Translations under genes and position numbers: made by a program
The notes under the pieces: model-generated
Seen by the model: only the letters and a program-made list of their open reading frames with translations
Told to the model about the DNA's origin: nothing
The model's database searches: none
DNA from: Candidatus Sulfotelmatobacter sp.
GTDB taxonomy: Bacteria; Patescibacteriota; Microgenomatia; Levybacterales; UBA12049
NCBI GenBank assembly: GCA_035568375.1
Contig: DATMOG010000046.1
Location: forward strand, 1-63,608
Length of the DNA: 63,608 nucleotides
Direction: 5' to 3'
Shown here: positions 1-63,608 of the stretch, one piece after another
Layout: every line of letters starts with the position of its first letter
Position numbering within the stretch: position 1 is the first letter of the stretch

Positions 1-1161
1 AAAACGAAGGCCAAAAGTGCTTGAAATGAAGTGAACAATGAAGAGAAATGAAACAATACCAAGTACTCGTCCTCCATTGAGATAAATCTCCTGGTCGCAA
101 ACATACGCATAATGATTCTCTCCCTTTTTATTCTCGTTATCGATGAGATCATAATTGAGAGAACTGACCGCAATCCAATTGAGCGGTCCTGTTAATGCTT
201 GGCAGGCAAAAAATACAAAGATGCCAATTGTTGAATAAAAAATACCCAAAAAGCCAGCACCTACGATGCTACTAAGAACGCTTGCAGTGAGGATAATGAT
301 TCGATGTTTGATATTCAGATGTTTTCCCAAGGTGTAGATAATAACTGCGGTTAAGATAGCAGCAAATGCTTGTATTGTTCCCAATTTGTCTTCAGTGCCT
401 AGAATCGATAGCACAATAAGCGTTGGAAGAAATGCACTAGCGCCATTAATGAATCCAAGAATAAATTCATACAATCTGAATTTCTTCCAACTCATACTTG
501 CAGTACTTAGCAATAGTTGTGGTGCTTTTTGTAAAGAGAGATGAAATTTGTTCATGATGAAGCCGATCCATCCTATGATCAAGAGGACAATAATTGTTAG
601 CATTTGATAGCCTTGAACTGGTGTATATCGATGGATGATTATGCCGAAGATAATGAAATAGCCAATAAGTAGGGGGATGCTAATTGTCGTGATTGTTTGA
701 GAAGAAGATTCAAGACCAGAAAAATAGATACGATTATCACTTTCTGTGGTTCGAAGGGTGAGAAGATTTCGATTTGCCCAATAAAGTCCAACGGCAATGC
801 CATAGAGGAATCCAAAGATCAGTACTGCAAGCATTGTTGTTAGTGAAAGAAAGATGAGTGCAGTACATGTTAGCCCTCCAATTAATAACCCAAAAGTATA
901 AAGAGTGCCTGAAGAAAATTTTTTCATGAAGATTCCGTTAAGGTAAAAGCCAAGAGGGACTGCAGCATAGACGGCAAGATTATACAGTGCAATAAGTACG
1001 ACATCATGGGATTGTCGCCATAAAAAGGCGTTAATAAAGACGCCAAGCATAGGGCTAATCACATTGTAGAGAAAAATGGAAGAAAGCAATCGTTGTGCTT
1101 TCTTGTTAAGACGATAAAAATGGTCTACTTCTTTGGTGAAGCGAGTGACGAGAAAATTCAT
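1..1161 (-). CDS. Polytopic membrane transporter, MFS-like (partial; C-terminus lies beyond window start)
   Basis: Not in the ORF track because it is open to the window edge. My translation from the ATG at 1161-1159 (MNFLVTRFTKEVDHFYRLNKKAQRLLSSIFLYNVISPMLGVF...) runs 387 codons to position 1 with no stop. It is almost entirely hydrophobic helices. Confidence 0.55.
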   Translation of the reverse strand, partial: MNFLVTRFTKEVDHFYRLNKKAQRLLSSIFLYNVISPMLGVFINAFLWRQSHDVVLIALYNLAVYAAVPLGFYLNGIFMKKFSSGTLYTFGLLIGGLTCTALIFLSLTTMLAVLIFGFLYGIAVGLYWANRNLLTLRTTESDNRIYFSGLESSSQTITTISIPLLIGYFIIFGIIIHRYTPVQGYQMLTIIVLLIIGWIGFIMNKFHLSLQKAPQLLLSTASMSWKKFRLYEFILGFINGASAFLPTLIVLSILGTEDKLGTIQAFAAILTAVIIYTLGKHLNIKHRIIILTASVLSSIVGAGFLGIFYSTIGIFVFFACQALTGPLNWIAVSSLNYDLIDNENKKGENHYAYVCDQEIYLNGGRVLGIVSFLFIVHFISSTFGLRF

Positions 1162-1167
1162 AGAGCT

Positions 1168-1176
1168 ATTTTATCA
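1168..1176 (-). promoter_or_regulatory. Extended -10 element TGaTAAAAT, 6 nt upstream of the transporter ATG (leaderless-type)
   Basis: Minus-strand reading: TGATAAAAT-AGCTCT-ATG. Confidence 0.4.
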
Positions 1177-1249
1177 GGCCAGGTCTCTTTTGTCGTTGTG
1201 CATGATTGACTATTAGACAAAAATTTTTCACAATGAAAGAAGAGTATAT

Positions 1250-2116
1250 ATGAACATACAATTTTTCAAAAAAAATAAAGTGCAACTGTTACTTCTCTTT
1301 TTTATTGTGTTTACAACTTTTTCAGTAACAGTCATACTACAAACAAGGCAAAATGGTCGTATAGCAGCACAACAAAAATTAATTTGTCCACCAAATCCCC
1401 ATAATAAAGATGCTTTGCAGATGGTGGGGTGTTATGTTCCCACAGATACTCCAATACCAGCCAAACTTCCTAATCCAACAGTAACACCTGTTCCTACCCT
1501 TGCAAAGGTAATAACAACAGTCCCAGGCTTAAATGGAAAGGTAACAACAACAGGTCCAGCCTCAAAATGTAAAGGGACAATTGTTTCCTTTGGTGCACCA
1601 AAGAAATTATTACTATTTGGCTATGGTAGGCCTGGAACATGTTTTAAACCCAAATGGATTGTGATGCATATTACAGCAGGAAACGAAACAACAGCACTCC
1701 AAGTTTTTAACTATTTCAATAGTGGCGCTGGCGGAAGACATGTGGGGACGCAGTTTGCTATTGGCAAGCAAGGTGATGTGATACAAATGACGCAATCCTT
1801 TACTGATAAATTTGAAAAAGCTTACGGTGTTCTTAATTTCAATGAAGGCTCAATTAGTATCGAATTAACACAATTATCTGTTTATAACAGTAAGGCAAGT
1901 GTCCCTCCAAAACAATATGCTGCGGCTGTTACGTTGGTAAAAGCATTGATGAAGCAATATAATATTCCAGTGGGGCCTTATGGATATACCTGGAAAGCTT
2001 CTTCTGACACTTTTTCTAATTATCCTTCAGGAGTTTATGGGCATTATCAATTTAATCCACTTACCAGAACTGACCCAGGTGCAGGATTTATGAGGGATTT
2101 TAGGAAAGATATATAA
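1250..2116 (+). CDS. N-acetylmuramoyl-L-alanine amidase (amidase_2/PGRP fold) with N-terminal membrane anchor and Pro/Thr-rich linker
   Basis: TM helix VQLLLLFFIVFTTFSVTVIL is followed by WIVMHITAGNE...HVGTQFAIGKQGDVIQM...SISIEL...GHYQF..TRTDPG. This pattern is typical of amidase_2 domains. Confidence 0.7.
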   Translation: MNIQFFKKNKVQLLLLFFIVFTTFSVTVILQTRQNGRIAAQQKLICPPNPHNKDALQMVGCYVPTDTPIPAKLPNPTVTPVPTLAKVITTVPGLNGKVTTTGPASKCKGTIVSFGAPKKLLLFGYGRPGTCFKPKWIVMHITAGNETTALQVFNYFNSGAGGRHVGTQFAIGKQGDVIQMTQSFTDKFEKAYGVLNFNEGSISIELTQLSVYNSKASVPPKQYAAAVTLVKALMKQYNIPVGPYGYTWKASSDTFSNYPSGVYGHYQFNPLTRTDPGAGFMRDFRKDI

Positions 2117-2141
2117 CGCATAAATTTGTTAGAATACTAGT

Positions 2142-2705
2142 ATGATGATGAATACCTTACTCGCAAAAATACAACTTTATAAAAGACAAATACGCATCGT
2201 AGTGTTCCTTTTGTTATTTATTGTTATTATTCTGTTTGCTATAAAATTATTGTATTCTTCAAAAAATAGTCACCACAATACACAAACGAGGGTTCCTGTC
2301 TCTGTGCAAAAAATAGCATTTCATCGGGATAGTAAACTTGATCAAGGGATACCTCCAGGTTCACTCCCCTCTTTAGAACAATTATCAACTCGAGAAATGC
2401 AGTTCCCTGAAGCAAAAGCCCAAACATTTGTCGGACAAAGTGCTACAGAGCATGGTACGTTTGTTGTTACTTCTACTCTCTCTGGAGTAACGATACTCAT
2501 TGATACACCAAACGGAGCTGAAGCAAGTGCTGCTAGTTTTGTTCCAACAAATACAGTACCGGTTAAAATGAGTCAGATGCCAGCAGGTTATTATATTATT
2601 GATGCGAGAAAAGATGGCTTTGATCAATCTGGATTTATCGTTCGTATTGAGCCAGATAAAATAACAAGATTGAATATTGCCTTACGGCCTCTTCCTTCAC
2701 AGTAA
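2142..2705 (+). CDS. Membrane-anchored PEGA-like domain protein
   Basis: N-terminal TM (IRIVVFLLLFIVIILFAIKLL). The C-terminal segment MPAGYYIIDARKDGFDQSGFIVRIEPDKITRLNIAL resembles PEGA domains. Confidence 0.5.
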   Translation: MMMNTLLAKIQLYKRQIRIVVFLLLFIVIILFAIKLLYSSKNSHHNTQTRVPVSVQKIAFHRDSKLDQGIPPGSLPSLEQLSTREMQFPEAKAQTFVGQSATEHGTFVVTSTLSGVTILIDTPNGAEASAASFVPTNTVPVKMSQMPAGYYIIDARKDGFDQSGFIVRIEPDKITRLNIALRPLPSQ

Positions 2706-3377
2706 TGTATTCTCTATCGCAAAACGTGGATTGACGTTGGTAGTTTTTAGCATGATAAGGAGTTTTTGAAAAGACCTGAGCAGATAGATATTGTCTGTTT
2801 GGATTGCAAGGTGTGAATCATTGTAGCTCGCAAGGAGTTGTTCTCGCATAATGAGCATAACATTTTCAAGCCATATGATTGCTTTGTCTTTATCCTTTGC
2901 CAATTGTTCAGCATATTTCAATCTCTCCCCTATTGATAGGTTTGGGAGTGTTGTAATAAAGTGAGTAATCTCTTCCCTTGTTTTTTCAGAAATTTCTTTT
3001 TGCTTTTCTTCCAATTGGATAATTTGACATCGGGAAAGAATGGTAGGCAATAAGGCTTCTGTCGTCTCCGTACATAAGAAGATATACGTATTTGCCGGTG
3101 GTTCTTCCAAGACTTTCAAAAGTGCATTTTGTGCCTCAGGAGTGAGCAAATGGGCATCTTCAATATGAACAATTTTACTGGTATTTCCAATCGGCTTGAG
3201 GAAAATATTTTTTTGAAGGGATTTAATCGTTTCAATACCAATACTCAGAGCAGATTTAGTGGTATCTCTTTCAAGTAGCGTAATATCAAATGTATTTACT
3301 TTATGGTTATTTGCGTATTCTTTGACGTACGCTTCTCTCTTTTTTTTCTCTTTAGCGACAATGATAAAACAGACCAT
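2697..3377 (-). CDS. holB: DNA polymerase III subunit delta-prime (short form)
   Basis: Clamp-loader motifs KIVHIEDAHLLTPEAQNALLKVLEEPPANTYIFLCT and LPTILSRCQII (SRC motif). Confidence 0.75.
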   Translation of the reverse strand: MVCFIIVAKEKKKREAYVKEYANNHKVNTFDITLLERDTTKSALSIGIETIKSLQKNIFLKPIGNTSKIVHIEDAHLLTPEAQNALLKVLEEPPANTYIFLCTETTEALLPTILSRCQIIQLEEKQKEISEKTREEITHFITTLPNLSIGERLKYAEQLAKDKDKAIIWLENVMLIMREQLLASYNDSHLAIQTDNIYLLRSFQKLLIMLKTTNVNPRFAIENTLL

Positions 3378-3553
3378 AAGGCCAGACTATTATACATAAT
3401 TTTTTGCTTGACAACAGATATAGTCTTTTTATTATGGCAATTGGTGGAGAAGAACAACCTGAACCTAGAGTAGATAGATCTTAACATAATGAGCAAGACG
3501 ATGGTCGTAAAAAAATTGATGGAATACTATCTCGGCCAGGAGTAACAGAAGCT

Positions 3554-4003
3554 TTGAAAGGATTTGTAGATACATTTAAGCAACAACCAGGGAACGATTA
3601 TATATTAGGAATTCGGGAAGATGGTTTAGTCCTTGCTGTTAGAAGAGAATGTACAAACGATCCTTATAGCGATGGATTTTTTGAAGCATGGGTTTTAGAT
3701 GCTAATCGTCCTCCCGGAGAAATTGTAGAGAATGAAATTCGAGCAACTTTTTCTCGCATGAATATTGAAGTATCTAGAGATGGAGGAACTGCGCAATTTC
3801 CAAGTTTTCTTAGTGAAAATCCAGTTTTAGCACAAGCGTTTAGCTTATCTCCTACTGAAAGAAGAATTATTGAGAATCCCAAAAAAGATTCAAAAGTTGC
3901 AGTTTTAAAAGCGACAGGAGGATTTTTTGTACCAAGCAAGATAAAACATCCCCAAGGGTTGCCACATGCAGGTGGGCAAACTCTTTATCCTTTACCTTTT
4001 TAA
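3554..4003 (+). CDS. Hypothetical protein (orphan)
   Basis: 149-codon ORF with a TTG start. The frame is open from 3485 but has no ATG. No recognisable motif. Possible TTGACA-N16-TATTAT promoter at 3408-3435. Confidence 0.4.
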   Translation: MKGFVDTFKQQPGNDYILGIREDGLVLAVRRECTNDPYSDGFFEAWVLDANRPPGEIVENEIRATFSRMNIEVSRDGGTAQFPSFLSENPVLAQAFSLSPTERRIIENPKKDSKVAVLKATGGFFVPSKIKHPQGLPHAGGQTLYPLPF

Positions 4004-4204
4004 CAATGCTGAGTAAAAGGTATCGCAATCAGTCCCTTTTCGTGTACTGTGTTACCTTTTTTATACGAGTCTGCATAGTAAACACGTTGCTACAGAGTTA
4101 TGAATTCATCTTGCTGAAGCATATATCTATAGGAAATAGTCTGAGTATATATCTAAAAGAATGCTTTTTGTTTTCAGAGAGCATTTTCTCCAGTTGACCC
4201 GTTT

Positions 4205-4233
4205 TTGACATTATGATGCTAATCATGTATAGA
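4205..4233 (+). promoter_or_regulatory. Sigma70-type promoter TTGACA-N17-TATAGA for the 4262 CDS
   Basis: TTGACA at 4205-4210, 17-nt spacer, TATAGA at 4228-4233. An AAAGGAAA Shine-Dalgarno-like element lies 5 nt before the ATG at 4262. Confidence 0.45.
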
Positions 4234-4261
4234 GAGAAAATGTTTTTAAAAGGAAAATTGT

Positions 4262-5365
4262 ATGGGTGCTGAGCGACTAAAATCTACTGTTGTTGCAAGC
4301 TCTTCTGGTGAAGGTACTCTTACTCGGAAAGACTATGAAAAGAGGCAGCTTTTTTATCAAAGACTAGTGAGAAGAAGAAATGAACTATATCAATTACCAG
4401 ATGCTTTTCGTCCGCACTTCTATTACACCGATGTACTGCTGTCGCATTTTGATGAGCTGAAAATAGATTGGAAGAAAGAAAACCCTACACAAGGTTTACT
4501 CAGTGCTATCAATTATGCAATATTGAAGAAAAAGCCGGAAGAATTTGTTGAGATATTTGGATTAGCAGATCCTAAAAGATTGGATGAAATTATTACTGAA
4601 GTTATACAAGACCCAATGATGCAACAAATTATTTATGATAATGCAGGAAGAGAGCCGGTAACAGCTATTCCTGACAGAGGAATTCCTCTTCAATATATAT
4701 TTCGTCATGCTTTTGGAGAAAAACCTTTCAGATTGGTAGATTTAGGAGGAGGCTATGGTCTCGCTGGGCCTCTTCTCAATTCACGAAGATATACAAAACC
4801 TGACTTTCCCGGGAAAGAACGAATTAGTCATTATGCAAAGGATGTTAATATTACATTTGGACTGTGCGTCGACATACGAGAACGGGAACAAGATATTGAT
4901 TGGATACAAGCAACATATCGACCACTCGCTGTAAATTTGCCACTAGTGCAAGATTTTTATGCGTTACTCGAAGAGGTTTCATTAGAGACAGGTAAATTCC
5001 CATTTCTCGTTGCTGATGTACGAAAACCTGATACACGTAAACGCATTCAAGAAAAACTACGTATGGACAATAACAATGACAAAGCGAACGCTGTTTTAAC
5101 CAGTTTTATGAGACAACAACTGGACAAAGATCCTTCAAGCCAGGACAAATTTATCCAAGAGACTATTATGCCGTTATTAGAAGAAGGAGGTATTTGGATT
5201 GATATTGGTGAGGAGCTTTTAGAAAGTAATAAAGGGCAAGCAACTTCAGCAGTAAAAGTATATGAAAAGAGAGATGGCAAGCTTGTCCTAAAGGGCATAC
5301 CATTTGTTTTGCAAGAACAAAGAAATATTCAAACAGTCAATTTAGCTTATTTTGGTTTTTCTTAA
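4262..5365 (+). CDS. Hypothetical protein with class I SAM-methyltransferase-like (Rossmann) motif order
   Basis: FRLVDLGGGYGLAG (motif I-like), then CVDI, FLVADV, and LLEEGGIWIDIG (motif order of class I MTases). The N-terminal 140 aa are unassigned. Confidence 0.45.
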   Translation: MGAERLKSTVVASSSGEGTLTRKDYEKRQLFYQRLVRRRNELYQLPDAFRPHFYYTDVLLSHFDELKIDWKKENPTQGLLSAINYAILKKKPEEFVEIFGLADPKRLDEIITEVIQDPMMQQIIYDNAGREPVTAIPDRGIPLQYIFRHAFGEKPFRLVDLGGGYGLAGPLLNSRRYTKPDFPGKERISHYAKDVNITFGLCVDIREREQDIDWIQATYRPLAVNLPLVQDFYALLEEVSLETGKFPFLVADVRKPDTRKRIQEKLRMDNNNDKANAVLTSFMRQQLDKDPSSQDKFIQETIMPLLEEGGIWIDIGEELLESNKGQATSAVKVYEKRDGKLVLKGIPFVLQEQRNIQTVNLAYFGFS

Positions 5366-5493
5366 ATACCAAATATAAGTGAGAATTCCCCTTTGTCCGA
5401 TAACGTATGTTATCGGAAATGCAGGAGCATACTTTACAAGTATAAAATATAAAAAGGGCTTATATATTTGATATACTCAAAGTCCACTTACCT

Positions 5494-6657
5494 ATGATCC
5501 AATACATCACCAAACAAACAGCCAGACGTTTCTTGCTACAGAAACAACTTCTTTTACCACCGCAATCAGTAACAGGATCAGCAGGCATTGAATACATCTT
5601 TAAAACATTACGACTTATTCAGTATGATCCACTAAATCCATGTGGAAGAAATGTCGATTTGGTTTTGCAGGCACGAATCAAAGGATACCACCCAAACGAT
5701 TATTACCAGTGGCTTTATACCCAACGAAAAGGAATTGAATGGTATGATAAAGAACTGTGTATCGTGCCGATTGCAGACCTCCCTTTGATGCGAGGGAAAA
5801 TGAGCCGCTATACGGGCGCGCAAAGGACAAAAATAGACACATTTTGCAGAGAATATGAGGATGAATTAGAAGCATTACTTAAAAAAATAGAAACAAGTGG
5901 GCCCATATGCTCCGGAGATATTATAGACAAAAGACGCGTTTATCTCTTTTGGTCGGAAGAGCAGTGGGGACGAGCCGCATTAGAAATACTTTGGAAAAAA
6001 GGACGATTGATTATTAGCAAACGGATCAACGGGAAAAAATATTTTGATATCCCACACCATGTATATGGTAAAACCTATCAAGAAACGGATACACGACACT
6101 TTTCTCTTGCAGAGAATCATATTTTAAGAAGAATAATGAGTGTCGGGATGCTTCCCCAATCGGGTACAGGAACTGGCTGGTTGGGTGTTGGAGCAGGAAA
6201 GGAAATAATAAAAATAATTACTGATCTGCTTGGTCAGGAAAAACTTATCGAGATTATAGTAGAAGGGGTAAAACAACATTTCGTTATTAATACAAAAGAT
6301 AAAGAGATGCTGCTTGCTGTCAAAAAGCAACAACTCATAAAAAAAAGTATGGTTTTTCTTGCACCTCTCGATAACCTTCTTTGGGACAGAAAAATACTTC
6401 AAGACATTTTTGACTTCAATTATCGCTGGGAGGTCTACACGCCTATGCAAAAAAGACATTATGGCTATTATGTTCTCCCTATTCTCTATGGAGATATGTT
6501 TATCGGAAGAATAGAACCCGTGCTTAGCAAAGAGGGCACACTGGAAATTAAGGGATTTTGGCAGGAAAAGCATGTTATATGGAATAGTGAGTTGAAACAA
6601 GCATACTCCTCAGCATTAGAAAGATTTAAACAATATTTAGGTGTACCGTCGGACTAA
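5494..6657 (+). CDS. Winged-helix YcaQ/AlkZ-like DNA glycosylase family protein
   Basis: ARRFLLQKQLL start, LIQYDPLNPCGRNVDLVLQARI, and C-terminal FNYRWEVYTPMQKRHYGYYVLPILYGDMFIGRIEP. This pattern is characteristic of the YcaQ (DUF1006) family. Confidence 0.65.
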   Translation: MIQYITKQTARRFLLQKQLLLPPQSVTGSAGIEYIFKTLRLIQYDPLNPCGRNVDLVLQARIKGYHPNDYYQWLYTQRKGIEWYDKELCIVPIADLPLMRGKMSRYTGAQRTKIDTFCREYEDELEALLKKIETSGPICSGDIIDKRRVYLFWSEEQWGRAALEILWKKGRLIISKRINGKKYFDIPHHVYGKTYQETDTRHFSLAENHILRRIMSVGMLPQSGTGTGWLGVGAGKEIIKIITDLLGQEKLIEIIVEGVKQHFVINTKDKEMLLAVKKQQLIKKSMVFLAPLDNLLWDRKILQDIFDFNYRWEVYTPMQKRHYGYYVLPILYGDMFIGRIEPVLSKEGTLEIKGFWQEKHVIWNSELKQAYSSALERFKQYLGVPSD

Positions 6658-6952
6658 CACAAATAACAGTAATTACTTTTTTTATTTTTTCCTGTCACAA
6701 TCAGATAGTGTTTATTACCTGTTCCGATATTCGATGTTTAGAGGAAATGCTTTGCGTAAAATCTGTTATCAGGTTACAAAAGTTTCCACCCACAACTCAA
6801 GATTTGCTCTTCCTGGCCGCTCGAAAAGTTATAAAGCTAATCGTCAGAACCGTTTTTACAAGTTTAATTCTTTTTCGATAGGCTGTGTTTATAGGAAATT
6901 CAAAAGTCCCCCCGTCTTTTCGCTTTAGCTTAGTGACGGGTTGCATCTTTCC

Positions 6953-6981
6953 TTGACTTGGCAGGAGTAATTTTTTACTAT
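6953..6981 (+). promoter_or_regulatory. Promoter TTGACT-N17-TACTAT, 7 nt upstream of the pilB ATG (leaderless-type)
   Basis: TTGACT 6953-6958, 17-nt spacer, TACTAT 6976-6981, TAAAGTA, then ATG at 6989. Confidence 0.5.
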
Positions 6982-6988
6982 TAAAGTA

Positions 6989-8731
6989 ATGCCCGTTTCA
7001 CCTCTTCCTTCACCAGTTGGTGCTGATCAATCTAATTCCACTTCATTGCTGGATGTTCTTCACGAGGAACAATTACTTACAGATCAACAATATGAAAGTG
7101 TCAAGATAAAAAGTGCAACCGTCGGGCAGTCTCCGATTGATGTACTCAAGTCGATGCATATCATGTCTGAGGCAAAAATTGCAGAAGCACAGGCAAAAAT
7201 TTTGGGAGTACCCTATATGGCTCTTTCAAACGTTGCCTTTTCTCCCCAGGCACTTAGTTTCCTTTCTCGGTCAGTTGTCGATCGGTTTCAGTTAATACCG
7301 TTTGCTTATGATGAAAATACAAAAACTCTATCAGTTGCAATGGCAAATCCTGTCGATCTAGATGCGCTTGCCTTTATTAGACAAAAGACAGGACTTTTAA
7401 TTAGATCATTTGCTGCTGATCCTGAAGAAGTAAAAGCTGCTATAGAACAACAATATCAGCAGGAACTTGTGGGTGAAGTTGGTGCGGCAATGAAAGAGAC
7501 AGAAGAGTTCACTGAAGAACGTACTGTTGATAGTACAAAACTTTCACAATTTATCCAAGAGGCGCCAATTGCAAAAATAGTTTCAACAATTCTTGAATAT
7601 GCGATTAACAGTAAGTCATCAGATGTACATATTGAACCACTCAATGATAAATTACGTGTGCGTTATCGAATCGATGGTATTTTGTATGATAAATTAAGTC
7701 TTCCAAAAAATGTTCGTGATTCCCTGATCTCACGTATTAAAATTTTGGCTGAATTAAAAATTGATGAGCATCGGATGCCACAAGATGGCCGTTTTACGTT
7801 TAAAATTAATAAGGAAGAAGTCGACATTCGTGTTTCCATTATTCCTACTGTGAGAGGTGAGAAAATTGCAATGCGTTTGCTTTATAAATCAGGTGGTATT
7901 CCTACCTTACAAGACTTAGGTTTGGGTGGTACATCGCTTAAAGCGCTGGAGACTGCAGTATTAAGGCCGCATGGTATTATTTTAGTTTGTGGTCCAACAG
8001 GTTCAGGAAAAACGACAACTCTTTATGCTGTCCTTTCCCGTTTGAATACGACTCGGGTAAATATCGTTTCTCTTGAAGATCCGGTAGAATATGAAATTCC
8101 AGGTATTAACCAGGTACAGATTAATCCAATAGTTGGTTTGACGTTTGCTTCTGGATTGCGTTCTTTTTTGCGACAAGACCCCAACATTATTTTGGTAGGA
8201 GAAATCCGTGACAAAGAAACAACTGATTTAGCAATTCAGGCAGCATTAACAGGTCATTTAGTATTCTCAACACTGCATACTTCTCGAGCTGCAGGAACAC
8301 TTCCTCGCTTGATTGACCTTGGTGCAGAGGGTTTTTTATTAGCATCAACAGTTAATGCTATTGTTGGACAAAGGATTGTCCGGAAAATTTGTGTCCATTG
8401 TAAAGAGAGTTATATGCCTCCGCAGCAATTATTGAGTGAAGTAAGACAAGTGCTTGGTAATTTATTTCCTGCGAAGAATAGTGATAAATTCTATCGGGGT
8501 AAAGGGTGCCAAGAATGTGGCAATCTTGGCTATATGGGAAGAATTGGTATTTATGAAGTGCTTACTGCATCAGAGAAAATCAGCAGATTAATTCTTGAGC
8601 AAGCTGATGAACAAAAACTTGAAGATGAAGCTGTTTTAGAAGGTATGATCACGATGAAGCAAGATGGCTACTTGAAAGTTTTGCAAGGAGATACTACTAT
8701 GGAAGAGGTGCTTAGAGTTGCACAAGAATAG
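6989..8731 (+). CDS. pilB: Type IV pilus assembly ATPase PilB (GspE family)
   Basis: T2SSE_N-like N-terminus, Walker A GPTGSGKTT, ILVGEIRD, TGHLVFSTLHT, and a tetracysteine CVHC...CQEC. Confidence 0.85.
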   Translation: MPVSPLPSPVGADQSNSTSLLDVLHEEQLLTDQQYESVKIKSATVGQSPIDVLKSMHIMSEAKIAEAQAKILGVPYMALSNVAFSPQALSFLSRSVVDRFQLIPFAYDENTKTLSVAMANPVDLDALAFIRQKTGLLIRSFAADPEEVKAAIEQQYQQELVGEVGAAMKETEEFTEERTVDSTKLSQFIQEAPIAKIVSTILEYAINSKSSDVHIEPLNDKLRVRYRIDGILYDKLSLPKNVRDSLISRIKILAELKIDEHRMPQDGRFTFKINKEEVDIRVSIIPTVRGEKIAMRLLYKSGGIPTLQDLGLGGTSLKALETAVLRPHGIILVCGPTGSGKTTTLYAVLSRLNTTRVNIVSLEDPVEYEIPGINQVQINPIVGLTFASGLRSFLRQDPNIILVGEIRDKETTDLAIQAALTGHLVFSTLHTSRAAGTLPRLIDLGAEGFLLASTVNAIVGQRIVRKICVHCKESYMPPQQLLSEVRQVLGNLFPAKNSDKFYRGKGCQECGNLGYMGRIGIYEVLTASEKISRLILEQADEQKLEDEAVLEGMITMKQDGYLKVLQGDTTMEEVLRVAQE

Positions 8732-8734
8732 CAT

Positions 8735-9802
8735 ATGGATATTCAAGAATTACTAGGATTAACGATTAAAAATAAAGCTTCAGATTTGCACTTAATGGTT
8801 GGGTTGCCGCCAACATTTCGTATTGATGGTGCTTTGCGTTACCTTACGACGTATCCTGCCTTGAGAACAACAGATCTGGAAACAATGATTTTCTCTCTTG
8901 TAACTCCCGAGCAGAAGGAATTATTATTGACCAATAAAGAGCTTGATTTTTCATTTGGATATAAAGGGAAATCTAGTCAGGACATTGGACGATTTCGTAT
9001 TAATGCCTATTTCGAGAAAGGATCAATTGCAGCTGCACTACGTTTTCTTGCACCTGGTGTTCGTACTATTGAAGAATTAAGTCTTCCCAAAATTTGTCAT
9101 GAGTTTGCAAAGTTAAAACAAGGATTTGTGCTCGTAACGGGTCCAACCGGACATGGTAAATCAAGTACGCTTGCAGCTATTATTAATGAAATTAACTTGA
9201 ATAAATCATGTCATATTTTAACTATTGAAGATCCGATTGAGTATGTGTATCCCAAAGGGAACAGTATTATTTCACAACGGGAGATGGGAGTTGATACGCA
9301 TTCTTGGGGATTAGCACTTCGTTCTTCCCTTCGCGAAGACCCTGACGTTGTCTTAATAGGAGAAATGCGTGATCCAGAAACAATGCAAGCTGCAATTACT
9401 CTTGCTGAAACAGGTCATTTAGTTCTTTCAACATTGCATACCAATTCTGCTTCTCAGAGTATTGATCGTATCGTTGATGCTTTTCCGGCTGACCAACGGC
9501 CACAGATCCGCATTCAATTAGCAGCAACATTGAAGGGAATTATTTCTCAACGACTGGTTAGTAAAATAGGCGGAGGGCGTATCCCTGCTGTTGAGGTGTT
9601 GCTTGGGACACCTGCTGTTGCAAGTAACATACGCGATGGTAAGTCACATCTTATCGATTCTGTTATTCAAACATCAAAAGATATTGGTATGATAACAATT
9701 GATGAGTCACTTGCTCGACTCGTTAAAGATGGACAGGTAACACTTGATGATGCAAAATCTTACGCATTACGTGAAACTGAATTAGAACGGCTAGTAGGAT
9801 AA
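8735..9802 (+). CDS. pilT: Type IV pilus retraction ATPase PilT
   Basis: ASDLHL..G.PP..RIDG, Walker A GPTGHGKSST, VLIGEMRD, TGHLVLSTLHT. Starts 4 nt after the pilB stop. Confidence 0.85.
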   Translation: MDIQELLGLTIKNKASDLHLMVGLPPTFRIDGALRYLTTYPALRTTDLETMIFSLVTPEQKELLLTNKELDFSFGYKGKSSQDIGRFRINAYFEKGSIAAALRFLAPGVRTIEELSLPKICHEFAKLKQGFVLVTGPTGHGKSSTLAAIINEINLNKSCHILTIEDPIEYVYPKGNSIISQREMGVDTHSWGLALRSSLREDPDVVLIGEMRDPETMQAAITLAETGHLVLSTLHTNSASQSIDRIVDAFPADQRPQIRIQLAATLKGIISQRLVSKIGGGRIPAVEVLLGTPAVASNIRDGKSHLIDSVIQTSKDIGMITIDESLARLVKDGQVTLDDAKSYALRETELERLVG

Positions 9803-9873
9803 ATGAGCCTTGAGCATTATGTATGTGACTTTATTACAGAGCAGTAACCAAAGACGGTAATACTATCCGTGGC

Positions 9874-11028
9874 TTGATTGAAGCAAAGAATGTCAAAGAA
9901 GCGGCAAACTATCTCAGGCAGCATCAATTTGTACCGGTACAAATTATCCCTGAGGAAAAGACTGGAATAATTCGGTACCTCCCTTTCCTTAGAAGAACAA
10001 AATCCTCTGATGTAATCTTTTTTACAAGACAATTGGCATCGATGATATCTTCAGGGCTTACTTTAGTGCAAGCATTAAATATTTTAAAAAATCAGACACA
10101 AAGTATAGCAATGAAAGAGATAGTAGAAGGAATAATATCTGATATTGAAGATGGTTCAAAACTATCAAAGGCTGTTGAAAAATATCCGCATACCTTCTCC
10201 TTTATTTATGTAGCACTAGTAAAAACTGCTGAATCATCAGGATTGTTGGATAAAGTATTGACGCGGTTAGCTGAAGATTTAGAAAAGAGTGATAAACTCG
10301 TTCGCACCATTCGTGGTGCCTTGATGTATCCTTTTATTGTTGTCGTGATGATGATTCTGGTGATGATTGTTATGATGATTTTTGTTATTCCGCAGCTAAC
10401 GGTGCTCTATGGCAATTTAAATTTGAGCCTTCCTTTACCGACCGTTATTGTTATTGGTATTTCAGATTTCTTGACTCATTACTGGTATATTGCAATTGCC
10501 ATGGCTGTTGGAATTACTTTTTATTTGAGAAGTTGGTATCACAAGCCAGAAGGTAAAAAGACTGTAGATACGTATATATTGAAGCTTCCCATTTTCGGTA
10601 ATTTATTGCGTGACAGTATGATGGCTGAATTTGCAAGAACATTATCTCTTCTTATTAGTTCAGGTTCATTAGTCGTTGATTCATTATTAAAAAGCGGTGA
10701 TGTTTTAGGTAATATGATTTACAAAGACGCAATTGCTCTTGTGGCAAAACGGGTTGAAAAAGGAATTTCTATGGGTGATGCTATGGAAGCAACACCTACG
10801 TTCCCTCCCATGATAGTTGAAATGGTAAAAATTGGTGAGCAAACAGGGAAACTTGATAGTTCGTTGATGAAAGCCTCAGAATATTATGAGCGTGAAGTTG
10901 AGGAAAAAGTAAAAGTGATGACAACATTAATGGAGCCAATAATTATGGTGATGCTTGCGCTTGGGGTTGGATTTTTAATTATTGCAATTATTACACCGAT
11001 TTATAACTTGATTTCTAATATTAGTTAA
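9874..11028 (+). CDS. pilC: Type IV pilus platform protein PilC (GspF family); true 5' end uncertain, homology begins at 9829
   Basis: Two GspF-type repeats with TM helices, and FPPMIVEMVKIGEQTGKLD. The in-frame sequence 9829-9873 (LYYRAVTKDGNTIRG) is the conserved PilC N-terminus but has no usable start codon. Confidence 0.8.
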   Translation: MIEAKNVKEAANYLRQHQFVPVQIIPEEKTGIIRYLPFLRRTKSSDVIFFTRQLASMISSGLTLVQALNILKNQTQSIAMKEIVEGIISDIEDGSKLSKAVEKYPHTFSFIYVALVKTAESSGLLDKVLTRLAEDLEKSDKLVRTIRGALMYPFIVVVMMILVMIVMMIFVIPQLTVLYGNLNLSLPLPTVIVIGISDFLTHYWYIAIAMAVGITFYLRSWYHKPEGKKTVDTYILKLPIFGNLLRDSMMAEFARTLSLLISSGSLVVDSLLKSGDVLGNMIYKDAIALVAKRVEKGISMGDAMEATPTFPPMIVEMVKIGEQTGKLDSSLMKASEYYEREVEEKVKVMTTLMEPIIMVMLALGVGFLIIAIITPIYNLISNIS

Positions 11029-11120
11029 TACCCCCTGAGAAAAATTATGCTAAGATCAGCCAGAGATTTCGGATAGTGATTCTTAAGGATGCTATGAAGC
11101 AGTACTTGGAAGAGAAAGTA

Positions 11121-11504
11121 TTATTGTGATGTTTCCCCAAGGTATTTTTTTACTTGTCCGAGTAAATCATCTGGAGTGATATCTGCCTTAATAATAAAAG
11201 CAATTGCTCCTTTACTCATGGCATCTTTAATTAATGGATCATGATCAAGATTGGTAAGGAGGATAATTGGACCATTTTTCATAGGTGGTGGTGTTTTATT
11301 AAGGGCATCCATGATCCCGAGTCCATCGAGTTTTGGCATCATAATATCTAAAAGAATGAGGTTATAACCACCATTTTTTAATTTATTTAGTGCCACTTCG
11401 CCATTTTCGGCAGATTCTACTTCGTATCCCTCGTCTTTCAGGATTTCAACATAGAGTTCTCTAATATATTGGTCATCATCGACGACCATTACCTTTTTTG
11501 CCAT
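11121..11504 (-). CDS. Stand-alone response regulator receiver protein (CheY-like)
   Basis: KVMVVDDD...LILLDIMMPKLDG...ILLTN...IIKA receiver-domain pattern. No output domain. Confidence 0.8.
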   Translation of the reverse strand: MAKKVMVVDDDQYIRELYVEILKDEGYEVESAENGEVALNKLKNGGYNLILLDIMMPKLDGLGIMDALNKTPPPMKNGPIILLTNLDHDPLIKDAMSKGAIAFIIKADITPDDLLGQVKKYLGETSQ

Positions 11505-11586
11505 GATAAGGTGATTATTAAGAAATTGTCTTGATTTGTCAACAACAGATATTAAGAAAAGCTAAAAATCTCTTTTTTTGAGATTG

Positions 11587-12285
11587 TTATAGTTTTTTCA
11601 ATATCTGTTCAAATTCCAATAATGATCTTACCTTGTTAGGAACATTGGGGTATATATTCTCTTTGTCCAGAAGAACTGATTGGAGTAATGCTTTTTGGGA
11701 ACCAATATAGTCATCAAAATAATTATCACCAATAAATATTGTTTCGCTTGCAATACTGTTTATTCGTTTCAGTGCATGGAGAAAGATTTCCTTATGCGGT
11801 TTTCTTTTCCCAAATGCAACTGAAGTGATTACTACTGAAAAATAGTCTTTAATGTGCATTCTCTCTAAATGTATTGCTGCTAATTCTGCAAAATGAGTAT
11901 TAGTAACAATTCCAAGTTTATATTTTTTTGATAACTGTGAGATAAACAATTGGATAAATGGATAATAGTGAACTTCTTTATTCCATTCATCGAAATAATA
12001 TTTTGTAAATGTTTGTATTACATTTTTATCTACATTTGCATGTAATTTTTGTTTCAACAGATATTCCATGAATTCATACATATGAAATTCTTTACGTGTT
12101 TGTTGTGACCTTTTATCAAACTTGTTATATGAATCTTTAAATACTTGCTCAAATTGTTGATAGCTAAGATTAAAGCCATTTTGGATAAGAAATGCATAAG
12201 CCTTTTTTCTTTTAGAAATGAAGTAAGAATCAGGACTATACGCAACTAGTGTTCCAAAAAAATCAAAAAGAATTGTAGTAATCAT
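11587..12285 (-). CDS. HAD-superfamily hydrolase (subfamily IA-like)
   Basis: Motif I ILFDFFGTLV, motif II LGIVTNT, motif III/IV K...FIGDNYFDD. Confidence 0.7.
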   Translation of the reverse strand: MITTILFDFFGTLVAYSPDSYFISKRKKAYAFLIQNGFNLSYQQFEQVFKDSYNKFDKRSQQTRKEFHMYEFMEYLLKQKLHANVDKNVIQTFTKYYFDEWNKEVHYYPFIQLFISQLSKKYKLGIVTNTHFAELAAIHLERMHIKDYFSVVITSVAFGKRKPHKEIFLHALKRINSIASETIFIGDNYFDDYIGSQKALLQSVLLDKENIYPNVPNKVRSLLEFEQILKKL

Positions 12286-12348
12286 AGTAACTTACCAAAT
12301 AAGTAATTTTTGTAATTGCTTAACGAGACAAAATTTTTACTAAAACGT

Positions 12349-15069
12349 TTAAGCTCCAGATAGTGATTCTTCCATTGCTGCAAGATCTGTTTCGAGTAAC
12401 ATGATTGCATCATTTATTGCATGACGTCTTTGTTGTACTTCTGTAAGTATCTTTTCTGCATCTTCTATTGAAATACGAAATGTATTTTTAGCGATTAAGC
12501 TAACCATGTTCTCTGATTTATTAATAATTTGACTTAAATCTCTTTGTGATATTCCGACTTCGTTACTTACTTCAACAAGCAATCGACCCACGCCTTCGAT
12601 TCTTTTTTGATAAATAAATTTTGTACTACTAGCCTCACCCTCAATTTTAGTAGTTATTTTATCCATTTTTTCGTCAAATTCGGGTGAAACATTCAAAAGA
12701 GCTATTGTGCTTCTTAATTCTGATAGTGAAAGAGCTCTTTTGCCTTGCTCGATTTGATCTAGTGTCCTTAGCTTTATTTCAAGAGCGTCTGCAACTTTTT
12801 TTAGTGATAAGCCTTTGTATTCCCGGGCCCATTTAATCACTTTTCCTCTTCGTGTAGACTTAAGGGATGCAACGAGTGTTCTCTCTTCAGCAACTGTTTC
12901 TATTGCAGTAATGATTACTGAAAGTTCTTCTAGTGTAACATTTTCGGTATCTCCATCAAAAATTTTTATTACTCTGTCAAAGAGGCTATTTTCGCTTCGA
13001 CTAAAATTTATATGCGTCTCTTCGAGGGAATTTTCTTGTTCACCTTGTGCTTCTTGCTGTTGCAATTCTATATTTGTAGTCGGTTGGGTTAAGAGTTGTT
13101 TATCTGCAAGAGATGTATTTCTTATGAGTGTTATAATCGAGCGTATACACGCTTTTTCGTTAGCATCTTTTTCAAGAGAGTCTATATAAATAGTGATGAT
13201 TTCATCTCCTATTTGTCTCACTTTATTAGTAATTTCCTCAGGCCATGGATTTATTTCTGCTGCTTTCCATGCTTTATCAATAGCAATAATTGTATCGATA
13301 GTTTGAGGTAGTTCGGGTGCAAGGAGAATGCCTGCATCTAACAGTGAATTAATAGATCCAAACGGATCTGCAGTTTCATCTAGATCACTTACTGCATTCA
13401 AATATACATTTTGTAGTTCTTGAGGATCGATTGCATCGAAATTAATAGTTAATAATAATTCATATGCACTATCTCGTTTATCGACATCATTTGCTGTTTT
13501 ATCTTGTCCGAGAACAGTAATAAGCATTGCTACAAGATGAAACATGTCAGAACTAGTAAGCATTGCTATTTCCTTTTTTGCGTTTTGTAAAATCCCAAAT
13601 TTTGTTATTCCTCGTAAGAGGAAGAGTCGATTTCTTTCGTTTTCTATATAGTTTTCTTTAAACGCTGCAATGTTGTCCTTTTCTTTGGGTGTGGGTGTAT
13701 AAATAACTGTTTCTTCGGGAGTGGTCGGTAATACTTCTACAAGAGAGTATCGTCTGACTGCCTTTGTTTCTTGATCAGCAGTAATAATACTACTATTTTT
13801 AAGCTTTCTTATATTTCTTATAATAGTCGTAATATGTACAGGACTAAGTTTTTGGTTATATTTTCTCAGTAAGTGATTTCGTATCTCTGCAGTTGTGCTG
13901 CCGGGAGTTTCTTGTAAAAAAGAGATAATTCGTGTTTCTGTTTCAACTCTTGTTGTTCGTTGCACGTGCGGAGATGCCTGATATGCTTTTTCCATCAGAG
14001 TTGCAAAACGATCACGAGTAGTAATAATAGCATGTGCTTCTCTTCGGCCTTCAGCAAGAAACGTAGGATCAAGCGTTCTAAACTTTTCAATCATTGCAAC
14101 AAATGCTAACAACGTTTCACGTTGGTCATCAGATAATGTAATACTTGATAGCATTGTTGGATTCATTCCTTCATGTTCTGCATATCCTTCTCTTGTTAAA
14201 TGAGCTAAGACATTTGAAATTCTATTCGTTAGTGCCTTTTTATCCTTATCCTGATAAGTAGGATGTTTTACTAGCAGTGCTGTATAGATCTCTTCAGCTG
14301 TAGCTGCATCTTTTGTATCGGAAAGCAAAAGAGTGACTTGCTCTGTAAGTGTATGATTCGTTCTATACGGTGGTGCTAATTCTCCTTTTTTGCTAGCAAC
14401 TGATCTATAAAAACTATATGGAGTGCTTCTTGCGGCACTTTTATACGTAATTATTCCGGCTTCTGCCAATATAGTAAGATGATTTCCTATTGTAGCGTGT
14501 GCATCGTGTTTATATTCTCCGGGATAGTCATGACACAGAGCGGCTATCACATCTTCTTGCCTTATTGGAAGTCGGCGAGTTACAAGTTCAGAAAAGATAC
14601 GAAAACGTGTTAAGGGTGAGCTTTTTTTTATTCCAGCCTCTTCATCATGTTTTTTTGCAGTATTAGAGGATCCTAAGAGTCTAGATAGAGCTAAGGATGT
14701 ATGTTTCTCAGAGAAAGAAAGAACGTGTCCTGCAAAAGCAACCAATTCCTCTCCTTTTTTTGTTCTTTTATATACCATACTGCCTTTCTGAGGATCATGT
14801 TCTCTCTCTACCAAACCATTAGGAATAAGTGAATTAGTGCACCACCAAGCAGCAAGACTTGAACTCCAGGGTTTCTTTCCGTCAACTGAGATAAGCTTAT
14901 CAAGTTGAGTATTTAAGTAGCCACGAGGGTCGCCCATTTTACATACAAGCAACGCTTTTCCTTCATGGTTACCAAAACCTGCAAGCGCTTCACCTATCTG
15001 TTGATCAGACAAGGGTTCTCTTCTCTTTGTTCCTTCTTGTGGTGAAATTCCCTGATTATGTTCTTTCAT
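12349..15069 (-). CDS. Large (906 aa) multi-HTH protein: several winged-helix-like units, helical middle region, two C-terminal XRE-type HTH domains
   Basis: Two C-terminal XRE-like HTHs (WAREYKGLSLKKVADALEIKLRTLDQIEQGKRALS and VSNEVGISQRDLSQIINKSENMVSLIA). N-terminal repeats have wHTH flavour (e.g. HLTILAEAGIITYK, VLAHLTREGYAEHEG, IISFLQETPGSTTAEIRNHLL). No enzymatic motif seen. Confidence 0.6.
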   Translation of the reverse strand: MKEHNQGISPQEGTKRREPLSDQQIGEALAGFGNHEGKALLVCKMGDPRGYLNTQLDKLISVDGKKPWSSSLAAWWCTNSLIPNGLVEREHDPQKGSMVYKRTKKGEELVAFAGHVLSFSEKHTSLALSRLLGSSNTAKKHDEEAGIKKSSPLTRFRIFSELVTRRLPIRQEDVIAALCHDYPGEYKHDAHATIGNHLTILAEAGIITYKSAARSTPYSFYRSVASKKGELAPPYRTNHTLTEQVTLLLSDTKDAATAEEIYTALLVKHPTYQDKDKKALTNRISNVLAHLTREGYAEHEGMNPTMLSSITLSDDQRETLLAFVAMIEKFRTLDPTFLAEGRREAHAIITTRDRFATLMEKAYQASPHVQRTTRVETETRIISFLQETPGSTTAEIRNHLLRKYNQKLSPVHITTIIRNIRKLKNSSIITADQETKAVRRYSLVEVLPTTPEETVIYTPTPKEKDNIAAFKENYIENERNRLFLLRGITKFGILQNAKKEIAMLTSSDMFHLVAMLITVLGQDKTANDVDKRDSAYELLLTINFDAIDPQELQNVYLNAVSDLDETADPFGSINSLLDAGILLAPELPQTIDTIIAIDKAWKAAEINPWPEEITNKVRQIGDEIITIYIDSLEKDANEKACIRSIITLIRNTSLADKQLLTQPTTNIELQQQEAQGEQENSLEETHINFSRSENSLFDRVIKIFDGDTENVTLEELSVIITAIETVAEERTLVASLKSTRRGKVIKWAREYKGLSLKKVADALEIKLRTLDQIEQGKRALSLSELRSTIALLNVSPEFDEKMDKITTKIEGEASSTKFIYQKRIEGVGRLLVEVSNEVGISQRDLSQIINKSENMVSLIAKNTFRISIEDAEKILTEVQQRRHAINDAIMLLETDLAAMEESLSGA

Positions 15070-15236
15070 AAAATGTGATAAAGCTACAAATATGTTTTTT
15101 AAAGAAATAGTATTTTTTCGTTTTAGTCTGATGAAATATGAGCTATTATACCATTTATAGATATACTATGAGACATCGGAGGTTCTACATCTATATTCAG
15201 TTGTCACTTTTGCTATTATTATAGTAAGCAACTTTA

Positions 15237-16409
15237 ATGCAAATAAACAAAAAACATGATTCATCGACTAAAGATACACCTGCGAGTATTTTACAACGAT
15301 ATGCTTATATCGATGCCCTGCGAGGCATAGCTATTCTTGGAGTACTTCTTGCACACGTAAGTCATTATAGTAACGTTGTTTATCCCTCTTGGCTGCAAAT
15401 TATCACTGCTGTTGACTTTGGGCCACGAGGAGTACAATTATTTTATGTAGTCAGTGCTTTCACACTCTGTTTATCACTAAACAAACGCAAGCATATAGAA
15501 AAGCATGCTATCAGAAATTTTTATATACGGAGATTTTTTCGCATAGCTCCTCTTTTTTATCTAGCTATCCTTTATTATCTTTGGCAACAAAACTATTGGC
15601 AAGGCAATCCATTTCATTTCTCCATCCTCAATATTCTCTCAACTGTTACCTTCATAAACGGCATTTTTCCTGCTTGGATTAATAATATCGTTTATGGTGG
15701 ATGGTCAATAGCAGTTGAAACGTCATTCTATCTGCTCTTTCCTCTTTTATTCTATAAATTAAAAACATTTAGGCTCACATTCATTTTTACGATTATTGCT
15801 ATTGTCGCTATGCAATCCCTGCGTTTATATTTACTTTCTCTTTCTTTAATCCATCAAAATTTCGATCTCCAAACGTATACCTTTGAATTTTTCCCTTCAC
15901 AATTGCCAGTTTTTCTAATCGGCATAGTTGTTTTCTTTATGATGCACGAAAATATCGTGAATCGGTATAAAAAACAGTTAAAATTTTTTTTAGTGGCTGT
16001 CGGCTTACTGCTTGTTCTACAAGAATTATTACCCTTGAAACTCGTCCCAGGTCATTACACTTATGGATTACTATTTGGTTCTTTGCTGTTTACTCTTTCA
16101 AAGTACCCCTATAAACTTCTTGTAAATAAAGTGATTGTATATATAGGAAAAATCAGTTTTAGTTTATATCTCTGCCATACTGCGGTTGATTATTGGATGA
16201 CGAAACTAGGCCTCTATCATTATCTCCCTGCAAATCCTTACCTGAATTTCATGTTACACTTTTTTATCCTTCTCGTAGCGGCTTCGGGTATTGCCAGCAT
16301 ATTATTCTTTACTGTAGAGAAATGGGGAATTATTTTGGGTAAAAAGATCATTAATAAATATGAAAAAGTAACTCCAACATACATTGCATCAACAGCGAGG
16401 ACTTGGTGA
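15237..16409 (+). CDS. Acyltransferase family 3 (OafA/YrhL-like) membrane protein
   Basis: YIDALRGIAILGVLLAHV start motif and about 10 TM helices. Confidence 0.75.
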   Translation: MQINKKHDSSTKDTPASILQRYAYIDALRGIAILGVLLAHVSHYSNVVYPSWLQIITAVDFGPRGVQLFYVVSAFTLCLSLNKRKHIEKHAIRNFYIRRFFRIAPLFYLAILYYLWQQNYWQGNPFHFSILNILSTVTFINGIFPAWINNIVYGGWSIAVETSFYLLFPLLFYKLKTFRLTFIFTIIAIVAMQSLRLYLLSLSLIHQNFDLQTYTFEFFPSQLPVFLIGIVVFFMMHENIVNRYKKQLKFFLVAVGLLLVLQELLPLKLVPGHYTYGLLFGSLLFTLSKYPYKLLVNKVIVYIGKISFSLYLCHTAVDYWMTKLGLYHYLPANPYLNFMLHFFILLVAASGIASILFFTVEKWGIILGKKIINKYEKVTPTYIASTARTW

Positions 16410-16818
16410 TAAATAAAAGATTACTTTTTTTTTACTCTTCCCAATCAGTTTGAGAACCAAAAGCGCAATTCCGACGCCTACTATAATGCCAAATATTAAA
16501 GCTTCTGCGAGGAGTAATGGATTTGACGTTAAGTTACTTAATAGTGACTCCGTTTTCGTTAAAGGATTATTATTTTGGGTGTTCTTGCACAAACAGGGAA
16601 AATGCGCCATGTGAATTTTAAAAAAAGTTGTCGTAACAATCTAAATCTTACTTTTTACTCTCACAAAAATGAAGGGTAAAAATTACTTAAATAATGGGAT
16701 ATGAAAAATTTTCGATTATATTGATTCGTTGGTCTAATCGCTTTTGCCCTGTTTGTGCAGTATTACCCAATTAGTTGAAACTCTGTGGTACTAATTTGGA
16801 CAAGCCAGAAAGAAACAT

Positions 16819-16849
16819 AAAAAGCATAAAGGTGTATTTTATGCTTTTT
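16819..16849 (-). terminator. Intrinsic (bidirectional-type) terminator hairpin downstream of glcG-like gene
   Basis: AAAAAGCATAAA - 7-nt loop - TTTATGCTTTTT perfect 12-bp stem, 22 nt past the stop at 16872. A/T runs on both sides. Confidence 0.5.
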
Positions 16850-16871
16850 ATGTTGTAATACAATTTTACCC

Positions 16872-17276
16872 TTATTCTTGTAATGCTTTGACAGCTGCCT
16901 GTGCACATTGTGCATCTTGACTAACATCCATTGAACCACCAACTCCAACGGCACCAATAACTTTACTTTGAACTACAACAGGAACTCCTCCTGCAATTGC
17001 AGTTAATTCTCCACCAAAAAGGGTATTAAGTCCGAAATAGGGCTTTCCTTCAACTTCATAACCGGCAAGACCTTCTGTGGGAGCACCAAGGTTTGCAGAA
17101 GTAAATGCTTTGGTTGAAGCAAACCTCGGGCTGATGTGTAATGCCCCATCCATCTTACTCAATGCGATGAGACTACCGTGATCATCAACAATAGCAGTAG
17201 TTACTTTTACGCCTAATTCTTCTGCTTTTTTTTCAGAAGTTTCAATAGCGTGTTTTGCTTTAGCAAGTGTTATCAT
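16872..17276 (-). CDS. GlcG/HbpS-like heme-binding protein (DUF336)
   Basis: DDHGSLIALSKMDGA...FTSANLG...GGVPVVV..KVIGAVGVGGS. The ATG at 17276 is preceded by the strong SD GGGAGGAGGTGAT. The track start at 17285 is a GTG inside the SD. Confidence 0.75.
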   Translation of the reverse strand: MITLAKAKHAIETSEKKAEELGVKVTTAIVDDHGSLIALSKMDGALHISPRFASTKAFTSANLGAPTEGLAGYEVEGKPYFGLNTLFGGELTAIAGGVPVVVQSKVIGAVGVGGSMDVSQDAQCAQAAVKALQE

Positions 17277-17523
17277 ACGAATCACCTCCTCCCATATTTA
17301 TTACAAGAATCTTACGTAGATATATCTACCATATTAGATAATTACATAGGTGTCAAGATATCTCTTGCAAATTGTAAAAAAACTGATATAATTCTAAATC
17401 TTATAGTAAGTTACGAGAAAAAAATTGTTACTTGTCTATTTTAGTACTAGAAAATTGAGCAAAATCTCGCTATAGTAGAACGGTATTAGATTGCGTAAGA
17501 CTTTACAAAAACTGATATAAGGC

Positions 17524-18540
17524 GTGGTAAAAGAAGATATGAGCAATATAGAAACTTCTCATGGCGGAGGAAGAGGGAGACGTTTTGGCGATTTTAAGAT
17601 AACTCATAGTGAGTTTCCTGAAATTGCTAATCTTACTTTTCTTACACTTAATAATCCTGAAGACAGGAAAAAAGCTGTCGGATGGTTAGTGAGTGGTGAA
17701 TATCCTTTTATTATGCCTTTTGGTAATATCCTAGGCGCTTTTACTCATCCTTCATCAGAGGCCGTTGGAAATTTGAATGCATTGAAAGGTCGTCCTCGGG
17801 AGCAAACCGGTAGTATAACAACATCACCCAATCATTACTCAGAGCTTGCTAACTGGGCTGCTTTAGATCAGGCTGTGTTAACAGAGGGTACAGTATTAGA
17901 TATCGTAGATCACTTGAGTACTCACGGTCCGGTAGGTTTTATCCTGCCAGCTGCAGATTCCATACCTCCACATCTCTCAAAAGAAATTATGAAGCAGGGA
18001 AAACAGATTAAAACAGTCCAACTTATTGTTCCCGGTAAAAATAGTCCGGTAAGTGACATTTTTAGAGCTGCTGCTGATAAAATGCCAAAAGAGACTCCTT
18101 ATTTCTTTGCAACTTCTGCAAATAGATCAGGCACAGAAGTGCATCATCGTTATAATCCCCTTGTTGCAGAGCTCATACAGGATAGAAAAGGGAAATTTGT
18201 TGTTGTTGTTGACGATGAACGCCAAATGCGGCGTCGACATCCATATCATGATTCTCGTTCAACGACAATTATTGATATGACTGACGTGGTAAGAGATAGC
18301 GACGGTCAGGTTCTTCGTGATGAGAAAGGACGTCCATTAATTGCAATTTCACGACATGGCTCTGCGCATGAAGCGTATGTGAGAAAAGTGCTTGCGCAAC
18401 ATGGTTTTGGAGCACAATTTCCTGACCAAAGAATTCCTGAAAGAATATATCCTGGAGAAGGGCTTCCGGATGCTGTTCGCCGTTTGAGAGCAACTGCCGC
18501 TGTTCGTTTACTACCGCGTATTACCCGCTCTTCTCAATAA
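17524..18540 (+). CDS. YrdC/Sua5-like domain protein with N- and C-terminal extensions
   Basis: LNALKGRPREQTGSI and FFATSANRSGTE resemble the KxR...TSAN.SG motifs of the L-threonylcarbamoyladenylate synthase fold. Arg-rich C-terminal tail. Start uncertain (GTG 17524 or ATG 17539). Confidence 0.55.
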   Translation: MVKEDMSNIETSHGGGRGRRFGDFKITHSEFPEIANLTFLTLNNPEDRKKAVGWLVSGEYPFIMPFGNILGAFTHPSSEAVGNLNALKGRPREQTGSITTSPNHYSELANWAALDQAVLTEGTVLDIVDHLSTHGPVGFILPAADSIPPHLSKEIMKQGKQIKTVQLIVPGKNSPVSDIFRAAADKMPKETPYFFATSANRSGTEVHHRYNPLVAELIQDRKGKFVVVVDDERQMRRRHPYHDSRSTTIIDMTDVVRDSDGQVLRDEKGRPLIAISRHGSAHEAYVRKVLAQHGFGAQFPDQRIPERIYPGEGLPDAVRRLRATAAVRLLPRITRSSQ

Positions 18541-18541
18541 A

Positions 18542-18570
18542 TTGACTATTGTCTGTAAATCTCCCATAAT
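18542..18570 (+). promoter_or_regulatory. Promoter TTGACT-N17-CATAAT, 6 nt upstream of the kinase ATG (leaderless-type)
   Basis: TTGACT 18542-18547, CATAAT 18565-18570, CATTTT, then ATG at 18577. Confidence 0.5.
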
Positions 18571-18576
18571 CATTTT

Positions 18577-20112
18577 ATGGAGATGAGCATACTATCCTCG
18601 TATATTCCTTATATTCCCTGGGTGCTTTTTTATGGCATTGCGTTAGTGTATATTGTTGATTCTCTTAGATCGAATAAACATAATTCATACTATAAAGAAA
18701 AAGCTGAGAAGAATGCGCAAATATTGGCAGAGAGAGAAAAAGCACTATTTGCAACAGCTGCACTAAACGCTATTATTCTGGAAACGCTTGACTATTCTGA
18801 AGCAATTAAAAAAATTGCCAGTGCATTACCGCAATATTTAGGCTATGAAACAGGTGTATTAGCTATTGTTAATGAGAAGAAGGGAACATTGGATCGGGTC
18901 GGGCTTTCTTCAACATCTGGAGGATTTGCGGCGGTTAAAGTTTTAGAAAAGCCATTTGCAAGCATTGAAATAAAGCTAACTGCTTCAGAGAATTATTGTA
19001 TTAAAGCAATGCAAGAGCGGCGGACTCTCTATACCAATAATCTGTATGATGTGGTAAGACCTGCTTTATCCCCTGAAAATGCAAAAATTGTCCAGGAAAA
19101 AATGAATACAAAAACTACGCTTATTTTCCCTCTTTTTTCAAAAAAAGGAAAACCAATCGGTACATTTATTATCAGTATGAGTAAAGACTATGCTCAGATT
19201 AGTGAATTTGAACATCAAACGATCAAAAATTTTATCGATTCTGTGCAAATAGCATTAAATAATGCTTCGCTGTATACATTGCTTGAAACAGCAACAAAGC
19301 AATTACAAGATGCGAATAAAAAATTGACTGAGCTTGATAAACTGAAAAATGAATTCGTCTCAGTAGCGTCTCATGAGCTTCGGACGCCAATGACTGCTAT
19401 TAAATCATATCTGTGGATGGCCCTTAATGATAAAGGGGGGCAGTTAAATGAAAAACAAAGGTATTATGTTGAGCGAGGGTATAATTCGGTAGATCGACTT
19501 ATACGTCTTGTGAATGATATGTTGAATATTTCACGGATTGAATCAGGGCGGATTATTATTGATTTCCAATCAACAGATTTATTGAAATTGACCCAGGAGG
19601 TTGTTGAAGAGGTTCTTCCTAGAGCTTTGGAAGTTGGTGTCGAAATTTTGATTCAAAAACCTGCTACGCTCCCGCCTGTTCTTGCTGATCCAGATAAGAT
19701 AAAAGAAGTACTGTTTAATCTTATTGGTAATTCACTCAAATTTACTCCGAAAGGTGGGCATATTACTATTAGTTTTTCAGAGTGGGATGATTTTGTTCAA
19801 ACAAAGATTGTAGATACCGGTTCAGGTATTACTTCTGAAGATATAGGAAAACTTTTCCAGAAATTTGGTCTGCTTCCGGGATCATATATCACTAATCAGA
19901 CAGCAGCAGGAACAGGCCTTGGGCTATATATTTGTCGATCGATTATTAATCTACATTATGGAGAGATTAAGGCAACGTCTGAGGGCAGAGGAAAAGGGGC
20001 AACCTTCAGTTTCTCTTTGAAGAAGTTTAAAGAAGCTGATTTACAGAATGTGAAAATTGAAGCGCTCAAAGAGCAAAAAGACACAGCTGAGTTAATCCAC
20101 GCACAGTTCTAA
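18577..20112 (+). CDS. Sensor histidine kinase with TM anchor and GAF-like sensor
   Basis: H-box SHELRTPMTAI, N-box LIGNSLKFT, G1 DTGSGI, G2 GTGLGLYI. The N-terminal approx 230 aa are GAF-like. Confidence 0.8.
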   Translation: MEMSILSSYIPYIPWVLFYGIALVYIVDSLRSNKHNSYYKEKAEKNAQILAEREKALFATAALNAIILETLDYSEAIKKIASALPQYLGYETGVLAIVNEKKGTLDRVGLSSTSGGFAAVKVLEKPFASIEIKLTASENYCIKAMQERRTLYTNNLYDVVRPALSPENAKIVQEKMNTKTTLIFPLFSKKGKPIGTFIISMSKDYAQISEFEHQTIKNFIDSVQIALNNASLYTLLETATKQLQDANKKLTELDKLKNEFVSVASHELRTPMTAIKSYLWMALNDKGGQLNEKQRYYVERGYNSVDRLIRLVNDMLNISRIESGRIIIDFQSTDLLKLTQEVVEEVLPRALEVGVEILIQKPATLPPVLADPDKIKEVLFNLIGNSLKFTPKGGHITISFSEWDDFVQTKIVDTGSGITSEDIGKLFQKFGLLPGSYITNQTAAGTGLGLYICRSIINLHYGEIKATSEGRGKGATFSFSLKKFKEADLQNVKIEALKEQKDTAELIHAQF

Positions 20113-20114
20113 TC

Positions 20115-22064
20115 CTAATCGTATGCTTTGATGAACTCGATAGTACGATCTCTTTGCAAAAGAGCTTCTTTTGCTGCCGTTTCTAATTGCGTAAGGAGTT
20201 TTTCTAGCAGAAGCTTATCGGTAATAAGTGAGAGAACTGCTAAGCTGTTTCTTGCTTGTTGTATATGGAAAAAAATGTCAGTGACAACAGCATCAAGTAG
20301 TTCATACCAGAATAATATTTTTAGTTTCTTTGTTAGTTTTTTTAGAGAAAGAGGCTGTGGAGACGTTTTTTGTTTTTGGAGATACAAATGTACTAATCTT
20401 GTAACGACAGGTGTCAACATCCCTTTTGTAAAGTCTTCTTCATAATCATGTGCATCATCATTAAGTTGTTTAGCAATAAGGTAATGGCGAAAAAATGTGA
20501 GAAAAGAGGCTATTTGTATCTCATTTTGTTTTAGATGATACATAATTGCAAGAGGTCCAAGTGCATGTCCGAGCGAACGGTTAGCAATGATCTCTTGATT
20601 GTGTTCCCAATCAGGTAGCTGTAATGTGGTAAGAGACATTTTTTTTTCTGGAATAAATCGTGCATTCGTTAGTTCCCAGAGATTCGCGCTTTCTATCCCA
20701 TCCATTATTTTTTTATAGTGTTTATCAAATAGTGAACCTTGTGGAAAAAGGGAGATAAAAAGAACGGTAAGTTCTCGCAGACAGATATTTGCAACAGCGA
20801 GTGTTTTTTTATCTCCGTGGTCGTCTAAAAAATCATCATAAATAGTGTAGGCAATCCATCCCAATAGATTTGCATAACCTAATTGGATCAGGAATGTATT
20901 TGAAATCTTCTGTTGGTGTTTTTTTGCAATGCTTTGAGCAAAAAAAAAGGGTAAGAGCGTGATTTGTCTTAAAACGTCAGTTTTTGTTACCCGTTCTATC
21001 ATATGAGAAAACTGAGATGCTATCTGGCTATCATGGGACTTGGTAAAATGAATTGCTTTTGACAGTATCTTTTTATGCATCTTGCTAGTTTTTATTTCTT
21101 GTTGACGGTTAAGAAAAAATTGTTTTTTGTCTTGAGTGTATGGAAATAACGCTTCTATGCAAAAAGCAGTCGTTAATGCTAATGATCCTGCATAAAATGG
21201 TTTATTCCGTTTTGGATTCACACCGGTATAAAATGGTACAGCCTGCCACGAACCGTTTTGTTGTTGCAACTTTTGTAAAAATGCTACAGCAGACAAGAGT
21301 TTTTGTGGATTGACTTCCCAATTTCGTAGAGCGATGAGACACAAAGCAGTATCAAGAGGATTTCCCCAAGCGCCTTGTACTTGTTTAGCAAAAAGTAGGT
21401 TTGTTACTGTGGTCACATATGGACCTCGATAAAAACGAGAGAGAAAATACAGGATCGGATAGACTGTTGGATAGTAAGGTGAGCAAAGTGTTTGTGCAAT
21501 AATGTTTTTTTCAAAAAACGTTGTGAGATTAGGAAGAGTAATCTTGTGTAAATGAAGAAAAAAAGCAATGTTTATGTTGACTGCCAGATCAACATCAGTC
21601 CATATGGAGGTAGCGTTTTTTGGAACAACCCATGTTTGATATGGACCCCCTTCTTTTTTTTCAAATGTTGTTAACAACGAAACGATTTTGGCAAGAATTG
21701 TACCGGTAATAAGCGTAGGGTCATATTGGTATAGTGCAGTAAGAGCACAAAACGTGTCATCTAAATCATCAGGGTAAGGCATCTGTTTTGTTTCTTGTGA
21801 ATTTCTTGCCCAATAATTAAATGTCCAATTTGTACTCTTTTGTGCGAGTAAAAAGGTAGCTGCACGCAGGGTAATATTTTTAATGTGTTCGTTTTCACTC
21901 TTTTGTAAATTGGTAAGACAGGAAAGGATAAGTGCCGTTGAAAAAACTGAATGAAAAGTAATCGCAGGTATAAATTGTGTAGGATCGGGAGAGGATAAGG
22001 ATAAAAAACTGCCATCTTTCTGTTGCTGATTTTGTAGAAAAGCAATACTTGCTTGTAAACTCAT
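20115..22064 (-). CDS. Fusion protein: N-terminal prenyltransferase/squalene-cyclase-repeat barrel plus C-terminal isoprenoid-synthase-fold domain with two Asp-rich motifs
   Basis: N-terminus: QW-like repeats (QQKDGSF, VQGAWGN, QQQNGSWQ) and PDDLDDTFCAL (DxDDT-like). C-terminus: YTIYDDFLDD (DDxxD) and QLNDDAHDYEED (second Asp-rich/NSE-like motif). The start overlaps the upstream kinase stop (ATGA). Confidence 0.5.
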   Translation of the reverse strand: MSLQASIAFLQNQQQKDGSFLSLSSPDPTQFIPAITFHSVFSTALILSCLTNLQKSENEHIKNITLRAATFLLAQKSTNWTFNYWARNSQETKQMPYPDDLDDTFCALTALYQYDPTLITGTILAKIVSLLTTFEKKEGGPYQTWVVPKNATSIWTDVDLAVNINIAFFLHLHKITLPNLTTFFEKNIIAQTLCSPYYPTVYPILYFLSRFYRGPYVTTVTNLLFAKQVQGAWGNPLDTALCLIALRNWEVNPQKLLSAVAFLQKLQQQNGSWQAVPFYTGVNPKRNKPFYAGSLALTTAFCIEALFPYTQDKKQFFLNRQQEIKTSKMHKKILSKAIHFTKSHDSQIASQFSHMIERVTKTDVLRQITLLPFFFAQSIAKKHQQKISNTFLIQLGYANLLGWIAYTIYDDFLDDHGDKKTLAVANICLRELTVLFISLFPQGSLFDKHYKKIMDGIESANLWELTNARFIPEKKMSLTTLQLPDWEHNQEIIANRSLGHALGPLAIMYHLKQNEIQIASFLTFFRHYLIAKQLNDDAHDYEEDFTKGMLTPVVTRLVHLYLQKQKTSPQPLSLKKLTKKLKILFWYELLDAVVTDIFFHIQQARNSLAVLSLITDKLLLEKLLTQLETAAKEALLQRDRTIEFIKAYD

Positions 22065-23464
22065 ACAGACTGTCCATGAGCATTTCCTAATGGAAAAGAA
22101 ACAGTAAATAGAGTGCCTTGTTTTTTGTTACTGGTAACTGTTATTTTTCCGCCAAATCCTTTTTCAATGATCTCTTTTGAAAGAGATAACCCGATTCCGG
22201 TACCTTTTTCCGGAGTTTTGGTGGTAAATAAGGGTTCAAAAATTGTCGCAAGATATTTTTTTTCTATTCCCCTACCCCAATCTTGTATTGTCAGCATTAC
22301 CTCATTGTTTTGTCTTGCAAGGGTTATTCCTACCACTCGTTTTTTCCTTCTACTTGCATCATAACTTTCTATTGCATTTGCAAGAAGGTTAAATATCAGT
22401 TGGCTAAATTTAATAGGATTCCCTGTAAGTAATAATGTGTTATCAAGGGTTGATTCGAGTATAACTTTATTCTCTTTTGTTTTAGAATCCATTATTTGTA
22501 TTACTTGTGTAATCTCAGAGGCCAATAGGAATTTTCTTTTTATTTCCTGATTCTGTATTTGTTTTCTTGCGGCATTGATAAAATTTTCTAAAGTTTTTGT
22601 TCCCATGATTGCTCTTTGTATATTTCTTTCGATATCAGACAATTCTGTTTTTATTAAGAGTTTATTTTTACTAAGTTCATGTAAATTTAATGAAACAAGG
22701 GTTAATGGGTTTGTTAAGTCATGAAATAATCCTGAAGCAATGCGTCCAAATTCAGCAAAACGATAGAGCTCTGTAATTTTTTCCAGTTGTGCTTGTTTTA
22801 ATTGTTGTGTTCTTGCTTCAACAAGTACTTCAAGAGAATTTTTCTGCCTTTTAAGTGCAGTTTCTGAAAGTCGAGCGCGCAAAAGTGCCTGCTCAGTTTC
22901 CCTGTTAAAGAGCCAAGATACGATTGCAATAATACTAAGGGTTACGCTATACCCAATTGCATTCGCAACAGTCTCTGGTTGGGTACGCCAATTTGTTATG
23001 ACAGAAAGGATATTATGTGTTTGTCCATAGACGAGGAAGATAATGATACAGGAAATAAATAAGGTTACCAGAAAAGCAACTCGGGAATTAATTAAAATAC
23101 CTGTCATGACAATAATAAGTGCATAACTTAATAATCCATTTGGAATTTCAGCACCCCATACATAGGATGAGTAAATAGTGATCAGAAGATAAAATCCAAT
23201 AAAAAAATACGCTACTATTTCTCCATTTCTTCGTCGAGACCAGAGATACGCTGTAATAAAGAGAAGAAAAATGCCTGTTATTTCTATTGATTCAAATCTA
23301 ATAAGTTTTTTTTGTGACAAGGTGACACTCCATGAAACAAGAGAAGCAATAAAGGATAAAAGAATAGAGCCAAGTAATAAAATCTGCAAAATTAACTCTC
23401 TTCGAGCCTTATCTTTATCTTGAGATCGTGAAATCAAAAAATTTTTACTGATCCAATTTTTCAT
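22061..23464 (-). CDS. Membrane sensor histidine kinase (polytopic N-terminus)
   Basis: About 6 TM helices, coiled-coil linker, H-box GLFHDLTNPL, N-box LLANAIES, G1 DWGRGI, G2 GTGIGLS. Confidence 0.8.
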   Translation of the reverse strand: MKNWISKNFLISRSQDKDKARRELILQILLLGSILLSFIASLVSWSVTLSQKKLIRFESIEITGIFLLFITAYLWSRRRNGEIVAYFFIGFYLLITIYSSYVWGAEIPNGLLSYALIIVMTGILINSRVAFLVTLFISCIIIFLVYGQTHNILSVITNWRTQPETVANAIGYSVTLSIIAIVSWLFNRETEQALLRARLSETALKRQKNSLEVLVEARTQQLKQAQLEKITELYRFAEFGRIASGLFHDLTNPLTLVSLNLHELSKNKLLIKTELSDIERNIQRAIMGTKTLENFINAARKQIQNQEIKRKFLLASEITQVIQIMDSKTKENKVILESTLDNTLLLTGNPIKFSQLIFNLLANAIESYDASRRKKRVVGITLARQNNEVMLTIQDWGRGIEKKYLATIFEPLFTTKTPEKGTGIGLSLSKEIIEKGFGGKITVTSNKKQGTLFTVSFPLGNAHGQSV

Positions 23465-23595
23465 CCCCTTATTTTAGGAAATTTTCATGTGTAAGTCTAT
23501 GTGTAATTAGCCTTATCTTACAAATTATCACTCTAATCATTGTGCTTTTAGAAGCAAATAAAGACAAAAAACAGCATAGACTTACCTATTTTTCT

Positions 23596-23700
23596 TTATG
23601 CCCATGGAGTAAGCAGTAAGGTATCCAATGCTACTGTTTCCATTTCCTTTTTATTTCTTGCGCTTTTTTTTGTCAAAACGTTTGTTACTATTTCATTCAT
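23596..23700 (-). CDS. Candidate 34-aa small ORF between response regulator and kinase
   Basis: Below the ORF-track cutoff. ATG at 23700-23698 is preceded by AAGGGGGTGAAAAAAC (strong SD). Peptide: MNEIVTNVLTKKSARNKKEMETVALDTLLLTPWA. Confidence 0.3.
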   Translation of the reverse strand: MNEIVTNVLTKKSARNKKEMETVALDTLLLTPWA

Positions 23701-23718
23701 GTTTTTTCACCCCCTTTC

Positions 23719-24387
23719 TTATGCCTCCAGCTTATATCCTATTCCATGTACTGTTTTTATGAGTTTTTTATTAAAATCCTTATCTATTTGATCACGTAAA
23801 TATTTAATATGTACATCGACAATATTAGTAAGAGCATCAGTATCAGATTCCCATACATGATTTAAGATCATATCTCTGGTGATAACGCTTCCTACATTAC
23901 GTGCAAGGTATTCAAGAAGATAAAACTCTTTTTTTCGTAAGGAAATGATTTTATTATTTCGTATGACTTGTTTTGTATCAAAATCTATCTGCAAATCAGC
24001 AATAGTTAACACATTGGCGTTGAAAACATTTTTTTGCCGTCGTAATACTGCTCTAATTCTTGATAACAATTCAGGTAAGTGAAAAGGCTTGGTTATGTAG
24101 TCATCAGCACCTATATTAAGAGTAGCAACCTTTGTAGAGTGATCAAGTTTGCCTGTTAATATGATAATAGGGGTATGAATTTTTGCTTTGCGAAGCATCC
24201 TGCAAATTTCTATACCATCAATATCCGGAAGGACGATATCTAAAATAATAATGTCATAGTCGTTGATATGGGCAAGATATTCTCCCTGTTTTCCGTTATG
24301 AGCTATTTCAACAATAAAATATTTTGATAGTTCTTCCTGTAACGTCTGAACAAGTTCTTTGTTATCATCTATCAAAAGTAATTTCAT
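23719..24387 (-). CDS. OmpR-family response regulator (receiver + winged-helix)
   Basis: Receiver LLIDDN...IILDIVLPDIDG. C-terminal trans_reg_C pattern VHIKYLRDQID...TVHGIGYKLE. Confidence 0.85.
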   Translation of the reverse strand: MKLLLIDDNKELVQTLQEELSKYFIVEIAHNGKQGEYLAHINDYDIIILDIVLPDIDGIEICRMLRKAKIHTPIIILTGKLDHSTKVATLNIGADDYITKPFHLPELLSRIRAVLRRQKNVFNANVLTIADLQIDFDTKQVIRNNKIISLRKKEFYLLEYLARNVGSVITRDMILNHVWESDTDALTNIVDVHIKYLRDQIDKDFNKKLIKTVHGIGYKLEA

Positions 24388-24729
24388 GATTTTAACGTAT
24401 GAGAATACATTATTAAATAAACATTAAATAATTATTAAATTTTTCGTATTAGTATAATATTAGTACAATTATACTTATGAAAGCTTTTGTGTTTTATGTG
24501 GGGAATATTTTGTTTATAATTTTGGACAAATTTTGAAAATGAGTAAACGTAGAGATATGTATAGTCTTTCACGCAGCACCTAATCTTCGTAAGTATTTCT
24601 TTATTTGTGCCTCTGATGGTATTTGTCGGCATTGATACATCATATTTATTGTATCTCCTCTGTGACAATATCTTTAGATTACCCTTTTTTCTTTTCTCTT
24701 GGATAAATTCATGAGATACTATATATAGT

Positions 24730-25860
24730 ATGTTGCGTGCGTTATCTTACTATCTTCTTTTTTTTCTTTTCATTTGCAGTGTTTCTTTAGTGATAACACC
24801 TTCTAGTTTTGCGCAACAAGTATCCCCTACTCCTCCAAAATCTGAATTTATGAAAGCAACTGTTATAGGATCTGAAGGTGAGAAAAAGAATCCCTATTCT
24901 GATTATCAATCAACGATCCAGGTCTTAGATGTTGTAATTCTTGATGGATCTGATATCGGAAAGACAGTGCAGGTACAGTATGACGCACAACGCATTAATG
25001 ATCTTATTTTACATACCGGAGATACGGTAATACTTACAAAAACAAGTAGTGCTTCAGGGCCAGTAACCTATTCTATTGAGAGCAAGTATCGGTTAGCTCC
25101 CCTTTCTTTTATTGGAATAGCTTTTGTCTTGCTTGTTGTTTTTGTTGCTGGATGGAAAGGGATTGGTTCATTTATAGGATTAGGGATTAGTCTTGGGATT
25201 ATTTTTGTATATATCGTTCCGCAAATTCTTGCAGGGCAAGATCCATTACTTGTTTGTATGATCGGTGCAGTCGGTATCTTATTATTTACAACATATGCAG
25301 CACATGGCATCTCAAAACAAACAAGCATTGCACTTGTTTCTACCCTTTTGGCACTCTTTTTAACCTATGGGTTATCAGTTCTATTTGTGAAGCTCTCTTT
25401 ACTCACTGGATATATTGATGAAAATTCGATAGCTGTTCATTTTGGAACGGGACATTTGATTGATGTAAAAGGATTACTTCTTGGTGGTATTATTATCGGG
25501 ACGCTTGGTGCGTTAAATGATGTTACCACAACACAAGCTGCTACGATGTTTGAATTAGTAAGGACTGATAAGCAAGTTACTCGTAAACAACTTTTCAAAA
25601 AAGGCCTATTTGTTGGACGGGAACATGTTGTCTCATTGATAAACACCTTAGTGCTTGCTTATGCAGGATCATCTCTTACTGTTTTTCTTTTTCTTTTTTA
25701 TAATGCATCTTACTATCCTCTGTGGGTAATCCTCAATAGCGAAACGTTAAGTGAAGAAGTTGTACGAACAATTGCAGGAACAATGGGACTTGTTCTTGTA
25801 GTACCAATCGTTACTTTCATTGCAGCGTATTTTGCAACGAAAACACAAAAAAGCGTGTAA
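24730..25860 (+). CDS. YibE/F-family polytopic membrane protein
   Basis: Signal/anchor, soluble beta-rich N-domain, then about 7 TM helices with GALNDVTTTQAATMFEL. Confidence 0.65.
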   Translation: MLRALSYYLLFFLFICSVSLVITPSSFAQQVSPTPPKSEFMKATVIGSEGEKKNPYSDYQSTIQVLDVVILDGSDIGKTVQVQYDAQRINDLILHTGDTVILTKTSSASGPVTYSIESKYRLAPLSFIGIAFVLLVVFVAGWKGIGSFIGLGISLGIIFVYIVPQILAGQDPLLVCMIGAVGILLFTTYAAHGISKQTSIALVSTLLALFLTYGLSVLFVKLSLLTGYIDENSIAVHFGTGHLIDVKGLLLGGIIIGTLGALNDVTTTQAATMFELVRTDKQVTRKQLFKKGLFVGREHVVSLINTLVLAYAGSSLTVFLFLFYNASYYPLWVILNSETLSEEVVRTIAGTMGLVLVVPIVTFIAAYFATKTQKSV

Positions 25861-25916
25861 TGCATTTGACCTATGGAGGTAACAATTACAAAAATGCTCT
25901 GAGGTTATGAATACGT

Positions 25917-26777
25917 TTATCCTTCGATAGCAAACTTATTCTCTCTATCCGTATGGGAGAATGAACTATAAAAGTGAGGAGATATAATATGAGCGAGTGG
26001 AACGATCAATAAATAAGAAAGCGATGCTAATCCTGCGATAAAAAAACTCACCGGTCCGTGAAGCCATAATGCAAGGAATAATCCTCCCCAGGTAAAAAAT
26101 AATCCAAGCAGTATCGAGAAGAGAATAGTTATCAATGGACGTTTACTAATGTGTTGTGCGATTGCGGCAGGAGTAACCAAAAGAGCAAAAACTAACAAAA
26201 CGCCAACAATAAGAATTGCTTCAGTTACTGTTGCCGCAAGTAGTACCATGAACATATTTGAGAGAAATCGTACAGGTACTCCCCTTGCCTCTGCAACTTC
26301 TGGATCAACTGATGAGAAAAGAAGCGGTCGAAACATACAGATAACAAACAGAAGAGTTATCATTCCTGTCAGAACACTTAAGATCAGATCATACGAAGTA
26401 ACACTTAAAATTGATCCAAAGAGGATACCGACTGTCTCATTGGCATTGGTTGTGTAGAGTTTCAAAAATAACACACCAAGACCTAATGCAAAGGAGAGTA
26501 CCATACCAATTTCAACGTCTCTGCCTTGCAGGCGTTTTCCTAGTGTTCCCATACCAAGTGCAGCAATAATAGTGAAAAGAAAGGTCCCTGTTAGTGCGCT
26601 AACACCTAAAAGTGCAGCACCTGTTGCTCCGGCAAAACCGATATGGGAGAGTGCATGTCCTGCAAATGCTTGTGATCTCAAAACGACAAAATAGCCAACA
26701 ATAGCACAGACTATCGAAATAATTGTTCCGGCAAGAAAGGCATTTTGTACAAATTGATGCTGTAATAATTCAATCAT
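25917..26777 (-). CDS. Metal (Zn/Mn) ABC transporter permease, ABC-3 family
   Basis: 8-9 TM helices. FSSVDPEVAEARGVPV motif is shared with the adjacent paralog. Confidence 0.8.
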   Translation of the reverse strand: MIELLQHQFVQNAFLAGTIISIVCAIVGYFVVLRSQAFAGHALSHIGFAGATGAALLGVSALTGTFLFTIIAALGMGTLGKRLQGRDVEIGMVLSFALGLGVLFLKLYTTNANETVGILFGSILSVTSYDLILSVLTGMITLLFVICMFRPLLFSSVDPEVAEARGVPVRFLSNMFMVLLAATVTEAILIVGVLLVFALLVTPAAIAQHISKRPLITILFSILLGLFFTWGGLFLALWLHGPVSFFIAGLASLSYLLIVPLAHIISPHFYSSFSHTDRENKFAIEG

Positions 26778-27586
26778 AGTTTTTTACTCACTTTTGTTGT
26801 TACAAATAGTCGAATTGGTAAATAGACGCTAAAGGAAATGGTTGCAATAAAAAAGGAAACAGGTAAATTGGTAATTGCGGCTAAGTAAATACTTACCCAA
26901 CTGTAGAGTAACCCAAGTAGTATAGCAAGTCCAATTGCACTGTATGGGTTTTTCACAAGTCGCATTGCTGTTGCAGCAGGACCAATAAGAAGGGTGAAAA
27001 TAAGAAGGACGCCAACTACTTGTACCGAAATGGAAACAGTAATAGCAATAAGAACAAGAAAGAGTATTGAAAGAAACTGTACAGGCACTCCTCTTGCTTC
27101 TGCAACTTCTGGATCAAAAGAGCTAAAGAGTAAGGGTCGAAAAATGAGTGCAATTACCCCAATCGTTGCCATACTAAAAAATGCTGTGATGAAGACATTA
27201 TTTGAGCTAATGCCAAGGATTGTCCCAAAAAGAATACTGTATGCTTCTTCTGCGTACCCTGAATAAAGGAATAAAAAGAGCACACCAAAAGCAAGGGCTA
27301 AGGTAAAGATAATGCCGATGGGGACATCTCTTTCACGAAACTGTCTTCCTATCGATCCGATTGCAATTGCAGCAGCTATAGTAAAAGAAAGTAATCCCCA
27401 GAGAGGATTAATACCAAGCCATACAGCCCCTGCTGCTCCAGCAAAGCCTACGTGTGAAAATGCATGTCCAGCAAATGTTAACCCACGAGCAAGCATGAAG
27501 TATCCGACAATTGCAGCAACAATAGAAACAAAGAACGAGGCAATAAAGGCATTTTGGATAAATGAATATTGCAGAATATCAAACAT
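26774..27586 (-). CDS. Metal (Zn/Mn) ABC transporter permease, ABC-3 family (paralog)
   Basis: FSSFDPEVAEARGVPV. 4-nt overlap with the downstream permease. Confidence 0.8.
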   Translation of the reverse strand: MFDILQYSFIQNAFIASFFVSIVAAIVGYFMLARGLTFAGHAFSHVGFAGAAGAVWLGINPLWGLLSFTIAAAIAIGSIGRQFRERDVPIGIIFTLALAFGVLFLFLYSGYAEEAYSILFGTILGISSNNVFITAFFSMATIGVIALIFRPLLFSSFDPEVAEARGVPVQFLSILFLVLIAITVSISVQVVGVLLIFTLLIGPAATAMRLVKNPYSAIGLAILLGLLYSWVSIYLAAITNLPVSFFIATISFSVYLPIRLFVTTKVSKKL

Positions 27587-27591
27587 AGGTA

Positions 27592-28401
27592 TCAGTGTTC
27601 TTCTCCAATAACAAATAATCGTCCTTGTGCTTTTATGACCTCAACGGGTGACCCGTACAATTTTGTTAAGTTTTCATTTGTAATTACTTCATCAGGTTTT
27701 CCGATCGTACCATGGGTATTTGCGACATACAGTACCCTATCGATAACTGGTAACAAAAGATTAACATCATGGGTTACTAATAATACAGTCATTTTTCTAT
27801 TCCTGGCAATTTTGGTAATCAGCGAGACAATACCTTCCGAATGGATAATGTCTAAGCTTGCTAATGGTTCATCAAGAAGCAGAATTTCAGGATGTGTGAG
27901 CAGTGCTTGTGCAATGAGCAGTCGTTGCTGCTCTCCACCTGACAATTTGCCAACTGGCATACGAGCTAAATGCAACATATCAACTTCATCAAGTGCTTGT
28001 TCGATATGATGCTCACGTTTTGCGTTTGGTAGTGCAATCCCCCATTGATTACCGTCCAAGCCAAAACCAACGATATCTTTTGCCCGTAATGCAAGGTCAG
28101 CTTCAAGCGTTCTATGTTGAGGTGCATAACCGATTTTGTTATTACCTCTTTTTGGAGTTTTACCAAGGACCGTAATATTGCCGGAAGTAGGTTTATATAA
28201 CCCCAGAAGTAATTTAAGGAGTGTGCTTTTTCCTGCGCCGTTTGGGCCGAGAATTGCGATGAATTCACCTTCGTTGATGGTGAGTGAAATATTGTGGAGG
28301 ATTGTTCTTGCGCCTAATGTCAAATTTACATTTTCAAGCTCGATAGTTGTTGTTTGCATAAGTCTATTATAGCTAATGTTAGTGAGAGACGGTAGCTGCA
28401 A
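27592..28401 (-). CDS. Metal ABC transporter ATP-binding protein
   Basis: Walker A GPNGAGKST, signature LSGGEQQR, Walker B LLLDEP. The likely true start is the internal Met (MQTTTIELENV) at 28359, which removes the overlap with the SBP gene. Confidence 0.85.
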   Translation of the reverse strand: MQLPSLTNISYNRLMQTTTIELENVNLTLGARTILHNISLTINEGEFIAILGPNGAGKSTLLKLLLGLYKPTSGNITVLGKTPKRGNNKIGYAPQHRTLEADLALRAKDIVGFGLDGNQWGIALPNAKREHHIEQALDEVDMLHLARMPVGKLSGGEQQRLLIAQALLTHPEILLLDEPLASLDIIHSEGIVSLITKIARNRKMTVLLVTHDVNLLLPVIDRVLYVANTHGTIGKPDEVITNENLTKLYGSPVEVIKAQGRLFVIGEEH

Positions 28402-29308
28402 GAGCCTGTTGTAGCTTATTGAATTGATTCATCATCCACTCTTGATAATGGGTATTTTTTGGTAAGGTTTCGGTAACGGAAACGACTGGAATGTGTTGTT
28501 GTTTTGCTGCATTTTGTAAGTTTGTTGTAATTGGTGTTACCGTTTGTGCGTTATAGATAAGCACTTTTATTTGTTTTTTCGTTATTTGATCATTTGCTTT
28601 TGCCACATCATCTGCTGATGGATCATTTCCTTCTGCAATTGCTTTTTCAAAAGGAAAAGAAGTGAGGACGTTTAGATTCATAGGTTTTGTTTGATAGAGA
28701 TAAATTGTTTCAGTTAATCCAATAGGTGTTCCTTGATAGGTAGCCTTAATAACATTCATTTTTTTCGTCAAAGGTTGTAAAGAAGTAATAAATGTGTGGA
28801 GATTGTTAGCAAATGTTGCGCTGTCAGTAGGATCAGCTTTTTTCAATGCATCAGTTATTTTTGTTGCAATTGTTTGTACATTGTCAATGCCATACCATAC
28901 GTGAGGATTATCAGGTAATGTATGGTTTGCAATCATTGTCCCTGTTAAGACAACCCTGTTAGCATTAGGTGATGCAGAAAGAAGTTTATCCATCCAGGTA
29001 TCATATCCATCGCCATTTTTAATGACAATTTGTGCGGTTGAGACTGCTTTTGCATCTTTAACACTTGATTCATATTCATGTGGATCAGCATTAGGATCTG
29101 AAAGGATACTCATGATTTGTACTTTGTCCCCCCCCAGTTGCTTTGCGATATCTCCATAAAAGTTTTCTGCTGCGACTATTTGAATCGTTGTAGAGGAAGG
29201 AGTTGGTTGGTGTGTACGCTTTAAGAATAATCCTAATGCTCCTAAGAGTACGACTATTGTTATTGCGATGAGTGTTTTTTTCATAATTAATTTATTTGTT
29301 GTTGGCAA
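28379..29308 (-). CDS. Metal ABC transporter substrate-binding protein (ZnuA/TroA/MntC cluster A-I type)
   Basis: N-terminal anchor KKTLIAITIVVLLGALGL and the DPHEYE motif. The likely start is MKKTL at 29284. Confidence 0.8.
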   Translation of the reverse strand: MPTTNKLIMKKTLIAITIVVLLGALGLFLKRTHQPTPSSTTIQIVAAENFYGDIAKQLGGDKVQIMSILSDPNADPHEYESSVKDAKAVSTAQIVIKNGDGYDTWMDKLLSASPNANRVVLTGTMIANHTLPDNPHVWYGIDNVQTIATKITDALKKADPTDSATFANNLHTFITSLQPLTKKMNVIKATYQGTPIGLTETIYLYQTKPMNLNVLTSFPFEKAIAEGNDPSADDVAKANDQITKKQIKVLIYNAQTVTPITTNLQNAAKQQHIPVVSVTETLPKNTHYQEWMMNQFNKLQQALAATVSH

Positions 29309-29727
29309 GAACTACAAAGTCCGAAAAATTCAAGTGCGTGACTGGTAACTTTGAAATTTTTTTTCTTTTCAATATGCTTTTCAAGTACTTCAATATTGCA
29401 GTCGGAAATGTCCTGAATATCACCGCAATTGGTACAAACCAAATGGTGATGATCAGTTTTTGTTTGTAATTCGTATCGGGATTTTCCTTCATTGAGTTGC
29501 ACTGTTTTTAAAAGTCCTTTTTCGGTGAACATATTAACAATACGGAAAACAGTTGCCGGATCGGTTTTAATTTCTTTTTGATCGAGGTAGTCAATCATTG
29601 TTTGAACATCCAATGGTTTATCTGAAGACTCAAGTAATTTCATCAGAGCAATGCGTGCAGGAGTAGCTCGAAGATCTACTTCGTTTAATTCTGTTTTACA
29701 GTCATGTTGTATTTTTGCGTTTACCAT
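29287..29727 (-). CDS. Fur-family metalloregulator (Zur/Mur-like)
   Basis: Winged-helix N-terminus, HHHLVCTNCG...GLCSSC metal-site pattern. First gene of the metal ABC operon. Confidence 0.8.
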   Translation of the reverse strand: MVNAKIQHDCKTELNEVDLRATPARIALMKLLESSDKPLDVQTMIDYLDQKEIKTDPATVFRIVNMFTEKGLLKTVQLNEGKSRYELQTKTDHHHLVCTNCGDIQDISDCNIEVLEKHIEKKKNFKVTSHALEFFGLCSSCQQQIN

Positions 29728-29756
29728 AATGCGATCTTATCACAACTGCAAGGCAC

Positions 29757-29807
29757 TTGCAAGAGGATATTTTTTATATTATAATGCAAATAATTCGCAT
29801 TTGTCAA
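29757..29807. promoter_or_regulatory. Overlapping divergent promoters sharing a 19-bp Fur-type palindromic operator
   Basis: Plus strand: TTGCAA (29757-62) -N17- TATAAT (29780-85). Minus strand: TTGACA (29802-07) -N18- TATAAT (29778-83). Operator AATGCAAAT-A-ATTCGCATT at 29783-29801. Confidence 0.6.
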
Positions 29808-29839
29808 TTATGATAAATCCGGTTTTCTCTATCTAACCT

Positions 29840-32800
29840 ATGGCAGTACTAACAGAAATAAGACCAGAAACATATAAGGTATCTTCAAGCTCTTTTGCGC
29901 ATGAAAAAAAAACGAAACCTGTTATTTCTTTTCAACCAAGAAATTTTGAGGATATTCGAAGAGAAGAAGGGGTAGCCCTTGGATCTGTGAAGGTTGATTA
30001 TACGTATAAAAATGGTAAGAAAGAGACTGTTCAGTTGGCACCAGGAACATTTGTTCTACAAAGAGAGTACTTACCTGCTCTGCGAGCTCTTTGTGCTATT
30101 GTTGCTATTGACCCTCCTGGATATCTGGAAGCAGAAAGAACTTCAGCCGTTTTTAAAAATGAAATAAATCCACAGGTTGTGAATGAAGAAGCCTTAGTAC
30201 AAGACTTTGGAGATCGAGTAATCCCTGCACTTTTTTATATACAAAATAAGGCTGAACAATATCATTTTGACGATGAACTTGCACAATTTTTGCTTGATAG
30301 AACACCTGAAGGAACAAGAAGAGCTGAGGAATTTTTAGCAACTGCACGCGGTCCACAAAATGAATACGATGAGAAGGGTAACCTTATAAAGAGCATGTCT
30401 GATAGTTGCTCTAATGTGATTGGTACAGTTGCTGGTAAACCATATAGAATACACCCTCATGGAAAAATTAACGGCAATGATAAGATAGCTCTTGCGATAC
30501 TTGCTCTTGCCGGTGATGATCGAGCAGCGCGATTTGCAGGAATTTTAACTGAAAACAATCCTGACTTAGCTACAGTTCCTTTTGGGGAAAGAGCTGCAAG
30601 AATGGCTGAGATAACTCTTACAAGAGGCATGCATGAGAACGATCAGGTAGAGATAGAAACGATGACAGTTGCTGGTGAAGCCTATGCAACAGCGTCTGTT
30701 CTTGCTGCCTTTGTTCACAATCCACAAGAAGCAGTAACAGCCAAACAGTTTGAGATTCTTTCTCGAGAAAAAATTGTTGGGAAACGAGATATTTTTATTG
30801 AGCAGCCACCTGAATTGCAAAAAGCTGATGAAGCACTTGAAAATGCATTGGTCCAAGCATTAAAAAGCATTAGAGCAGAAACTGGCGGTAAGTCGGATAA
30901 CTGGAGAGGGGCTTTGGCTAAATTGTTTGATGATGCTATTGCACTTGAGACGATACAAAATGCACGGTTTAATCAACAGCCAGCCGATAAAAACGAAGCT
31001 AATATGCTAGCGACTATTGCTTTTGCTATTGAATTAGAATTACAGACTCGAGCTATCGAGGCAGAGAGAGTACCAACGACTGTGTTAGAAAAAGAAGCAA
31101 CACAGCATGCCACAGCGCTCCGAGAAGCGGGTTTTCGATATCCTCAGCATGGAATGGGTGAAGCAAGTAATACCATCAGGCATTTTGAATATGATAAACG
31201 TACAAAACAATGGATTCGTTGTGAGTCACATTCTCATGAAACAAAAGAATTATTGTTGCAAGCAAGTCAAAAAGTGGTTGCACCTCTTAAAGAAATAGCC
31301 GGAAGAACTGAGGTAAAAGCTTATCAACAAAAAATGCAACAAATCAAACCAGGAGGAAGTGCTCAACAAGAACCACGAAATCATGCCCATAAAGAGCACG
31401 ATCATGAAAAGCTTTCCGAACAGGAAGTCAGGATGCTTAAGGCAGTTAATAGCCTTCGTGTTCCTAAAGAGACGGAAGCGCTTGATAGTAAAGAAGCATG
31501 GAAGGATCGTATGCAGCAAGTTGCAGAAACAACTGTTCATATTGCTTCTCTTTCCGATACTCCAGAAGCAGAAGCTGTTCGTACGAAATTTAATGAACAA
31601 TTATTTTATGGTGTTATCGATGAGGCGAGTTTGAGAGAAAGACCTTCGGATGCTTTACGTGCAAGAAGAGAAGAGTTAACGAATATGGTTACCCAAAGTC
31701 TGAAAGAGGTAAGGGCAAAAAGTTCAGTAGCATCAGAGGTTATTGCGCTTACGATAGCAAAAGCGATGGAATCTTCGATTCAAGCGATTATTTTTGGAGA
31801 CAAATTGCCAACAATTAATCAAATTACACCAAAAGATACTAAATTTGTTATTTCCGTATTAGCATATGCTCTTGCATTAGAAACGCAACCTGAAGCCGTT
31901 GTTAAAACGGAAAAAGAGCAGAACATTATTAAACTGGCAAAAGAAATTAATGAGCAGTTTGGCGCCTATGCCATGAATCCGAGTAAACACGAGAAGGGTG
32001 CATTTCATTTTAATGAAAGAATCAAAGGTGGTCAGAATGAGGCTGATCCTTGTCCAGATCATACAGCACAAAGTACCCAAACAGTAAACCAAATAAATCA
32101 ACAATCAAAACAGCTTGCCAATAATTCCAGACAACCTCAACGCAGAGAACCGAGAGTTTCAGAAAAACCAGTAATGAAAGGCGGATCTGAAGAGTACGGT
32201 ACTACCAAGAAGTTTGGGTCTTCTTCACATGATGCAAGTAGCCAACACACAGAATCCGTAGAATCAGGAGCTGTAGGACGGGGGCGTTCACCTGAGAGAC
32301 AAACAAGAAGAGTTGAAAGCGCTAAGACGGGACCCTCAGATAGTAACAGACTTGCTTCTGTGAGAAAGGCTATTCAAGAAGCAATAGCCTCCACAGATAG
32401 TAATGCATCTGCGAGAAAGGCTAATCAAGAAGCAACAGTTCCTTCTGTTACGTATACCTCATTTGATAACGATGCTCCTCTACATCCCAAACCTGATAAA
32501 AGAAGCAGTGGGTTTATGCGTGGTAAACTGAAGGAATTAACTCGTAAACGACGGAAATTACTCCAGGGAGTAACGACTGTAGCTTCTGGGGGTACTCCAT
32601 CCTTAGTGATACCTGTATTAGCACATTCTGAATCAGGAGCTTCACAAAAAGTGACTGCAATAAAGCCTCTGCGTTTGATAGAGTCTACCAAAGGTCAAAT
32701 GCCTGATAACGTTCCTGCTGGTGCTAAAAAAGATGCTCCCCTTACAGCACCAAATTTTTATGTGCGTTCACAGTTAAGAGTAAGAGAAACAGTAAAAGGA

Positions 32801-33694
32801 GCGTCAAAAGAACGTGTGGCAGTAGTTGTATCTCATACAGCTAGTGGAGCAACGACATCAGGGCATTTATCGACTCCTTCAGGCGACCCTAATAATGCAG
32901 AAAGAGTGGTAACGGTATCAGGAAAGACAAAATCAAAATTAGGTAATGCTGTAACTGGTAAGAAATCTGCTGAAAAAGGTCCTTTTTCTCCAAAAGCGCC
33001 CAAAACACTTAATTCCACCAGACAAGAAGGAAAAAGTCGATCGTTACCGGAAGAATCGAAAGTAACCGGAGAAACATTGGCACAAGCAGTGACTGACGTA
33101 CAGGTTAGTGAGGCAATTGCGAAAATGAATGCTGAAGTTGCAGAGCAGGCAGAAGAAACAGGGCAAACAGCACAAGGAGGAATAGCAGAAACAGTTGCAA
33201 GAACGACTCATGCAGGTGATTCAAAGGAACAGACAACATCGCATTCTGCGTCTGTTGATGCTGGTGTTGCAACGGAGATAGAAACACGAAATCAAAAAGG
33301 AGAGGGTGTTAAAGTGCGCCTTAACACTGCAAGAGATAGAGTTACAGCTTCGCAGTCAAGAACAGAAAATCAGCCTGTTGCAGATGCAGCAACAGGAAAT
33401 GGGCAAATAGCCGTAGCAGCATCAGGCACGAGTATGGTAAAAACAGTTGCGATAGGAACGCAAGAACGGGAAGCACAACTTACCAGTACTCCACCGCAAC
33501 CCCCTACTCCACCAACGGATAGAGTGAAGCGGGTAAAGAATAGACAAGGGCAAGGACATCAAACTGCAACACTTGCTGCTGCAGTAGCAGACACTAATAA
33601 AGTAGGTCCTGACGTAATAAGTATTAAAGAATTATTTAGAGCAAGATTGGCTGCAGCGCAACAGGCTCTAGAGACCGATTCCATAGCTGCCTAA
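29840..33694 (+). CDS. Giant orphan protein (1284 aa): helical repeat-containing N-terminal part and low-complexity C-terminal half
   Basis: Long uninterrupted ORF. No TM or signal peptide and no assignable catalytic motif. Internal module duplication. S/T/A/K/Q/E-rich tail with PPQPPTPPT. Confidence 0.7.
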   Translation: MAVLTEIRPETYKVSSSSFAHEKKTKPVISFQPRNFEDIRREEGVALGSVKVDYTYKNGKKETVQLAPGTFVLQREYLPALRALCAIVAIDPPGYLEAERTSAVFKNEINPQVVNEEALVQDFGDRVIPALFYIQNKAEQYHFDDELAQFLLDRTPEGTRRAEEFLATARGPQNEYDEKGNLIKSMSDSCSNVIGTVAGKPYRIHPHGKINGNDKIALAILALAGDDRAARFAGILTENNPDLATVPFGERAARMAEITLTRGMHENDQVEIETMTVAGEAYATASVLAAFVHNPQEAVTAKQFEILSREKIVGKRDIFIEQPPELQKADEALENALVQALKSIRAETGGKSDNWRGALAKLFDDAIALETIQNARFNQQPADKNEANMLATIAFAIELELQTRAIEAERVPTTVLEKEATQHATALREAGFRYPQHGMGEASNTIRHFEYDKRTKQWIRCESHSHETKELLLQASQKVVAPLKEIAGRTEVKAYQQKMQQIKPGGSAQQEPRNHAHKEHDHEKLSEQEVRMLKAVNSLRVPKETEALDSKEAWKDRMQQVAETTVHIASLSDTPEAEAVRTKFNEQLFYGVIDEASLRERPSDALRARREELTNMVTQSLKEVRAKSSVASEVIALTIAKAMESSIQAIIFGDKLPTINQITPKDTKFVISVLAYALALETQPEAVVKTEKEQNIIKLAKEINEQFGAYAMNPSKHEKGAFHFNERIKGGQNEADPCPDHTAQSTQTVNQINQQSKQLANNSRQPQRREPRVSEKPVMKGGSEEYGTTKKFGSSSHDASSQHTESVESGAVGRGRSPERQTRRVESAKTGPSDSNRLASVRKAIQEAIASTDSNASARKANQEATVPSVTYTSFDNDAPLHPKPDKRSSGFMRGKLKELTRKRRKLLQGVTTVASGGTPSLVIPVLAHSESGASQKVTAIKPLRLIESTKGQMPDNVPAGAKKDAPLTAPNFYVRSQLRVRETVKGASKERVAVVVSHTASGATTSGHLSTPSGDPNNAERVVTVSGKTKSKLGNAVTGKKSAEKGPFSPKAPKTLNSTRQEGKSRSLPEESKVTGETLAQAVTDVQVSEAIAKMNAEVAEQAEETGQTAQGGIAETVARTTHAGDSKEQTTSHSASVDAGVATEIETRNQKGEGVKVRLNTARDRVTASQSRTENQPVADAATGNGQIAVAASGTSMVKTVAIGTQEREAQLTSTPPQPPTPPTDRVKRVKNRQGQGHQTATLAAAVADTNKVGPDVISIKELFRARLAAAQQALETDSIAA

Positions 33695-33697
33695 GAT

Positions 33698-33970
33698 ATG
33701 AGAGCAACGAAGAAAAAATTTCGAGTTATTGTAAGACCGTTTATTCCGAGAAAAGTTCCCTATCAGATTCCAACGGCATTGGTTGATACGGTAATACAAG
33801 AAGCGCTTTCAAAATTGAAAAAAGTAGTCTATGTGGGGTGGAATAAAAGGGTGAGAGAGGGAAAAAAACAGTATTTCTTTTTTGTTGCCACTGGCGATAC
33901 GGGACCTGAGGCACGAAAAATATTTAAGACAAGTGAAAATTTTGGTGAAGATATTTGGCTGATCGAATAA
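33698..33970 (+). CDS. Small basic hypothetical protein (90 aa), translationally coupled to the giant ORF
   Basis: ATG 4 nt after the stop of the 1284-aa ORF. Basic N-terminus MRATKKKFRVIVRPFIPRK. Confidence 0.5.
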   Translation: MRATKKKFRVIVRPFIPRKVPYQIPTALVDTVIQEALSKLKKVVYVGWNKRVREGKKQYFFFVATGDTGPEARKIFKTSENFGEDIWLIE

Positions 33971-35929
33971 TTAAAATTCTACTCGCTCACCTTCTTTGAT
34001 TTCTTCATTTATGATCATCTCGGCAAGCTTATTTTCTATTGTATCCTGAACTAACCGGATCATTCCTCGAGCACCATAACGTGGATCGTGTCCTTCTTTG
34101 GCAAGATACTTCATTGTTTGTGTAGAAACGGAAAAGCCGATATTTCTTTTGGCTAATTCTTGCTGCAATTTTGCAATTTGTAACTCCCCTATTTTTTCAA
34201 GTGCCTCAGGAGATAATGAATTGAAGACAATAATGTCATCAAACCGGTTGATAAATTCGATACGGAAATAATCCTGCAAGATTTCCTTAAGTTCCTTTTC
34301 AATCTCTGTTTGTGTTTTTCCTTCCTCGATCAAATCTAGAATATCTTCAATACCAGCGTTACTGGTTGCTATAATGACGGTATTTTTGAAATCAACTACT
34401 TTCCCCTGCCCATCGGTAAGTCTTCCATCATCAAGAACCTGGAGAAAGATATCAAATATTCTTGGGTGTGCTTTTTCGATTTCATCAAGCAAAATGAGGT
34501 TATATGGTTTTGCTTTTATTGGATTCGTTAACTGTCCTCCTTCTTCAAAACCAATATAGCCAGGAGGTGCACCAATCATTCGTTGCACCGTGTGAGCTTC
34601 GGCAAATTCTGACATATCAAGTCTCACCATTGCTTCTTCATCACCAAATATTTCTTTTGCCATTGCTTTTGCAAGTTCTGTTTTGCCAACACCTGATGGA
34701 CCGACGAAAAGGAATGAGCCAATTGGTCTATTCTTTTTGCCGAATCCAAGTTTGGAGCGTTGGATTACTTTTGCAACTCTGGCAATGGCATCATCTTGTC
34801 CTTTGACTTTTGTTGTTAATTTATCAGGTAGTGCTGATAAATCTTTTTTATCCAAATCAGTAAGACTCCCGATAGGGATTGAGGTTTTTTCTGAAATGAT
34901 TACCCTGAGCATTTCAAGAGTAACGCTATGACTTGATTGTGTTTGTGCTAAAAACGCTGCTTCTTCAAGGAGATACATTCCTTTTGCAGGAAATGCTTGG
35001 TCAGGGATATATTGTTTGGCAAGGGAGATTAATTCTTTAATGAACTCTTTTTCCCATGTGACATGCAGTCGTTCATCGATTCGCTTTTGATGACTTGTCA
35101 GGATTTCTTTAATTTCCTGTGTCGAGGGTTCTTCAATAGTGATTACTTCAAAACGGGAGATAATGCCGGGATTTTCTGTAGCAAATTTTTTGTATGAACT
35201 TTCATTTGCCGTTCCAATAATTTGACAATTTTCAACAGCATATTTAATCTGTCCTGCTTCAAAGGTAAATAATTCATCCATAAAAAGGAGTGATTTTCTT
35301 CCAGCGGTACTACTAAGAATATTTACTACTTGATCCAAAAAAGCGCTATTGCCGGAAAAAAGCTGAAATACTTTTGTGTCTATTAAACGTGAGCGCAATG
35401 CCTGTGCAAGTGTTGTTTTGCCTACTCCCGTTTCTCCAACGAGTAATACGCTATTACGAAAGGTACGTTGTAATATCCTTATTATCTCGGCTATTTCTTT
35501 TTCTCTACCGAGAAAAGAGAGCGGTTCGGCAACATTTTCAACTTTATGCAGATTATGTAAAAGGATTTCTTTTAAGACACTTCGGTAGTCATGGGATGCT
35601 CCAAGTTCTTCCAGTCCTTTCAATGCTGCTAATAATACCACGTGTTCATCGTTAGTTGGACAATCAAGCAGTTGCCGTTGCAAGGCACAGTGGCGTTCTA
35701 AATGTGTTTCAGCGGAGAGAGTAGCAGGTTGTTTTGCATGAAACAATCTCCCTTTGTCATGAGCTTCTTCAAGTAATTCTTTAAGATGTTGCTTGACCGT
35801 TTCTGCTGAATCAAGGAGAGAAAAACTTTCTGTTTGTTCAAGTATTACAAGGGCAACTGTTGCGAAAAAAGCTCGCTCGTTGTCCCCTTGTGTTGCAGAT
35901 GCGTCTTTAATTATTGTTTGTATTGTCAT
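33971..35929 (-). CDS. Clp/Hsp100-family AAA+ ATPase (two nucleotide-binding domains, short ClpB/ClpC-like)
   Basis: D1 Walker A GETGVGKTT and Walker B LLFMDE. D2 Walker A GPSGVGKTE, Walker B LILLDEIEKAH, sensor GARGMIRLV. No ClpP-docking IGF loop recognised. Confidence 0.8.
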   Translation of the reverse strand: MTIQTIIKDASATQGDNERAFFATVALVILEQTESFSLLDSAETVKQHLKELLEEAHDKGRLFHAKQPATLSAETHLERHCALQRQLLDCPTNDEHVVLLAALKGLEELGASHDYRSVLKEILLHNLHKVENVAEPLSFLGREKEIAEIIRILQRTFRNSVLLVGETGVGKTTLAQALRSRLIDTKVFQLFSGNSAFLDQVVNILSSTAGRKSLLFMDELFTFEAGQIKYAVENCQIIGTANESSYKKFATENPGIISRFEVITIEEPSTQEIKEILTSHQKRIDERLHVTWEKEFIKELISLAKQYIPDQAFPAKGMYLLEEAAFLAQTQSSHSVTLEMLRVIISEKTSIPIGSLTDLDKKDLSALPDKLTTKVKGQDDAIARVAKVIQRSKLGFGKKNRPIGSFLFVGPSGVGKTELAKAMAKEIFGDEEAMVRLDMSEFAEAHTVQRMIGAPPGYIGFEEGGQLTNPIKAKPYNLILLDEIEKAHPRIFDIFLQVLDDGRLTDGQGKVVDFKNTVIIATSNAGIEDILDLIEEGKTQTEIEKELKEILQDYFRIEFINRFDDIIVFNSLSPEALEKIGELQIAKLQQELAKRNIGFSVSTQTMKYLAKEGHDPRYGARGMIRLVQDTIENKLAEMIINEEIKEGERVEF

Positions 35930-36042
35930 AGTGTAAACGAGAGCGTTCCATGTAATAACTGTTACCTGACTATTGGAATTTCGACAAACTGGCGGGTTGT
36001 ATTTTTAAACCTCAGGGTCTATAAATGCTACTCAATTGCATT

Positions 36043-36071
36043 AGTATATGCAATATGATTGCATTTGTCAA
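36043..36071 (-). promoter_or_regulatory. Promoter TTGACA-N17-TATACT with a Fur-type palindrome in the spacer, aimed at the Clp-like ATPase gene
   Basis: TTGACA (36066-71), TATACT (36043-48). Palindrome TATGCAATA-T-GATTGCATT at 36047-36065. The flank GCATTTGTCAAT.ATGA is shared with the 29.8-kb site. Confidence 0.55.
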
Positions 36072-36248
36072 TAATGAGTATTACTACGTTTTTGTACTCA
36101 GCAATTTTTGGCTCACTTCAATAATGGTTTTAATTTGGGATGAGATGGAGTTCTTTGATCAATCAAATAATGCTACTAAAAAAAGTAATTTTGAATTATA
36201 TGCTCTTTATGTATAAATTTTTGTATAGATGTACAAAAATTATTCTGG

Positions 36249-36719
36249 CTATACTGTAGTGAGCGGCTTTCTAGAAGCGGTTGTTAGGTGGCCATTAACT
36301 ATTTTAAAATCAATTACTGTTTCAGTTCCAGGTAATTGACCATTATGCTTTCCTGCTCTTGGAAAGAATATTATCAAAGGGTCATTAAGAGTCTTTGTAG
36401 GATTCTCATTTGCATCATTTTGCACTGATACGACTGCCTCTTGATTGCCACACGAGATAGCCTCTAAAGATACCTCCGGAGCTACTCTTACTACTTGCTC
36501 AGGAGTTTTTTGACATCCTCCATTATCTAGTAAGACTTCAGGAGGCGTACTCACTTCGGGAATTTGTGTTGTTTGGCAACTTCCCACTAATGCAAGTACA
36601 GCAGTACTTGTTACCAACCCTCTTCTAACAGATCCTGCTGGAATTACTTTGTCTTTAAATCTTTTGACAAGTTCTTTGCCTCTTCTCTTTTCTTTCATAA
36701 TTCTGTTGGATTCTATCAT
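36249..36719 (-). CDS. Putative lipoprotein (hypothetical)
   Basis: Basic N-terminus, hydrophobic stretch and lipobox-like LALVGSC. No other motif. Confidence 0.5.
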   Translation of the reverse strand: MIESNRIMKEKRRGKELVKRFKDKVIPAGSVRRGLVTSTAVLALVGSCQTTQIPEVSTPPEVLLDNGGCQKTPEQVVRVAPEVSLEAISCGNQEAVVSVQNDANENPTKTLNDPLIIFFPRAGKHNGQLPGTETVIDFKIVNGHLTTASRKPLTTV

Positions 36720-36818
36720 ATTATAAGATTAAATTCAATTTACCTAAGATCACCTATTATTTTTTCTCAACTTATATGTTTTGTTTTTGTTGTAAAATTA
36801 AATTGGAGTAATTTTTTT

Positions 36819-36986
36819 ATGCAGAGAACGCAAGAGCAAATACTGAAAGCCTATGAAGAAAAAAGTGAAGCAATTTTGCAAAAGATGGCGCAGGTTTTTC
36901 TGCGAGCCCAACGGAAAGTGGATGATAATGCCTATCGAGAGGCTTTGGAGAAAATAGAAAAAGAGACTCTGAAGGGAGGAAAGTAA
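36819..36986 (+). CDS. Candidate 55-aa small ORF coupled to the following gene
   Basis: Below the track cutoff. GGAG 12 nt upstream of the ATG. MQRTQEQILKAYEEKSEAILQKMAQVFLRAQRKVDDNAYREALEKIEKETLKGGK. The stop lies 2 nt before the ATG at 36989. Confidence 0.35.
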   Translation: MQRTQEQILKAYEEKSEAILQKMAQVFLRAQRKVDDNAYREALEKIEKETLKGGK

Positions 36987-36988
36987 GA

Positions 36989-38098
36989 ATGGCAGATGCA
37001 GAGGTACCTATTGAAGAACCAAGACCAAAAGGAGAATTAGAAACTGGAGCTGAGACCAGAACTTCTATTGCTGATCGATATACTAAGGTAAGAAAAGGAG
37101 TTGCAGAGAGGGCTCTTGGAATAAGACGTATTTTCCCTAGATTTGCTTCTTCTCAAGAAGTAACTGAATTAAACGAATTTGATGCAGAATTAAATACTAT
37201 TACTCAAGAAACATCATGGCAGTTAGGTAGCATGGGAGAAGAGGCTAATACACCAGCACAGAAGCAGGAAAGTGTAGCTGATCGTATTAGAAGAAGGATT
37301 ATGCTCCCCCCTAAAAGGAAAGCTTATATAGAAAAGAGTACGCCGCAAGATGAAGACCCTTTTTTCACTCCTGAAGAATATGCTACTCTAGCACAAGAGG
37401 CTTTGGTAGAGGGTCGTCATAAAAAAAGAGATCCTGGTTTAGTAGATCAGCTACATGTTGTTGGAAAGGATGATAATAAGCCATTTGATACTACAAGTGA
37501 GAATGATACAGAATCTCATCAACTTTTACATGCAGAGAGGCAACCAATAGCAGAAAATATAATTTCTCTGATGACCACAGATGGAGTTTCCTCTGAAGGA
37601 ATTTTGCAATTAGGAGAAAGACTGAAAGGTTCTCATGGAAAAGCTCTGGTGGTTGTCCATCCCTATTTTCAAGAGTTTAACGTTCGTACTTCAACTGAAG
37701 ATATGTATAAAGAATACCTTCAAAATTTATTAGATGAGGTGAGAGATTCTCAGGAACAAGAAATCCCGTTAGTGCTACTTGAGTGTTTCTATAATGCCGA
37801 TAAAATGCAAGAGATTCTAAATCGTATAGGAATGACTGATCGAGAAGTTTATCTTGTACAAACAGAGGCGTACTCCCCACAGCCGAAAAACGGTGTGCCT
37901 CTTGTTGCGCTTGCTTCTTTATTACATGCTAGCGGCTTAGAAGAAGCTAAAGTTATAGGTACTTTATATTGGGAGAGAGAGATTTCAGGTAAATATAAAG
38001 TTGACAGATACGGAGGATGCGCGGGAGAGACTAGAGAGAGGTTAACTGATGCAGGTGTTCGTGCTACAGTTGGGAGAGCTGTCTTAGCAGCATTATAG
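36989..38098 (+). CDS. Hypothetical protein (orphan, 369 aa)
   Basis: Long ORF with an acidic, disordered-looking N-terminal half and a structured C-terminal half (GKALVVVHPYFQEF...). No motif assigned. Confidence 0.6.
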   Translation: MADAEVPIEEPRPKGELETGAETRTSIADRYTKVRKGVAERALGIRRIFPRFASSQEVTELNEFDAELNTITQETSWQLGSMGEEANTPAQKQESVADRIRRRIMLPPKRKAYIEKSTPQDEDPFFTPEEYATLAQEALVEGRHKKRDPGLVDQLHVVGKDDNKPFDTTSENDTESHQLLHAERQPIAENIISLMTTDGVSSEGILQLGERLKGSHGKALVVVHPYFQEFNVRTSTEDMYKEYLQNLLDEVRDSQEQEIPLVLLECFYNADKMQEILNRIGMTDREVYLVQTEAYSPQPKNGVPLVALASLLHASGLEEAKVIGTLYWEREISGKYKVDRYGGCAGETRERLTDAGVRATVGRAVLAAL

Positions 38099-38411
38099 GA
38101 TAAAAGTAAACAAGTAGAAAACCCCTAGGGTTATTTGTTGCTATCTCGCAATCCATTTGACAATTTTTTACTTTCTACAGTTACTCTATACCGAGGTCTC
38201 CTATGTGGTGTCTTGACACAAAAGGCGCTTCTTTACTTTCGCTATCTGCTGTAGTTATGGTACAATGCTTTTCAATAACTGTATGGTAAAAAAAGTAGTA
38301 TCATTGCATGTCGTAGGCATGCCCCATATGACCAGGCTTCTGGATGTACATCGATTAACTGTGGATGGTTTTTAGGAACCAGAAATTGTTGAGTGAATTA
38401 GATAATCTAAA

Positions 38412-39071
38412 ATGAGTACTGAAAAAAACCAACCTGACTTAAGCTTCCTAGCACTCGATCATGCAAGACGTGTACAAGAAATGGAAACAGATTTTGCAAA
38501 ACGTGTAATAAATGGCACACCGGTGGAAGAGTATTATAATTACGGCGTAGCCTCTAGACTTGTGGAGGCAGAAGCAGATTTAGCTGGTATTACCCCAGGT
38601 GAGAACGTTTTATTTATCGGAAGTGGTCCATTTCCAAGTTCAGCCATATGTCTTGCTCGCCAACGTGACGTATCTGTTACTTGTTATGATCTCTCTTCTG
38701 ATGCTTACCAAATATCTACAGCAGTTATTGAGAAAATAGGATTGGCTGATAAAATTAAAGTAGCACAGGTATCAGGAGCAGATGGTAGTATGAGTGGCTA
38801 TGATGCTATCATTGTTGCGTTTGAATTGATGAATAAACCTGCTGTGTTAACAAATATTTTGGCTAATGTAGATCCCGACGCTAGGGTTATTATAAGATCA
38901 AGTGATGGGAATCGGAAGTCACTTTATCCTGCAGTTACTGATAAAGATCTTGCTGGTGGCATTACTAGGAAGGGATTAATACCTACCGGATCAAGGGTAA
39001 AACTGCCGGATTTTGATATTGCTTCTCGATGTTATATACGACCTTCTTCCTCCGGAAAAACTCAAACTTGA
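38412..39071 (+). CDS. Nicotianamine-synthase-like (NAS/CntL-like) SAM-dependent aminobutyryl-transferase family protein
   Basis: VLFIGSGPFPSSAICLA matches the NAS GSGPLP..S motif. YDAIIVAFELM and RSSDGNRKSLYPAVTDKDLAGG match the NAS C-terminal RSA.G.R.FLYP.V...DL.GF pattern. Recalled from memory, not searched. Confidence 0.55.
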   Translation: MSTEKNQPDLSFLALDHARRVQEMETDFAKRVINGTPVEEYYNYGVASRLVEAEADLAGITPGENVLFIGSGPFPSSAICLARQRDVSVTCYDLSSDAYQISTAVIEKIGLADKIKVAQVSGADGSMSGYDAIIVAFELMNKPAVLTNILANVDPDARVIIRSSDGNRKSLYPAVTDKDLAGGITRKGLIPTGSRVKLPDFDIASRCYIRPSSSGKTQT

Positions 39072-39311
39072 ATCGGGTAAATATAACTAAAAGAGATTCT
39101 CTGTTCTTACGTTGCCTTTGGTTGCAGCGGTACTATTTTTAGATGGTAGATTTTTTATTGAAATAGTATGTAGTATGCCAGAAGTTTTACGACCTGCACG
39201 ACCATTAGCAAAACACCTATCGAATATACTGGTGAGCTCCCTTTAAAAGGAATTCGTAACCATCCTTATAGACAACTCTTTACAGCAATTACTGTCTATA
39301 CTGCTGCTGTA

Positions 39312-39557
39312 GTGGTTGGCTCCTTTTTTAACGACGCCAAGCAAAAATATATGGGTGATCTCAGAAGAGTATTTCAAAAAACAGATGAAGAATTTAAGAA
39401 ATTAGGAGAGGAAAATGGGTGGTCTTTGGAAGAAATTCGCAGAAGAGCTGAAGAAGCAAAAACTGATAGACATAAACGAATGCAAAGTGAAGCAGAGACT
39501 GTATTAGATGCTGCTGCAGAAAAAGATAAGGTGCGGGCTAAGGACGAAGAATCGTAA
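39312..39557 (+). CDS. Hypothetical charged protein; start uncertain
   Basis: GTG start in the track. The frame is open from about 39178 and would add a TM-like segment (LFTAITVYTAAVVVGSFF), but no canonical start is present there. An internal ATG lies at 39351. Confidence 0.4.
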   Translation: MVGSFFNDAKQKYMGDLRRVFQKTDEEFKKLGEENGWSLEEIRRRAEEAKTDRHKRMQSEAETVLDAAAEKDKVRAKDEES

Positions 39558-39790
39558 TGGGTAATTTTTAAATCGATATGCTACATGATTGCTGTTGGAT
39601 GAAACAATGTACGTAGATAGTACAAGGAGTTTAAGAAACAGGAATTGGGAGGATCACTACTGCAGAAGCAATGGTTACTAGGAACAATAAGGCAATCCAT
39701 CTAATTTTTTTTGTTATTGTCATTGAAAGTTTTGTAAGGGGTAAGTAGCGTGTTAAAGAATTGAAGGACTGTTGCAAATAGTGATAATCA

Positions 39791-40759
39791 TTATGTGTTT
39801 TCAATAATAGTTTCCAATGTTTTTTGAAGCGATGCAACACTATTTTGATTGTACAGGGAACAAGTTAGCACTTTTTTACCTTGTTTCTCAAACATACGGG
39901 CATTTTTTTGTATAGTTTTTTCATCAACAAGGTCAGTTTTGGTAAGAAGAATGATTTCCGGTTTTTCTAAGAGAGATTGATTAAATTGTTTAAATTCATG
40001 ACGGACTGTTTCATATCGTTTCTCTGCATCATTGTCAGTCAGCTCAATACAATGAATAAGGATTTTGGTTTTTTCGATATGTTTGAGAAAGGTAGCACCC
40101 AATCCCCGTCCGCTTGCTGCACCTTCAATAAGACCTGGGATATCCGCGATAGGATGTGTACCTAACATGCCGATGTTGGGTTCTAATGTTGTGAAAGGAT
40201 AATTAGCAATTTTAGGAGTAGCATTGGTGAGAACTGAGAGAAGACTGCTTTTCCCTGCATTTGGCAAGCCGATTAGCCCAATTTCAGCAATCAAACGTAA
40301 CTCAAGGAATAATTTTTTTTCTTGTCCGGACTTTCCATATTCAGCATACATTGGTGTTTGATTCGTTGCTGATTTAAATTCAGCATTACCCCGTCCACCT
40401 TTGCCTCCAGAAGCAATAAGGAGCATTCTTGTGATATCGGTTATTTCATAGATTTTTCCTGAAACGATATCAGTAATGGAAGTCCCGAGTGGGACATAAA
40501 TAGTCAGATGTGGTGCATTTTTACCAAATAGTTTTTGTCTCCCACCTGCTATACCATCTTGAGCAATAATTTTTTTCTTAAAGCGGAATTCTCGCAAATC
40601 AGTAATGTTAGTAGAACCTTGAAAATAGATGTTGCCACCATTGCCGCCATTGCCACCGTCGGGTCCACCTTTAAATGTGAGACCGTTATGAAGAAGTGAT
40701 GATGAACCATTGCCACCATTTCCTGCTTTTACTAAAAGAGTAACATTATCTACGAGCAT
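39791..40759 (-). CDS. obg: GTPase Obg/CgtA (short form, no C-terminal domain)
   Basis: Gly-rich Obg fold (KAGNGGNGSSS, GGPDGGNGGNGG, GGKGGRGN). G1 GLPNAGKSS, G3 DIPG, G4 TKTD. Confidence 0.85.
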   Translation of the reverse strand: MLVDNVTLLVKAGNGGNGSSSLLHNGLTFKGGPDGGNGGNGGNIYFQGSTNITDLREFRFKKKIIAQDGIAGGRQKLFGKNAPHLTIYVPLGTSITDIVSGKIYEITDITRMLLIASGGKGGRGNAEFKSATNQTPMYAEYGKSGQEKKLFLELRLIAEIGLIGLPNAGKSSLLSVLTNATPKIANYPFTTLEPNIGMLGTHPIADIPGLIEGAASGRGLGATFLKHIEKTKILIHCIELTDNDAEKRYETVRHEFKQFNQSLLEKPEIILLTKTDLVDEKTIQKNARMFEKQGKKVLTCSLYNQNSVASLQKTLETIIENT

Positions 40760-40765
40760 GGTCGT

Positions 40766-40774
40766 ATTGTACCA
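40766..40774 (-). promoter_or_regulatory. Extended -10 TGgTACAAT, 6 nt upstream of the obg ATG (leaderless-type)
   Basis: Minus-strand reading: TGGTACAAT-ACGACC-ATG. Confidence 0.45.
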
Positions 40775-41126
40775 TTTTGGAAGTGATACGCATACAAGCC
40801 TCCCCCACTGCGGGCATCGAATCTCTGCTGATCCGCTGAAAAATTATTTCGCCACTACTACTTTTTGTATATCTTACAAGTTATATTTGAAGCAGCAGAG
40901 AACGTGCAAAGTATTCAGTGAATTTTGTTGGTGGTTTTGTTGCAAGAACTGAGCGTTTGCTGTTTATCCTGCTCCTATTGTATATATTATTCCCTATAGC
41001 GGCTTTTTCAGGATTTAATATCGCTGAAGTAATCTTTTTATGGATATTACACTACTTTTGCTCCACAGAGTTATACAGCCGATTATTTATGCCAAAGAAA
41101 AATGTATACAATTTTCTTATGTTAGG

Positions 41127-41882
41127 TTAATTTGGGGAAGAGTATTGCTGTCCACTACCTTGAGAATAATCTTGGAATTTACCAATAGCTGCAACCATAG
41201 CTGCAGTCACTGCTCCTTTTGGGGGTAAATTTGATAGAGCATTCAAAAGGTTTACTATCTGCAAGGGATGTTCTATTTTTCTAGCGATATTGGCTTCACG
41301 CCATCCTTTAGTTGTTCCTTGTTCTGCTCCCATTATATCGGCAACTTTTTTTTCGATAACCTCTGGAGTTACCTCTTCATCTTCTAAAAATGGACTATAT
41401 TCACCAATATCTGCATTTCTGTTAATGATGTCAGTAGCCTTATTCATAAGTTTACTGCTCATAGCACCCACAATACCTGAGATATCAGCATTATCTTTTG
41501 ATGATAGTCTAAAAGTTGGTTCTCCTTCAAGATTTGTATCCATGAGTAAGTTAATTTCAGGGAAATCACGACCACCCGTGTTTCTCGGATCTTCAAATAC
41601 AGCCACGCCCCACTGTCTTTCACTCCTATCATGCGACCCAGATGGTGCTACATCGTATGCTGTAAGCGTGATACCAGGCACATCTGAAGAGTAGATAGAA
41701 TTTACAGCTGCTGATCCTTCCCGCTTGCCACTTGCACCTGAAGTTTGTTTACGCAGTTCAGTATCGAAAGTTATTAAGGCATCAGCTCTTTTTGTAATAA
41801 CTCCTTTAAGTCCACCGACATTAGTTTCATGTCCTCTGTCTGAACCACTCATTGGTGCTCCTTCTGCTACTCCTTCACTCAT
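41127..41882 (-). CDS. Hypothetical protein (orphan, 251 aa)
   Basis: Long ORF with no TM and no motif. TATACT (41889-94) lies 6 nt upstream of the ATG. Confidence 0.6.
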   Translation of the reverse strand: MSEGVAEGAPMSGSDRGHETNVGGLKGVITKRADALITFDTELRKQTSGASGKREGSAAVNSIYSSDVPGITLTAYDVAPSGSHDRSERQWGVAVFEDPRNTGGRDFPEINLLMDTNLEGEPTFRLSSKDNADISGIVGAMSSKLMNKATDIINRNADIGEYSPFLEDEEVTPEVIEKKVADIMGAEQGTTKGWREANIARKIEHPLQIVNLLNALSNLPPKGAVTAAMVAAIGKFQDYSQGSGQQYSSPN

Positions 41883-41888
41883 ACTATG

Positions 41889-41948
41889 AGTATAGAAGAA
41901 GTATCGTTATTTTCGCAAGGTGCTATTTTTGATGAAACCTGTTATAAT
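41889..41948. promoter_or_regulatory. Back-to-back leaderless-type promoters in a 72-bp divergent spacer
   Basis: Minus strand: TATACT(41889-94)-CATAGT-ATG(41882). Plus strand: TGtTATAAT(41940-48)-AGCGTT-ATG(41955). Confidence 0.45.
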
Positions 41949-41954
41949 AGCGTT

Positions 41955-42455
41955 ATGGCATTTGATAGAAGTAATCGATCAGGCGGAGGCAATCGTAGTT
42001 TCGGTAAACCACGATTTAATAATAGCCGTCCAGATTTCAATAATAACCGTCAAGAAATGTTTAGTGCAACATGTGCTAATTGTGGCAAGCAATGTGAAGT
42101 GCCTTTTCGTCCAAACGGCAATAAACCTGTTCTTTGTAGAGAATGTTTCCAAAATAGCAACAGGGATTCTGATTCACGAAGACCTGAGCGAAGAAGCTTT
42201 GATAGACCTGATTTTAGAAATAATGATAATCAGAGTAGAGCAAACGATTATACCGCCCAATTTGAAATGCTTAATGCAAAAATGGATAAAATCTTAGATC
42301 TTTTAAAAAGTCCTGCTGATACTGCTCCCTTAGAGTCAGCGCTTACTGAAGACGTGCTTGAAGAAATTGCAGAAGAGGTTCAAGAAGAAAAAGAAACGAT
42401 AGAGAAAAAGCCTAAAAAAAGAACCGTTTCAAAAAAGACACCAGTCCTCATGTAA
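41955..42455 (+). CDS. CxxC-x17-CxxC zinc-ribbon domain protein
   Basis: CANC-GKQCEVPFRPNGNKPVL-CREC is exactly CxxC-x17-CxxC, with Arg/Asn-rich flanks. I prefer the ATG at 41955 (MAFDRSNRSGGG) over the track start 41886 because of the promoter geometry. Confidence 0.65.
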   Translation: MAFDRSNRSGGGNRSFGKPRFNNSRPDFNNNRQEMFSATCANCGKQCEVPFRPNGNKPVLCRECFQNSNRDSDSRRPERRSFDRPDFRNNDNQSRANDYTAQFEMLNAKMDKILDLLKSPADTAPLESALTEDVLEEIAEEVQEEKETIEKKPKKRTVSKKTPVLM

Positions 42456-42726
42456 TGTCCCCTATTGGTTTTAAGCAGAGATACTTTTTTTCTTTATGAG
42501 AAAGTTTTTTTATTTCATATTCTCTTTGTACCGCAATGCTATGTGATAGATGTTCTTCAAAATAGCTAAGTGTTACTGGACGACGGGTTTTTGTGTAACG
42601 TGCTCCACCACTTACTATTCCATTATGCTGTTTTATGCGTTTTGCTAAATTCCATGTTTTGCCTGTATAGTATGTTCCGTCTGCACAAAGGACAATATAG
42701 GTGAAGTAAACAGGATGAGGCGACAT
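42448..42726 (-). CDS. GIY-YIG nuclease-domain protein (UPF0213-like)
   Basis: YFTYIVLCADGTYYTGKTWNLAKRIKQHN...YEIKKLS. Confidence 0.75.
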   Translation of the reverse strand: MSPHPVYFTYIVLCADGTYYTGKTWNLAKRIKQHNGIVSGGARYTKTRRPVTLSYFEEHLSHSIAVQREYEIKKLSHKEKKYLCLKPIGDIT

Positions 42727-42908
42727 TAGATACAGTGTAGCATAAAAAAGAGTGGGATCGTCTTTTTGAAAAGAGTAGTGAGTTGGTTTAAAAATAATGG
42801 TGCAAGCTCATGACGTATTGATCGTTCGTTTTCTGTCAAAGACTATTTGCGATGACATATGTTTATAGAAAATTTGTAAGAAAATGTTTAATTTAGGAGT
42901 TTTAGGAA

Positions 42909-43577
42909 TTAAGAGAGGATTTTATCAGCGACCTCAGGAACGATACTTAAAAAATATTGTTTTACTTGTTCCCATGTTGTCTCAAAGAAAATTTGTGGTT
43001 CTGGGTCTTGCTCCGCATCTTCAAAGTATGTCAGGCTTTTAATAAAGTGGTGATAGTTATGTGCAAACTTCGGATATTGGTTGTCTACTCTTTTAAGTAC
43101 ATCTAAAAGTGGTTCTCTATTTTTTGTATACCAATATAAATCAAAAAAATCTCTTTTCGTTCCTCGTTGACTAATTGCAATTATTTTCATAACGGCAATA
43201 TCTCGAGCATCTAATACGTTAATATTTTTATCTGAAATAAAAGGTTGTTTGGGAATAAATTGTGGGTATGCAATAAAGCTCACTTTTGCTCCTTCCAAAA
43301 CTCCGTATAAAGTTCCCTTCTCTCTGAGTGAAATTGTGAAGTTATGAGATGAAAGTGAGGAAATAATAGATTCTGTAGCTATTTCTTCTTGAGGAATAAA
43401 AAAATCGAGGTCGACAGAAATTCTATGGTCTACTTGAAGTGTTAAAGCTGTCCCTCCAGCTAAGTACCACCTATGCTTTTTTAACCAACTTTTTTGTGCC
43501 AAGACTTCAAATGCTTTTTGTGTGGCTTTTGGCAAGTGAGAAAATATAAGTTTTATTGGTTCGTTAGTAATGTCCAT
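42909..43577 (-). CDS. AbiEii/AbiGii-family nucleotidyltransferase (type IV toxin-like, DUF1814)
   Basis: WYLAGGTALTLQVDHRISVDLDFF nucleotidyltransferase motif. Size and context fit. Confidence 0.65.
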   Translation of the reverse strand: MDITNEPIKLIFSHLPKATQKAFEVLAQKSWLKKHRWYLAGGTALTLQVDHRISVDLDFFIPQEEIATESIISSLSSHNFTISLREKGTLYGVLEGAKVSFIAYPQFIPKQPFISDKNINVLDARDIAVMKIIAISQRGTKRDFFDLYWYTKNREPLLDVLKRVDNQYPKFAHNYHHFIKSLTYFEDAEQDPEPQIFFETTWEQVKQYFLSIVPEVADKILS

Positions 43578-43786
43578 AGAGTTCGACTACTTGTATGTAA
43601 CTGCTTTGAGTTTTTACTCACCTGTGCAAGTAGCTCTTTTGGATATTGTTGTCTCATCCAACGAACTTCATCGTCATTACCTAAATCCATGATACGCTCA
43701 ATAATATATTGCGCGTTTTTCTTTATATCAAGTTTTTTAGGGTCTGTGTCCCAAAAGAGCGATTGTCTAAATGATATTGTCTGCAT
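43553..43786 (-). CDS. Small upstream partner of the AbiEii-like gene (candidate antitoxin)
   Basis: 77 aa. Overlaps the toxin-like gene by 25 nt in the same orientation. Confidence 0.45.
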   Translation of the reverse strand: MQTISFRQSLFWDTDPKKLDIKKNAQYIIERIMDLGNDDEVRWMRQQYPKELLAQVSKNSKQLHTSSRTLWTLLTNQ

Positions 43787-43999
43787 ATTTGAGCTATTTA
43801 TAGTAATTTTTACTATGCGTTATGCTATGTAACAATTTACGATTATATTATAGCAAGTTTATTTGATGCTTACTATAGCTTAAGGTTTCATTCTCTCCAT
43901 CTTAGCCTCATTTTCGATGAGGTATGTTAATCGGAAAGCGATTATCTCTTCCTAGCTTTTTTTAATGCTGTTCTCTTATCCCTACTGACCTCCTGTCAG

Positions 44000-44029
44000 T
44001 TGCTTTTGTATTATACTGTATATTATACT
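44000..44029 (+). promoter_or_regulatory. Promoter TTGCTT-N18-TATACT, 6 nt upstream of ATG 44036 (leaderless-type)
   Basis: TTGCTT 44000-05, TATACT 44024-29, TTTCCC, then ATG. Confidence 0.45.
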
Positions 44030-44035
44030 TTTCCC

Positions 44036-44980
44036 ATGAGTGAAGAAGGATCGGATACTCCCAAATTAGCAACACTTACACAGAGAGCTACGAAAAATGC
44101 ATTACGTCATGAAGGCGCAGAGATAGTCCGTGGAGTTTTAAAAGTAACAGATGAGCAGTTAGATCAACTTAGAGAAGAAGCAAGAGCTACGGGCGCAACT
44201 ATCGTTGGTCCTGATGATGATGAACACCGAGAAGAAAGCATATCTCAAGTGAGAAAGGAATTAGAAGGCCATGCAGAGATAAAGAAAATCGTTAATTCAA
44301 TTGAAGCTTGCGGATTCTTTGGCAAATTTTCTGAAGGGACCCATATGCAAACTGGTACATTACCAAACCTAATAGTTACTACAGATCTTTACGAGGATCA
44401 TGAAACTTTTTCTACTTCTGAGAAACTACAACCAATTATGCATCAGCAATATAGGTGGATAAGAAGAATATTAGAGGGTACCAAAAGTAGTAGACATTTT
44501 CTTACTGTTCAAGACTCAAATGAAGACGGAAGAAGATTTGCAGATAACAAAAAACTTGTTACTTACTTTTTTCCAGTTGACAATAAGGATCATACGGGGA
44601 GATCTGTAGGTACTATTTTTACTGCTTTTTTCATGCCTGGAGAGAACGCTGATCAGTTATTGGCAATGATTGAAAATAATCCAGATCTTGCAGAAGAGTT
44701 TTTTCAGCAGGCGGCTAAAGGGTTCGAAAGGCCACAAGGTACCGATAACAATCATTCTGGAATTGGACGTATAAAATTAAATCAAATATCTATTGTGCCT
44801 TGGGATGTTATTAAAAAGCCTTCTCCAAATGATCGTGCGATTGTGAGAGGTAATATGCCTTTAGAAGGTGCACGCCCTTCTAATCCAGAAAAAAAGAAAG
44901 TATTTTCCAATATGAGAAAGTATATGAAAACAGTACCATATCAACATGGTCCGTATGGAGTAGCAGAAAATGTCGTTTAG
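44036..44980 (+). CDS. Hypothetical protein (orphan, 314 aa)
   Basis: Long ORF. I prefer the ATG at 44036 (MSEEGSDTPK) over the track's TTG at 44000. No motif assigned. Confidence 0.6.
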   Translation: MSEEGSDTPKLATLTQRATKNALRHEGAEIVRGVLKVTDEQLDQLREEARATGATIVGPDDDEHREESISQVRKELEGHAEIKKIVNSIEACGFFGKFSEGTHMQTGTLPNLIVTTDLYEDHETFSTSEKLQPIMHQQYRWIRRILEGTKSSRHFLTVQDSNEDGRRFADNKKLVTYFFPVDNKDHTGRSVGTIFTAFFMPGENADQLLAMIENNPDLAEEFFQQAAKGFERPQGTDNNHSGIGRIKLNQISIVPWDVIKKPSPNDRAIVRGNMPLEGARPSNPEKKKVFSNMRKYMKTVPYQHGPYGVAENVV

Positions 44981-44987
44981 AATAGCA

Positions 44988-46562
44988 TCAACGAAAGAGT
45001 AAATTTTGATAATAGTTTGGGTCTGCTGGCTGTTCGTTTGGTGCTATTTGTACTTTTTGTACGGTTATTCCGCTGGCAAATGTTTTTGTAAGTAAGATTT
45101 TTCCTGTTGTTCTTACTACGTTTTTCTTCCAAAAGGCATATGCGTTTTCATCATTCGCTGCATGAGGATACATAATAAGGTAGGTTATTGGATGTTTATG
45201 ATTTGAAGAAGGTAGCAAATGCTGTGCATAGCTCTCATACCATAATAAGTAATCCATATTATAGGTGAGTATCCCTGTCGTATACACAAAATATCCATAA
45301 GGTTTATTATGTGCATCTGCTAAAACCCATTGTGCAACAACTACTTGATTTCGATATGAGCCATCACTTGTTGGTTGGTAGGTTTGTTGCGCACCATAGG
45401 TAGTTTGTATCCATGCGAGGGCGGGATAGAGAGTAAGTATGAAAAATATCCCTATGAGTATTCGTAATGGTTTATGTGGCCAGATGGTTCGTATAGATAG
45501 GCAAAGGATAAAAACAGTAAGAGTGGATATTGGGAGAAGGTAGTGTGGCCATAGCGGTAAGGGATAAAAAATATAACTTCCAAAAATGATCAAGGGAGCT
45601 ATCAGAATAAAGAGATATTCTTTATTTTGTAGAGTAATCTTTTTCGTGTGTAGTATGTTCTTACAGAGATAAAAAATGCCTAGAATAATAATGAGTAACA
45701 GGAGTGCTGAGGTTAGCCTATCGGGAGTAAATAATGGTGAAAATAAGCTTATCCATAATTGAGTAATTCTATCAGTAATACGAAAACCAATATTTGCATA
45801 TTCTTCGTATCCTGGTAATGGTTTTACATGGTTAGTAAATAATTTGAGAGCTGATGAGATCATAAGGAAGTGATGCCTGATATCAAAAATAATAAACGTT
45901 GCTATTGCTAAGAGAAAAGCTGCTGCTCCGAGAAGCGTATTTTTACCTGTTGGTAATTTCCATCGTAAGATAATAGCAACTAAGGTTAAGGGGATAAGGA
46001 GAATTGCAAATGCAGATTCAAATTGAAAACCTAAACCAGCAAAAAAAAGAACGAAAATAAAATACTTTTCTTTGCCACGCATAAATTTTATAACAGAATA
46101 AAGATAGAAAAGAAAAATGATTGGAAGTACTTGCGAATTTGTGGTATTAGGCACCGTCTGAATAAGTATCTGAGAAAGTGTGAGAAAGAATGCAAAAAGG
46201 AGGCCCATCCATTTACCATATAATTGTTTGCCAATAAAAAATCCAACAGTGATAATGCCAAGGCTTACCAATTCAAAAAGAGGTACGAGGGTAAAAAATG
46301 GATTTCCTTTTGCAATGATGAAAAATGGGGTAATCAAATAAAACCATAATGCTCCATGAAATAAGCCACCTAGTCCTGTTCTTGCTCCAATAAGTGTAAG
46401 TTTATGATCGATAACGATATTTTGTGTGAGCATCATATCACGAGCTTGATCAAGGAGATAATAAAAGTCACCGTGGAGAAACATTTGTGAACGTAATAAG
46501 AACCCAATGAGTAAAAGTAGGATAAAGAGTACGGGTACTACGAATTTTTTATAGACATGCAT
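44988..46562 (-). CDS. Polytopic membrane protein, GT-C-fold glycosyltransferase-like (ArnT/PMT-like)
   Basis: About 12 TM helices followed by a soluble C-terminal domain, the architecture of GT39/GT83-type enzymes. No sharp motif, so the call is tentative. Confidence 0.5.
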   Translation of the reverse strand: MHVYKKFVVPVLFILLLLIGFLLRSQMFLHGDFYYLLDQARDMMLTQNIVIDHKLTLIGARTGLGGLFHGALWFYLITPFFIIAKGNPFFTLVPLFELVSLGIITVGFFIGKQLYGKWMGLLFAFFLTLSQILIQTVPNTTNSQVLPIIFLFYLYSVIKFMRGKEKYFIFVLFFAGLGFQFESAFAILLIPLTLVAIILRWKLPTGKNTLLGAAAFLLAIATFIIFDIRHHFLMISSALKLFTNHVKPLPGYEEYANIGFRITDRITQLWISLFSPLFTPDRLTSALLLLIIILGIFYLCKNILHTKKITLQNKEYLFILIAPLIIFGSYIFYPLPLWPHYLLPISTLTVFILCLSIRTIWPHKPLRILIGIFFILTLYPALAWIQTTYGAQQTYQPTSDGSYRNQVVVAQWVLADAHNKPYGYFVYTTGILTYNMDYLLWYESYAQHLLPSSNHKHPITYLIMYPHAANDENAYAFWKKNVVRTTGKILLTKTFASGITVQKVQIAPNEQPADPNYYQNLLFR

Positions 46563-46801
46563 GATGTTAAAATTATACCATGTATACGAGTTTTTACTAT
46601 GTGAGAGACGTTTTCATGAAAGTAAGATTTGGTAACAGATGGGAATTAAAAATCGTTCTCGTACTCTCGTAGTCCTCTTTTTTAGAGGAAGTGTAAAGAT
46701 AGCTGCTCCCCTCCCTTTTACTAATAGCAACTTTTTAGGGTTTTAATTATCGTAGGAGTAGTGATTTGATTTTGGGAAATTGGAACAATTGTAGTAGTAA
46801 T

Positions 46802-47149
46802 CTAACTTCTATTATTCCCTTCAGAACTCTTGAAATAGTATCCAACGACAAAACCTAATGAAGTTCCAATTGCGCTGGAAATTGTTGGAATAAAGTCCTT
46901 AAGGTTTATTAAAATATTAGGTTCTAAATGAAAATAGTCAACGATGATATTATTAACTAATACAAGAAAAATACCACCACCTAAAATGCCAAAATATCCC
47001 CATACAAATATTAATGCTAGCGTTGAACGAGTTGTGTCTTCTTGTTTTTTTGGATTATATGGGTCGGTTGTATCTACCTCTTTTTTAGCTTTTTTTAAAG
47101 CCTTTACCACATCTCTTTGTAAATCCTTAATATCTTTTTGAAGCGACAT
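46802..47149 (-). CDS. Hypothetical small membrane protein
   Basis: 115 aa with two TM helices. Follows the 88-aa ORF by 6 nt. Confidence 0.4.
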   Translation of the reverse strand: MSLQKDIKDLQRDVVKALKKAKKEVDTTDPYNPKKQEDTTRSTLALIFVWGYFGILGGGIFLVLVNNIIVDYFHLEPNILINLKDFIPTISSAIGTSLGFVVGYYFKSSEGNNRS

Positions 47150-47155
47150 AGGTTC

Positions 47156-47422
47156 TTATTTATTTCTGAGGGCAGTTTCAGCAAAATTATTATATAAAGT
47201 AAATAATTCAGTAGTTTGTTTAATTAAATTAGCTACTGTACTCAGTATATCTTTTACCTTTTCTTCCAATTGTTGTTTAACTTGTGATTGATCTTTTCCA
47301 CTTAATGTTTCAGCAATATCCGATAATGATTTTGCTTGATCTAGCAGAATTCCTATTGTATCTAAATTACGGTCAAGTGCTTCTTTAATAGCTGCAAATT
47401 GTTTTTTCATTTGGTCTTCCAT
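47156..47422 (-). CDS. Hypothetical coiled-coil protein
   Basis: 88 aa, heptad-like and charged. TATAAA lies 8 nt upstream of the ATG. Confidence 0.45.
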   Translation of the reverse strand: MEDQMKKQFAAIKEALDRNLDTIGILLDQAKSLSDIAETLSGKDQSQVKQQLEEKVKDILSTVANLIKQTTELFTLYNNFAETALRNK

Positions 47423-47560
47423 ATAAGGCTTTTATAGCAAGCGAGGCTATTTTAGTCAATAAGCAATTTAGGCATATATCCCCACACCACGTAAATAGTC
47501 ACGACTCCAATAAATAGGAATTTTCTTGACATTTTTATCCAATAAGAATAAAATTTTAGA

Positions 47561-47682
47561 GTTATGAGCTTTGGTCAATTTTAATGACTAATCACTCGTA
47601 TCAAACAAAGAAAAAAACGGATAATCTACGCAACGACGTACGACCCAACACTATTATGAGTGTGGGTGGTGCGTCTTTTTTT
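47561..47682 (+). ncRNA. Candidate approx 120-nt small RNA defined by a consensus promoter and a strong intrinsic terminator
   Basis: TTGACA (47526-31) -N17- TAAAAT (47549-54). About 17-bp hairpin 47635-47675 (GACGUACGACCCAACACU / AGUGUGGGUGGUGCGUC) followed by T7 (47676-82). The only ORF (37 codons from 47584) reads through the terminator. Confidence 0.4.
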
Positions 47683-47795
47683 ATGGTTGAAAAATAAAAG
47701 CATGTGAAAGTATAAAGTGTATAAGATTATGGTTTTACACATATACAATTAAAGTAGACAAGGTATAAAAAATGTTGAAAAGATTATGAAGACTT

Positions 47796-47826
47796 AAAAC
47801 GAAAAAAGTCGGCTCGTGACCGACTT
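47796..47826 (-). terminator. Orphan minus-strand intrinsic terminator
   Basis: Minus-strand reading: AAGTCGG-TCACGAG-CCGACTT followed by TTTTCGTTTT. There is no annotated minus-strand gene upstream of it. Confidence 0.4.
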
Positions 47827-48004
47827 AAATCATATGAATAGTAAATTCAATATCTATCTTAACATAGTTAATTTGGTCATGCAAATGAAAGAAATGTCCG
47901 TAAAAGAACGTATCGGTATCGGATTAACACTTTTTGGGTGGGTTAGTGCTGTTACTTGGGCAATTGCGATACCAACTATAATTATCATTCATATGGTAAA
48001 ATGA
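47816..48004 (+). CDS. Candidate small hydrophobic peptide (likely starts at an internal ATG, 47879-47894)
   Basis: C-terminal TM IGIGLTLFGWVSAVTWAIAIPTIIIIHMV. The GTG start in the track lies inside the terminator hairpin. Confidence 0.25.
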   Translation: MTDLNHMNSKFNIYLNIVNLVMQMKEMSVKERIGIGLTLFGWVSAVTWAIAIPTIIIIHMVK

Positions 48005-48008
48005 GAGC

Positions 48009-48167
48009 ATGAAGAACCTTACACTAAAACGAATACTCAAACGGCACAAGGAAAACCCACAAGATCAAGACTTGCATCAGGTCATCGTGAATGACAACTC
48101 TGATGATAAAGAATTTGATGAGTTAGTAAAGGAAGCAACGAAGCATGAAGCGTTTGATAAGAAATAA
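48009..48167 (+). CDS. Candidate 52-aa acidic small ORF
   Basis: Below the track cutoff. ATG 4 nt after the stop of the hydrophobic ORF. MKNLTLKRILKRHKENPQDQDLHQVIVNDNSDDKEFDELVKEATKHEAFDKK. Confidence 0.25.
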   Translation: MKNLTLKRILKRHKENPQDQDLHQVIVNDNSDDKEFDELVKEATKHEAFDKK

Positions 48168-48256
48168 TTAACTTATTACATGATTATTAATGATCTATTA
48201 TGTCACATTGACAAATCGAGGCTAAAATAGGATAATGCGGATAAGGAGTGACTACT

Positions 48257-48589
48257 ATGGAAGCCAAAAATGATATACCAAAATTGCCCAGATTTATTAA
48301 AGTTGATGTAAAAAAGAGTTTAACGGGTAATTTGATTGCTGATTTGCCAGACCTTGATATTTTTACAGAAGCAAACGATTTAAATGAACTGTTTATTAAT
48401 GTAAATGATCTTATTTATACCTTTTATGATATTCCTAAAAAATACCACGATCAAATAAGATTTATTCCCAGTGACGCAACAATACAAGAATTAGTAGCTA
48501 TTTCTCGTGAGGAAAGGGTTAATAATTTAAGTCAATTCAAAGTGAATACTTTTTATGCAGGAGATTTGCACAAAAGTATCACACTATGA
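48257..48589 (+). CDS. HicB-like (UPF0150-type) antitoxin candidate
   Basis: AAGGAG 8 nt upstream of the ATG at 48257. FIKVDVKKSLTGNLIADLPDLDIFTEANDLNELFINVNDLI resembles the HicB N-domain. The stop overlaps the next ATG (ATGA). Confidence 0.45.
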   Translation: MEAKNDIPKLPRFIKVDVKKSLTGNLIADLPDLDIFTEANDLNELFINVNDLIYTFYDIPKKYHDQIRFIPSDATIQELVAISREERVNNLSQFKVNTFYAGDLHKSITL

Positions 48590-48837
48590 GCTCCTCTTTT
48601 GGCTCAAGAGAGCTTGCTGCTTGCCTTCTTTGTTTAGGTTTTAAAGAAGCATCTCAAACAGGATCAAGACACTTAAAATATTCTTCTCCAAATCCAGTCG
48701 AGAAAGGGAAAAGATCATTCATCACATTACTGCAAGGAAAAGCTTGTTATGATTCAATTATTTGCAGAAAATATATCAAACAAATAATGGCACTTGGTTT
48801 TACGAAAGAGCAAATCTCCAAATGTAAAATCTCTTAA
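48586..48837 (+). CDS. HicA-like toxin candidate
   Basis: SRELAACLLCLGFKEASQTGSRHLKY resembles the HicA (YcfA) motif R.l...L...Gw......GSH. Confidence 0.55.
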   Translation: MSSSFGSRELAACLLCLGFKEASQTGSRHLKYSSPNPVEKGKRSFITLLQGKACYDSIICRKYIKQIMALGFTKEQISKCKIS

Positions 48838-49734
48838 ATTTGTTGTAATAATAAATCAAACATCTGATCTGGAGTCTTCCGATTATTATACCTGAAACAA
48901 TATTCGTCCATATAGCTTTCAATATACTTTGAACTAACTTTTCTATACACACCTTTAATTCCTGGCTTGATCCGTCCCCAAAGTCCTTCGATATTATTGG
49001 TGTGAACCTTCCCTACAACATACGTCTTCCCGTGATTAACTGCATGATGATCGTATCCTAACTTATGGAGATTCTTATAACCCACAAACTCATCATGCAT
49101 AATAGTAGCGGTAGGATCATTTCTGTAGCTGTTCCATAAGAGCAATTCTTCCTGTTATCTCGATCTTCTTCATAACTACTTGTCCATTACGTTCTACCAT
49201 TCCCATAATAATATCTTTAGGCTTTTCGTTAAAATGAGGGACATACCGACGATTCTTACCAGCTCCACCAAAGAATGATTCATCTGTCTCAACGATCCCT
49301 TGTAACAAGCGACTATCACGTTTACCCATAAGAATACGAATTTGTTTTGCCATTCTCCATGCGGTTTTATATGTTACTCCGAGTTCACGCTGTAATTGTT
49401 TAGCTGAGATACCACCACGAGTAGCTGTCATAAGCCACATAGCGTAGAACCAATATTGTAAAGGCGTTGTTGTCTTCTCAAAGACTGTACCAGCGAGAGG
49501 GCTTACTTGATGACCACCACCGCATTGATAGACAGGGCGATTCTTCATCTTCTTAAATGATCGTCTTCGTTTGCATTCAGAACAAAATGGTTTGAACCCA
49601 TAACGAGTTGACATTATCTTATGTAAACATGCCTCGCTATTTGTATATGTGGCTAAAAATTCTTTTAATATCATAAGGCTATGATAGTCTATATTTATTA
49701 CGTTGTAAAGGGATATATGCCGCAATTTAAGCAT
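48833..49734 (-). mobile_element. IS1595-family insertion sequence with transposase split by a frameshift (likely inactive)
   Basis: ORF 49117-49734: zinc ribbon CSEC...CGGGH, HTH ISAKQLQRELGVTYKTAWRM, VETDESFFGG. ORF 48834-49145: HTNNIEGLWGRIK...CFRYNNR (ISXO2-like DDE C-terminus). The ORFs overlap in different frames at 49117-49145. A 9-10-bp inverted repeat, CTTAAATT(T)G, sits at 48833-42 and 49723-31. Confidence 0.7.
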
Positions 49735-49758
49735 AGTGTGAAGAGGTCAAAATAGTAT

Positions 49759-50613
49759 ATGAAGGATTTTTGGAAAATGATAATTTTAAATAGAGTCTAT
49801 CTCTTTACATCTGCATATAATCATTGTTATGCTTCTTCTATGCAACATCAATCATCTGTTTGTCTTGCGAGTCCTTTTCATGATCCGGAAGGGAAATTAT
49901 TGGAACTCCTACAAGAACAAGGTGATGCACTTATTAAATTATATAAAGGAAATGCTTTTATTAGTCTTTCAGCTACAACAAATCCTGCAGTAGTTTCTTT
50001 ATTGGAGCGACAAGGTTTTCATATACGAAAACAGACAAAAAGAGAAAATCCTTCAGTTGGTGCTAATTATTTAGCTGTTTTGAGAATGGCTACAAAAACG
50101 TCAAATAAATATATACATCTTGTAGATTTTGATAGAGCGCTTCATTGGATAAAACGATTCCCTCGGGAACTCCGGGATGTAATCACTATTTTGCCTACCT
50201 ATAAAGGGTATATGTCCTTTATACGGACACCCCGAGCATTCCAATCTCACCCACAAACGCAGCGTACGACAGAAACAATTATTAATACAGTTGCTTCAGA
50301 AGTCGCGGGCGTTACGGTTGATATTATGTCAGGCTCTTTTGGATTTCAAAAATCGCTTGCACAAAAAATTATTAAGGAGGCGAAGCGGAAAGATTATGGT
50401 ATTTATGCTGAAACACTTCTTATTGCTTTACGACATCGTTACTTAATTGCAACAATTGAAGTTGAAGGATTAGAATGGGAGACCCCAGATCAATTTAAAG
50501 TGAGTATACAGAAAGAAGGCTATACCGCTTGGCTTCATGAATTTGAATCATTACCTGAATGGAAAAAACGAGTAAAGCTTCTTGAAAATTCGGCGGATAT
50601 ACTTATACCCTAA
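49759..50613 (+). CDS. Hypothetical protein (probable start at ATG 49840)
   Basis: Long ORF. MQHQSSVCLASPFHDPEGK... with an HLVDFDRALHW (DxD-like) segment. Function not assignable. Confidence 0.5.
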   Translation: MKDFWKMIILNRVYLFTSAYNHCYASSMQHQSSVCLASPFHDPEGKLLELLQEQGDALIKLYKGNAFISLSATTNPAVVSLLERQGFHIRKQTKRENPSVGANYLAVLRMATKTSNKYIHLVDFDRALHWIKRFPRELRDVITILPTYKGYMSFIRTPRAFQSHPQTQRTTETIINTVASEVAGVTVDIMSGSFGFQKSLAQKIIKEAKRKDYGIYAETLLIALRHRYLIATIEVEGLEWETPDQFKVSIQKEGYTAWLHEFESLPEWKKRVKLLENSADILIP

Positions 50614-50908
50614 TAATTTTTATGCCTATATTTTGAACTTGCAGGTATACAAATTTTTTTAACGTACTCTTTTTTGTTACGATGTTTGTAGTTCAATAAC
50701 GCAATACGTACAGGGGTGTTTGCCCGCAAGTTTCGTTGCTGCCTCATGATGTGAATGAAAACTGTCGAACGACCACCCAGGGAGAATAACTATATTGATC
50801 AAGTTTGAGTTCACTCATTTCTATAAACTCATTATTTATACAAGATAGTTGTTTTGCAATGGATTCAACTAATTTTTACAAATATTTTTTGATAGAATAA
50901 ACACAATT

Positions 50909-51442
50909 ATGATAATAGATGGTTTGGACATGAAATATGTTATTGGATTTCCAATGACGAAAACTGAGATATTACTTATTAAACGTAATAAACATCCTTG
51001 GATTAATAAGTGGAATGGAGCAGGTGGAAAAATCGAGCAAGGAGAAAATGCAATGCAAGCTATTTATCGCGAGATTTTGGAAGAAACTGAAATTGACTTA
51101 AAAAAAAGTGAAACAAAATTTACTGGAATAGTGACATGGGATAGAAACAATGGTGGAGATAATAATACTGGAATGTATGCATTTATATCTCAATTCCATA
51201 GTAATCAACCATCGTGGAAAAAGGAAAAAATAATTGAAGAAGGAATTGTAGCATGGAAACCAATAGAGTGGGCATGTAATAAAAGTACTAAAGAAATTGC
51301 AGATACTGTTCCGTATTTTCTTCCACTTATGATGGTTTCAAAAAATCCGCAACGATACCACTGTATATTTCGTAATAATATAGTAAAGGAAGTAAAAGTT
51401 TTGCCTTTGCCGAAAGGTATTATTTCAGGAAAGTTCTTATAG
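50909..51442 (+). CDS. NUDIX hydrolase
   Basis: Nudix box GAGGKIEQGENAMQAIYREILEETEID (Gx5Ex7REUxEExGU). Confidence 0.8.
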   Translation: MIIDGLDMKYVIGFPMTKTEILLIKRNKHPWINKWNGAGGKIEQGENAMQAIYREILEETEIDLKKSETKFTGIVTWDRNNGGDNNTGMYAFISQFHSNQPSWKKEKIIEEGIVAWKPIEWACNKSTKEIADTVPYFLPLMMVSKNPQRYHCIFRNNIVKEVKVLPLPKGIISGKFL

Positions 51443-51598
51443 TAGATTCAAATTCAAGATGGGTATTTTAGATTGGTTAAGATCGCTTCCATCATTATAG
51501 TTTCAGTATTTTTTGAGTAATTATTTTCAACGGTAAGGACGATGCAAAATGAGGTTGGTTTTCTGTGCAGTGTTATAAAGAACTGGAGCATCAAGTAA

Positions 51599-52531
51599 AT
51601 GTCTGGTACACTAGTATATATGACAGGACACGAAGATATCAAGACTCAGCCCAACAGTGCTACCATTCATTATGTTATATCGAGAGATGGTACAAAGATT
51701 GGATATCGTCAATATGGTAAAGGTAAAGGTCTCGTACTGGTACAAGGAACCATGGGTTCAATTGAAAATTTTAGACAGCTAGCCGAAGAGCTAGCAAACG
51801 AGTTTACAGTATATGTTGCTGAACGTCGTGGCCGTGGTATAAGTGGATCTACTGGAAAAAATTATTCTATTCGAACAGAAGTTGAAGATCTCGATGCCTT
51901 ACTTGTTAGAACTGGCGCCCATTATGTTTACGGTCTCAGCTCCGGCGCAATTATTTCACTACAAGCAGCTCTAAAGCTGCCTAGCATCAAAAGGCTGGCT
52001 GTTTTTGAACCGCCACTTTTTATCAATAACACATTTCCTAAAGAGCTAGTAGATCGCTATGAAAATGAAATTGCCGAAGGCAAGGTTGCTGCTGCTCTAG
52101 TTAGCGCAATGTTAGCTGGGCAGTTTGGTCCACCGGCTATGAAATTTATGCCACGTTGGTTACTTATAGCTTTTACTAAAAAGATACTATCCGCCGAAGA
52201 AAAAGAAGGTTCAGGCGCGTATATCCCTATGAAAGATATTGCTTCAACGCTACATAATGATTTTCAAATAGTGGAGGCGATGAATGAAAAACTACAGACT
52301 TTCAAGGACATTAAGGTCAAACTGTTGCTATTGAGCGGTGACAAGAGCCCGACTTATCTGCAAACTGCAGTTGCGGGGTTAGCAAAACTTTTACCACAGG
52401 CAGAATATATTATTCTTCCAGGTCTTGGCCACTCTGCCTCTTGGAACTTTGACAAGCAGCGCAACCCCGATGGGGATCCCAAGGTAGTCGCAGAAAAGCT
52501 GCGTTATTTTTTCTCTGCATCTTCTCGTTAG
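51599..52531 (+). CDS. Alpha/beta-fold hydrolase
   Basis: Nucleophile elbow YGLSSGA (GxSxG), an HG-like oxyanion region, and C-terminal GLGHSA (catalytic His). Confidence 0.75.
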   Translation: MSGTLVYMTGHEDIKTQPNSATIHYVISRDGTKIGYRQYGKGKGLVLVQGTMGSIENFRQLAEELANEFTVYVAERRGRGISGSTGKNYSIRTEVEDLDALLVRTGAHYVYGLSSGAIISLQAALKLPSIKRLAVFEPPLFINNTFPKELVDRYENEIAEGKVAAALVSAMLAGQFGPPAMKFMPRWLLIAFTKKILSAEEKEGSGAYIPMKDIASTLHNDFQIVEAMNEKLQTFKDIKVKLLLLSGDKSPTYLQTAVAGLAKLLPQAEYIILPGLGHSASWNFDKQRNPDGDPKVVAEKLRYFFSASSR

Positions 52532-52805
52532 TGAAGTTAGAGAGAAGATTATTTTTTTGCTTCAATTTACGCTGATATATACCCTAGTCTTACTCGTGTT
52601 TAACCAGACAACGATAGTGTATTAAATCAGAATAAAAATAACGACTTCTCTGTTGGTTTAATAGCTATCTGGTGTCATATACAACACCGGAAAAGCTATT
52701 ATAACTGATCGGGGCTTATGTTATCGTTATAACAGTATCCTCGTTCAAAGCCACAGAAGTTGCCACAACTAATCTCAGTTATTAATTATGTTCACTTCCT
52801 TAGAA

Positions 52806-53177
52806 TCAACTCTCTTTATTCTTTTTTTTCCTATTTGTTATTATTTGTGAACCCCCATTGACAATGACACTTAGTACCATAAATACAATGACCGCGTAAT
52901 CTGGATCTACTGCTTTAAGATCATCACCTTCAATAAATAGCCAGATTATTTTTGTCGCGAGAGCTAAAATTAAAAATATCATAGGGAAAAATCTTGGAGT
53001 TTTGTTTCTTGCAAACAATGCCCAAAGAAGTGCAAGTAACGCTATACTAAAATAGATAATGTCATCAGCTTTATCAATCCATTCGTTTTCTTTGAAAAGT
53101 TCAAAAATCGTTGTAAGCAAAGCCAACGCAGGAAAGAGCGCCTTGGCACCCTTAATTGCCATTTTTTTAATCGTCAT
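52806..53177 (-). CDS. Hypothetical small membrane protein (4 TM)
   Basis: 123 aa. Strong SD AAAGGAGGTGAAAATTT before the ATG. Confidence 0.5.
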   Translation of the reverse strand: MTIKKMAIKGAKALFPALALLTTIFELFKENEWIDKADDIIYFSIALLALLWALFARNKTPRFFPMIFLILALATKIIWLFIEGDDLKAVDPDYAVIVFMVLSVIVNGGSQIITNRKKKNKES

Positions 53178-53644
53178 AAATTTTCACCTCCTTTCATATG
53201 TAATTATTAAACTGAATTGTGTCCTTTTGATAAAAGGAAGAATTTTATACGGTGAAGATACAAAAAAAGAGTAATTCTCCACGCAAAACTTTCGAAATAC
53301 CATAACTATACGATGTTTAACCAGCGCATTATTCAAGTTTTTCGAAAGACTACGAATAAGAAATTACTCTTATATAAAGATATACCTTACTAGGTATATC
53401 CTTTCGAAAGTGAATAAACACTTCCTAAATAGTTCTTTCAATAATAACTATAACTCTTTTTTTATGTACTGTCAAAAATTCCTTAGAAAGATTGAGGTTA
53501 TAAGAAGAAACACAGAGAGTTAGTTTGCTCTCCGAGCCTAGTCAATAGATTGTGCATACCTTAAGCATTAAGACAAAGATGAATGAAAATTGGCATATTG
53601 CCTACTCCTGCTATACTAAATTAGTGGTAACTAAGTTGATAGGT

Positions 53645-54055
53645 ATGAAAGCAAATAAAAATTCTTTACCGATAGAGAAGTCTCCCTCGCAAGAGATAGA
53701 TGACATAATCATGAAGTTGGCTGATTGGCGTGGTGAGAGGCTAGCACAGCTTCGCTTTTTAATCAAGCAGGCTGACGTTGATGTAATCGAGGAGGTGAAA
53801 TGGAAAAAGCCTTCGAACCCTGATGGAATTCCCGTATGGTATCATGATGGAATTATTTGCACAGGCGAAACGTACAAGAACCATCTGCGACTGACCTTTG
53901 CAAAAGGGGCATCTCTCAAGGATCCGAATCATCTTTTTCATACATACCGCGCCATGGTTATTCACGAAGGAGATAAAATTAACGAAACAGTGTTTAAAGA
54001 CCTCATCCACGCCGCAGTAGCACTCAATCTCAATGATAAGACCCCCGATGACTGA
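53645..54055 (+). CDS. DUF1801 (YdhG-like) domain protein
   Basis: LADWRGERLAQLRFLIKQADVDVIEEVKWKKP...HLRLTFAKGASLKDP pattern. I prefer the ATG at 53645 over the track's GTG at 53552. Confidence 0.6.
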   Translation: MKANKNSLPIEKSPSQEIDDIIMKLADWRGERLAQLRFLIKQADVDVIEEVKWKKPSNPDGIPVWYHDGIICTGETYKNHLRLTFAKGASLKDPNHLFHTYRAMVIHEGDKINETVFKDLIHAAVALNLNDKTPDD

Positions 54056-54099
54056 GGAAGTTATAGTATATTTTTTTAAATGAATATTCATTCCAGTTG

Positions 54100-54565
54100 T
54101 CACGATTTCAATAAGACTAATCAAAAATACTAGCATACCAAGCGAGTGTATGCTTTCCTGTAATGTGACTATTCTCTTGATTTTTTTCTTTTCAAAAAAA
54201 TGTAATGCTAATACTTTTTGATAGTTCAATGGCAGTTGCTGTAATAATCCTGAATAACTTTCTTAAAGAGGGTATCTAAAGATAAAAATGTATGTTTTTT
54301 TCGACGATAATAATTGCTGATTTCATTTGTCGCTATTTTATATACCCCAAGAAGAAAATGAAATATCACGCTATTCAAACATTCGCAATCCTTTCATTAC
54401 TGCATAAAAAATATCAGAAGTATTATCTTATGCTACTTGAAGATTACCTACCCTATGAAGGGTATACCTTGAAATCTTCAGATAATAGTCATCATATAGT
54501 TTGTCAAACGCGAGTGGGTCTGTTTGCGCTTTCTCAATAAGTTCTTTTTCTTCTTGTAAATCCAT
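54100..54565 (-). pseudogene. Decayed sigma-70/ECF-type sigma factor gene (in-frame stops plus frameshift)
   Basis: Own translation from the ATG at 54565: MDLQEEKELIEKAQTDPLAFDKLYDDYYLKISRYTLHRVGNLQVA*DNTSDIFYAVMKGLRMFE*RDISFSSWGI*. The +1 frame continues YKIATNEISNYYRRKKH (region 2). A region-4-like remnant, VLALHFFEKKKIKRIVTLQESIHSLGML, lies at about 54100-54215. Confidence 0.6.
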
Positions 54566-54661
54566 AAATAAATGCACTCCATGCAAAATGCATTATATCT
54601 ATAACGCAGGAAACATGAAAAGGTTGCATATGAGGATTCTTTTTGTCGAGCTTCTTTTTTT

Positions 54662-55072
54662 TCATTTTTTTACTATAATTCCCTCTCTGTTAGCGTAATC
54701 AAAAATTACCGTAAAGTGTTCAAAGAATCCCCTTTGTCCTACGATAGCATATCCATTATCAGAAAAGTCAGAAGTAAAGAGTACAGCCGCTTTAAAAGTT
54801 ATTCCATTAACCTCAATTTCTACTCCGGCAGAATAACCGACACAACTAACACCTTTTTTTACTCCACCAAAAGAAAAAGGTTTTAATCCTGATATATCAA
54901 TACCAAGTAGCTTTGCAACATCTGAATGAAAAATATTAAAATCTGATCCAGAATCAAGTAAAACTGCATAATTAACTTCTTTACCTTCATGTTTTAACTT
55001 GATATCTATAATAGGACGATAGTAGTTTCCTATTTTTTTATAGCTGAATTTATATCTAGGTTTTCTAGCCAT
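54662..55072 (-). CDS. Retropepsin-like aspartic protease
   Basis: Active-site LLDSGSD (D-S/T-G) and the flap/dimer motif AIVGQRGFF. Confidence 0.7.
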   Translation of the reverse strand: MARKPRYKFSYKKIGNYYRPIIDIKLKHEGKEVNYAVLLDSGSDFNIFHSDVAKLLGIDISGLKPFSFGGVKKGVSCVGYSAGVEIEVNGITFKAAVLFTSDFSDNGYAIVGQRGFFEHFTVIFDYANREGIIVKK

Positions 55073-55267
55073 TTATGGAGTTCCCACGAAGCCAATAATC
55101 TCACTAGGGACTTTAAACATTATAGGAGATTTATAACCTTTTTCAATAGCTTCTTTTTGAGCTACTTCTACATCTTCATTAAAGCTAATAACTGTTTTCC
55201 AATCATCTTTCAATGCTACCCATAAGCCTCTATATTTTTTATAAACTTTTGTTAAATCATTTTTCAT
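55073..55267 (-). CDS. DUF5678-like small protein, coupled to the retropepsin gene
   Basis: YRGLWVALKDDWKTVISFNEDVEVAQKEAIEKGYKSPIMFKVP. The stop abuts the next ATG. SD AGGAAGGA upstream. Confidence 0.5.
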   Translation of the reverse strand: MKNDLTKVYKKYRGLWVALKDDWKTVISFNEDVEVAQKEAIEKGYKSPIMFKVPSEIIGFVGTP

Positions 55268-55466
55268 AACATATCCTTCCTAAAAAAAATAACCCTTTCG
55301 GGCTAGCGTGGCGATTATATTACAAAATCAACCTAAATGCAATTATAACTCTGCAATGCCCACCTTATTATAATTTATTAGGTTTTATTAGGATTGTCAA
55401 GCATAGCTATTAGCCTTAATATGTCTTTTTTTTAGCCTCAAAGAGTATATCAAACCCAACTAAAAT

Positions 55467-55610
55467 TTAATTTAAAATTAAACATGATGTCAAGGGATAA
55501 GTGCCCCTTTTTGTATCTTTACCAAGACCTATTACTACAACAACTGCGGAAGTTACTCTAAATGCTTTAAAGTAGTTTGGTTCGGATTTTTCACCGTGGA
55601 GAATAATCAT
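55467..55610 (-). pseudogene. RloB-like (Toprim/OLD-associated) gene fragment
   Basis: Own translation: MIILHGEKSEPNYFKAFRVTSAVVVVIGLGKDT.... This matches the RloB N-terminal signature (CEGEKTEPNYF) and then terminates after 47 codons. Confidence 0.4.
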
Positions 55611-55818
55611 TTGGAAAAAGTATACAGGTTACGGCTAATGTAACGGCTATAAAGCGTGTCTCAAAAGGTCTTGTATAAACAGGAGTCGGTAGAAGTGGTG
55701 CTTTCAAATGAGCTAACAAAAGTAAAGATTACCAACCAACGACTTGTTGAGTGGATTCGTAAAGCGCTTAAAGAAGGTTATAAAGATAAAATTAAATCAA
55801 AACTATTTTAGCAGAGAA

Positions 55819-57399
55819 TTATACAAGCGTCATCTCAAGAATTTTATCGACACGAAAGTTTCTATCTTCCTTCCTTTTTGAATCAAATCCGATTACACCA
55901 ATATATTGTTTTCCAAGATATTCCATCTCGCCGACAAATGAAGGTTCGATAGTACGCTTTGATTTTTCATCATTTGCTTTGAGATATATGATATCGAGTT
56001 TTTTATGTTCCCGTATAGCCTCTCTAATCAATTGTATTTTCTCTTCAAGCGATAATTTTTCTTCAGATATGCCATATTGATACTTTGTCACAAATTTTAC
56101 AACACGCCAATCCATAAATATGTGTTTCTTCTCAAGTTTTTTCTTAAGAACTATTCCAGTTAGTGTTTTGCATCTGCTTAGTGCGACATACATTTGTCCA
56201 TGCACGAATGTTCCTTTTCCAATATCAATCATTACCTGCTCGAATGTTTTTCCTTGAGATTTGTGAATCGTTACTGCCCAGGAAAGCATGAGTGGATATT
56301 GAGTGAACATGCCAACAGTGTCAGAAATGAGCTTCTTCTCTTTTTGATCATAAGAAAACTTAAACAATTCCCAGGTATGAGGCGTAACAGCAACTTGTAT
56401 TCCTTCTGTTAATGCAACAGTAATAGTATCCTCTTGGTCTTCATTTTGAGAAATCTTACTAATTTTACCAATACTCCCATTTACCCATCTGCCGGCTTGA
56501 TCGTTATTAAGAAGCATGACTTGAGATCCGACTTTCAAAACAAGTTCTTTTGCAGCAGGTTGTAGATTACTATCAAAATCACCTTGGGTATGAGCGTAGA
56601 ATGTATATGGTTTGGTAGTAAGTTTTGATACATGCATTTGATTAATTTCATCAGCGAGCTTATTGGTTGTGGTAAGGGAAATATAGAAGTCATTTGTATT
56701 TGGACTAAATTCAGGATTGTACCTCCTATTAATTTTTTCAAGTTGTGTTTCTGTTATTGAATTGTTGCGAACAGCATTTAGAAGAGTAATAAAATCCTGA
56801 TCTGTCTGGCGGTAATGTTTTTCAAGTTCGATAAACTCCATAGAAAAATCAGAAAACATATGCGCATCGAAAAAGTACTGACTTTTGTAATGAGTTCTAA
56901 ATATTTCCCTCTCACTTCCTGTTACAACAGGAGGGAGTTGGTAAAGATCTCCTATGAAGATCATTTGTGCTCCTCCAAACGGAAGAGAACTTGTTTTACC
57001 GTTTAGTCTCATAAAGCGGTCAATGCAATCCAGAAGGTCTGCGCGAACCATGGATATCTCATCAATGACAATTGCGTCTAAAAGTTTATATACACTTTTT
57101 TCATTTTCTTTGGAGAATCGTTTTTTTACCGTATCGACTGTGATATTTGGTTGAAATTTGAAGAAAGAGTGGATTGTTTGTCCTTTGATATTTAAAGCAG
57201 CAACTCCAGTTGGTGCCAGAATAACTACATTTTTTTTTGTGATAGAGCGAAAATAGGTTAAGAGTGTTGATTTACCGGTTCCCGCTTTTCCAGTTACAAA
57301 TATATTCGCTCTTGTATTTTCCATAAGGTTAAGTGCCTTTTGGAACCGTTCGTTGAGTTCAATATGTAGCTTTATATCATTTAGGTTTTTGTTGGCCAT
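55819..57399 (-). CDS. Pif1/RecD-like SF1B helicase with C-terminal WYL-like domain
   Basis: Walker A GKAGTGKST, DEISMV, GDLYQLPPV, AVTIHKSQGKTF. C-terminus LDIIYLKANDEKSKRTIEPSFVGEMEYLGKQYIGVIGFDSKRKEDRNFRVDKI (WYL-like). Confidence 0.8.
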   Translation of the reverse strand: MANKNLNDIKLHIELNERFQKALNLMENTRANIFVTGKAGTGKSTLLTYFRSITKKNVVILAPTGVAALNIKGQTIHSFFKFQPNITVDTVKKRFSKENEKSVYKLLDAIVIDEISMVRADLLDCIDRFMRLNGKTSSLPFGGAQMIFIGDLYQLPPVVTGSEREIFRTHYKSQYFFDAHMFSDFSMEFIELEKHYRQTDQDFITLLNAVRNNSITETQLEKINRRYNPEFSPNTNDFYISLTTTNKLADEINQMHVSKLTTKPYTFYAHTQGDFDSNLQPAAKELVLKVGSQVMLLNNDQAGRWVNGSIGKISKISQNEDQEDTITVALTEGIQVAVTPHTWELFKFSYDQKEKKLISDTVGMFTQYPLMLSWAVTIHKSQGKTFEQVMIDIGKGTFVHGQMYVALSRCKTLTGIVLKKKLEKKHIFMDWRVVKFVTKYQYGISEEKLSLEEKIQLIREAIREHKKLDIIYLKANDEKSKRTIEPSFVGEMEYLGKQYIGVIGFDSKRKEDRNFRVDKILEMTLV

Positions 57400-57760
57400 A
57401 TGAAAATTTACAGGTAATTAGCTATATGTTCTATTTTACCACGCTTGAATTTTATTTACATTTACGTGTGAAATTATGATTTAATCAGCAATTTTTATGA
57501 TAAAAAATAAGTAATTTGATGGTCATGTGGCTGCTGTCGAATAACGATTCTCACTCTGGGTAAGCTTATATATGATCCTCATCCATCCTGTTTTGTTTTG
57601 TGAACAGTCTTGTCTTTATGATGAGCTGGACTATATATAGTATAAAGTTTGAGGTTGTGAATCATGCGATGGGTCCGTTTTGGCACTGATGGACTATGTA
57701 GAAGGCTTTTTATATATATGCTTATATAATTCTTTTACTACTTTCTTGAGGGAAATTACT

Positions 57761-58198
57761 TTATACGTTATTTGTGCAATTGAACATCCAATGGATGCCA
57801 AATTTATCAGTACATGAACCAAAATACGCTCCCCAAAACATGTCTTGGGGTTGCATTCCCACTTTTCCACCTTCTGAAAGTGTATTGAAATATTTATCGG
57901 CTTCTGCCCGTGTGTCCAGATCCAAACAAATATGAACATTATCTCCTTTAATCAGCTTAAATCCCATTGATTCAGGAGCATCTGTTCCCAAAAGAAGATG
58001 TCCTCCAATAATGGGAAGCTGTACGTTCATAACGAGGTTTTTATCTTCTTCTGAAAGAGGAGGCTGTCCTTCCCCCTCTGGTACTTCTGACATTCGGTGG
58101 ATTCCATCAACAAATTCTGTACCAAAAACTGTTTTATAGAAAGTAAATGCTTCTTCTGTGTTACGGGGAAAATTAAGATAGGTAGTAACTCTTGCCAT
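57761..58198 (-). CDS. VOC/glyoxalase-fold protein (PhnB-like)
   Basis: YLNFPRNTEEAFTFYKTVFG...DMFWGAYFGSCTDKFGIHWM. I prefer the ATG at 58198 (MARVTTYLNF) over the TTG at 58234. Confidence 0.7.
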   Translation of the reverse strand: MARVTTYLNFPRNTEEAFTFYKTVFGTEFVDGIHRMSEVPEGEGQPPLSEEDKNLVMNVQLPIIGGHLLLGTDAPESMGFKLIKGDNVHICLDLDTRAEADKYFNTLSEGGKVGMQPQDMFWGAYFGSCTDKFGIHWMFNCTNNV

Positions 58199-58204
58199 AA
58201 AAAT

Positions 58205-58234
58205 ACTATAGCAAAGAGTATTATTTGCCGTCAA
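58205..58234 (-). promoter_or_regulatory. Promoter TTGACG-N18-TATAGT, 6 nt upstream of ATG 58198 (leaderless-type), embedded in the 3' end of the upstream gene
   Basis: Minus-strand reading: TTGACG (58229-34), TATAGT (58205-10), ATTTTT, ATG. Confidence 0.45.
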
Positions 58235-58722
58235 GCGTTGCCTTTATACGCTTTTTCCAAATCAGCGATAATCACTTTCTTCATTGGCATAAAAACTTCA
58301 AAAACTCGCTTTCGCTGTTCTTCAGTTCCTTGCTTCAACAACTCAGCTAAGTCTTTTGGAACAATTTGCCATGAAAGACCATATTTGTCTTGTAACCAAC
58401 CACATTGTTCTGCTTGCGGAACGGATGACAATTTTTCCCAATAATAATCAATCTCTTCTTGTGTTTTACACTCAACTGAAAAAGACACTGATGGGTTAAA
58501 ATGAAATTCTGGTCCTGCATTAATTGCTATAAAGTGTGTTCCTAAAAGCTCAAACTCAATTGTGAGAAGATCTCCTTTTTTGTGTCCAGTAATATCTTCC
58601 CCTACTTCAGTGTAATAATCTGTTTGTAAAATTTTCGCATCTTTAAAGACTGAGAGATAGAAATCAATTGCTTCTTTTGCATTATTGTTAAACCAAAGGT
58701 TTGGTGTGATGTTTTGTGTCAT
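58231..58722 (-). CDS. VOC-fold protein (3-demethylubiquinone-9 methyltransferase-domain-like family)
   Basis: ITPNLWFNNNAKEAIDFYLSVFKDAKI...CGWLQDKYGLSWQIVP. SD AGGAGGTGAAAAAAC before the ATG. Confidence 0.7.
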   Translation of the reverse strand: MTQNITPNLWFNNNAKEAIDFYLSVFKDAKILQTDYYTEVGEDITGHKKGDLLTIEFELLGTHFIAINAGPEFHFNPSVSFSVECKTQEEIDYYWEKLSSVPQAEQCGWLQDKYGLSWQIVPKDLAELLKQGTEEQRKRVFEVFMPMKKVIIADLEKAYKGNA

Positions 58723-58894
58723 GTTTTTTCACCTCCTTTTATATTTTTGAGTATATCTGTATATTACTAAACTAATATATTTTTGCATAGTAACAAATTA
58801 CTGAGGCTGGCAATTCGAATCCAGGATTCAAGGATGGAAATGATCTTTTTTGGCAAATTGTCAATTGTATATTATTCTGTATAATATATTAGCA

Positions 58895-59245
58895 ATGAAA
58901 ACAATACTTATTGTAGATGACGATAAATTATATAGTGAAGTTTTGCAAAGAGAGCTGACAAAAGCTGGATATAGTGTCCTTACTGCTGAAAATGGAGAAA
59001 TTGCACTGAAACTCGTTGAAAAAAATGCTATACAGCTTATTTTACTTGATCTTTTGATGCCAAAGGTTGATGGAACATCATTCTATTTTCAACTTAACAG
59101 AAAACTAAAGAAACATATTCCAATTATTGTTCTAACAAACCTTCAAGAGAGTGCTGCATATGATGAAGACATCAAAGATGTTCTTATTAAAGTAAATGTT
59201 TCGTTTGCAGAAATTGTCAGTAAAGTAAACGACTATCTTCTCTAA
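58895..59245 (+). CDS. Stand-alone response regulator receiver protein
   Basis: MKTILIVDDDK...LILLDLLMPKVDG...IVLTN. TATAAT (58880-85) lies 9 nt upstream of the ATG. Confidence 0.75.
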   Translation: MKTILIVDDDKLYSEVLQRELTKAGYSVLTAENGEIALKLVEKNAIQLILLDLLMPKVDGTSFYFQLNRKLKKHIPIIVLTNLQESAAYDEDIKDVLIKVNVSFAEIVSKVNDYLL

Positions 59246-61554
59246 AAAATATTCTTTTCGCTTCGGAGATGGGACATGTGAAGAACCCAGAGGCTTAAGT
59301 TTGTGAGCGAAAAAATCAGAAATACCCCAACCTTTTCCCAACCCAAAGCATAACCCAGCGAAATTTCAGAAACAAGAGATGCTATAAGCAAGCTTTCAAA
59401 AAGAAGGGATAGTAGTTTATGCAAAAAAACATTAATTTTTGTTAAAAATGTTGGTTTAAATTGATTTTTTTTGATACTGAGCAAATAGCCTCCTAGTTCA
59501 ATTGCTTGAATATCTGACTCTTTATAAGTTATTGGTTCATATCCCTCTTTCATTACTTCAATTTCATATCCTTTGTTTGGAATCTTTATAAAAATAAAAT
59601 CACCTTGCGCATTGGTTTTTGTATGTGCGAGAATTTTATTTTTTGTATCATCGATTAGATAAATATCAGCATCAGATAATACTTCTGAAGTATTTTCATC
59701 AAAAACTCGTCCTTTAATTTTTTCTCCGAGTGCTCGTTTAATGGCAAGTATTTTTCCTCGATGGATACTATACTCTAATAGTGAATGAAGTGGAATATGA
59801 ATTCGTGAACTCAATGACAGGAGTGTTAGAAGAACAAGTATCATAATTACTAGTAAGGCATTAAATTCAAAAAAGTGACTAGAATTTGCTAATCCCATAA
59901 TATAAATTTTTGATTGATCCGCGACATCTTTCATAGTCGTCCAGTAATAATTGATTGGTGTGACGATATTGAATGGCTCTTCATTCAAATAGACAGTAGG
60001 GTAAACTTGGTTTGCTGATTGACCGATGGTAAATTTTATCTCTTGCTGTCCATAACCAATAGCGCGTACCTTAGCAAGATATTTCCCTTGAGGCAAAGGT
60101 TCACTCATTTGTCCATCTCTGTTTGTATAACTTGGATTTTTAATGGGGAATATGGCAGATGGAAGTATTTGATATATATTTTGTCTCAGATTAAAGTAAT
60201 ACAGAAGAACTTGCGCTCCCTCGATAGGTGTGTGTTTCTGATTATCAAGTACTCGAAATTTTTCAGTTACATGTAACTCTGCGATTTTTTGTTCAACAAT
60301 ATTACCTACAGTATCCGTAATTCTTGCAAATATTTCATAACTACCGGGTAGAATAGGACTCGTAATTCTTCCAATAAAATTGCCTGGCATAAGTTCAATG
60401 GCAGTTGTTGCATCATTACTTTCACTACTTTCAGTAATGCTGTTTGTGCTCATACCAAGAACTTGTTTATTTCGAATGACTATCGAAACATTTCTTATCT
60501 TCGTACTTTTATCAAGCGCAAATTTGAATTCAAAGGCCTGCTGTGTTGGAATAACAACTAGTGGAGTTTTTGTTGAGTTATTGAGCAATAAATACGGATC
60601 AGCTAGGATACTATTGCCACTCGTTATAATAACTGATTTATCAGTAATTGCTGGAATTTGTGAAGGGAGAGCAGTTTTAAATGAGTAAATATCAGAAACA
60701 ATAGTTTGATTTGCTTGATTTTTTGCAATAAATCGCAAAAAATATATTGTATTTGCAGCTAATTTATCAATTAGTATTTCATGATCCGTCGAAAGAGTAT
60801 TTGCATCAAAGGCTATTCCTAAATCGCTGCTTGTTTTCCCATAAGAGATTTTTATTTGAACATGTTGAGATGTTTGTACAAGTAGTTTAATGTTTGAGGC
60901 TGTGAGTGAACGGAGAGTGATATTCGTAAATTGCAAAGTGTTTTGAGGATTCTGCGTGAGATTGTTGGTAGTAGGGGTTGCAGTGATAATCGGTGTTTGC
61001 CTCTCATTAGTACCACTATAACTATATTGTTTACTGATAGCTATTTCTGGTAAAGAAAGTGTATCGGCAAACAGTGTTGCATGTGTATTAAATGTTACGA
61101 TATCCGATCCTGTATACGCATTATTCATGCGTAATTGAAACACCGCTGTTTTGTCTGTTGTCTGTGCGGGAAATGAAGTAATGGGCCAGGTAATTTTTTT
61201 ATTTATCATATCTACTATTGCAGGTGTTGTGCCGTTTGTAGTTGATGCACTGTTTGGTACATACTCAGCTATTGCATATGGAGTTGTATCCCCTTGTATA
61301 TTCCCATCGTCCCAGGTTGCTTGTAGTGTCAGTGGAGTTGGGTAATAGAGATGAGAACCATAGCTAATTTGATAGGTAATACTATCACCATTGACTACTG
61401 GATTTTTGATTGTTGGTGTCATAAATTGCAACTGAAAATCTGATAGCTTGGGTACTATAGATCCAGTCACCTGTACTGTTTGAGCAAAGGTAATACTTGC
61501 TGTAGTTAAAAAAAGGAGGAGAACAAGAAGAAGCGATCTTACTAAAATTTTCAC
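59242..61554 (-). CDS. Large secreted/membrane-anchored surface protein with carboxypeptidase-regulatory-like (Ig/prealbumin-like) domains
   Basis: Signal peptide MKILVRSLLLVLLLFLTTASITFA. Two CarboxypepD_reg-like units (GAQVLLYY...RDGQMSEPLPQGKYLAKVRAIGY and GRVFDENTSEVLSDADIYLID...NAQGDFIFIKIPNKGYEIEVMKEGYE). C-terminal TM helices. Confidence 0.6.
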   Translation of the reverse strand: MKILVRSLLLVLLLFLTTASITFAQTVQVTGSIVPKLSDFQLQFMTPTIKNPVVNGDSITYQISYGSHLYYPTPLTLQATWDDGNIQGDTTPYAIAEYVPNSASTTNGTTPAIVDMINKKITWPITSFPAQTTDKTAVFQLRMNNAYTGSDIVTFNTHATLFADTLSLPEIAISKQYSYSGTNERQTPIITATPTTNNLTQNPQNTLQFTNITLRSLTASNIKLLVQTSQHVQIKISYGKTSSDLGIAFDANTLSTDHEILIDKLAANTIYFLRFIAKNQANQTIVSDIYSFKTALPSQIPAITDKSVIITSGNSILADPYLLLNNSTKTPLVVIPTQQAFEFKFALDKSTKIRNVSIVIRNKQVLGMSTNSITESSESNDATTAIELMPGNFIGRITSPILPGSYEIFARITDTVGNIVEQKIAELHVTEKFRVLDNQKHTPIEGAQVLLYYFNLRQNIYQILPSAIFPIKNPSYTNRDGQMSEPLPQGKYLAKVRAIGYGQQEIKFTIGQSANQVYPTVYLNEEPFNIVTPINYYWTTMKDVADQSKIYIMGLANSSHFFEFNALLVIMILVLLTLLSLSSRIHIPLHSLLEYSIHRGKILAIKRALGEKIKGRVFDENTSEVLSDADIYLIDDTKNKILAHTKTNAQGDFIFIKIPNKGYEIEVMKEGYEPITYKESDIQAIELGGYLLSIKKNQFKPTFLTKINVFLHKLLSLLFESLLIASLVSEISLGYALGWEKVGVFLIFSLTNLSLWVLHMSHLRSEKNIF

Positions 61555-61649
61555 CTTTATAGCATACTAGATATTTTTATTGTATAGCAAGGACTAAAGG
61601 CTTAAAAGTAATCTATGAAGGAAAGAAAATATATGGAATAATAGATATT

Positions 61650-62225
61650 ATGAAACGTTGGATTAGCGGGTTAGCAATTATTATTCTAGGCTTAAGCTGG
61701 TATTTTTTTTCACAAGGTAACCAACCATTACACGATGCGCTTTCAAATGAAAAAAAAGTTGCCAGTTTAACAAAATTACTCAATCGAGAACCTCAATTGC
61801 AAGATAAAAAAATAGCAACAGAATGGGTTACTTATAATGGGAAATATATTCATTTTTCTTACCCAAAGGCAATTACTCGTTATCAGATAGCATCTCCATC
61901 AGCACAAATAGTTGCATCTTTCCAAGGAAACATGGTGGATCACGAAGGAACAATCAGTATACAAGTTATAAAAATGCCTGATATACAAACGCTTGAGGAA
62001 TACCCATCTGTTTCCTTAAGAATGAATCAGAAAAATATATATAAACAAAATTCACTAAAAGTGCAAAGTAGTACAGGAATTGCTTTTACAAAAACGATAG
62101 ACTTAGCAGAAAAATCATGTTTTTTTTATACAAATGGAATGATATATACCCTTGCAGTTTCAGGAAATTCGATTGCAGATATAGAACCTATTTATAATCG
62201 AATACTCCTCTCACTCTCTTTTTGA
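61650..62225 (+). CDS. Hypothetical membrane-anchored protein
   Basis: N-terminal TM WISGLAIIILGLSWYFF. No motif. Confidence 0.45.
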   Translation: MKRWISGLAIIILGLSWYFFSQGNQPLHDALSNEKKVASLTKLLNREPQLQDKKIATEWVTYNGKYIHFSYPKAITRYQIASPSAQIVASFQGNMVDHEGTISIQVIKMPDIQTLEEYPSVSLRMNQKNIYKQNSLKVQSSTGIAFTKTIDLAEKSCFFYTNGMIYTLAVSGNSIADIEPIYNRILLSLSF

Positions 62226-63149
62226 TTTTTTTATCTTTGTGTATAAAGAAAACAAAAAGACTACTATGAACAATATGCCACTAACAGTAATCACTGGAAA
62301 TATTCCTTCAGAGAAAAATTGCACAGATTGCGTGCGTTGTTTTTGTGTTTTTCCAAAATGAAGAGACAGTGTCGCTGTATACATACCAGGAAGTAATATA
62401 TTACTCGTTTTTCTAATGGATATATCATACTGTCTGATACTTTCTGGAAGTGTCATAGCAGAGCTTTCGTTGAGTGTTCCTTTAGCAATCGTAAACCCAA
62501 AAAAATCTTTTATTGTGACACTTCCATAAGGTGTCAGCTCGCTATTACCGGTATTTTGAAAACGTAGTAAAAATGTTTTTGGAAAAGCAAACCATTCTTG
62601 GACAGGAAAAAATCTTTGTATGAGTGCTTCTTCATTTTCTTGACCAGTATTTGTTCGAATAAAAAGGAGACTGGATAAAACTCCTTGCAGCTGAATATTT
62701 TTATTATCTTTTTTGCTGATGAGACGAGCAAGAATTGTTGCATAATGTCCTCCAGGAGTTAAGTGTTTTTTATTGATAAATACTTTCACGCTTTCCGCTT
62801 TGTGAGGAGAGATTGTAAGTATTTGTTTTTCAAAAGTAATCCATTCTGAAAGTCGATATCGGTAATTTTTTGCATTTCTCCCCTCTAGATACGAAAGGGT
62901 ATACCCATCTTCAAGCTCAGTGAAATCTGCTGCACTCAATGTGAGCAGTATAGTTTGGTTAGTGTCATTTGTGTATACTAATTCAGTTTCAGGGGCATCA
63001 GTTTGTAAATCAAGATGTATCAATGACGGTGTTACGCTAATAAGATTTTTTGTAGTTTGTGCAGTTATGCCTTTTGGGAAAAGTAAAGAAGCCATGAGAA
63101 AAAGAAAAAAAATGCAAAGAAGTGAATAATAGTTATTTTTTAGTATCAT
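62211..63149 (-). CDS. Cell-surface protein, DUF916-like architecture (signal peptide, beta-rich ectodomain, C-terminal TM plus basic tail)
   Basis: Signal LLCIFFLFLMASLLFPKGITAQ. C-terminal anchor ILFIVVFLFSLYTKIKKSKRE. Confidence 0.45.
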   Translation of the reverse strand: MILKNNYYSLLCIFFLFLMASLLFPKGITAQTTKNLISVTPSLIHLDLQTDAPETELVYTNDTNQTILLTLSAADFTELEDGYTLSYLEGRNAKNYRYRLSEWITFEKQILTISPHKAESVKVFINKKHLTPGGHYATILARLISKKDNKNIQLQGVLSSLLFIRTNTGQENEEALIQRFFPVQEWFAFPKTFLLRFQNTGNSELTPYGSVTIKDFFGFTIAKGTLNESSAMTLPESIRQYDISIRKTSNILLPGMYTATLSLHFGKTQKQRTQSVQFFSEGIFPVITVSGILFIVVFLFSLYTKIKKSKRE

Positions 63150-63608
63150 TTATCAATTACTGCTTTATACTTTTTAAGCTCTTTTTTAACATATTGTTTA
63201 AGCAGATATCGAATCAATACTATTAATACAATAAGAACAATGACTATACCAAAAATCATAGTATAGGGAATAACCCAAAATGTTGTTATTGCCTCAATGG
63301 TAATATCTCTCGTCCCATTATCATAAACAGCGAGCAAATGAGCGGTATATTTACCAAAACGAAAGCTCGTTATTTTATTCCAATTAACCACAAGATGAGT
63401 TATAAGTTTTCCATTTTGATCAACCTTCGGCTCACCATCTTGAATAATAGGTTCATTGACCAGAAAACCATCTGTCCATCTACTGTTAAAGGCTCGTTTG
63501 TTACCCGGTAGAATGCTTCCTAATTCACTATTAACATTGAGTATCCCTAAATCTTTTTCACCCGGTCCACGAATAAAAATATTTCCCTGTGGCTTTATAT
63601 GAACATTG
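63146..63608 (-). CDS. Surface protein with C-terminal TM anchor (partial; N-terminus beyond window end)
   Basis: The track shows only 81 aa from a GTG. My translation shows the frame stays open upstream to 63608 (...NVHIKPQGNIFIRGPGEKDLGILNVNSELGSILPGNKRAFNSRWTDGFLVNEPIIQDGEPKVDQNGKLITHLVVNWNK...). 4-nt overlap with the next gene. Confidence 0.5.
   Translation of the reverse strand, partial: NVHIKPQGNIFIRGPGEKDLGILNVNSELGSILPGNKRAFNSRWTDGFLVNEPIIQDGEPKVDQNGKLITHLVVNWNKITSFRFGKYTAHLLAVYDNGTRDITIEAITTFWVIPYTMIFGIVIVLIVLIVLIRYLLKQYVKKELKKYKAVIDK

Follow-up and report, generated by a model that had tools for sequence, protein, structure and literature searches.

Conserved Zur-type operators may place a metal-import operon, a giant Cys/His protein and a Clp-like ATPase under joint control in Patescibacteria-like bacteria

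Introduction

The Bacillus subtilis Zur regulon, which uses the box TCGTAATnATTACGA, comprises zinc importers, Zn-free ribosomal protein paralogs and the COG0523 chaperone ZagA. In alpha-proteobacteria, Mur/Fur control of sitABCD has manganese as its signal and a 19-bp palindrome as its operator (PMC1698941). A further box, ZUR_D (ATGCAACnnnGTTGCAT), was predicted in front of the Desulfovibrio znuABC-zur genes (Rodionov et al. 2004, Genome Biol 5:R90, PMC545781), and that site is itself a computational prediction.

Here we describe a 63,608 bp stretch of DNA (the window) from a Patescibacteria-like lineage, in which a Fur-family gene and a metal ABC operon adjoin genes for a 1284-aa giant protein, a 90-aa protein and a Clp-like AAA+ ATPase. 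Its 17-bp palindrome corresponds to ZUR_D, and as in Desulfovibrio a putatively autoregulated Fur-family gene accompanies a znuA-type operon. The pattern ATGCAACTNAGTTGCAT used in our scans stands for four sequences, among them the D. desulfuricans site ATGCAACtgaGTTGCAT, and is matched exactly in two relatives (L015 and L017). The window differs from Desulfovibrio in its host lineage, in carrying a pair of boxes at set positions in each promoter, in the degeneracy of its two sites at inner positions (12/14 and 11/14 consensus), and in the presence of the ATPase, giant and 90-aa genes, none of which is reported for the Desulfovibrio regulon. The likeness to Mur/sitABCD is one of arrangement, with a Fur-family gene beside a SitABCD-type importer (binding protein, ATPase and two permeases), although the alpha-proteobacterial system has no known link to a Clp-like gene. 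With B. subtilis Zur the locus shares a Fur-family repressor (its binding here being putative) and a 7-1-7 palindrome overlapping promoters, and by analogy importers may be de-repressed alongside zinc-sparing or zinc-mobilising proteins. The recognition sequence is different, however, and the cargo is an unfoldase and a giant Cys/His protein; C-minus ribosomal proteins and COG0523 GTPases, the classic Zur cargo, were not seen in the contig-sized genome pieces available. The sequence-only reading had proposed an undescribed module. The motif belongs to an already described class of predicted Zur boxes (PMC545781); the proposal stands for the cargo combination, for which searches of Pfam, NCBIfam, PHROGs, PADLOC, PDB and the literature returned no described counterpart.

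Results

Both palindromes on which that reading was based are present, at 29783-29801 (AATGCAAATAATTCGCATT, site 1) and 36047-36065 (TATGCAATATGATTGCATT, site 2). The pattern ATGCAAWNNNWTTGCAT with at most one mismatch occurs twice in the 63,608 bp and nowhere beyond these two sites, against 0.19 occurrences expected, and two matches were obtained in 2 of 100 shuffles. A position weight matrix built from the sites of relatives, several of whose cargo-gene boxes were left out of its construction, finds three matches scoring 12 bits or more across the window, none of them outside the two loci (about 0.85 in shuffles). Site 1, originally read as a 9-1-9 inverted repeat, differs from ATGCAAWNNNWTTGCAT at one position and is better described by a 17-bp unit (consensus ATGCAAyTnArTTGCAT) that in relatives is a perfect 8-1-8 palindrome (ATGCAACTnAGTTGCAT), while site 2 is a perfect 7-3-7 palindrome. 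The flank said to be shared by the two sites, GCATTTGTCAAT, is there, but consists mostly of the operator end plus the -35 hexamer; the stretch is kept in all relatives.

Each site is paired with a companion box. At site 2, box A (ATGCAATATGATTGCAT, 36048-36064, 21.4 bits) lies in the promoter spacer and box B (ATGCTACTCAATTGCAT, 36025-36041, 17.7 bits) directly downstream of the -10, with a centre-to-centre distance of 23 bp. At site 1, box A (ATGCAAATAATTCGCAT, 29784-29800, 18.5 bits), whose position is also occupied in relatives, falls in the spacer of the zur promoter on the minus strand; on the plus strand it overlaps the -10/start region of the giant-gene promoter. Its companion is a weak distal box (CTGCAAGGCACTTGCAA, 29746-29762, 7.2 bits) with a perfect TGCAA-N5-TTGCA core, 38 bp away centre to centre, the right half of which (TTGCAA) furnishes the plus-strand -35; a spacing of 38–39 bp is also seen in L013, L014, L016 and L140. 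A relic box at 29729-29745 (8.8 bits) corresponds to a start-site-proximal box which, in relatives, directly adjoins the start codon of zur (compare the upstream regions in L005 and L003).

All three promoters claimed earlier were recovered by a consensus scan as its top three matches between 29.6 and 36.4 kb, even though promoter-like sites overall are not above chance in this region (12 found, 14.4 expected). The zur and metal ABC operon is preceded on the minus strand by TTGACA(29807-02)-N18-TATAAT(29783-78), spanning 29778-29807 and matching consensus at 12/12 positions. The giant-protein and 90-aa operon has the plus-strand promoter TTGCAA(29757-62)-N17-TATAAT(29780-85) at 29757-29785 (10/12), and its architecture, in which the distal box provides the -35 and is followed by N17 and a TATAAT overlapping the proximal box, is kept in L013 (with an N18 spacer), L014, L016 and L140. 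The minus-strand promoter at site 2, TTGACA(36071-66)-N17-TATACT(36048-43), spans 36043-36071 (11/12) and in the window is joined directly to the Clp-like gene; judged from the sequences of relatives, it is ancestrally the promoter of a 54-aa open reading frame.

Conservation upstream of orthologs, a check suggested with the original claims, agrees with both regulatory proposals at the level of sequence. For autoregulation, L003-L006, L008, L009, L013, L014, L015 and L139 all carry the operator within the Fur-family gene's promoter, and L007 has a degenerate copy upstream of that gene; the order TTGACA-box-TATACT-box-ATG is thus repeated ahead of the Fur-family gene in 11 related metagenomic loci (L003-L009, L013-L015 and L139). 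Co-regulation of the whole block is likewise favoured, operators preceding both the Clp-like and the giant-protein genes across relatives: the ~650-aa Clp-like gene, or the 54-aa frame in front of it, has an operator in 8/8 genomes (the window, L012-L017 and L140), and the giant-protein gene in all 6 testable genomes. The box stands directly before Clp, with no intervening small frame, in L016, L017 and L140, where the giant-protein gene has its own boxes but no adjacent Fur-family gene. The genes of L015 follow one another on a single strand (small frame, Clp, a 722-aa protein, a 75-aa protein, zur, znuA and onwards), and in L017 the 90-aa protein is fused to the C-terminus of a giant-like protein; this rearranged order and this fusion indicate that the gene linkage persists through rearrangement. 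The sites and promoters, and the conservation and position of both across genomes, are thus established here.

The regulator, a 146-aa Fur-family protein that we read as Zur, is encoded on the minus strand (29287-29727) and has an HHH motif and two CxxC pairs. It is followed on the same strand by genes for a cluster A-I metal-binding protein (Pfam ZnuA; 28379-29308) with His, His, Glu and Glu as predicted ligands, an ABC transporter ATPase (27592-28401) and two ABC-3 permeases (26774-27586 and 25917-26777, together 25917-27586). Convergent with this operon, on the plus strand, is a YibE/F membrane protein gene (24730-25860); YibE/F-family genes recur next to Zur boxes or Zur operons in relatives.

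The giant protein (1284 aa, 29840-33694, plus strand) has conserved Cys/His motifs (C-x15-HxHG at residue 190, H...C-x-x-H at residues 448 and 717), after which comes a long disordered tail. The label of orphan given to it earlier has to be dropped, as fast-evolving syntenic homologs were found. These contain His-rich tracts, and their cysteines are almost confined to the conserved motifs; together with a CPxxDEH motif in the Clp N-domain, these are hints of metal binding in the cargo. The 90-aa basic protein (33698-33970, plus strand) is a conserved partner of the giant protein.

The ATPase (652 aa, 33971-35929, minus strand) is a Clp/Hsp100-type protein that, like the class I Hsp100 proteins ClpB, ClpC and ClpA, has two AAA+ modules. 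Against ClpB and ClpC structures its D2 and D2-small domains reach 364-366 bits, and the stretch from D1 to D2 can be aligned with residues 175-729 of ClpA. It differs from all three in a family-specific N-domain of ~125 aa with the conserved CPxxDEH motif; the Clp_N and M domains are absent, no obvious ClpP-docking loop (IGL/VGF) is seen when the sequence is read by eye, and its NCBIfam scores all fall far under the equivalog cut-offs.

Of the 54-aa frame, intact in relatives, the window retains a remnant of the first part (35974-36015, minus strand), the Shine-Dalgarno sequence and ~215 bp having been deleted. Its length and spacing equal those of the four-cysteine zinc ribbon DUF5679 (PF18930). 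The natural sequences are cysteine-free and do not match the DUF5679 model, whereas an artificial version with four cysteines re-inserted in silico matches the full model at 39-48 bits. We treat a possible relationship between the two as a lead, not a finding; the logic of B. subtilis Zur would also fit a cysteine-free paralog of a small zinc-ribbon protein.

Discussion

We consider it likely that a zinc-sensing Zur of ZUR_D type co-controls the importer, the giant-protein operon and the ATPase. In a metagenome scan the perfect palindrome was found at no fewer than 120 loci, with at least 22 sites abutting Fur-family genes and at least 15 abutting Zn-type ZnuA genes; among the matches listed it also abuts a ZIP transporter, TonB-dependent receptors and TonB. 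Given the ZUR_D match and these metagenome neighbours, the regulator is most likely a zinc-responsive Zur, and the metal is probably zinc even though the ligands predicted for the binding protein in the window form a set of Mn/Fe-like kind.

That ligand set is one reason to consider the same operator and regulator pair with Mn(II) or Fe(II) as its signal (i.e. a Mur/Fur-like regulator), making this a module for manganese or iron economy. The His/His/Glu/Glu ligands with two permeases resemble what we take to be the Mn/Fe type of SitABCD/YfeABCD, going by PsaA and ZnuA motifs, and in the window, L003, L009 and L013 these ligands occur together with two ABC-3 permeases, the binding proteins having no His-rich loop. 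The regulator is by sequence equally distant from Fur, Zur and PerR. Its top NCBIfam matches are the Fur and PerR models, not Zur, and in our reading of an alignment the Glu, His-x-His and Asp that belong to the Fur/PerR regulatory site are all retained. It has no cysteine preceding the HHH motif, where mycobacterial Zur has a cysteine of its sensing site, as does Streptomyces Zur. Where the Fur/PerR site has its N-terminal histidine, however, the regulator has an isoleucine, and across many contigs the motif class and close regulators are tied to Zn-type ZnuA, ZIP, CDF and TonB-dependent receptors. L004 and L006, with regulators 78-79% identical to that of the window, have a ZnuA with His/His/His/Asp ligands, and in L005 (also 78-79%) a ZIP transporter is driven instead; L014, whose regulator was left out of the identity comparison, combines the block (small frame, Clp, giant and Fur-family gene) with a Zn-type ZnuA too. 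A manganese or iron signal therefore seems unlikely to us, if worth keeping in mind. The PerR model scores second best at 85 bits, and a ClpB-like ATPase and the superoxide dismutase-like gene (SodC) of L006 would suit a stress response, so that unfoldase, metal import genes and SodC might form the oxidative-stress regulon of a peroxide sensor. We regard this as highly improbable, since the isoleucine replaces the equivalent of His37, required for metal-catalysed oxidation of PerR, genes for catalase, AhpC and Dps are absent beside all sites examined, and the operator is unlike the PerR box TTATAATnATTATAA (PMC545781).

The cargo might instead be a system for conflict or phage defence whose position next to the zur operon is accidental, with boxes that are incidental or do no more than tune expression. 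The giant protein evolves extremely fast, at ~26% identity where the adjoining Clp is 84-89% identical, and in PADLOC the Clp D2 domain hits the models DolB and PDC-M37B. Those matches are limited to the generic ClpB-type AAA module, however; neither the giant nor the 90-aa protein has a match in PADLOC or PHROGs, the ATPase is highly conserved and widespread in Patescibacteria, and the boxes hold fixed promoter positions even where zur lies elsewhere (L016, L017 and L140), making such a system very unlikely. Palindromes might also arise by chance in AT-rich intergenic DNA, the window having 36% G+C and no overall enrichment of promoter-like hexamers, but the two matches exceed the expected number, and conservation is position by position in 8–11 genomes whose proteins are only 50-89% identical. 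Because the sites are conserved across genomes, the chance reading is refuted and its probability is next to nothing.

For the zinc-responsive Zur we infer the following mechanism, including binding by the 146-aa protein, repression, the zinc signal and the function of the cargo. A metal-loaded dimer would bind the 17-bp palindromes, and boxes inside or against promoter hexamers would block RNA polymerase at three units, namely Zur's own operon with the importer, the divergent giant-protein/90-aa operon (one box over the -35 and one over the -10/start), and the ATPase (one spacer box and one start-site box). Metal starvation would release the repressor and induce the three units together. The site 2 promoter would first have driven the 54-aa gene resembling a cysteine-free DUF5679, and the deletion that removed this gene in the window would have joined the promoter to the ATPase gene. 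As a guess, the unfoldase, the Cys/His giant protein and its 90-aa partner could form a zinc-mobilising, zinc-chaperoning or zinc-sparing proteostasis machine.

What is new is the cargo, i.e. the ATPase, the giant protein, its 90-aa partner and the 54-aa Cys-less protein that has decayed in the window. If the proposed control is correct, tiny uncultured bacteria would induce, along with a metal importer, an unfoldase and a giant His/Cys protein that have had no known part in metal starvation.

Operator sites and promoters in the window

The sequence-only reading placed two Fur-type palindromes within promoters: site 1 in those of the zur/metal ABC operon (minus strand) and the giant protein gene (plus strand), and site 2 in the minus-strand promoter of the Clp-like ATPase gene. 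Both site sequences and their coordinates are exactly as described there. Box A, the operator box in the promoter spacer, is ATGCAAATAATTCGCAT at site 1 (29784–29800) and ATGCAATATGATTGCAT at site 2 (36048–36064), the latter being a perfect 7-3-7 inverted repeat. When up to one mismatch is allowed, ATGCAAWNNNWTTGCAT is found in the 63.6 kb solely at sites 1 and 2, with 0.19 occurrences expected; two matches were present in 2 of 100 shuffles. The three promoters named in that reading are the top three of a consensus scan of the 29.6–36.4 kb interval (12/12, 11/12 and 10/12 matches), within which the overall count of promoter-like sites is not above chance. Site 2 has a companion, box B, directly downstream of the -10 of its promoter (36025–36041). 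Site 1 has a weak companion box at 29746–29762, whose right half, TTGCAA, doubles as the -35 of the promoter on the plus strand, and a relic box at 29729–29745 adjoins the start codon of the regulator gene.

The operators belong to a predicted Zur-box class

The box in related genomes is a perfect 8-1-8 palindrome, ATGCAACTnAGTTGCAT. The palindrome ATGCAACnnnGTTGCAT was predicted by Rodionov et al. 2004 to be the site of a divergent Zur (ZUR_D), and was placed upstream of znuABC-zur in two Desulfovibrio species (PMC545781). Because exactly this palindrome was predicted there, the operator class is already known as a prediction and is linked to zinc uptake. The window sites match the ZUR_D consensus at 12 of 14 positions (site 2) and 11 of 14 (site 1), and perfect matches to ATGCAACnnnGTTGCAT are present in the homologous promoters of two related loci, L015 and L017. 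Exact copies of ATGCAACTnAGTTGCAT occur at no fewer than 120 loci of the metagenome collection (L018–L137), on contigs of 20–73% G+C. Among the matches listed, the genes starting beside the palindrome encode 22 Fur-family proteins and 15 ZnuA homologs, together with a ZIP transporter, a YibE/F protein, an ABC ATPase, three clusters of TonB-dependent receptors, and TonB with an outer-membrane (alginate-export-type) channel. Since ATGCAACTNAGTTGCAT is widespread beside Fur-family, ZnuA and TonB genes, the ZUR_D-type box appears to be in use far outside Desulfovibrio. We conclude that the window sites are, as predicted from their sequence and promoter context, real operators of a known Zur-box class.

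A nicotianamine-synthase/CntL-like gene of 219 aa (38412–39071, plus strand) lies 2.3 kb from site 2. Its product matches PF03059 and scores 35 bits against the NCBIfam CntL model, far below the cut-off, and there is no box of at least 8 bits upstream of the gene. In other bacteria, Zur controls genes for opine-type metallophores.

The regulator and its importer cassettes

The gene at 29287–29727 (minus strand) encodes a full-length Fur-family protein (PF01475, E = 7.4e-30; residues 17–134 against positions 2–120 of the 121-position model), whose HHHLVCTNC and CSSC motifs align with the structural-zinc CxxC pairs and HHH/HxH of PDB Fur, Zur and PerR proteins. A scan of the genome collection with this protein gave seven loci with regulators 62–79% identical to it. 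Six of these have the fixed order TTGACA, box A, TATACT, box B, a few bases and the start codon, an arrangement upstream of the regulator nearly the same as that at site 2 of the window; in L007, the remaining locus, the copy of the motif is degenerate. Autoregulation of zur and its importer, as proposed from the sequence, is thus borne out as a prediction by the operator inside the regulator promoter of relatives, and would be ordinary for such a regulator. The mechanism would be repression, judging from the position of the operator.

Downstream of the window regulator are genes for a ZnuA-fold binding protein, an ABC ATPase and two ABC-3 permeases, the composition of a cluster A-I ZnuABC/SitABCD importer. 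Two cassette types can be distinguished: one with a predicted His/His/Glu/Glu binding protein, two permeases and YibE/F (window, L003, L009 and L013), and one with a zinc-typical His/His/His/Asp binding protein and a single permease (L004, L006 and L014). A PDB sequence search with the C-lobe of the binding protein gave no match, and the ligands were therefore read from the family alignment. In L005 a ZIP-family transporter takes the place of the importer. Among close relatives, the same regulator and operator would control importer cassettes of two different kinds (window 28379–29308 versus L004, L006 and L014), and L006 has a Cu/Zn-SOD-like gene downstream. Genes for YibE/F membrane proteins are repeatedly found next to Zur boxes or as the last genes of importer operons under Zur control (window 24730–25860; L003, L009, L013, L015, L016 7752–8864, and L102), a recurrence that points to metal transport as a possible role of this uncharacterised family; a literature search on YibE gave nothing useful.

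The likely signal metal

Several observations bear on the metal sensed. Operators in relatives lie upstream of zinc-type uptake genes, namely Zn-type ZnuA in L004, L006 and L014 and the ZIP transporter in L005, and 15 ZnuA genes adjoin the palindrome among the metagenome matches listed. Together with the literature match, the TonB-receptor neighbours and the resemblance of a small ORF in the regulon to a cysteine-free DUF5679 (described below), these favour zinc, which from sequence comparison is probably the signal. Manganese or iron is considerably less likely as the signal, its attraction being that the binding protein of the window has a Mn/Fe-like ligand set and is accompanied by two permeases. 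A peroxide signal, as in PerR, is very improbable.

The regulator sequence itself is equivocal, and by family score Fur, Zur and PerR cannot be told apart. Aligned to the M. tuberculosis Zur (2o03), it does not have the Asp/Cys/His/His sensing site of that protein and of S. coelicolor Zur, the equivalent of Asp62 being Lys and there being no Cys before HHH; the missing cysteine is likewise part of the Streptomyces site. The regulator also has no counterpart of the N-terminal histidine of the Fur/PerR site. Proteins of the ZUR_D type may have their sensing site elsewhere.

Operators precede the ATPase and giant protein genes in related genomes

We compared the contexts of seven homologs of the Clp-like ATPase, 54–89% identical to it (L012–L017 and L140). 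In L013 and L014 the window arrangement is seen with an additional 54-aa ORF separating Clp from the operator promoter; L012, a truncated contig, agrees with them on its Clp side, except that its 54-aa ORF is a pseudogene. In L015 the whole set is on one strand: the small ORF comes first and Clp second, followed by genes for 722-aa and 75-aa proteins, zur, znuA and the remaining importer genes; one operator promoter each lies upstream of the small ORF and of zur. Clp and a YibE/F gene are divergent in L016, where a double box lies immediately upstream of Clp and a second pair of boxes, 38 bp apart, upstream of an operon for 1144-aa and 90-aa proteins; no Fur-family gene is nearby. Separate operator promoters precede Clp, the small ORF and a 693-aa protein in L017, where the small ORF is on the other strand 1.7 kb from Clp. 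L140 has a box before Clp and a pair of boxes before an operon of 78-, 943- and 81-aa proteins. A further locus, L139, has no Clp gene nearby; a double box precedes its small ORF and a box precedes its zur.

Overall, an operator precedes the ATPase unit in all eight genomes and the giant protein gene in all six that could be tested, and several of these sites were outside the set used to train the PWM. The promoter architecture of the giant gene also recurs (window, L013, L014, L016 and L140): the distal box ends in the -35, which is followed by N17 (N18 in L013) and a TATAAT running into the proximal box. The proposal that one regulon takes in the ATPase as well as the giant protein and its 90-aa partner holds at the level of comparative genomics.

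The window is metagenome contig ENA ERZ27253508, and the same contig is present in a JGI sample. Taxonomic labels conflict: the giant protein is assigned to Candidatus Sulfotelmatobacter at NCBI, L003 and L006 are assigned to Gammaproteobacteria, and the majority of homologs of Clp and of the small ORF carry the label Patescibacteria, Levybacteria, Daviesbacteria or Dojkabacteria. The Patescibacteria label is the best fit because of the 36% G+C and the gene content, and some bins are probably mislabelled.

The 54-aa ORF and a deletion at site 2

The 54-aa family (MKFYNVKTRQ...MKNGKKAA...KLFKILSKEDAARL) has more than 200 homologs, 70–98% identical, and no Pfam match. Intact ORFs are located at L006 8632–8796, L013 1274–1438, L014 9708–9872, L015 8690–8866, L017 7100–7258 (minus strand) and L139 5001–5162; the ORF lies behind a Zur-box promoter in five genomes. 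L138, a Dehalococcoidia MAG, has the gene beside a CDF cation-efflux gene, with no box. Natural 54-aa sequences do not have the four cysteines of DUF5679 and do not match its model (PF18930); a 54-aa sequence with the four cysteines artificially reinserted matches it over the full length with 39–48 bits. As a lead only, the protein may be a cysteine-free derivative of DUF5679. There is no cysteine-containing DUF5679 paralog in the window or in L003–L017, and a literature search on DUF5679 gave nothing useful.

The sequences upstream of Clp in the window, L012, L013 and L014 were aligned. The window keeps the promoter and both boxes at site 2, has lost the Shine-Dalgarno sequence, and retains a remnant of the 54-aa ORF as about 20 degenerate codons (35974–36015, minus strand). 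It is missing about 215 bp that in the relatives hold the rest of this ORF and two very stable hairpins (L013 1436–1572, -60 kcal/mol, z = -8.3; also in L012 and L014). The hairpins follow the 54-aa ORF and precede Clp, the second abutting its start codon, and may be a terminator, an attenuator or a translational element; Rfam gave no match in the window or in L012–L014, hairpins included. The alignment indicates that the deletion in the window puts the operator promoter directly onto the Clp gene.

The Clp-like ATPase

The gene at 33971–35929 (minus strand) encodes a Clp/Hsp100 protein of 652 aa whose two AAA+ modules are accompanied by a D2-small domain. Residues 175–729 of ClpA can be aligned to D1 and D2, and D2 scores 364–366 bits against ClpB and ClpC. 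The alignment with ClpA is contiguous from D1 to D2, so that the M domain, the coiled coil between them, is absent; ClpA has no M domain, and ClpB is about 857 aa. With the ClpB equivalog model, for which the cut-off is 1232 bits, the window protein scores 457. The Clp_N repeat domain (PF02861) is not among the families matched, and is present in more distant homologs of 724–747 aa. Inspection by eye showed no IGF/IGL/VGF ClpP-docking tripeptide between TSNAG and YFRIEF, whose spacing we take to be ClpB-like. The N-domain is specific to the family and has a conserved (S/D/G)CPxxDEH motif at residues ~75–100, preceded by HC in close relatives; proteins of the family have about two cysteines on average, and CPxxDEH could be a metal site. 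The family is well populated, with members of ~650 aa labelled mostly Patescibacteria, Levybacteria or Dojkabacteria.

The giant protein and its 90-aa partner

Neither the 1284-aa protein nor the 90-aa protein (33698–33970, plus strand) matches Pfam or NCBIfam, and PHROGs, PADLOC and PDB sequence searches with the giant protein were likewise empty. A word-indexed homology search with it returned only itself, and an exhaustive search of 1.84 billion representative proteins gave only six relatives. It is ~26% identical between genomes whose Clp proteins are 84–89% identical. Comparison of the window protein (29840–33694) with the homologs P0243, P0244 and L015 10965–13133 shows that the relatives share C-x13-17-HxH(G/A) and H...CPxH motifs, which account for nearly all of their cysteines; several have poly-His tracts, such as HHTHEAKHHHAHPHTHEAKHHHAHPH. 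A long, disordered C-terminal half has a high content of Ser, Thr, Ala and Lys. An AlphaFold model of residues 520–790, built from a 5-sequence alignment (pLDDT 81, pTM 0.76), shows a bundle of helices, with a beta-hairpin where the Cys/His motif lies, and a Foldseek search with this domain found no fold match in the PDB (best E = 0.6).

The 90-aa protein is conserved (44–67% identity to the window copy). It is fused to the giant-like protein in L017, where the last 90 residues of the 693-aa protein are homologous to it and 48% identical to the window copy. A ClpS-like identity was considered and found no support (hhalign probability 0.6% against an E. coli ClpS sequence; no Pfam hit), and a single-sequence AlphaFold model was too poor for use (pLDDT 52).

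The 90-aa and Clp-like genes are convergent and abut at 33970/33971, with neither spacer nor terminator; the pair also abuts in L012 and L013 and overlaps by 4 bp in L014. Transcription from both co-regulated promoters would lead to collision or antisense overlap at this point.

Discussion

The regulator–operator pair described here is ordinary biology, a Zur-type box having been predicted twenty years ago. The present data take the ZUR_D box from Desulfovibrio to many phyla and define its promoter architecture. What is new is the content of the regulon: the ATPase together with the giant protein and its 90-aa partner. Searches of the libraries and literature found no zinc connection for these three proteins, and those on Zur in Patescibacteria gave nothing useful.

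A tentative and rather speculative interpretation is that Patescibacteria of this group have a Zur-controlled zinc-starvation machine composed of a ClpP-independent Hsp100 unfoldase, a His/Cys-rich giant protein and a 90-aa partner. Its parts would remove zinc from existing zinc proteins, buffer it or re-allocate it; alternatively, they would sustain proteostasis once zinc-finger chaperones fail. If true, such a machine would correspond to the COG0523 metallochaperones found in other phyla, with ATP as its driving force, and would include a domain without a match among solved PDB structures.

Genome-reduced, uncultured Patescibacteria have a Clp/Hsp100 ATPase, a near-orphan Cys/His giant and two small proteins that are, by comparative genomics, wired to a metal sensor, and this wiring of sensor to cargo survives rearrangements of gene order, one gene fusion and exchange of the transporter. 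Three uncharacterised protein families thereby gain a first functional handle, predicted induction by metal starvation, which raises the question of whether unfoldases take part in bacterial zinc economy.

Follow-up and report, generated by a model that had tools for sequence, protein, structure and literature searches.

A conserved gene unit encoding a giant protein, a 90-aa protein and an Hsp100-type ATPase as a candidate metal-starvation module in Candidatus Levyibacteriota

A few uncultured CPR bacteria share a conserved unit of three genes, which encode a giant protein, a small basic protein and a Clp-like ATPase. We read these genes as one Fur-family-regulon module, most likely Zur-like, of a small Ca. 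Levyibacteriota (CPR) clade, and give this reading, with its proposed mechanism, a probability of about one half. The module would probably be a new part of the response to zinc (or other metal) starvation. The reading is built on gene linkage, a gene fusion, a common conserved operator and the pattern of Cys/His conservation; from these we infer the identity of the repressor, the binding and choice of metal, and the substrate of the unfoldase. The features of the window, that is, of the whole 63,608-nt stretch of DNA analysed, are as follows.

25917..29727, minus strand: divergent fur-znuABC operon, with genes for the Fur-family regulator (29287-29727), a ZnuA-type binding protein, an ABC ATPase and two ABC-3 permeases
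29757..29785, plus strand: sigma-70-like promoter of the giant gene, TTGCAA, 17 nt, TATAAT (29780-29785), by consensus match only
29784..29800, no strand assigned: operator palindrome ATGCAAATAATTCGCAT, common to the two divergent promoters of the giant gene and fur-znu
29840..33694, plus strand: giant gene (P0001), 1284 aa, a single uninterrupted ORF
30287..30619, plus strand: N-terminal folded domain, residues ~150-260 (AF2 pLDDT 77-92; conservation in 12 sequences)
30830..31273, plus strand: module copy 1, residues ~331-478, ending in C461-x-x-H-x-H
31376..31414, plus strand: weak His-rich patch HAHKEHDH, residues 513-525, at the site of long poly-His tracts in some relatives
31487..32134, plus strand: module copy 2, residues ~550-765, a helical bundle, beta-hairpin and helix (AF2 pLDDT 88-98)
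32135..33691, plus strand: basic low-complexity tail, residues ~766-1284 (AF2 pLDDT <50 from residue 765)
32353-32387 and 32404-32438, plus strand: near-tandem repeat pair, 89% of 35 nt, 51 nt spacing
33698..33970, plus strand: small gene (P0002), 90 aa, ATG 3 nt past the giant-gene TAA
33971..35929, minus strand: Clp-like gene (P0003), 652 aa, its stop abutting the small-ORF stop
36025..36071, minus strand: promoter of the Clp-like gene, TTGACA (36071-36066) and TATACT (36048-36043)

Genomic context was known for six loci. In all five loci other than the window's, the small gene lies directly 3' of the giant gene, with a gap of ~1-4 nt or an overlap, and its product is 50-58% identical to P0002. 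The same special Hsp100 ATPase of ~650 aa is found in four of the five, convergent or at the operon head; the contig of the fifth is too short to show it. Locus L045 repeats the layout of the window, and in metagenome locus L044 the Clp-like gene, the giant gene, the small gene and a ZIP transporter gene follow one another in one co-directional operon with gaps of 4-30 nt. Among reference genomes, one Ca. Levyibacteriota genus has the giant family in 3 of its 13 species, and a search of 400 other genomes of the class did not find it. Matches to the giant protein, the small protein and the N-terminal half of the ATPase fall in the same two of the 12 other genomes of the genus, a further 28 relatives having none. 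With the window's genome (G000) included, all three genes occur together in 3 of 13 genomes. An exhaustive profile search of 1.8 billion representatives gave 13 clusters for the giant family, whose gene is single-copy in G000; the ATPase subfamily is about as rare (28 clusters, then a drop to 27% identity), and P0003 orthologs are confined to genomes with the giant gene. One family member, P0015, carries the 90-aa protein as a C-terminal fusion (E 7e-18, 36% identity over 85 aa). The co-occurrence, the L044 operon, the fusion and the common operator strongly support the link between the three genes that an earlier note on this DNA had drawn, and their arrangement is conserved across relatives. 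Sequence comparison suggests that P0002 (pI 10.2; AF2 model beta-alpha-beta-beta-alpha-beta, pLDDT 73) is in function a detached C-terminal domain of the giant protein, with its gene placed for translational coupling.

The details that the earlier note had read from the sequence are all present, including the uninterrupted ORF, the PPQPPTPPT stretch, the basic 90-aa ORF coupled to the giant gene and the abutting stops (33971/33970). The predicted internal module duplication was recovered between residues ~331-478 and ~611-755 (BLASTP E 2e-5, 23% identity), and both copies are matched by one module of a relative. The extra copy 1 is found only in G000, P0008 and P0010, and its AF2 confidence is low because it is covered by these three sequences only. 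The protein had been called an orphan, which holds insofar as Pfam, NCBIfam and PADLOC searches gave no match and its N-terminal part showed no homology to a known family, but not insofar as the small family of 13 clusters exists. Comparison of module copy 2 with PDB folds gave nothing above generic helical bundles. The giant ORF is collinear with its ortholog in G004 and is therefore not an assembly chimera. The tail (residues ~770-1284) is S/T/A/V-rich, hydrophobic-poor and basic (pI 9.9), and on its model probably disordered; it holds conserved short motifs, namely VRKAI twice, an LEEAF-like helix and a C-terminal amphipathic helix. The near-tandem DNA repeat, now extended to 35 nt, duplicates the VRKAI motif, which is found in the tails of the closest relatives too. 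The GC content is indeed higher than in the surroundings: the ORF has 41.6% and its tail 44.5%, against 36.3% in the window and 35.6% in the genome. At third codon positions there is no such rise (GC3 0.24 vs 0.28 for the Clp gene), so the excess reflects amino-acid composition and not foreign origin. In agreement with the absence of a signal peptide or TM segment claimed earlier, no 19-residue window of the protein exceeds a Kyte-Doolittle hydropathy of 1.6, and none of 15 family members examined has a credible segment of either kind. The one high N-terminal score, for the L045 member, was put down to an over-extended TTG start.

The conserved Cys/His positions, the shared operator and the metal-regulon context had been missed by the earlier note, and the last of these is the main clue to function. 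Twenty-seven alignment columns (start Met excluded) are conserved in at least 10 of 12 giant proteins, and 8 of the 27 are Cys or His, against an overall Cys+His content of 3%. Family members have just 3-7 Cys each, with the conserved positions among them. In the N-terminal domain, C190, H205 and H207 are near-invariant across the 12 sequences and lie on a beta-hairpin of the AF2 model; in module copy 2, H718 is near-invariant, H723, G731 and C738 are invariant, and P739 and H741 are conserved. The model places conserved residues so that they flank beta-hairpins beside a helix. At least 7 of the 15 members carry poly-His tracts, G000 having the weak patch only, and structure comparison of the folded domains matched no known metal-binding fold. 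In every locus with flanking sequence (L043 is too short), the neighbours are metal transporter genes and a Fur gene; they comprise ZnuA/ABC-3, ZIP/ZupT-like transporter, YibE/F and nicotianamine-synthase/CntL-like genes.

A 17-bp palindrome, ATGCAA-N5-TTGCAT, lies within the promoters of the giant gene, the ATPase gene and fur-znuABC, and is retained at these positions in relatives. In the window it overlaps the TATAAT of the giant gene and, on the opposite strand, lies between the TTGACA (29807-29802) and TATAAT (29783-29778) of fur-znu, a layout of divergent promoters repeated in L045; it is also present upstream of the orthologs in G004 and G009. At the Clp-like promoter one operator (36064-36048) occupies the spacer and a second (36041-36025) the predicted start site. 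G004 (L012) has the same order of TTGACA, operator, -10 box and operator, and G009 (L006) has similar promoters with operators upstream of its Clp-like region. Twelve sites from five loci, which occupy promoter spacers or cover the -10 box and start site, give the consensus ATGCAAT-N3-ATTGCAT. Only six sites with at most one mismatch occur in G000, three in the promoters of the module and three inside genes. The motif is the same as the Zur box ATGCAACNNNGTTGCAT that has been predicted ahead of Desulfovibrio znuABC-zur (PMC545781), and the L044 site is a perfect match. A Fur-family gene sits beside an operator in G000, L044 and L045 and ~600 nt from one in G004. The single Fur-family gene of G000 is that of the fur-znuABC operon, whose products match Pfam FUR (7e-30), ZnuA (5e-48), ABC_tran (3e-36) and ABC-3 (5e-55 and 5e-53).

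P0003 is, by its domain make-up, probably a specialised Hsp100/Clp-type AAA+ unfoldase with a dedicated, non-proteolytic role. Its N-domain of ~135 aa is unique and contains a conserved C-P-x-x-D-E-H motif; the D1 ring lacks a pore loop, an M-domain is missing, and D2 is canonical, with Walker motifs and a GYIG pore loop. A ClpP-docking (IGF-type) loop is absent from the protein, and no ClpP gene was found in G000 (genome 92% complete).

When metal is plentiful, the sole Fur-family repressor would bind the operators within or over the promoters and keep the fur-znuABC operon, the giant/small pair and the Clp-like gene off; when metal is short, all would be expressed together. The giant protein would then be cytoplasmic, with a folded N-terminal part of ~770 residues whose Cys/His sites, one in the N-domain and one per helical module, supplemented by poly-His tracts in relatives, would bind metal, Zn2+ being favoured and Ni2+ or others possible. 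Its ~500-residue basic disordered tail would end in a docking helix that works with the detached 90-aa domain. The dedicated Hsp100 hexamer, with its D2 motor, its own Cys/His N-domain and no ClpP partner, might act on the tail or on whatever proteins the giant protein holds, gripping and unfolding them without degradation. ATP would thus be spent on the release, hand-over or recycling of tightly bound metal. The best reading of the giant protein is as a dedicated client or partner of the unfoldase, as the earlier note had suggested, and co-induction with the importer argues against simple storage without defining the role.

The giant Cys/His protein could instead be a metal-sensing unfoldase client in a zinc-state translation switch, with the basic tail and the 90-aa partner acting on ribosomes or RNA, e.g., in hibernation or starvation remodelling. 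A precedent is mycobacterial Mrf: Clp destabilises the zinc-bound form, and the zinc-free form attaches to the 30S subunit and brings in protein Y (PMC7431043). The basic character of tail and small protein fits, as does a regulon without other obvious sparing genes, and Foldseek repeatedly returned protein Y/HPF hibernation factors for the P0002 model. These rows were non-significant, however (E 0.13-0.56; Z 2.4 or lower in a VIA search), the topology of P0002 is unlike that of HPF, Pfam and NCBIfam detected no ribosomal or RNA-binding domain, and control by degradation is unlikely since there is no ClpP. We consider such a switch unlikely.

Toxins or adhesins are under Fur-type control in many bacteria, and a secreted or surface host-interaction protein of an episymbiotic CPR cell could be induced when metal limitation signals contact, the small protein serving as its chaperone and the ATPase unfolding it for export. 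The giant protein shares 23% identity with its G004 ortholog, against 58% and 80% for its partners; it evolves far faster than they do, which is typical also of surface or conflict proteins, and its repeat-prone disordered tail and its patchy, lineage-restricted spread would suit this role. Yet signal peptides and TM segments are lacking across the family, secretion-system genes are absent from all six loci, the small protein is basic and C-terminally fused, unlike secretion chaperones, and the neighbours are the metal genes described above. The effector role proposed in the earlier note, for which a matching small acidic chaperone is likewise lacking, found no support, and a host-interaction protein is improbable.

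Hsp100 proteins are classic stress genes, and the regulator, which falls below every NCBIfam cut-off, scores nearly as high for PerR (85 bits) as for Fur (91.5 bits); the binding protein of the operon is equally near zinc, manganese and iron types. A PerR-like stress and proteostasis module might therefore be considered, with Mn import against oxidants, a disaggregase and an oxidation-sensing Cys/His holdase or condensate scaffold. Against this, the operator matches a predicted Zur box and is unlike the PerR consensus TTATAATNATTATAA (PMC545781), the L044 operon includes a ZIP/ZupT-like transporter, no locus has a peroxidase, rubrerythrin or similar gene, and ordinary ClpB/ClpC-type genes are kept separately in the genome, making this option a doubtful one. 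A mobile conflict or anti-phage defence module lying by chance beside a metal locus is very improbable: the patchy spread, the rapidly evolving large protein and the PADLOC PDC-M37B and DolB models (with ClpB-like domains) that match the D2 of P0003 would favour it, but these matches reflect D2 homology common to AAA+ proteins, neither the giant nor the small protein has a PADLOC match, the Fur gene and operator recur in five loci and the importer in four with differing gene orders, GC3 is native, and no gene for an integrase or another mobile-element function was noticed in the neighbourhoods scanned.

The metal-starvation module that we favour resembles known systems in part. ClpV, which acts on VipA/VipB in type VI secretion, is an Hsp100 without ClpP docking, with one client and a specialised N-domain. 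P0003 shares these traits, the single client being presumed, but lies outside any T6SS context, scores 365 against a cut-off of 885 for NCBIfam TssH and has the loop-less D1. The regulon is like the ZUR_D-type Zur regulons (Desulfovibrio znuABC-zur; Rodionov et al. 2004, PMC545781) in its 17-bp palindrome (ATGCAAC-N3-GTTGCAT, a box that is itself prediction only) beside a Fur-family gene and ZnuABC importer, and in its apparently autoregulated regulator; the Desulfovibrio box serves the importer only, whereas here it is also found at the genes for the giant protein, its small partner and the Hsp100. Mycoplasma genitalium likewise combines a small genome with a single Fur-family regulator and a tiny regulon, comprising a metal transporter operon and the lineage-specific histidine-rich lipoprotein Hrl, with a dyad-symmetric operator in promoters (PMC6968530). 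Hrl is a nickel-linked cell-surface lipoprotein with no sequence similarity found to the giant protein, which lacks an export signal, is much larger, and has Cys/His modules and an ATPase partner.

Streptococcal PhtD/AdcAII (PMC3842936) is similar in pairing a large protein with repeated His-containing metal sites with a ZnuA-family binding protein; PhtD is controlled by a zinc repressor and passes zinc to the importer. Export and HxxHxH triads (Pfam Strep_his_triad) characterise Pht proteins, whereas the giant protein has no signal peptide or Pfam match, has an ATPase partner, and shows C-x14-H-x-H and H-x4-H-x14-C-P-x-H motifs. The Zur-regulated COG0523 (G3E GTPase) metallochaperones are cytoplasmic and induced by zinc starvation, often with His-rich tracts and a Cys motif (PMC2770081). 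They couple nucleotide hydrolysis to metal handling, as we propose here, but are not homologous and hold NTPase and metal site in one small protein, while in the present module a separate Hsp100 would supply the energy and a protein of ~1000 aa would bind the metal. In mycobacteria, Mrf (PMC7431043) is a zinc-binding protein induced by zinc starvation whose fate a Clp-type machine sets according to metal state, much as proposed here. Mrf is small, acts on ribosomes and is degraded by ClpP-containing proteases via ClpS; in the present case ClpP is missing, and the ATPase shares its regulation with the presumed client, to which it is genetically dedicated.

The giant gene, the small basic gene behind it and the convergent Clp-like ATPase gene were re-found with the coordinates and layout described in the earlier note:

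29840-33694, + strand: giant ORF, 1284 aa
33698-33970, + strand: small ORF, 90 aa, pI 10.2, starting 3 nt past the TAA of the giant gene
33971-35929, - strand: Clp-like ORF, 652 aa, its stop abutting that of the small ORF

The three-gene module is conserved, as seen from co-occurrence, operon form and a gene fusion. The proposed co-occurrence across related genomes was borne out, since clear matches to the small ORF (51-58% identity) are found in the same two genomes of the genus, G004 and G009, that carry the giant gene. One marginal small-ORF match (E 0.005, with an internal stop) lies in a genome of another family. Orthologs of the N-terminal half of the ATPase (55-70% identity) are likewise restricted to G004 and G009, and all other genomes return generic Clp matches alone (E 1e-18 or weaker). 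The order giant, small, convergent ATPase is seen in G009 and, divided between two contig ends, in G004. The 369-aa neighbour and the 318-aa ORF of G004 are unrelated. The metagenome locus L045 repeats the window's layout, and L043 contains the giant and small genes. In a third metagenome locus, L044, the ATPase, giant, small and ZIP transporter genes are co-directional with gaps of 4-30 nt and look like one operon. Where separate, the small gene lies ~1-4 nt behind the giant gene (overlapping in G009), and P0015, a member of the giant family, carries the small protein fused to its C-terminus (E 7e-18; 36% identity over 85 residues). A second fusion suggested by alignment, in P0016, was non-significant by BLASTP, so only P0015 was counted, and a search for longer proteins holding the small domain found none. 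Rates of evolution differ greatly among the three: compared with G004, the ATPase is 80% identical, the small protein 58% and the giant protein 23%.

The copy of the giant gene in G009 (contig CAZLSZ010000018.1, L006 7760-12014) is split into three ORF pieces, at a run of N within a His-rich repeat and at a frame change within the internal module; the frame change could reflect an assembly error or a pseudogene. A second motif resembling the N-domain hairpin occurs in the piece at 8869-9786.

The giant family is real but very narrow. A word-indexed search of 5.8 billion proteins returned the query itself alone, and relatives were recovered only by an exhaustive HMM search whose profile came from two sequences; it yielded 13 clusters (P0001, the window's protein, and P0008-P0019), ten of them at E < 1e-10. 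The gene is present in two of 12 other species of the genus, absent from all 28 further relatives and absent from 400 genomes sampled across the class; a six-member alignment used as query recovered G004 and G009 only among genomes, plus the three metagenome loci. The description as an orphan thus holds for the very narrow distribution and not for the lack of a family. Searches of Pfam, NCBIfam, PADLOC and PDB sequences gave no match for the giant protein, its N-terminal region included, or for the small protein, nor did the ESM Atlas, and a literature search found no published description of the giant family or of a Zur-controlled Hsp100.

Neither assembly nor import accounts for the giant ORF. 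From residue 142 to 1193 it aligns collinearly with the G004 ortholog, which excludes an assembly chimera. The GC richness noticed by eye is genuine (41.6% versus 35.6% for the genome); third-position GC is not increased, so the excess reflects amino-acid composition, and the foreign origin that it suggested was rejected. The genome itself is an assembly of 1.57 Mb in 110 contigs, 92% complete.

A conserved operator, the 17-bp palindrome ATGCAA-N5-TTGCAT, is common to the module, a metal importer and a Fur-family gene. The importer and regulator form a divergent Fur-family and ZnuABC-type operon (fur-znu, 25917-29727, - strand), and the sites in the window are:

29784-29800: operator ATGCAAATAATTCGCAT, overlapping the TATAAT of the promoter (TTGCAA-17-TATAAT) directed at the giant gene
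29784-29800, opposite strand: the same operator, filling the spacer of the promoter (TTGACA-18-TATAAT) directed at the fur-znu operon
36048-36064: operator ATGCAATATGATTGCAT, in the spacer of a TTGACA-17-TATACT promoter upstream of the ATPase gene
36025-36041: second operator copy upstream of the ATPase gene, at the predicted start site

All three positions thus show a dyad-symmetric operator over core promoter elements, a feature of Fur/Zur-type regulons. Six sites with at most one mismatch over the 12 fixed positions occur genome-wide, a count not above chance; three are the promoter sites of the module and fur-znu, and three are inside genes. Two further regulon features, conservation at orthologous promoters and a nearby Fur-family gene, are present. 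The operator also lies upstream of the giant gene in G004, G009 and L045, upstream of the G004 ATPase gene in the same tandem layout and upstream of the entire L044 operon, and in G009 it precedes a 107-aa gene which lies ahead of the ATPase gene. Twelve sites in five loci give the consensus ATGCAAT-N3-ATTGCAT. A Fur-family gene (FUR Pfam) adjoins the operator in the window, L044 and L045 and is ~600 nt away in G004; in the genome of the window it is the single Fur-family gene. The motif equals ATGCAACNNNGTTGCAT, the 17-bp box predicted, and itself only a prediction, for a divergent Zur upstream of Desulfovibrio znuABC-zur, and the L044 site is a perfect match to it (Rodionov et al., PMC545781).

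In the relatives, the operator is also found ahead of genes for a ~105-aa Cys-containing protein with an H-E/K-x-x-H motif (G004, L012 588-1066; G009, L006 14488-14942 and 15222-15696), behind which a 54-aa mini-protein (MKFYNVKTRE...) is encoded. The mini-protein gene occurs directly upstream of the ATPase gene in L044 (5229-5387). The genome of the window is without the ~105-aa gene and has the mini-protein only as a weak match on contig C86. In L044 the first gene after the operator belongs to the SaoD/DsrE family (4766-5149, + strand; NCBIfam 4e-49), followed by the mini-protein, ATPase, giant, small and ZIP transporter genes.

The neighbours of the module, namely ABC-3 permeases with a ZnuA-type binding protein, a ZIP/ZupT-like transporter, YibE/F and, in the window, a nicotianamine-synthase/CntL-like gene, point to metal homeostasis. 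The regulator scores under all NCBIfam cut-offs (Fur 91.5, PerR 85 and Zur 50.5 bits), and the binding protein is equally close to Zn, Mn and Fe types. The metal is probably zinc, judging from the box of the predicted Desulfovibrio Zur type, the ZIP/ZupT-like gene and the Cys/His chemistry of the giant protein.

A YibE/F-family membrane protein is encoded beside the metal locus both in the window (24730-25860, + strand) and in the unrelated L044 (3151-4167) and may belong to the same metal island. The nicotianamine-synthase/CntL-like gene (219 aa; 38412-39071, + strand; Pfam NAS 4e-13, NCBIfam CntL 9e-9, below cut-off), at a distance of 2.5 kb from the module, could be a sign of an opine-type metallophore; a search for an operator ahead of it found none. 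Upstream of the ATPase promoter, a 156-aa ORF (36249-36719, - strand) has a lipoprotein-like N-terminus (LVGSC), no family match and no counterpart in the other loci.

Conservation in the giant protein is dominated by cysteine and histidine, which make up eight of the 27 best-conserved columns as against 3% of the sequence overall. In a 12-member alignment, C190, H205 and H207 of the N-terminal domain and H718, H723, G731 and C738 of the internal module are invariant or nearly so, as are a few Arg, Pro and Gly residues, and P739 and H741 are kept in 10 of the 12. The proteins have only 3-7 cysteines, the conserved positions among them. Strong poly-His tracts of varying position occur in at least seven members, while the window's protein has just HAHKEHDH.

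The internal duplication of the module was recovered (residues ~331-478 match ~611-755, E 2e-5), and the single module of a relative matches both copies. Most members have one module; the extra copy is confined to the window's protein, its G004 counterpart P0008 and P0010 and is thus a sub-clade feature. AF2 modelling, based on a shallow alignment, was confident at residues ~150-260 and at ~550-765, and it renders the module as a helical bundle followed by a terminal beta-hairpin and helix, with the conserved His and Cys flanking the hairpin; the N-domain has a similar hairpin. Solved structures matched to residues 1-800 were generic helical bundles only (Foldseek E 0.07 or worse, VIA Z at most 7.4), in rows that spanned residues 539-768 and barely sampled the N-domain. 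The low-complexity tail agrees with its earlier description: from ~residue 770 it is basic (pI 9.9), with much S/T/A/V and few hydrophobic residues, and AF2 pLDDT falls below 50 beginning at residue 765, as expected of disorder. Its motifs are VRKAI, duplicated here by the near-tandem DNA repeat (32353-32387 versus 32404-32438, 35 nt, 89% identity), an LEEAF-like helix and, at the end in most members, L-P-x-D-P-(Y/F)-G-A with an amphipathic helix; the window's protein ends in a related helix terminating in IAA.

For the ATPase, a discrete subfamily emerges, made up of 28 clusters with at least 40% identity over the whole N-terminal half, past which similarity drops to ordinary ClpC (27%). Its D2 (Pfam AAA_2 3e-63, ClpB_D2-small 1e-21) has the Hsp100/Clp class-1 set of Walker A/B, pore loop and D2-small domain, and its GYIG aromatic pore loop and Walker motifs line up with those of the ClpB-type protein encoded in the same genome. 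D1 retains Walker A and B but has lost the pore-loop segment and a stretch past Walker B, and some orthologs have Lys at the Arg-finger position; the complete class-1 D1 with pore loop and arginine finger is thus lacking. A ClpB disaggregase was rejected, as the M-domain is missing (~125 residues in the alignment) and TIGR03346 scores 456.7 against a cut-off of 1232.

A ClpA/ClpC protease partner was rejected as well. Clp_N is not among the best 25 of 50 Pfam families for the ATPase. Docking of ClpP depends on an IG(F/L) loop motif, and a scan for [IVL]G[FL] between sensor 1 and the D2-small domain found none. The 92%-complete genome gave no match to ClpP (PF00574, CLP_protease) despite three Hsp100-type genes (contigs C46, C61 and C92), and ordinary ClpB/ClpC-type genes exist separately from that of the module. 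Together, these features argue for a stand-alone unfoldase or remodeller rather than a protease subunit. The ~135-aa N-domain is unique to the ATPase. Encoded at 35525-35929 (- strand), it carries C-P-(T/H)-x-D-E-H at residues ~95-105 in all seven subfamily members aligned, which echoes the C-P-x-H of the giant protein's module and may be a candidate metal-sensing site.

We rate the system as a metal-starvation regulon, following Zur or Fur logic, which appears to be made of new parts. The module would be switched on by shortage of metal, probably zinc, and the giant protein would be a cytoplasmic binder of that metal; no signal peptide or TM segment was found in it, as first noted. The unfoldase may engage the disordered tail of the giant protein or its cargo, the small domain presumably sitting at the docking end, and ATP could drive release, transfer or recycling of the metal. 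Simple storage is an unlikely role for a protein that would be made only under metal scarcity. What we tentatively propose, at roughly one chance in four, is an ATP-driven metal-trafficking machine of a new kind, in which a dedicated Hsp100 would mechanically strip or hand over zinc from a giant multi-site Cys/His protein or from proteins that the latter has captured.

An alternative is a zinc-state switch on ribosomes, by analogy with mycobacterial Mrf and Clp (PMC7431043). The small protein was modelled by AF2 as beta-alpha-beta-beta-alpha-beta (pLDDT 73), and ribosome hibernation factors recur among its weak Foldseek rows (E 0.13-0.56, non-significant), a likeness that serves only as a lead; its fold searches gave nothing significant (VIA Z at most 3.4, Foldseek E 0.1 or worse). 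Another alternative is an exported host-interaction protein. The earlier note's idea of an effector did not survive, as the small protein, itself basic, forms a C-terminal domain of P0015, and six loci contain no secretion-apparatus genes; with no acidic chaperone either, an effector-chaperone pair was rejected. A chlamydia-like effector, prompted by the ytg-like metal operon and the small genome, was dropped, the genome being Ca. Levyibacteriota. A PerR-type stress module is a further alternative. Least likely is a defence module. PADLOC left the giant and small proteins without a match and found just generic D2 homology of the ATPase to PDC-M37B and DolB.

Much work has gone into metal-starvation regulons, whose typical products are importers, metal-free paralogs and small NTPase chaperones. 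In the regulon predicted here, the sole non-transporter output of the lone Fur-family regulator would instead be two undescribed families and a stripped-down Hsp100 that feeds no protease. A giant hypothetical-protein family and a distinct Clp subfamily, labelled 'ClpC' or 'ClpA' in databases, now have names and an anatomy.

Neither of two known metal-handling families accounts for the giant protein. A Pht protein was rejected, as 12 members gave no Pfam match at E 1 (the family for the HxxHxH triads being Strep_his_triad) and show no hydrophobic N-terminus. So was a COG0523/G3E metallochaperone, neither the giant nor the small protein having a CobW or P-loop match; the CC pair (D-Q-C-C-E) of some giant members has a context unlike CxCC of that family. 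Three known systems come nearest. The Fur regulon of Mycoplasma genitalium (PMC6968530) is tiny and comprises a transporter together with a His-rich lipoprotein; the others are PhtD with AdcAII (PMC3842936) and the Zur-regulated COG0523 chaperones (PMC2770081). All three are non-homologous and include no unfoldase. If the unfoldase does act on the Cys/His protein, it would be the first AAA+ unfoldase dedicated to metal handling and a handle on metal scarcity in ultra-small symbiotic bacteria. Should the proposed trafficking machine prove true, a CPR bacterium with a tiny genome could scavenge and redistribute zinc in starvation with a functional analogue of the GTPase metallochaperones, built from unrelated parts.
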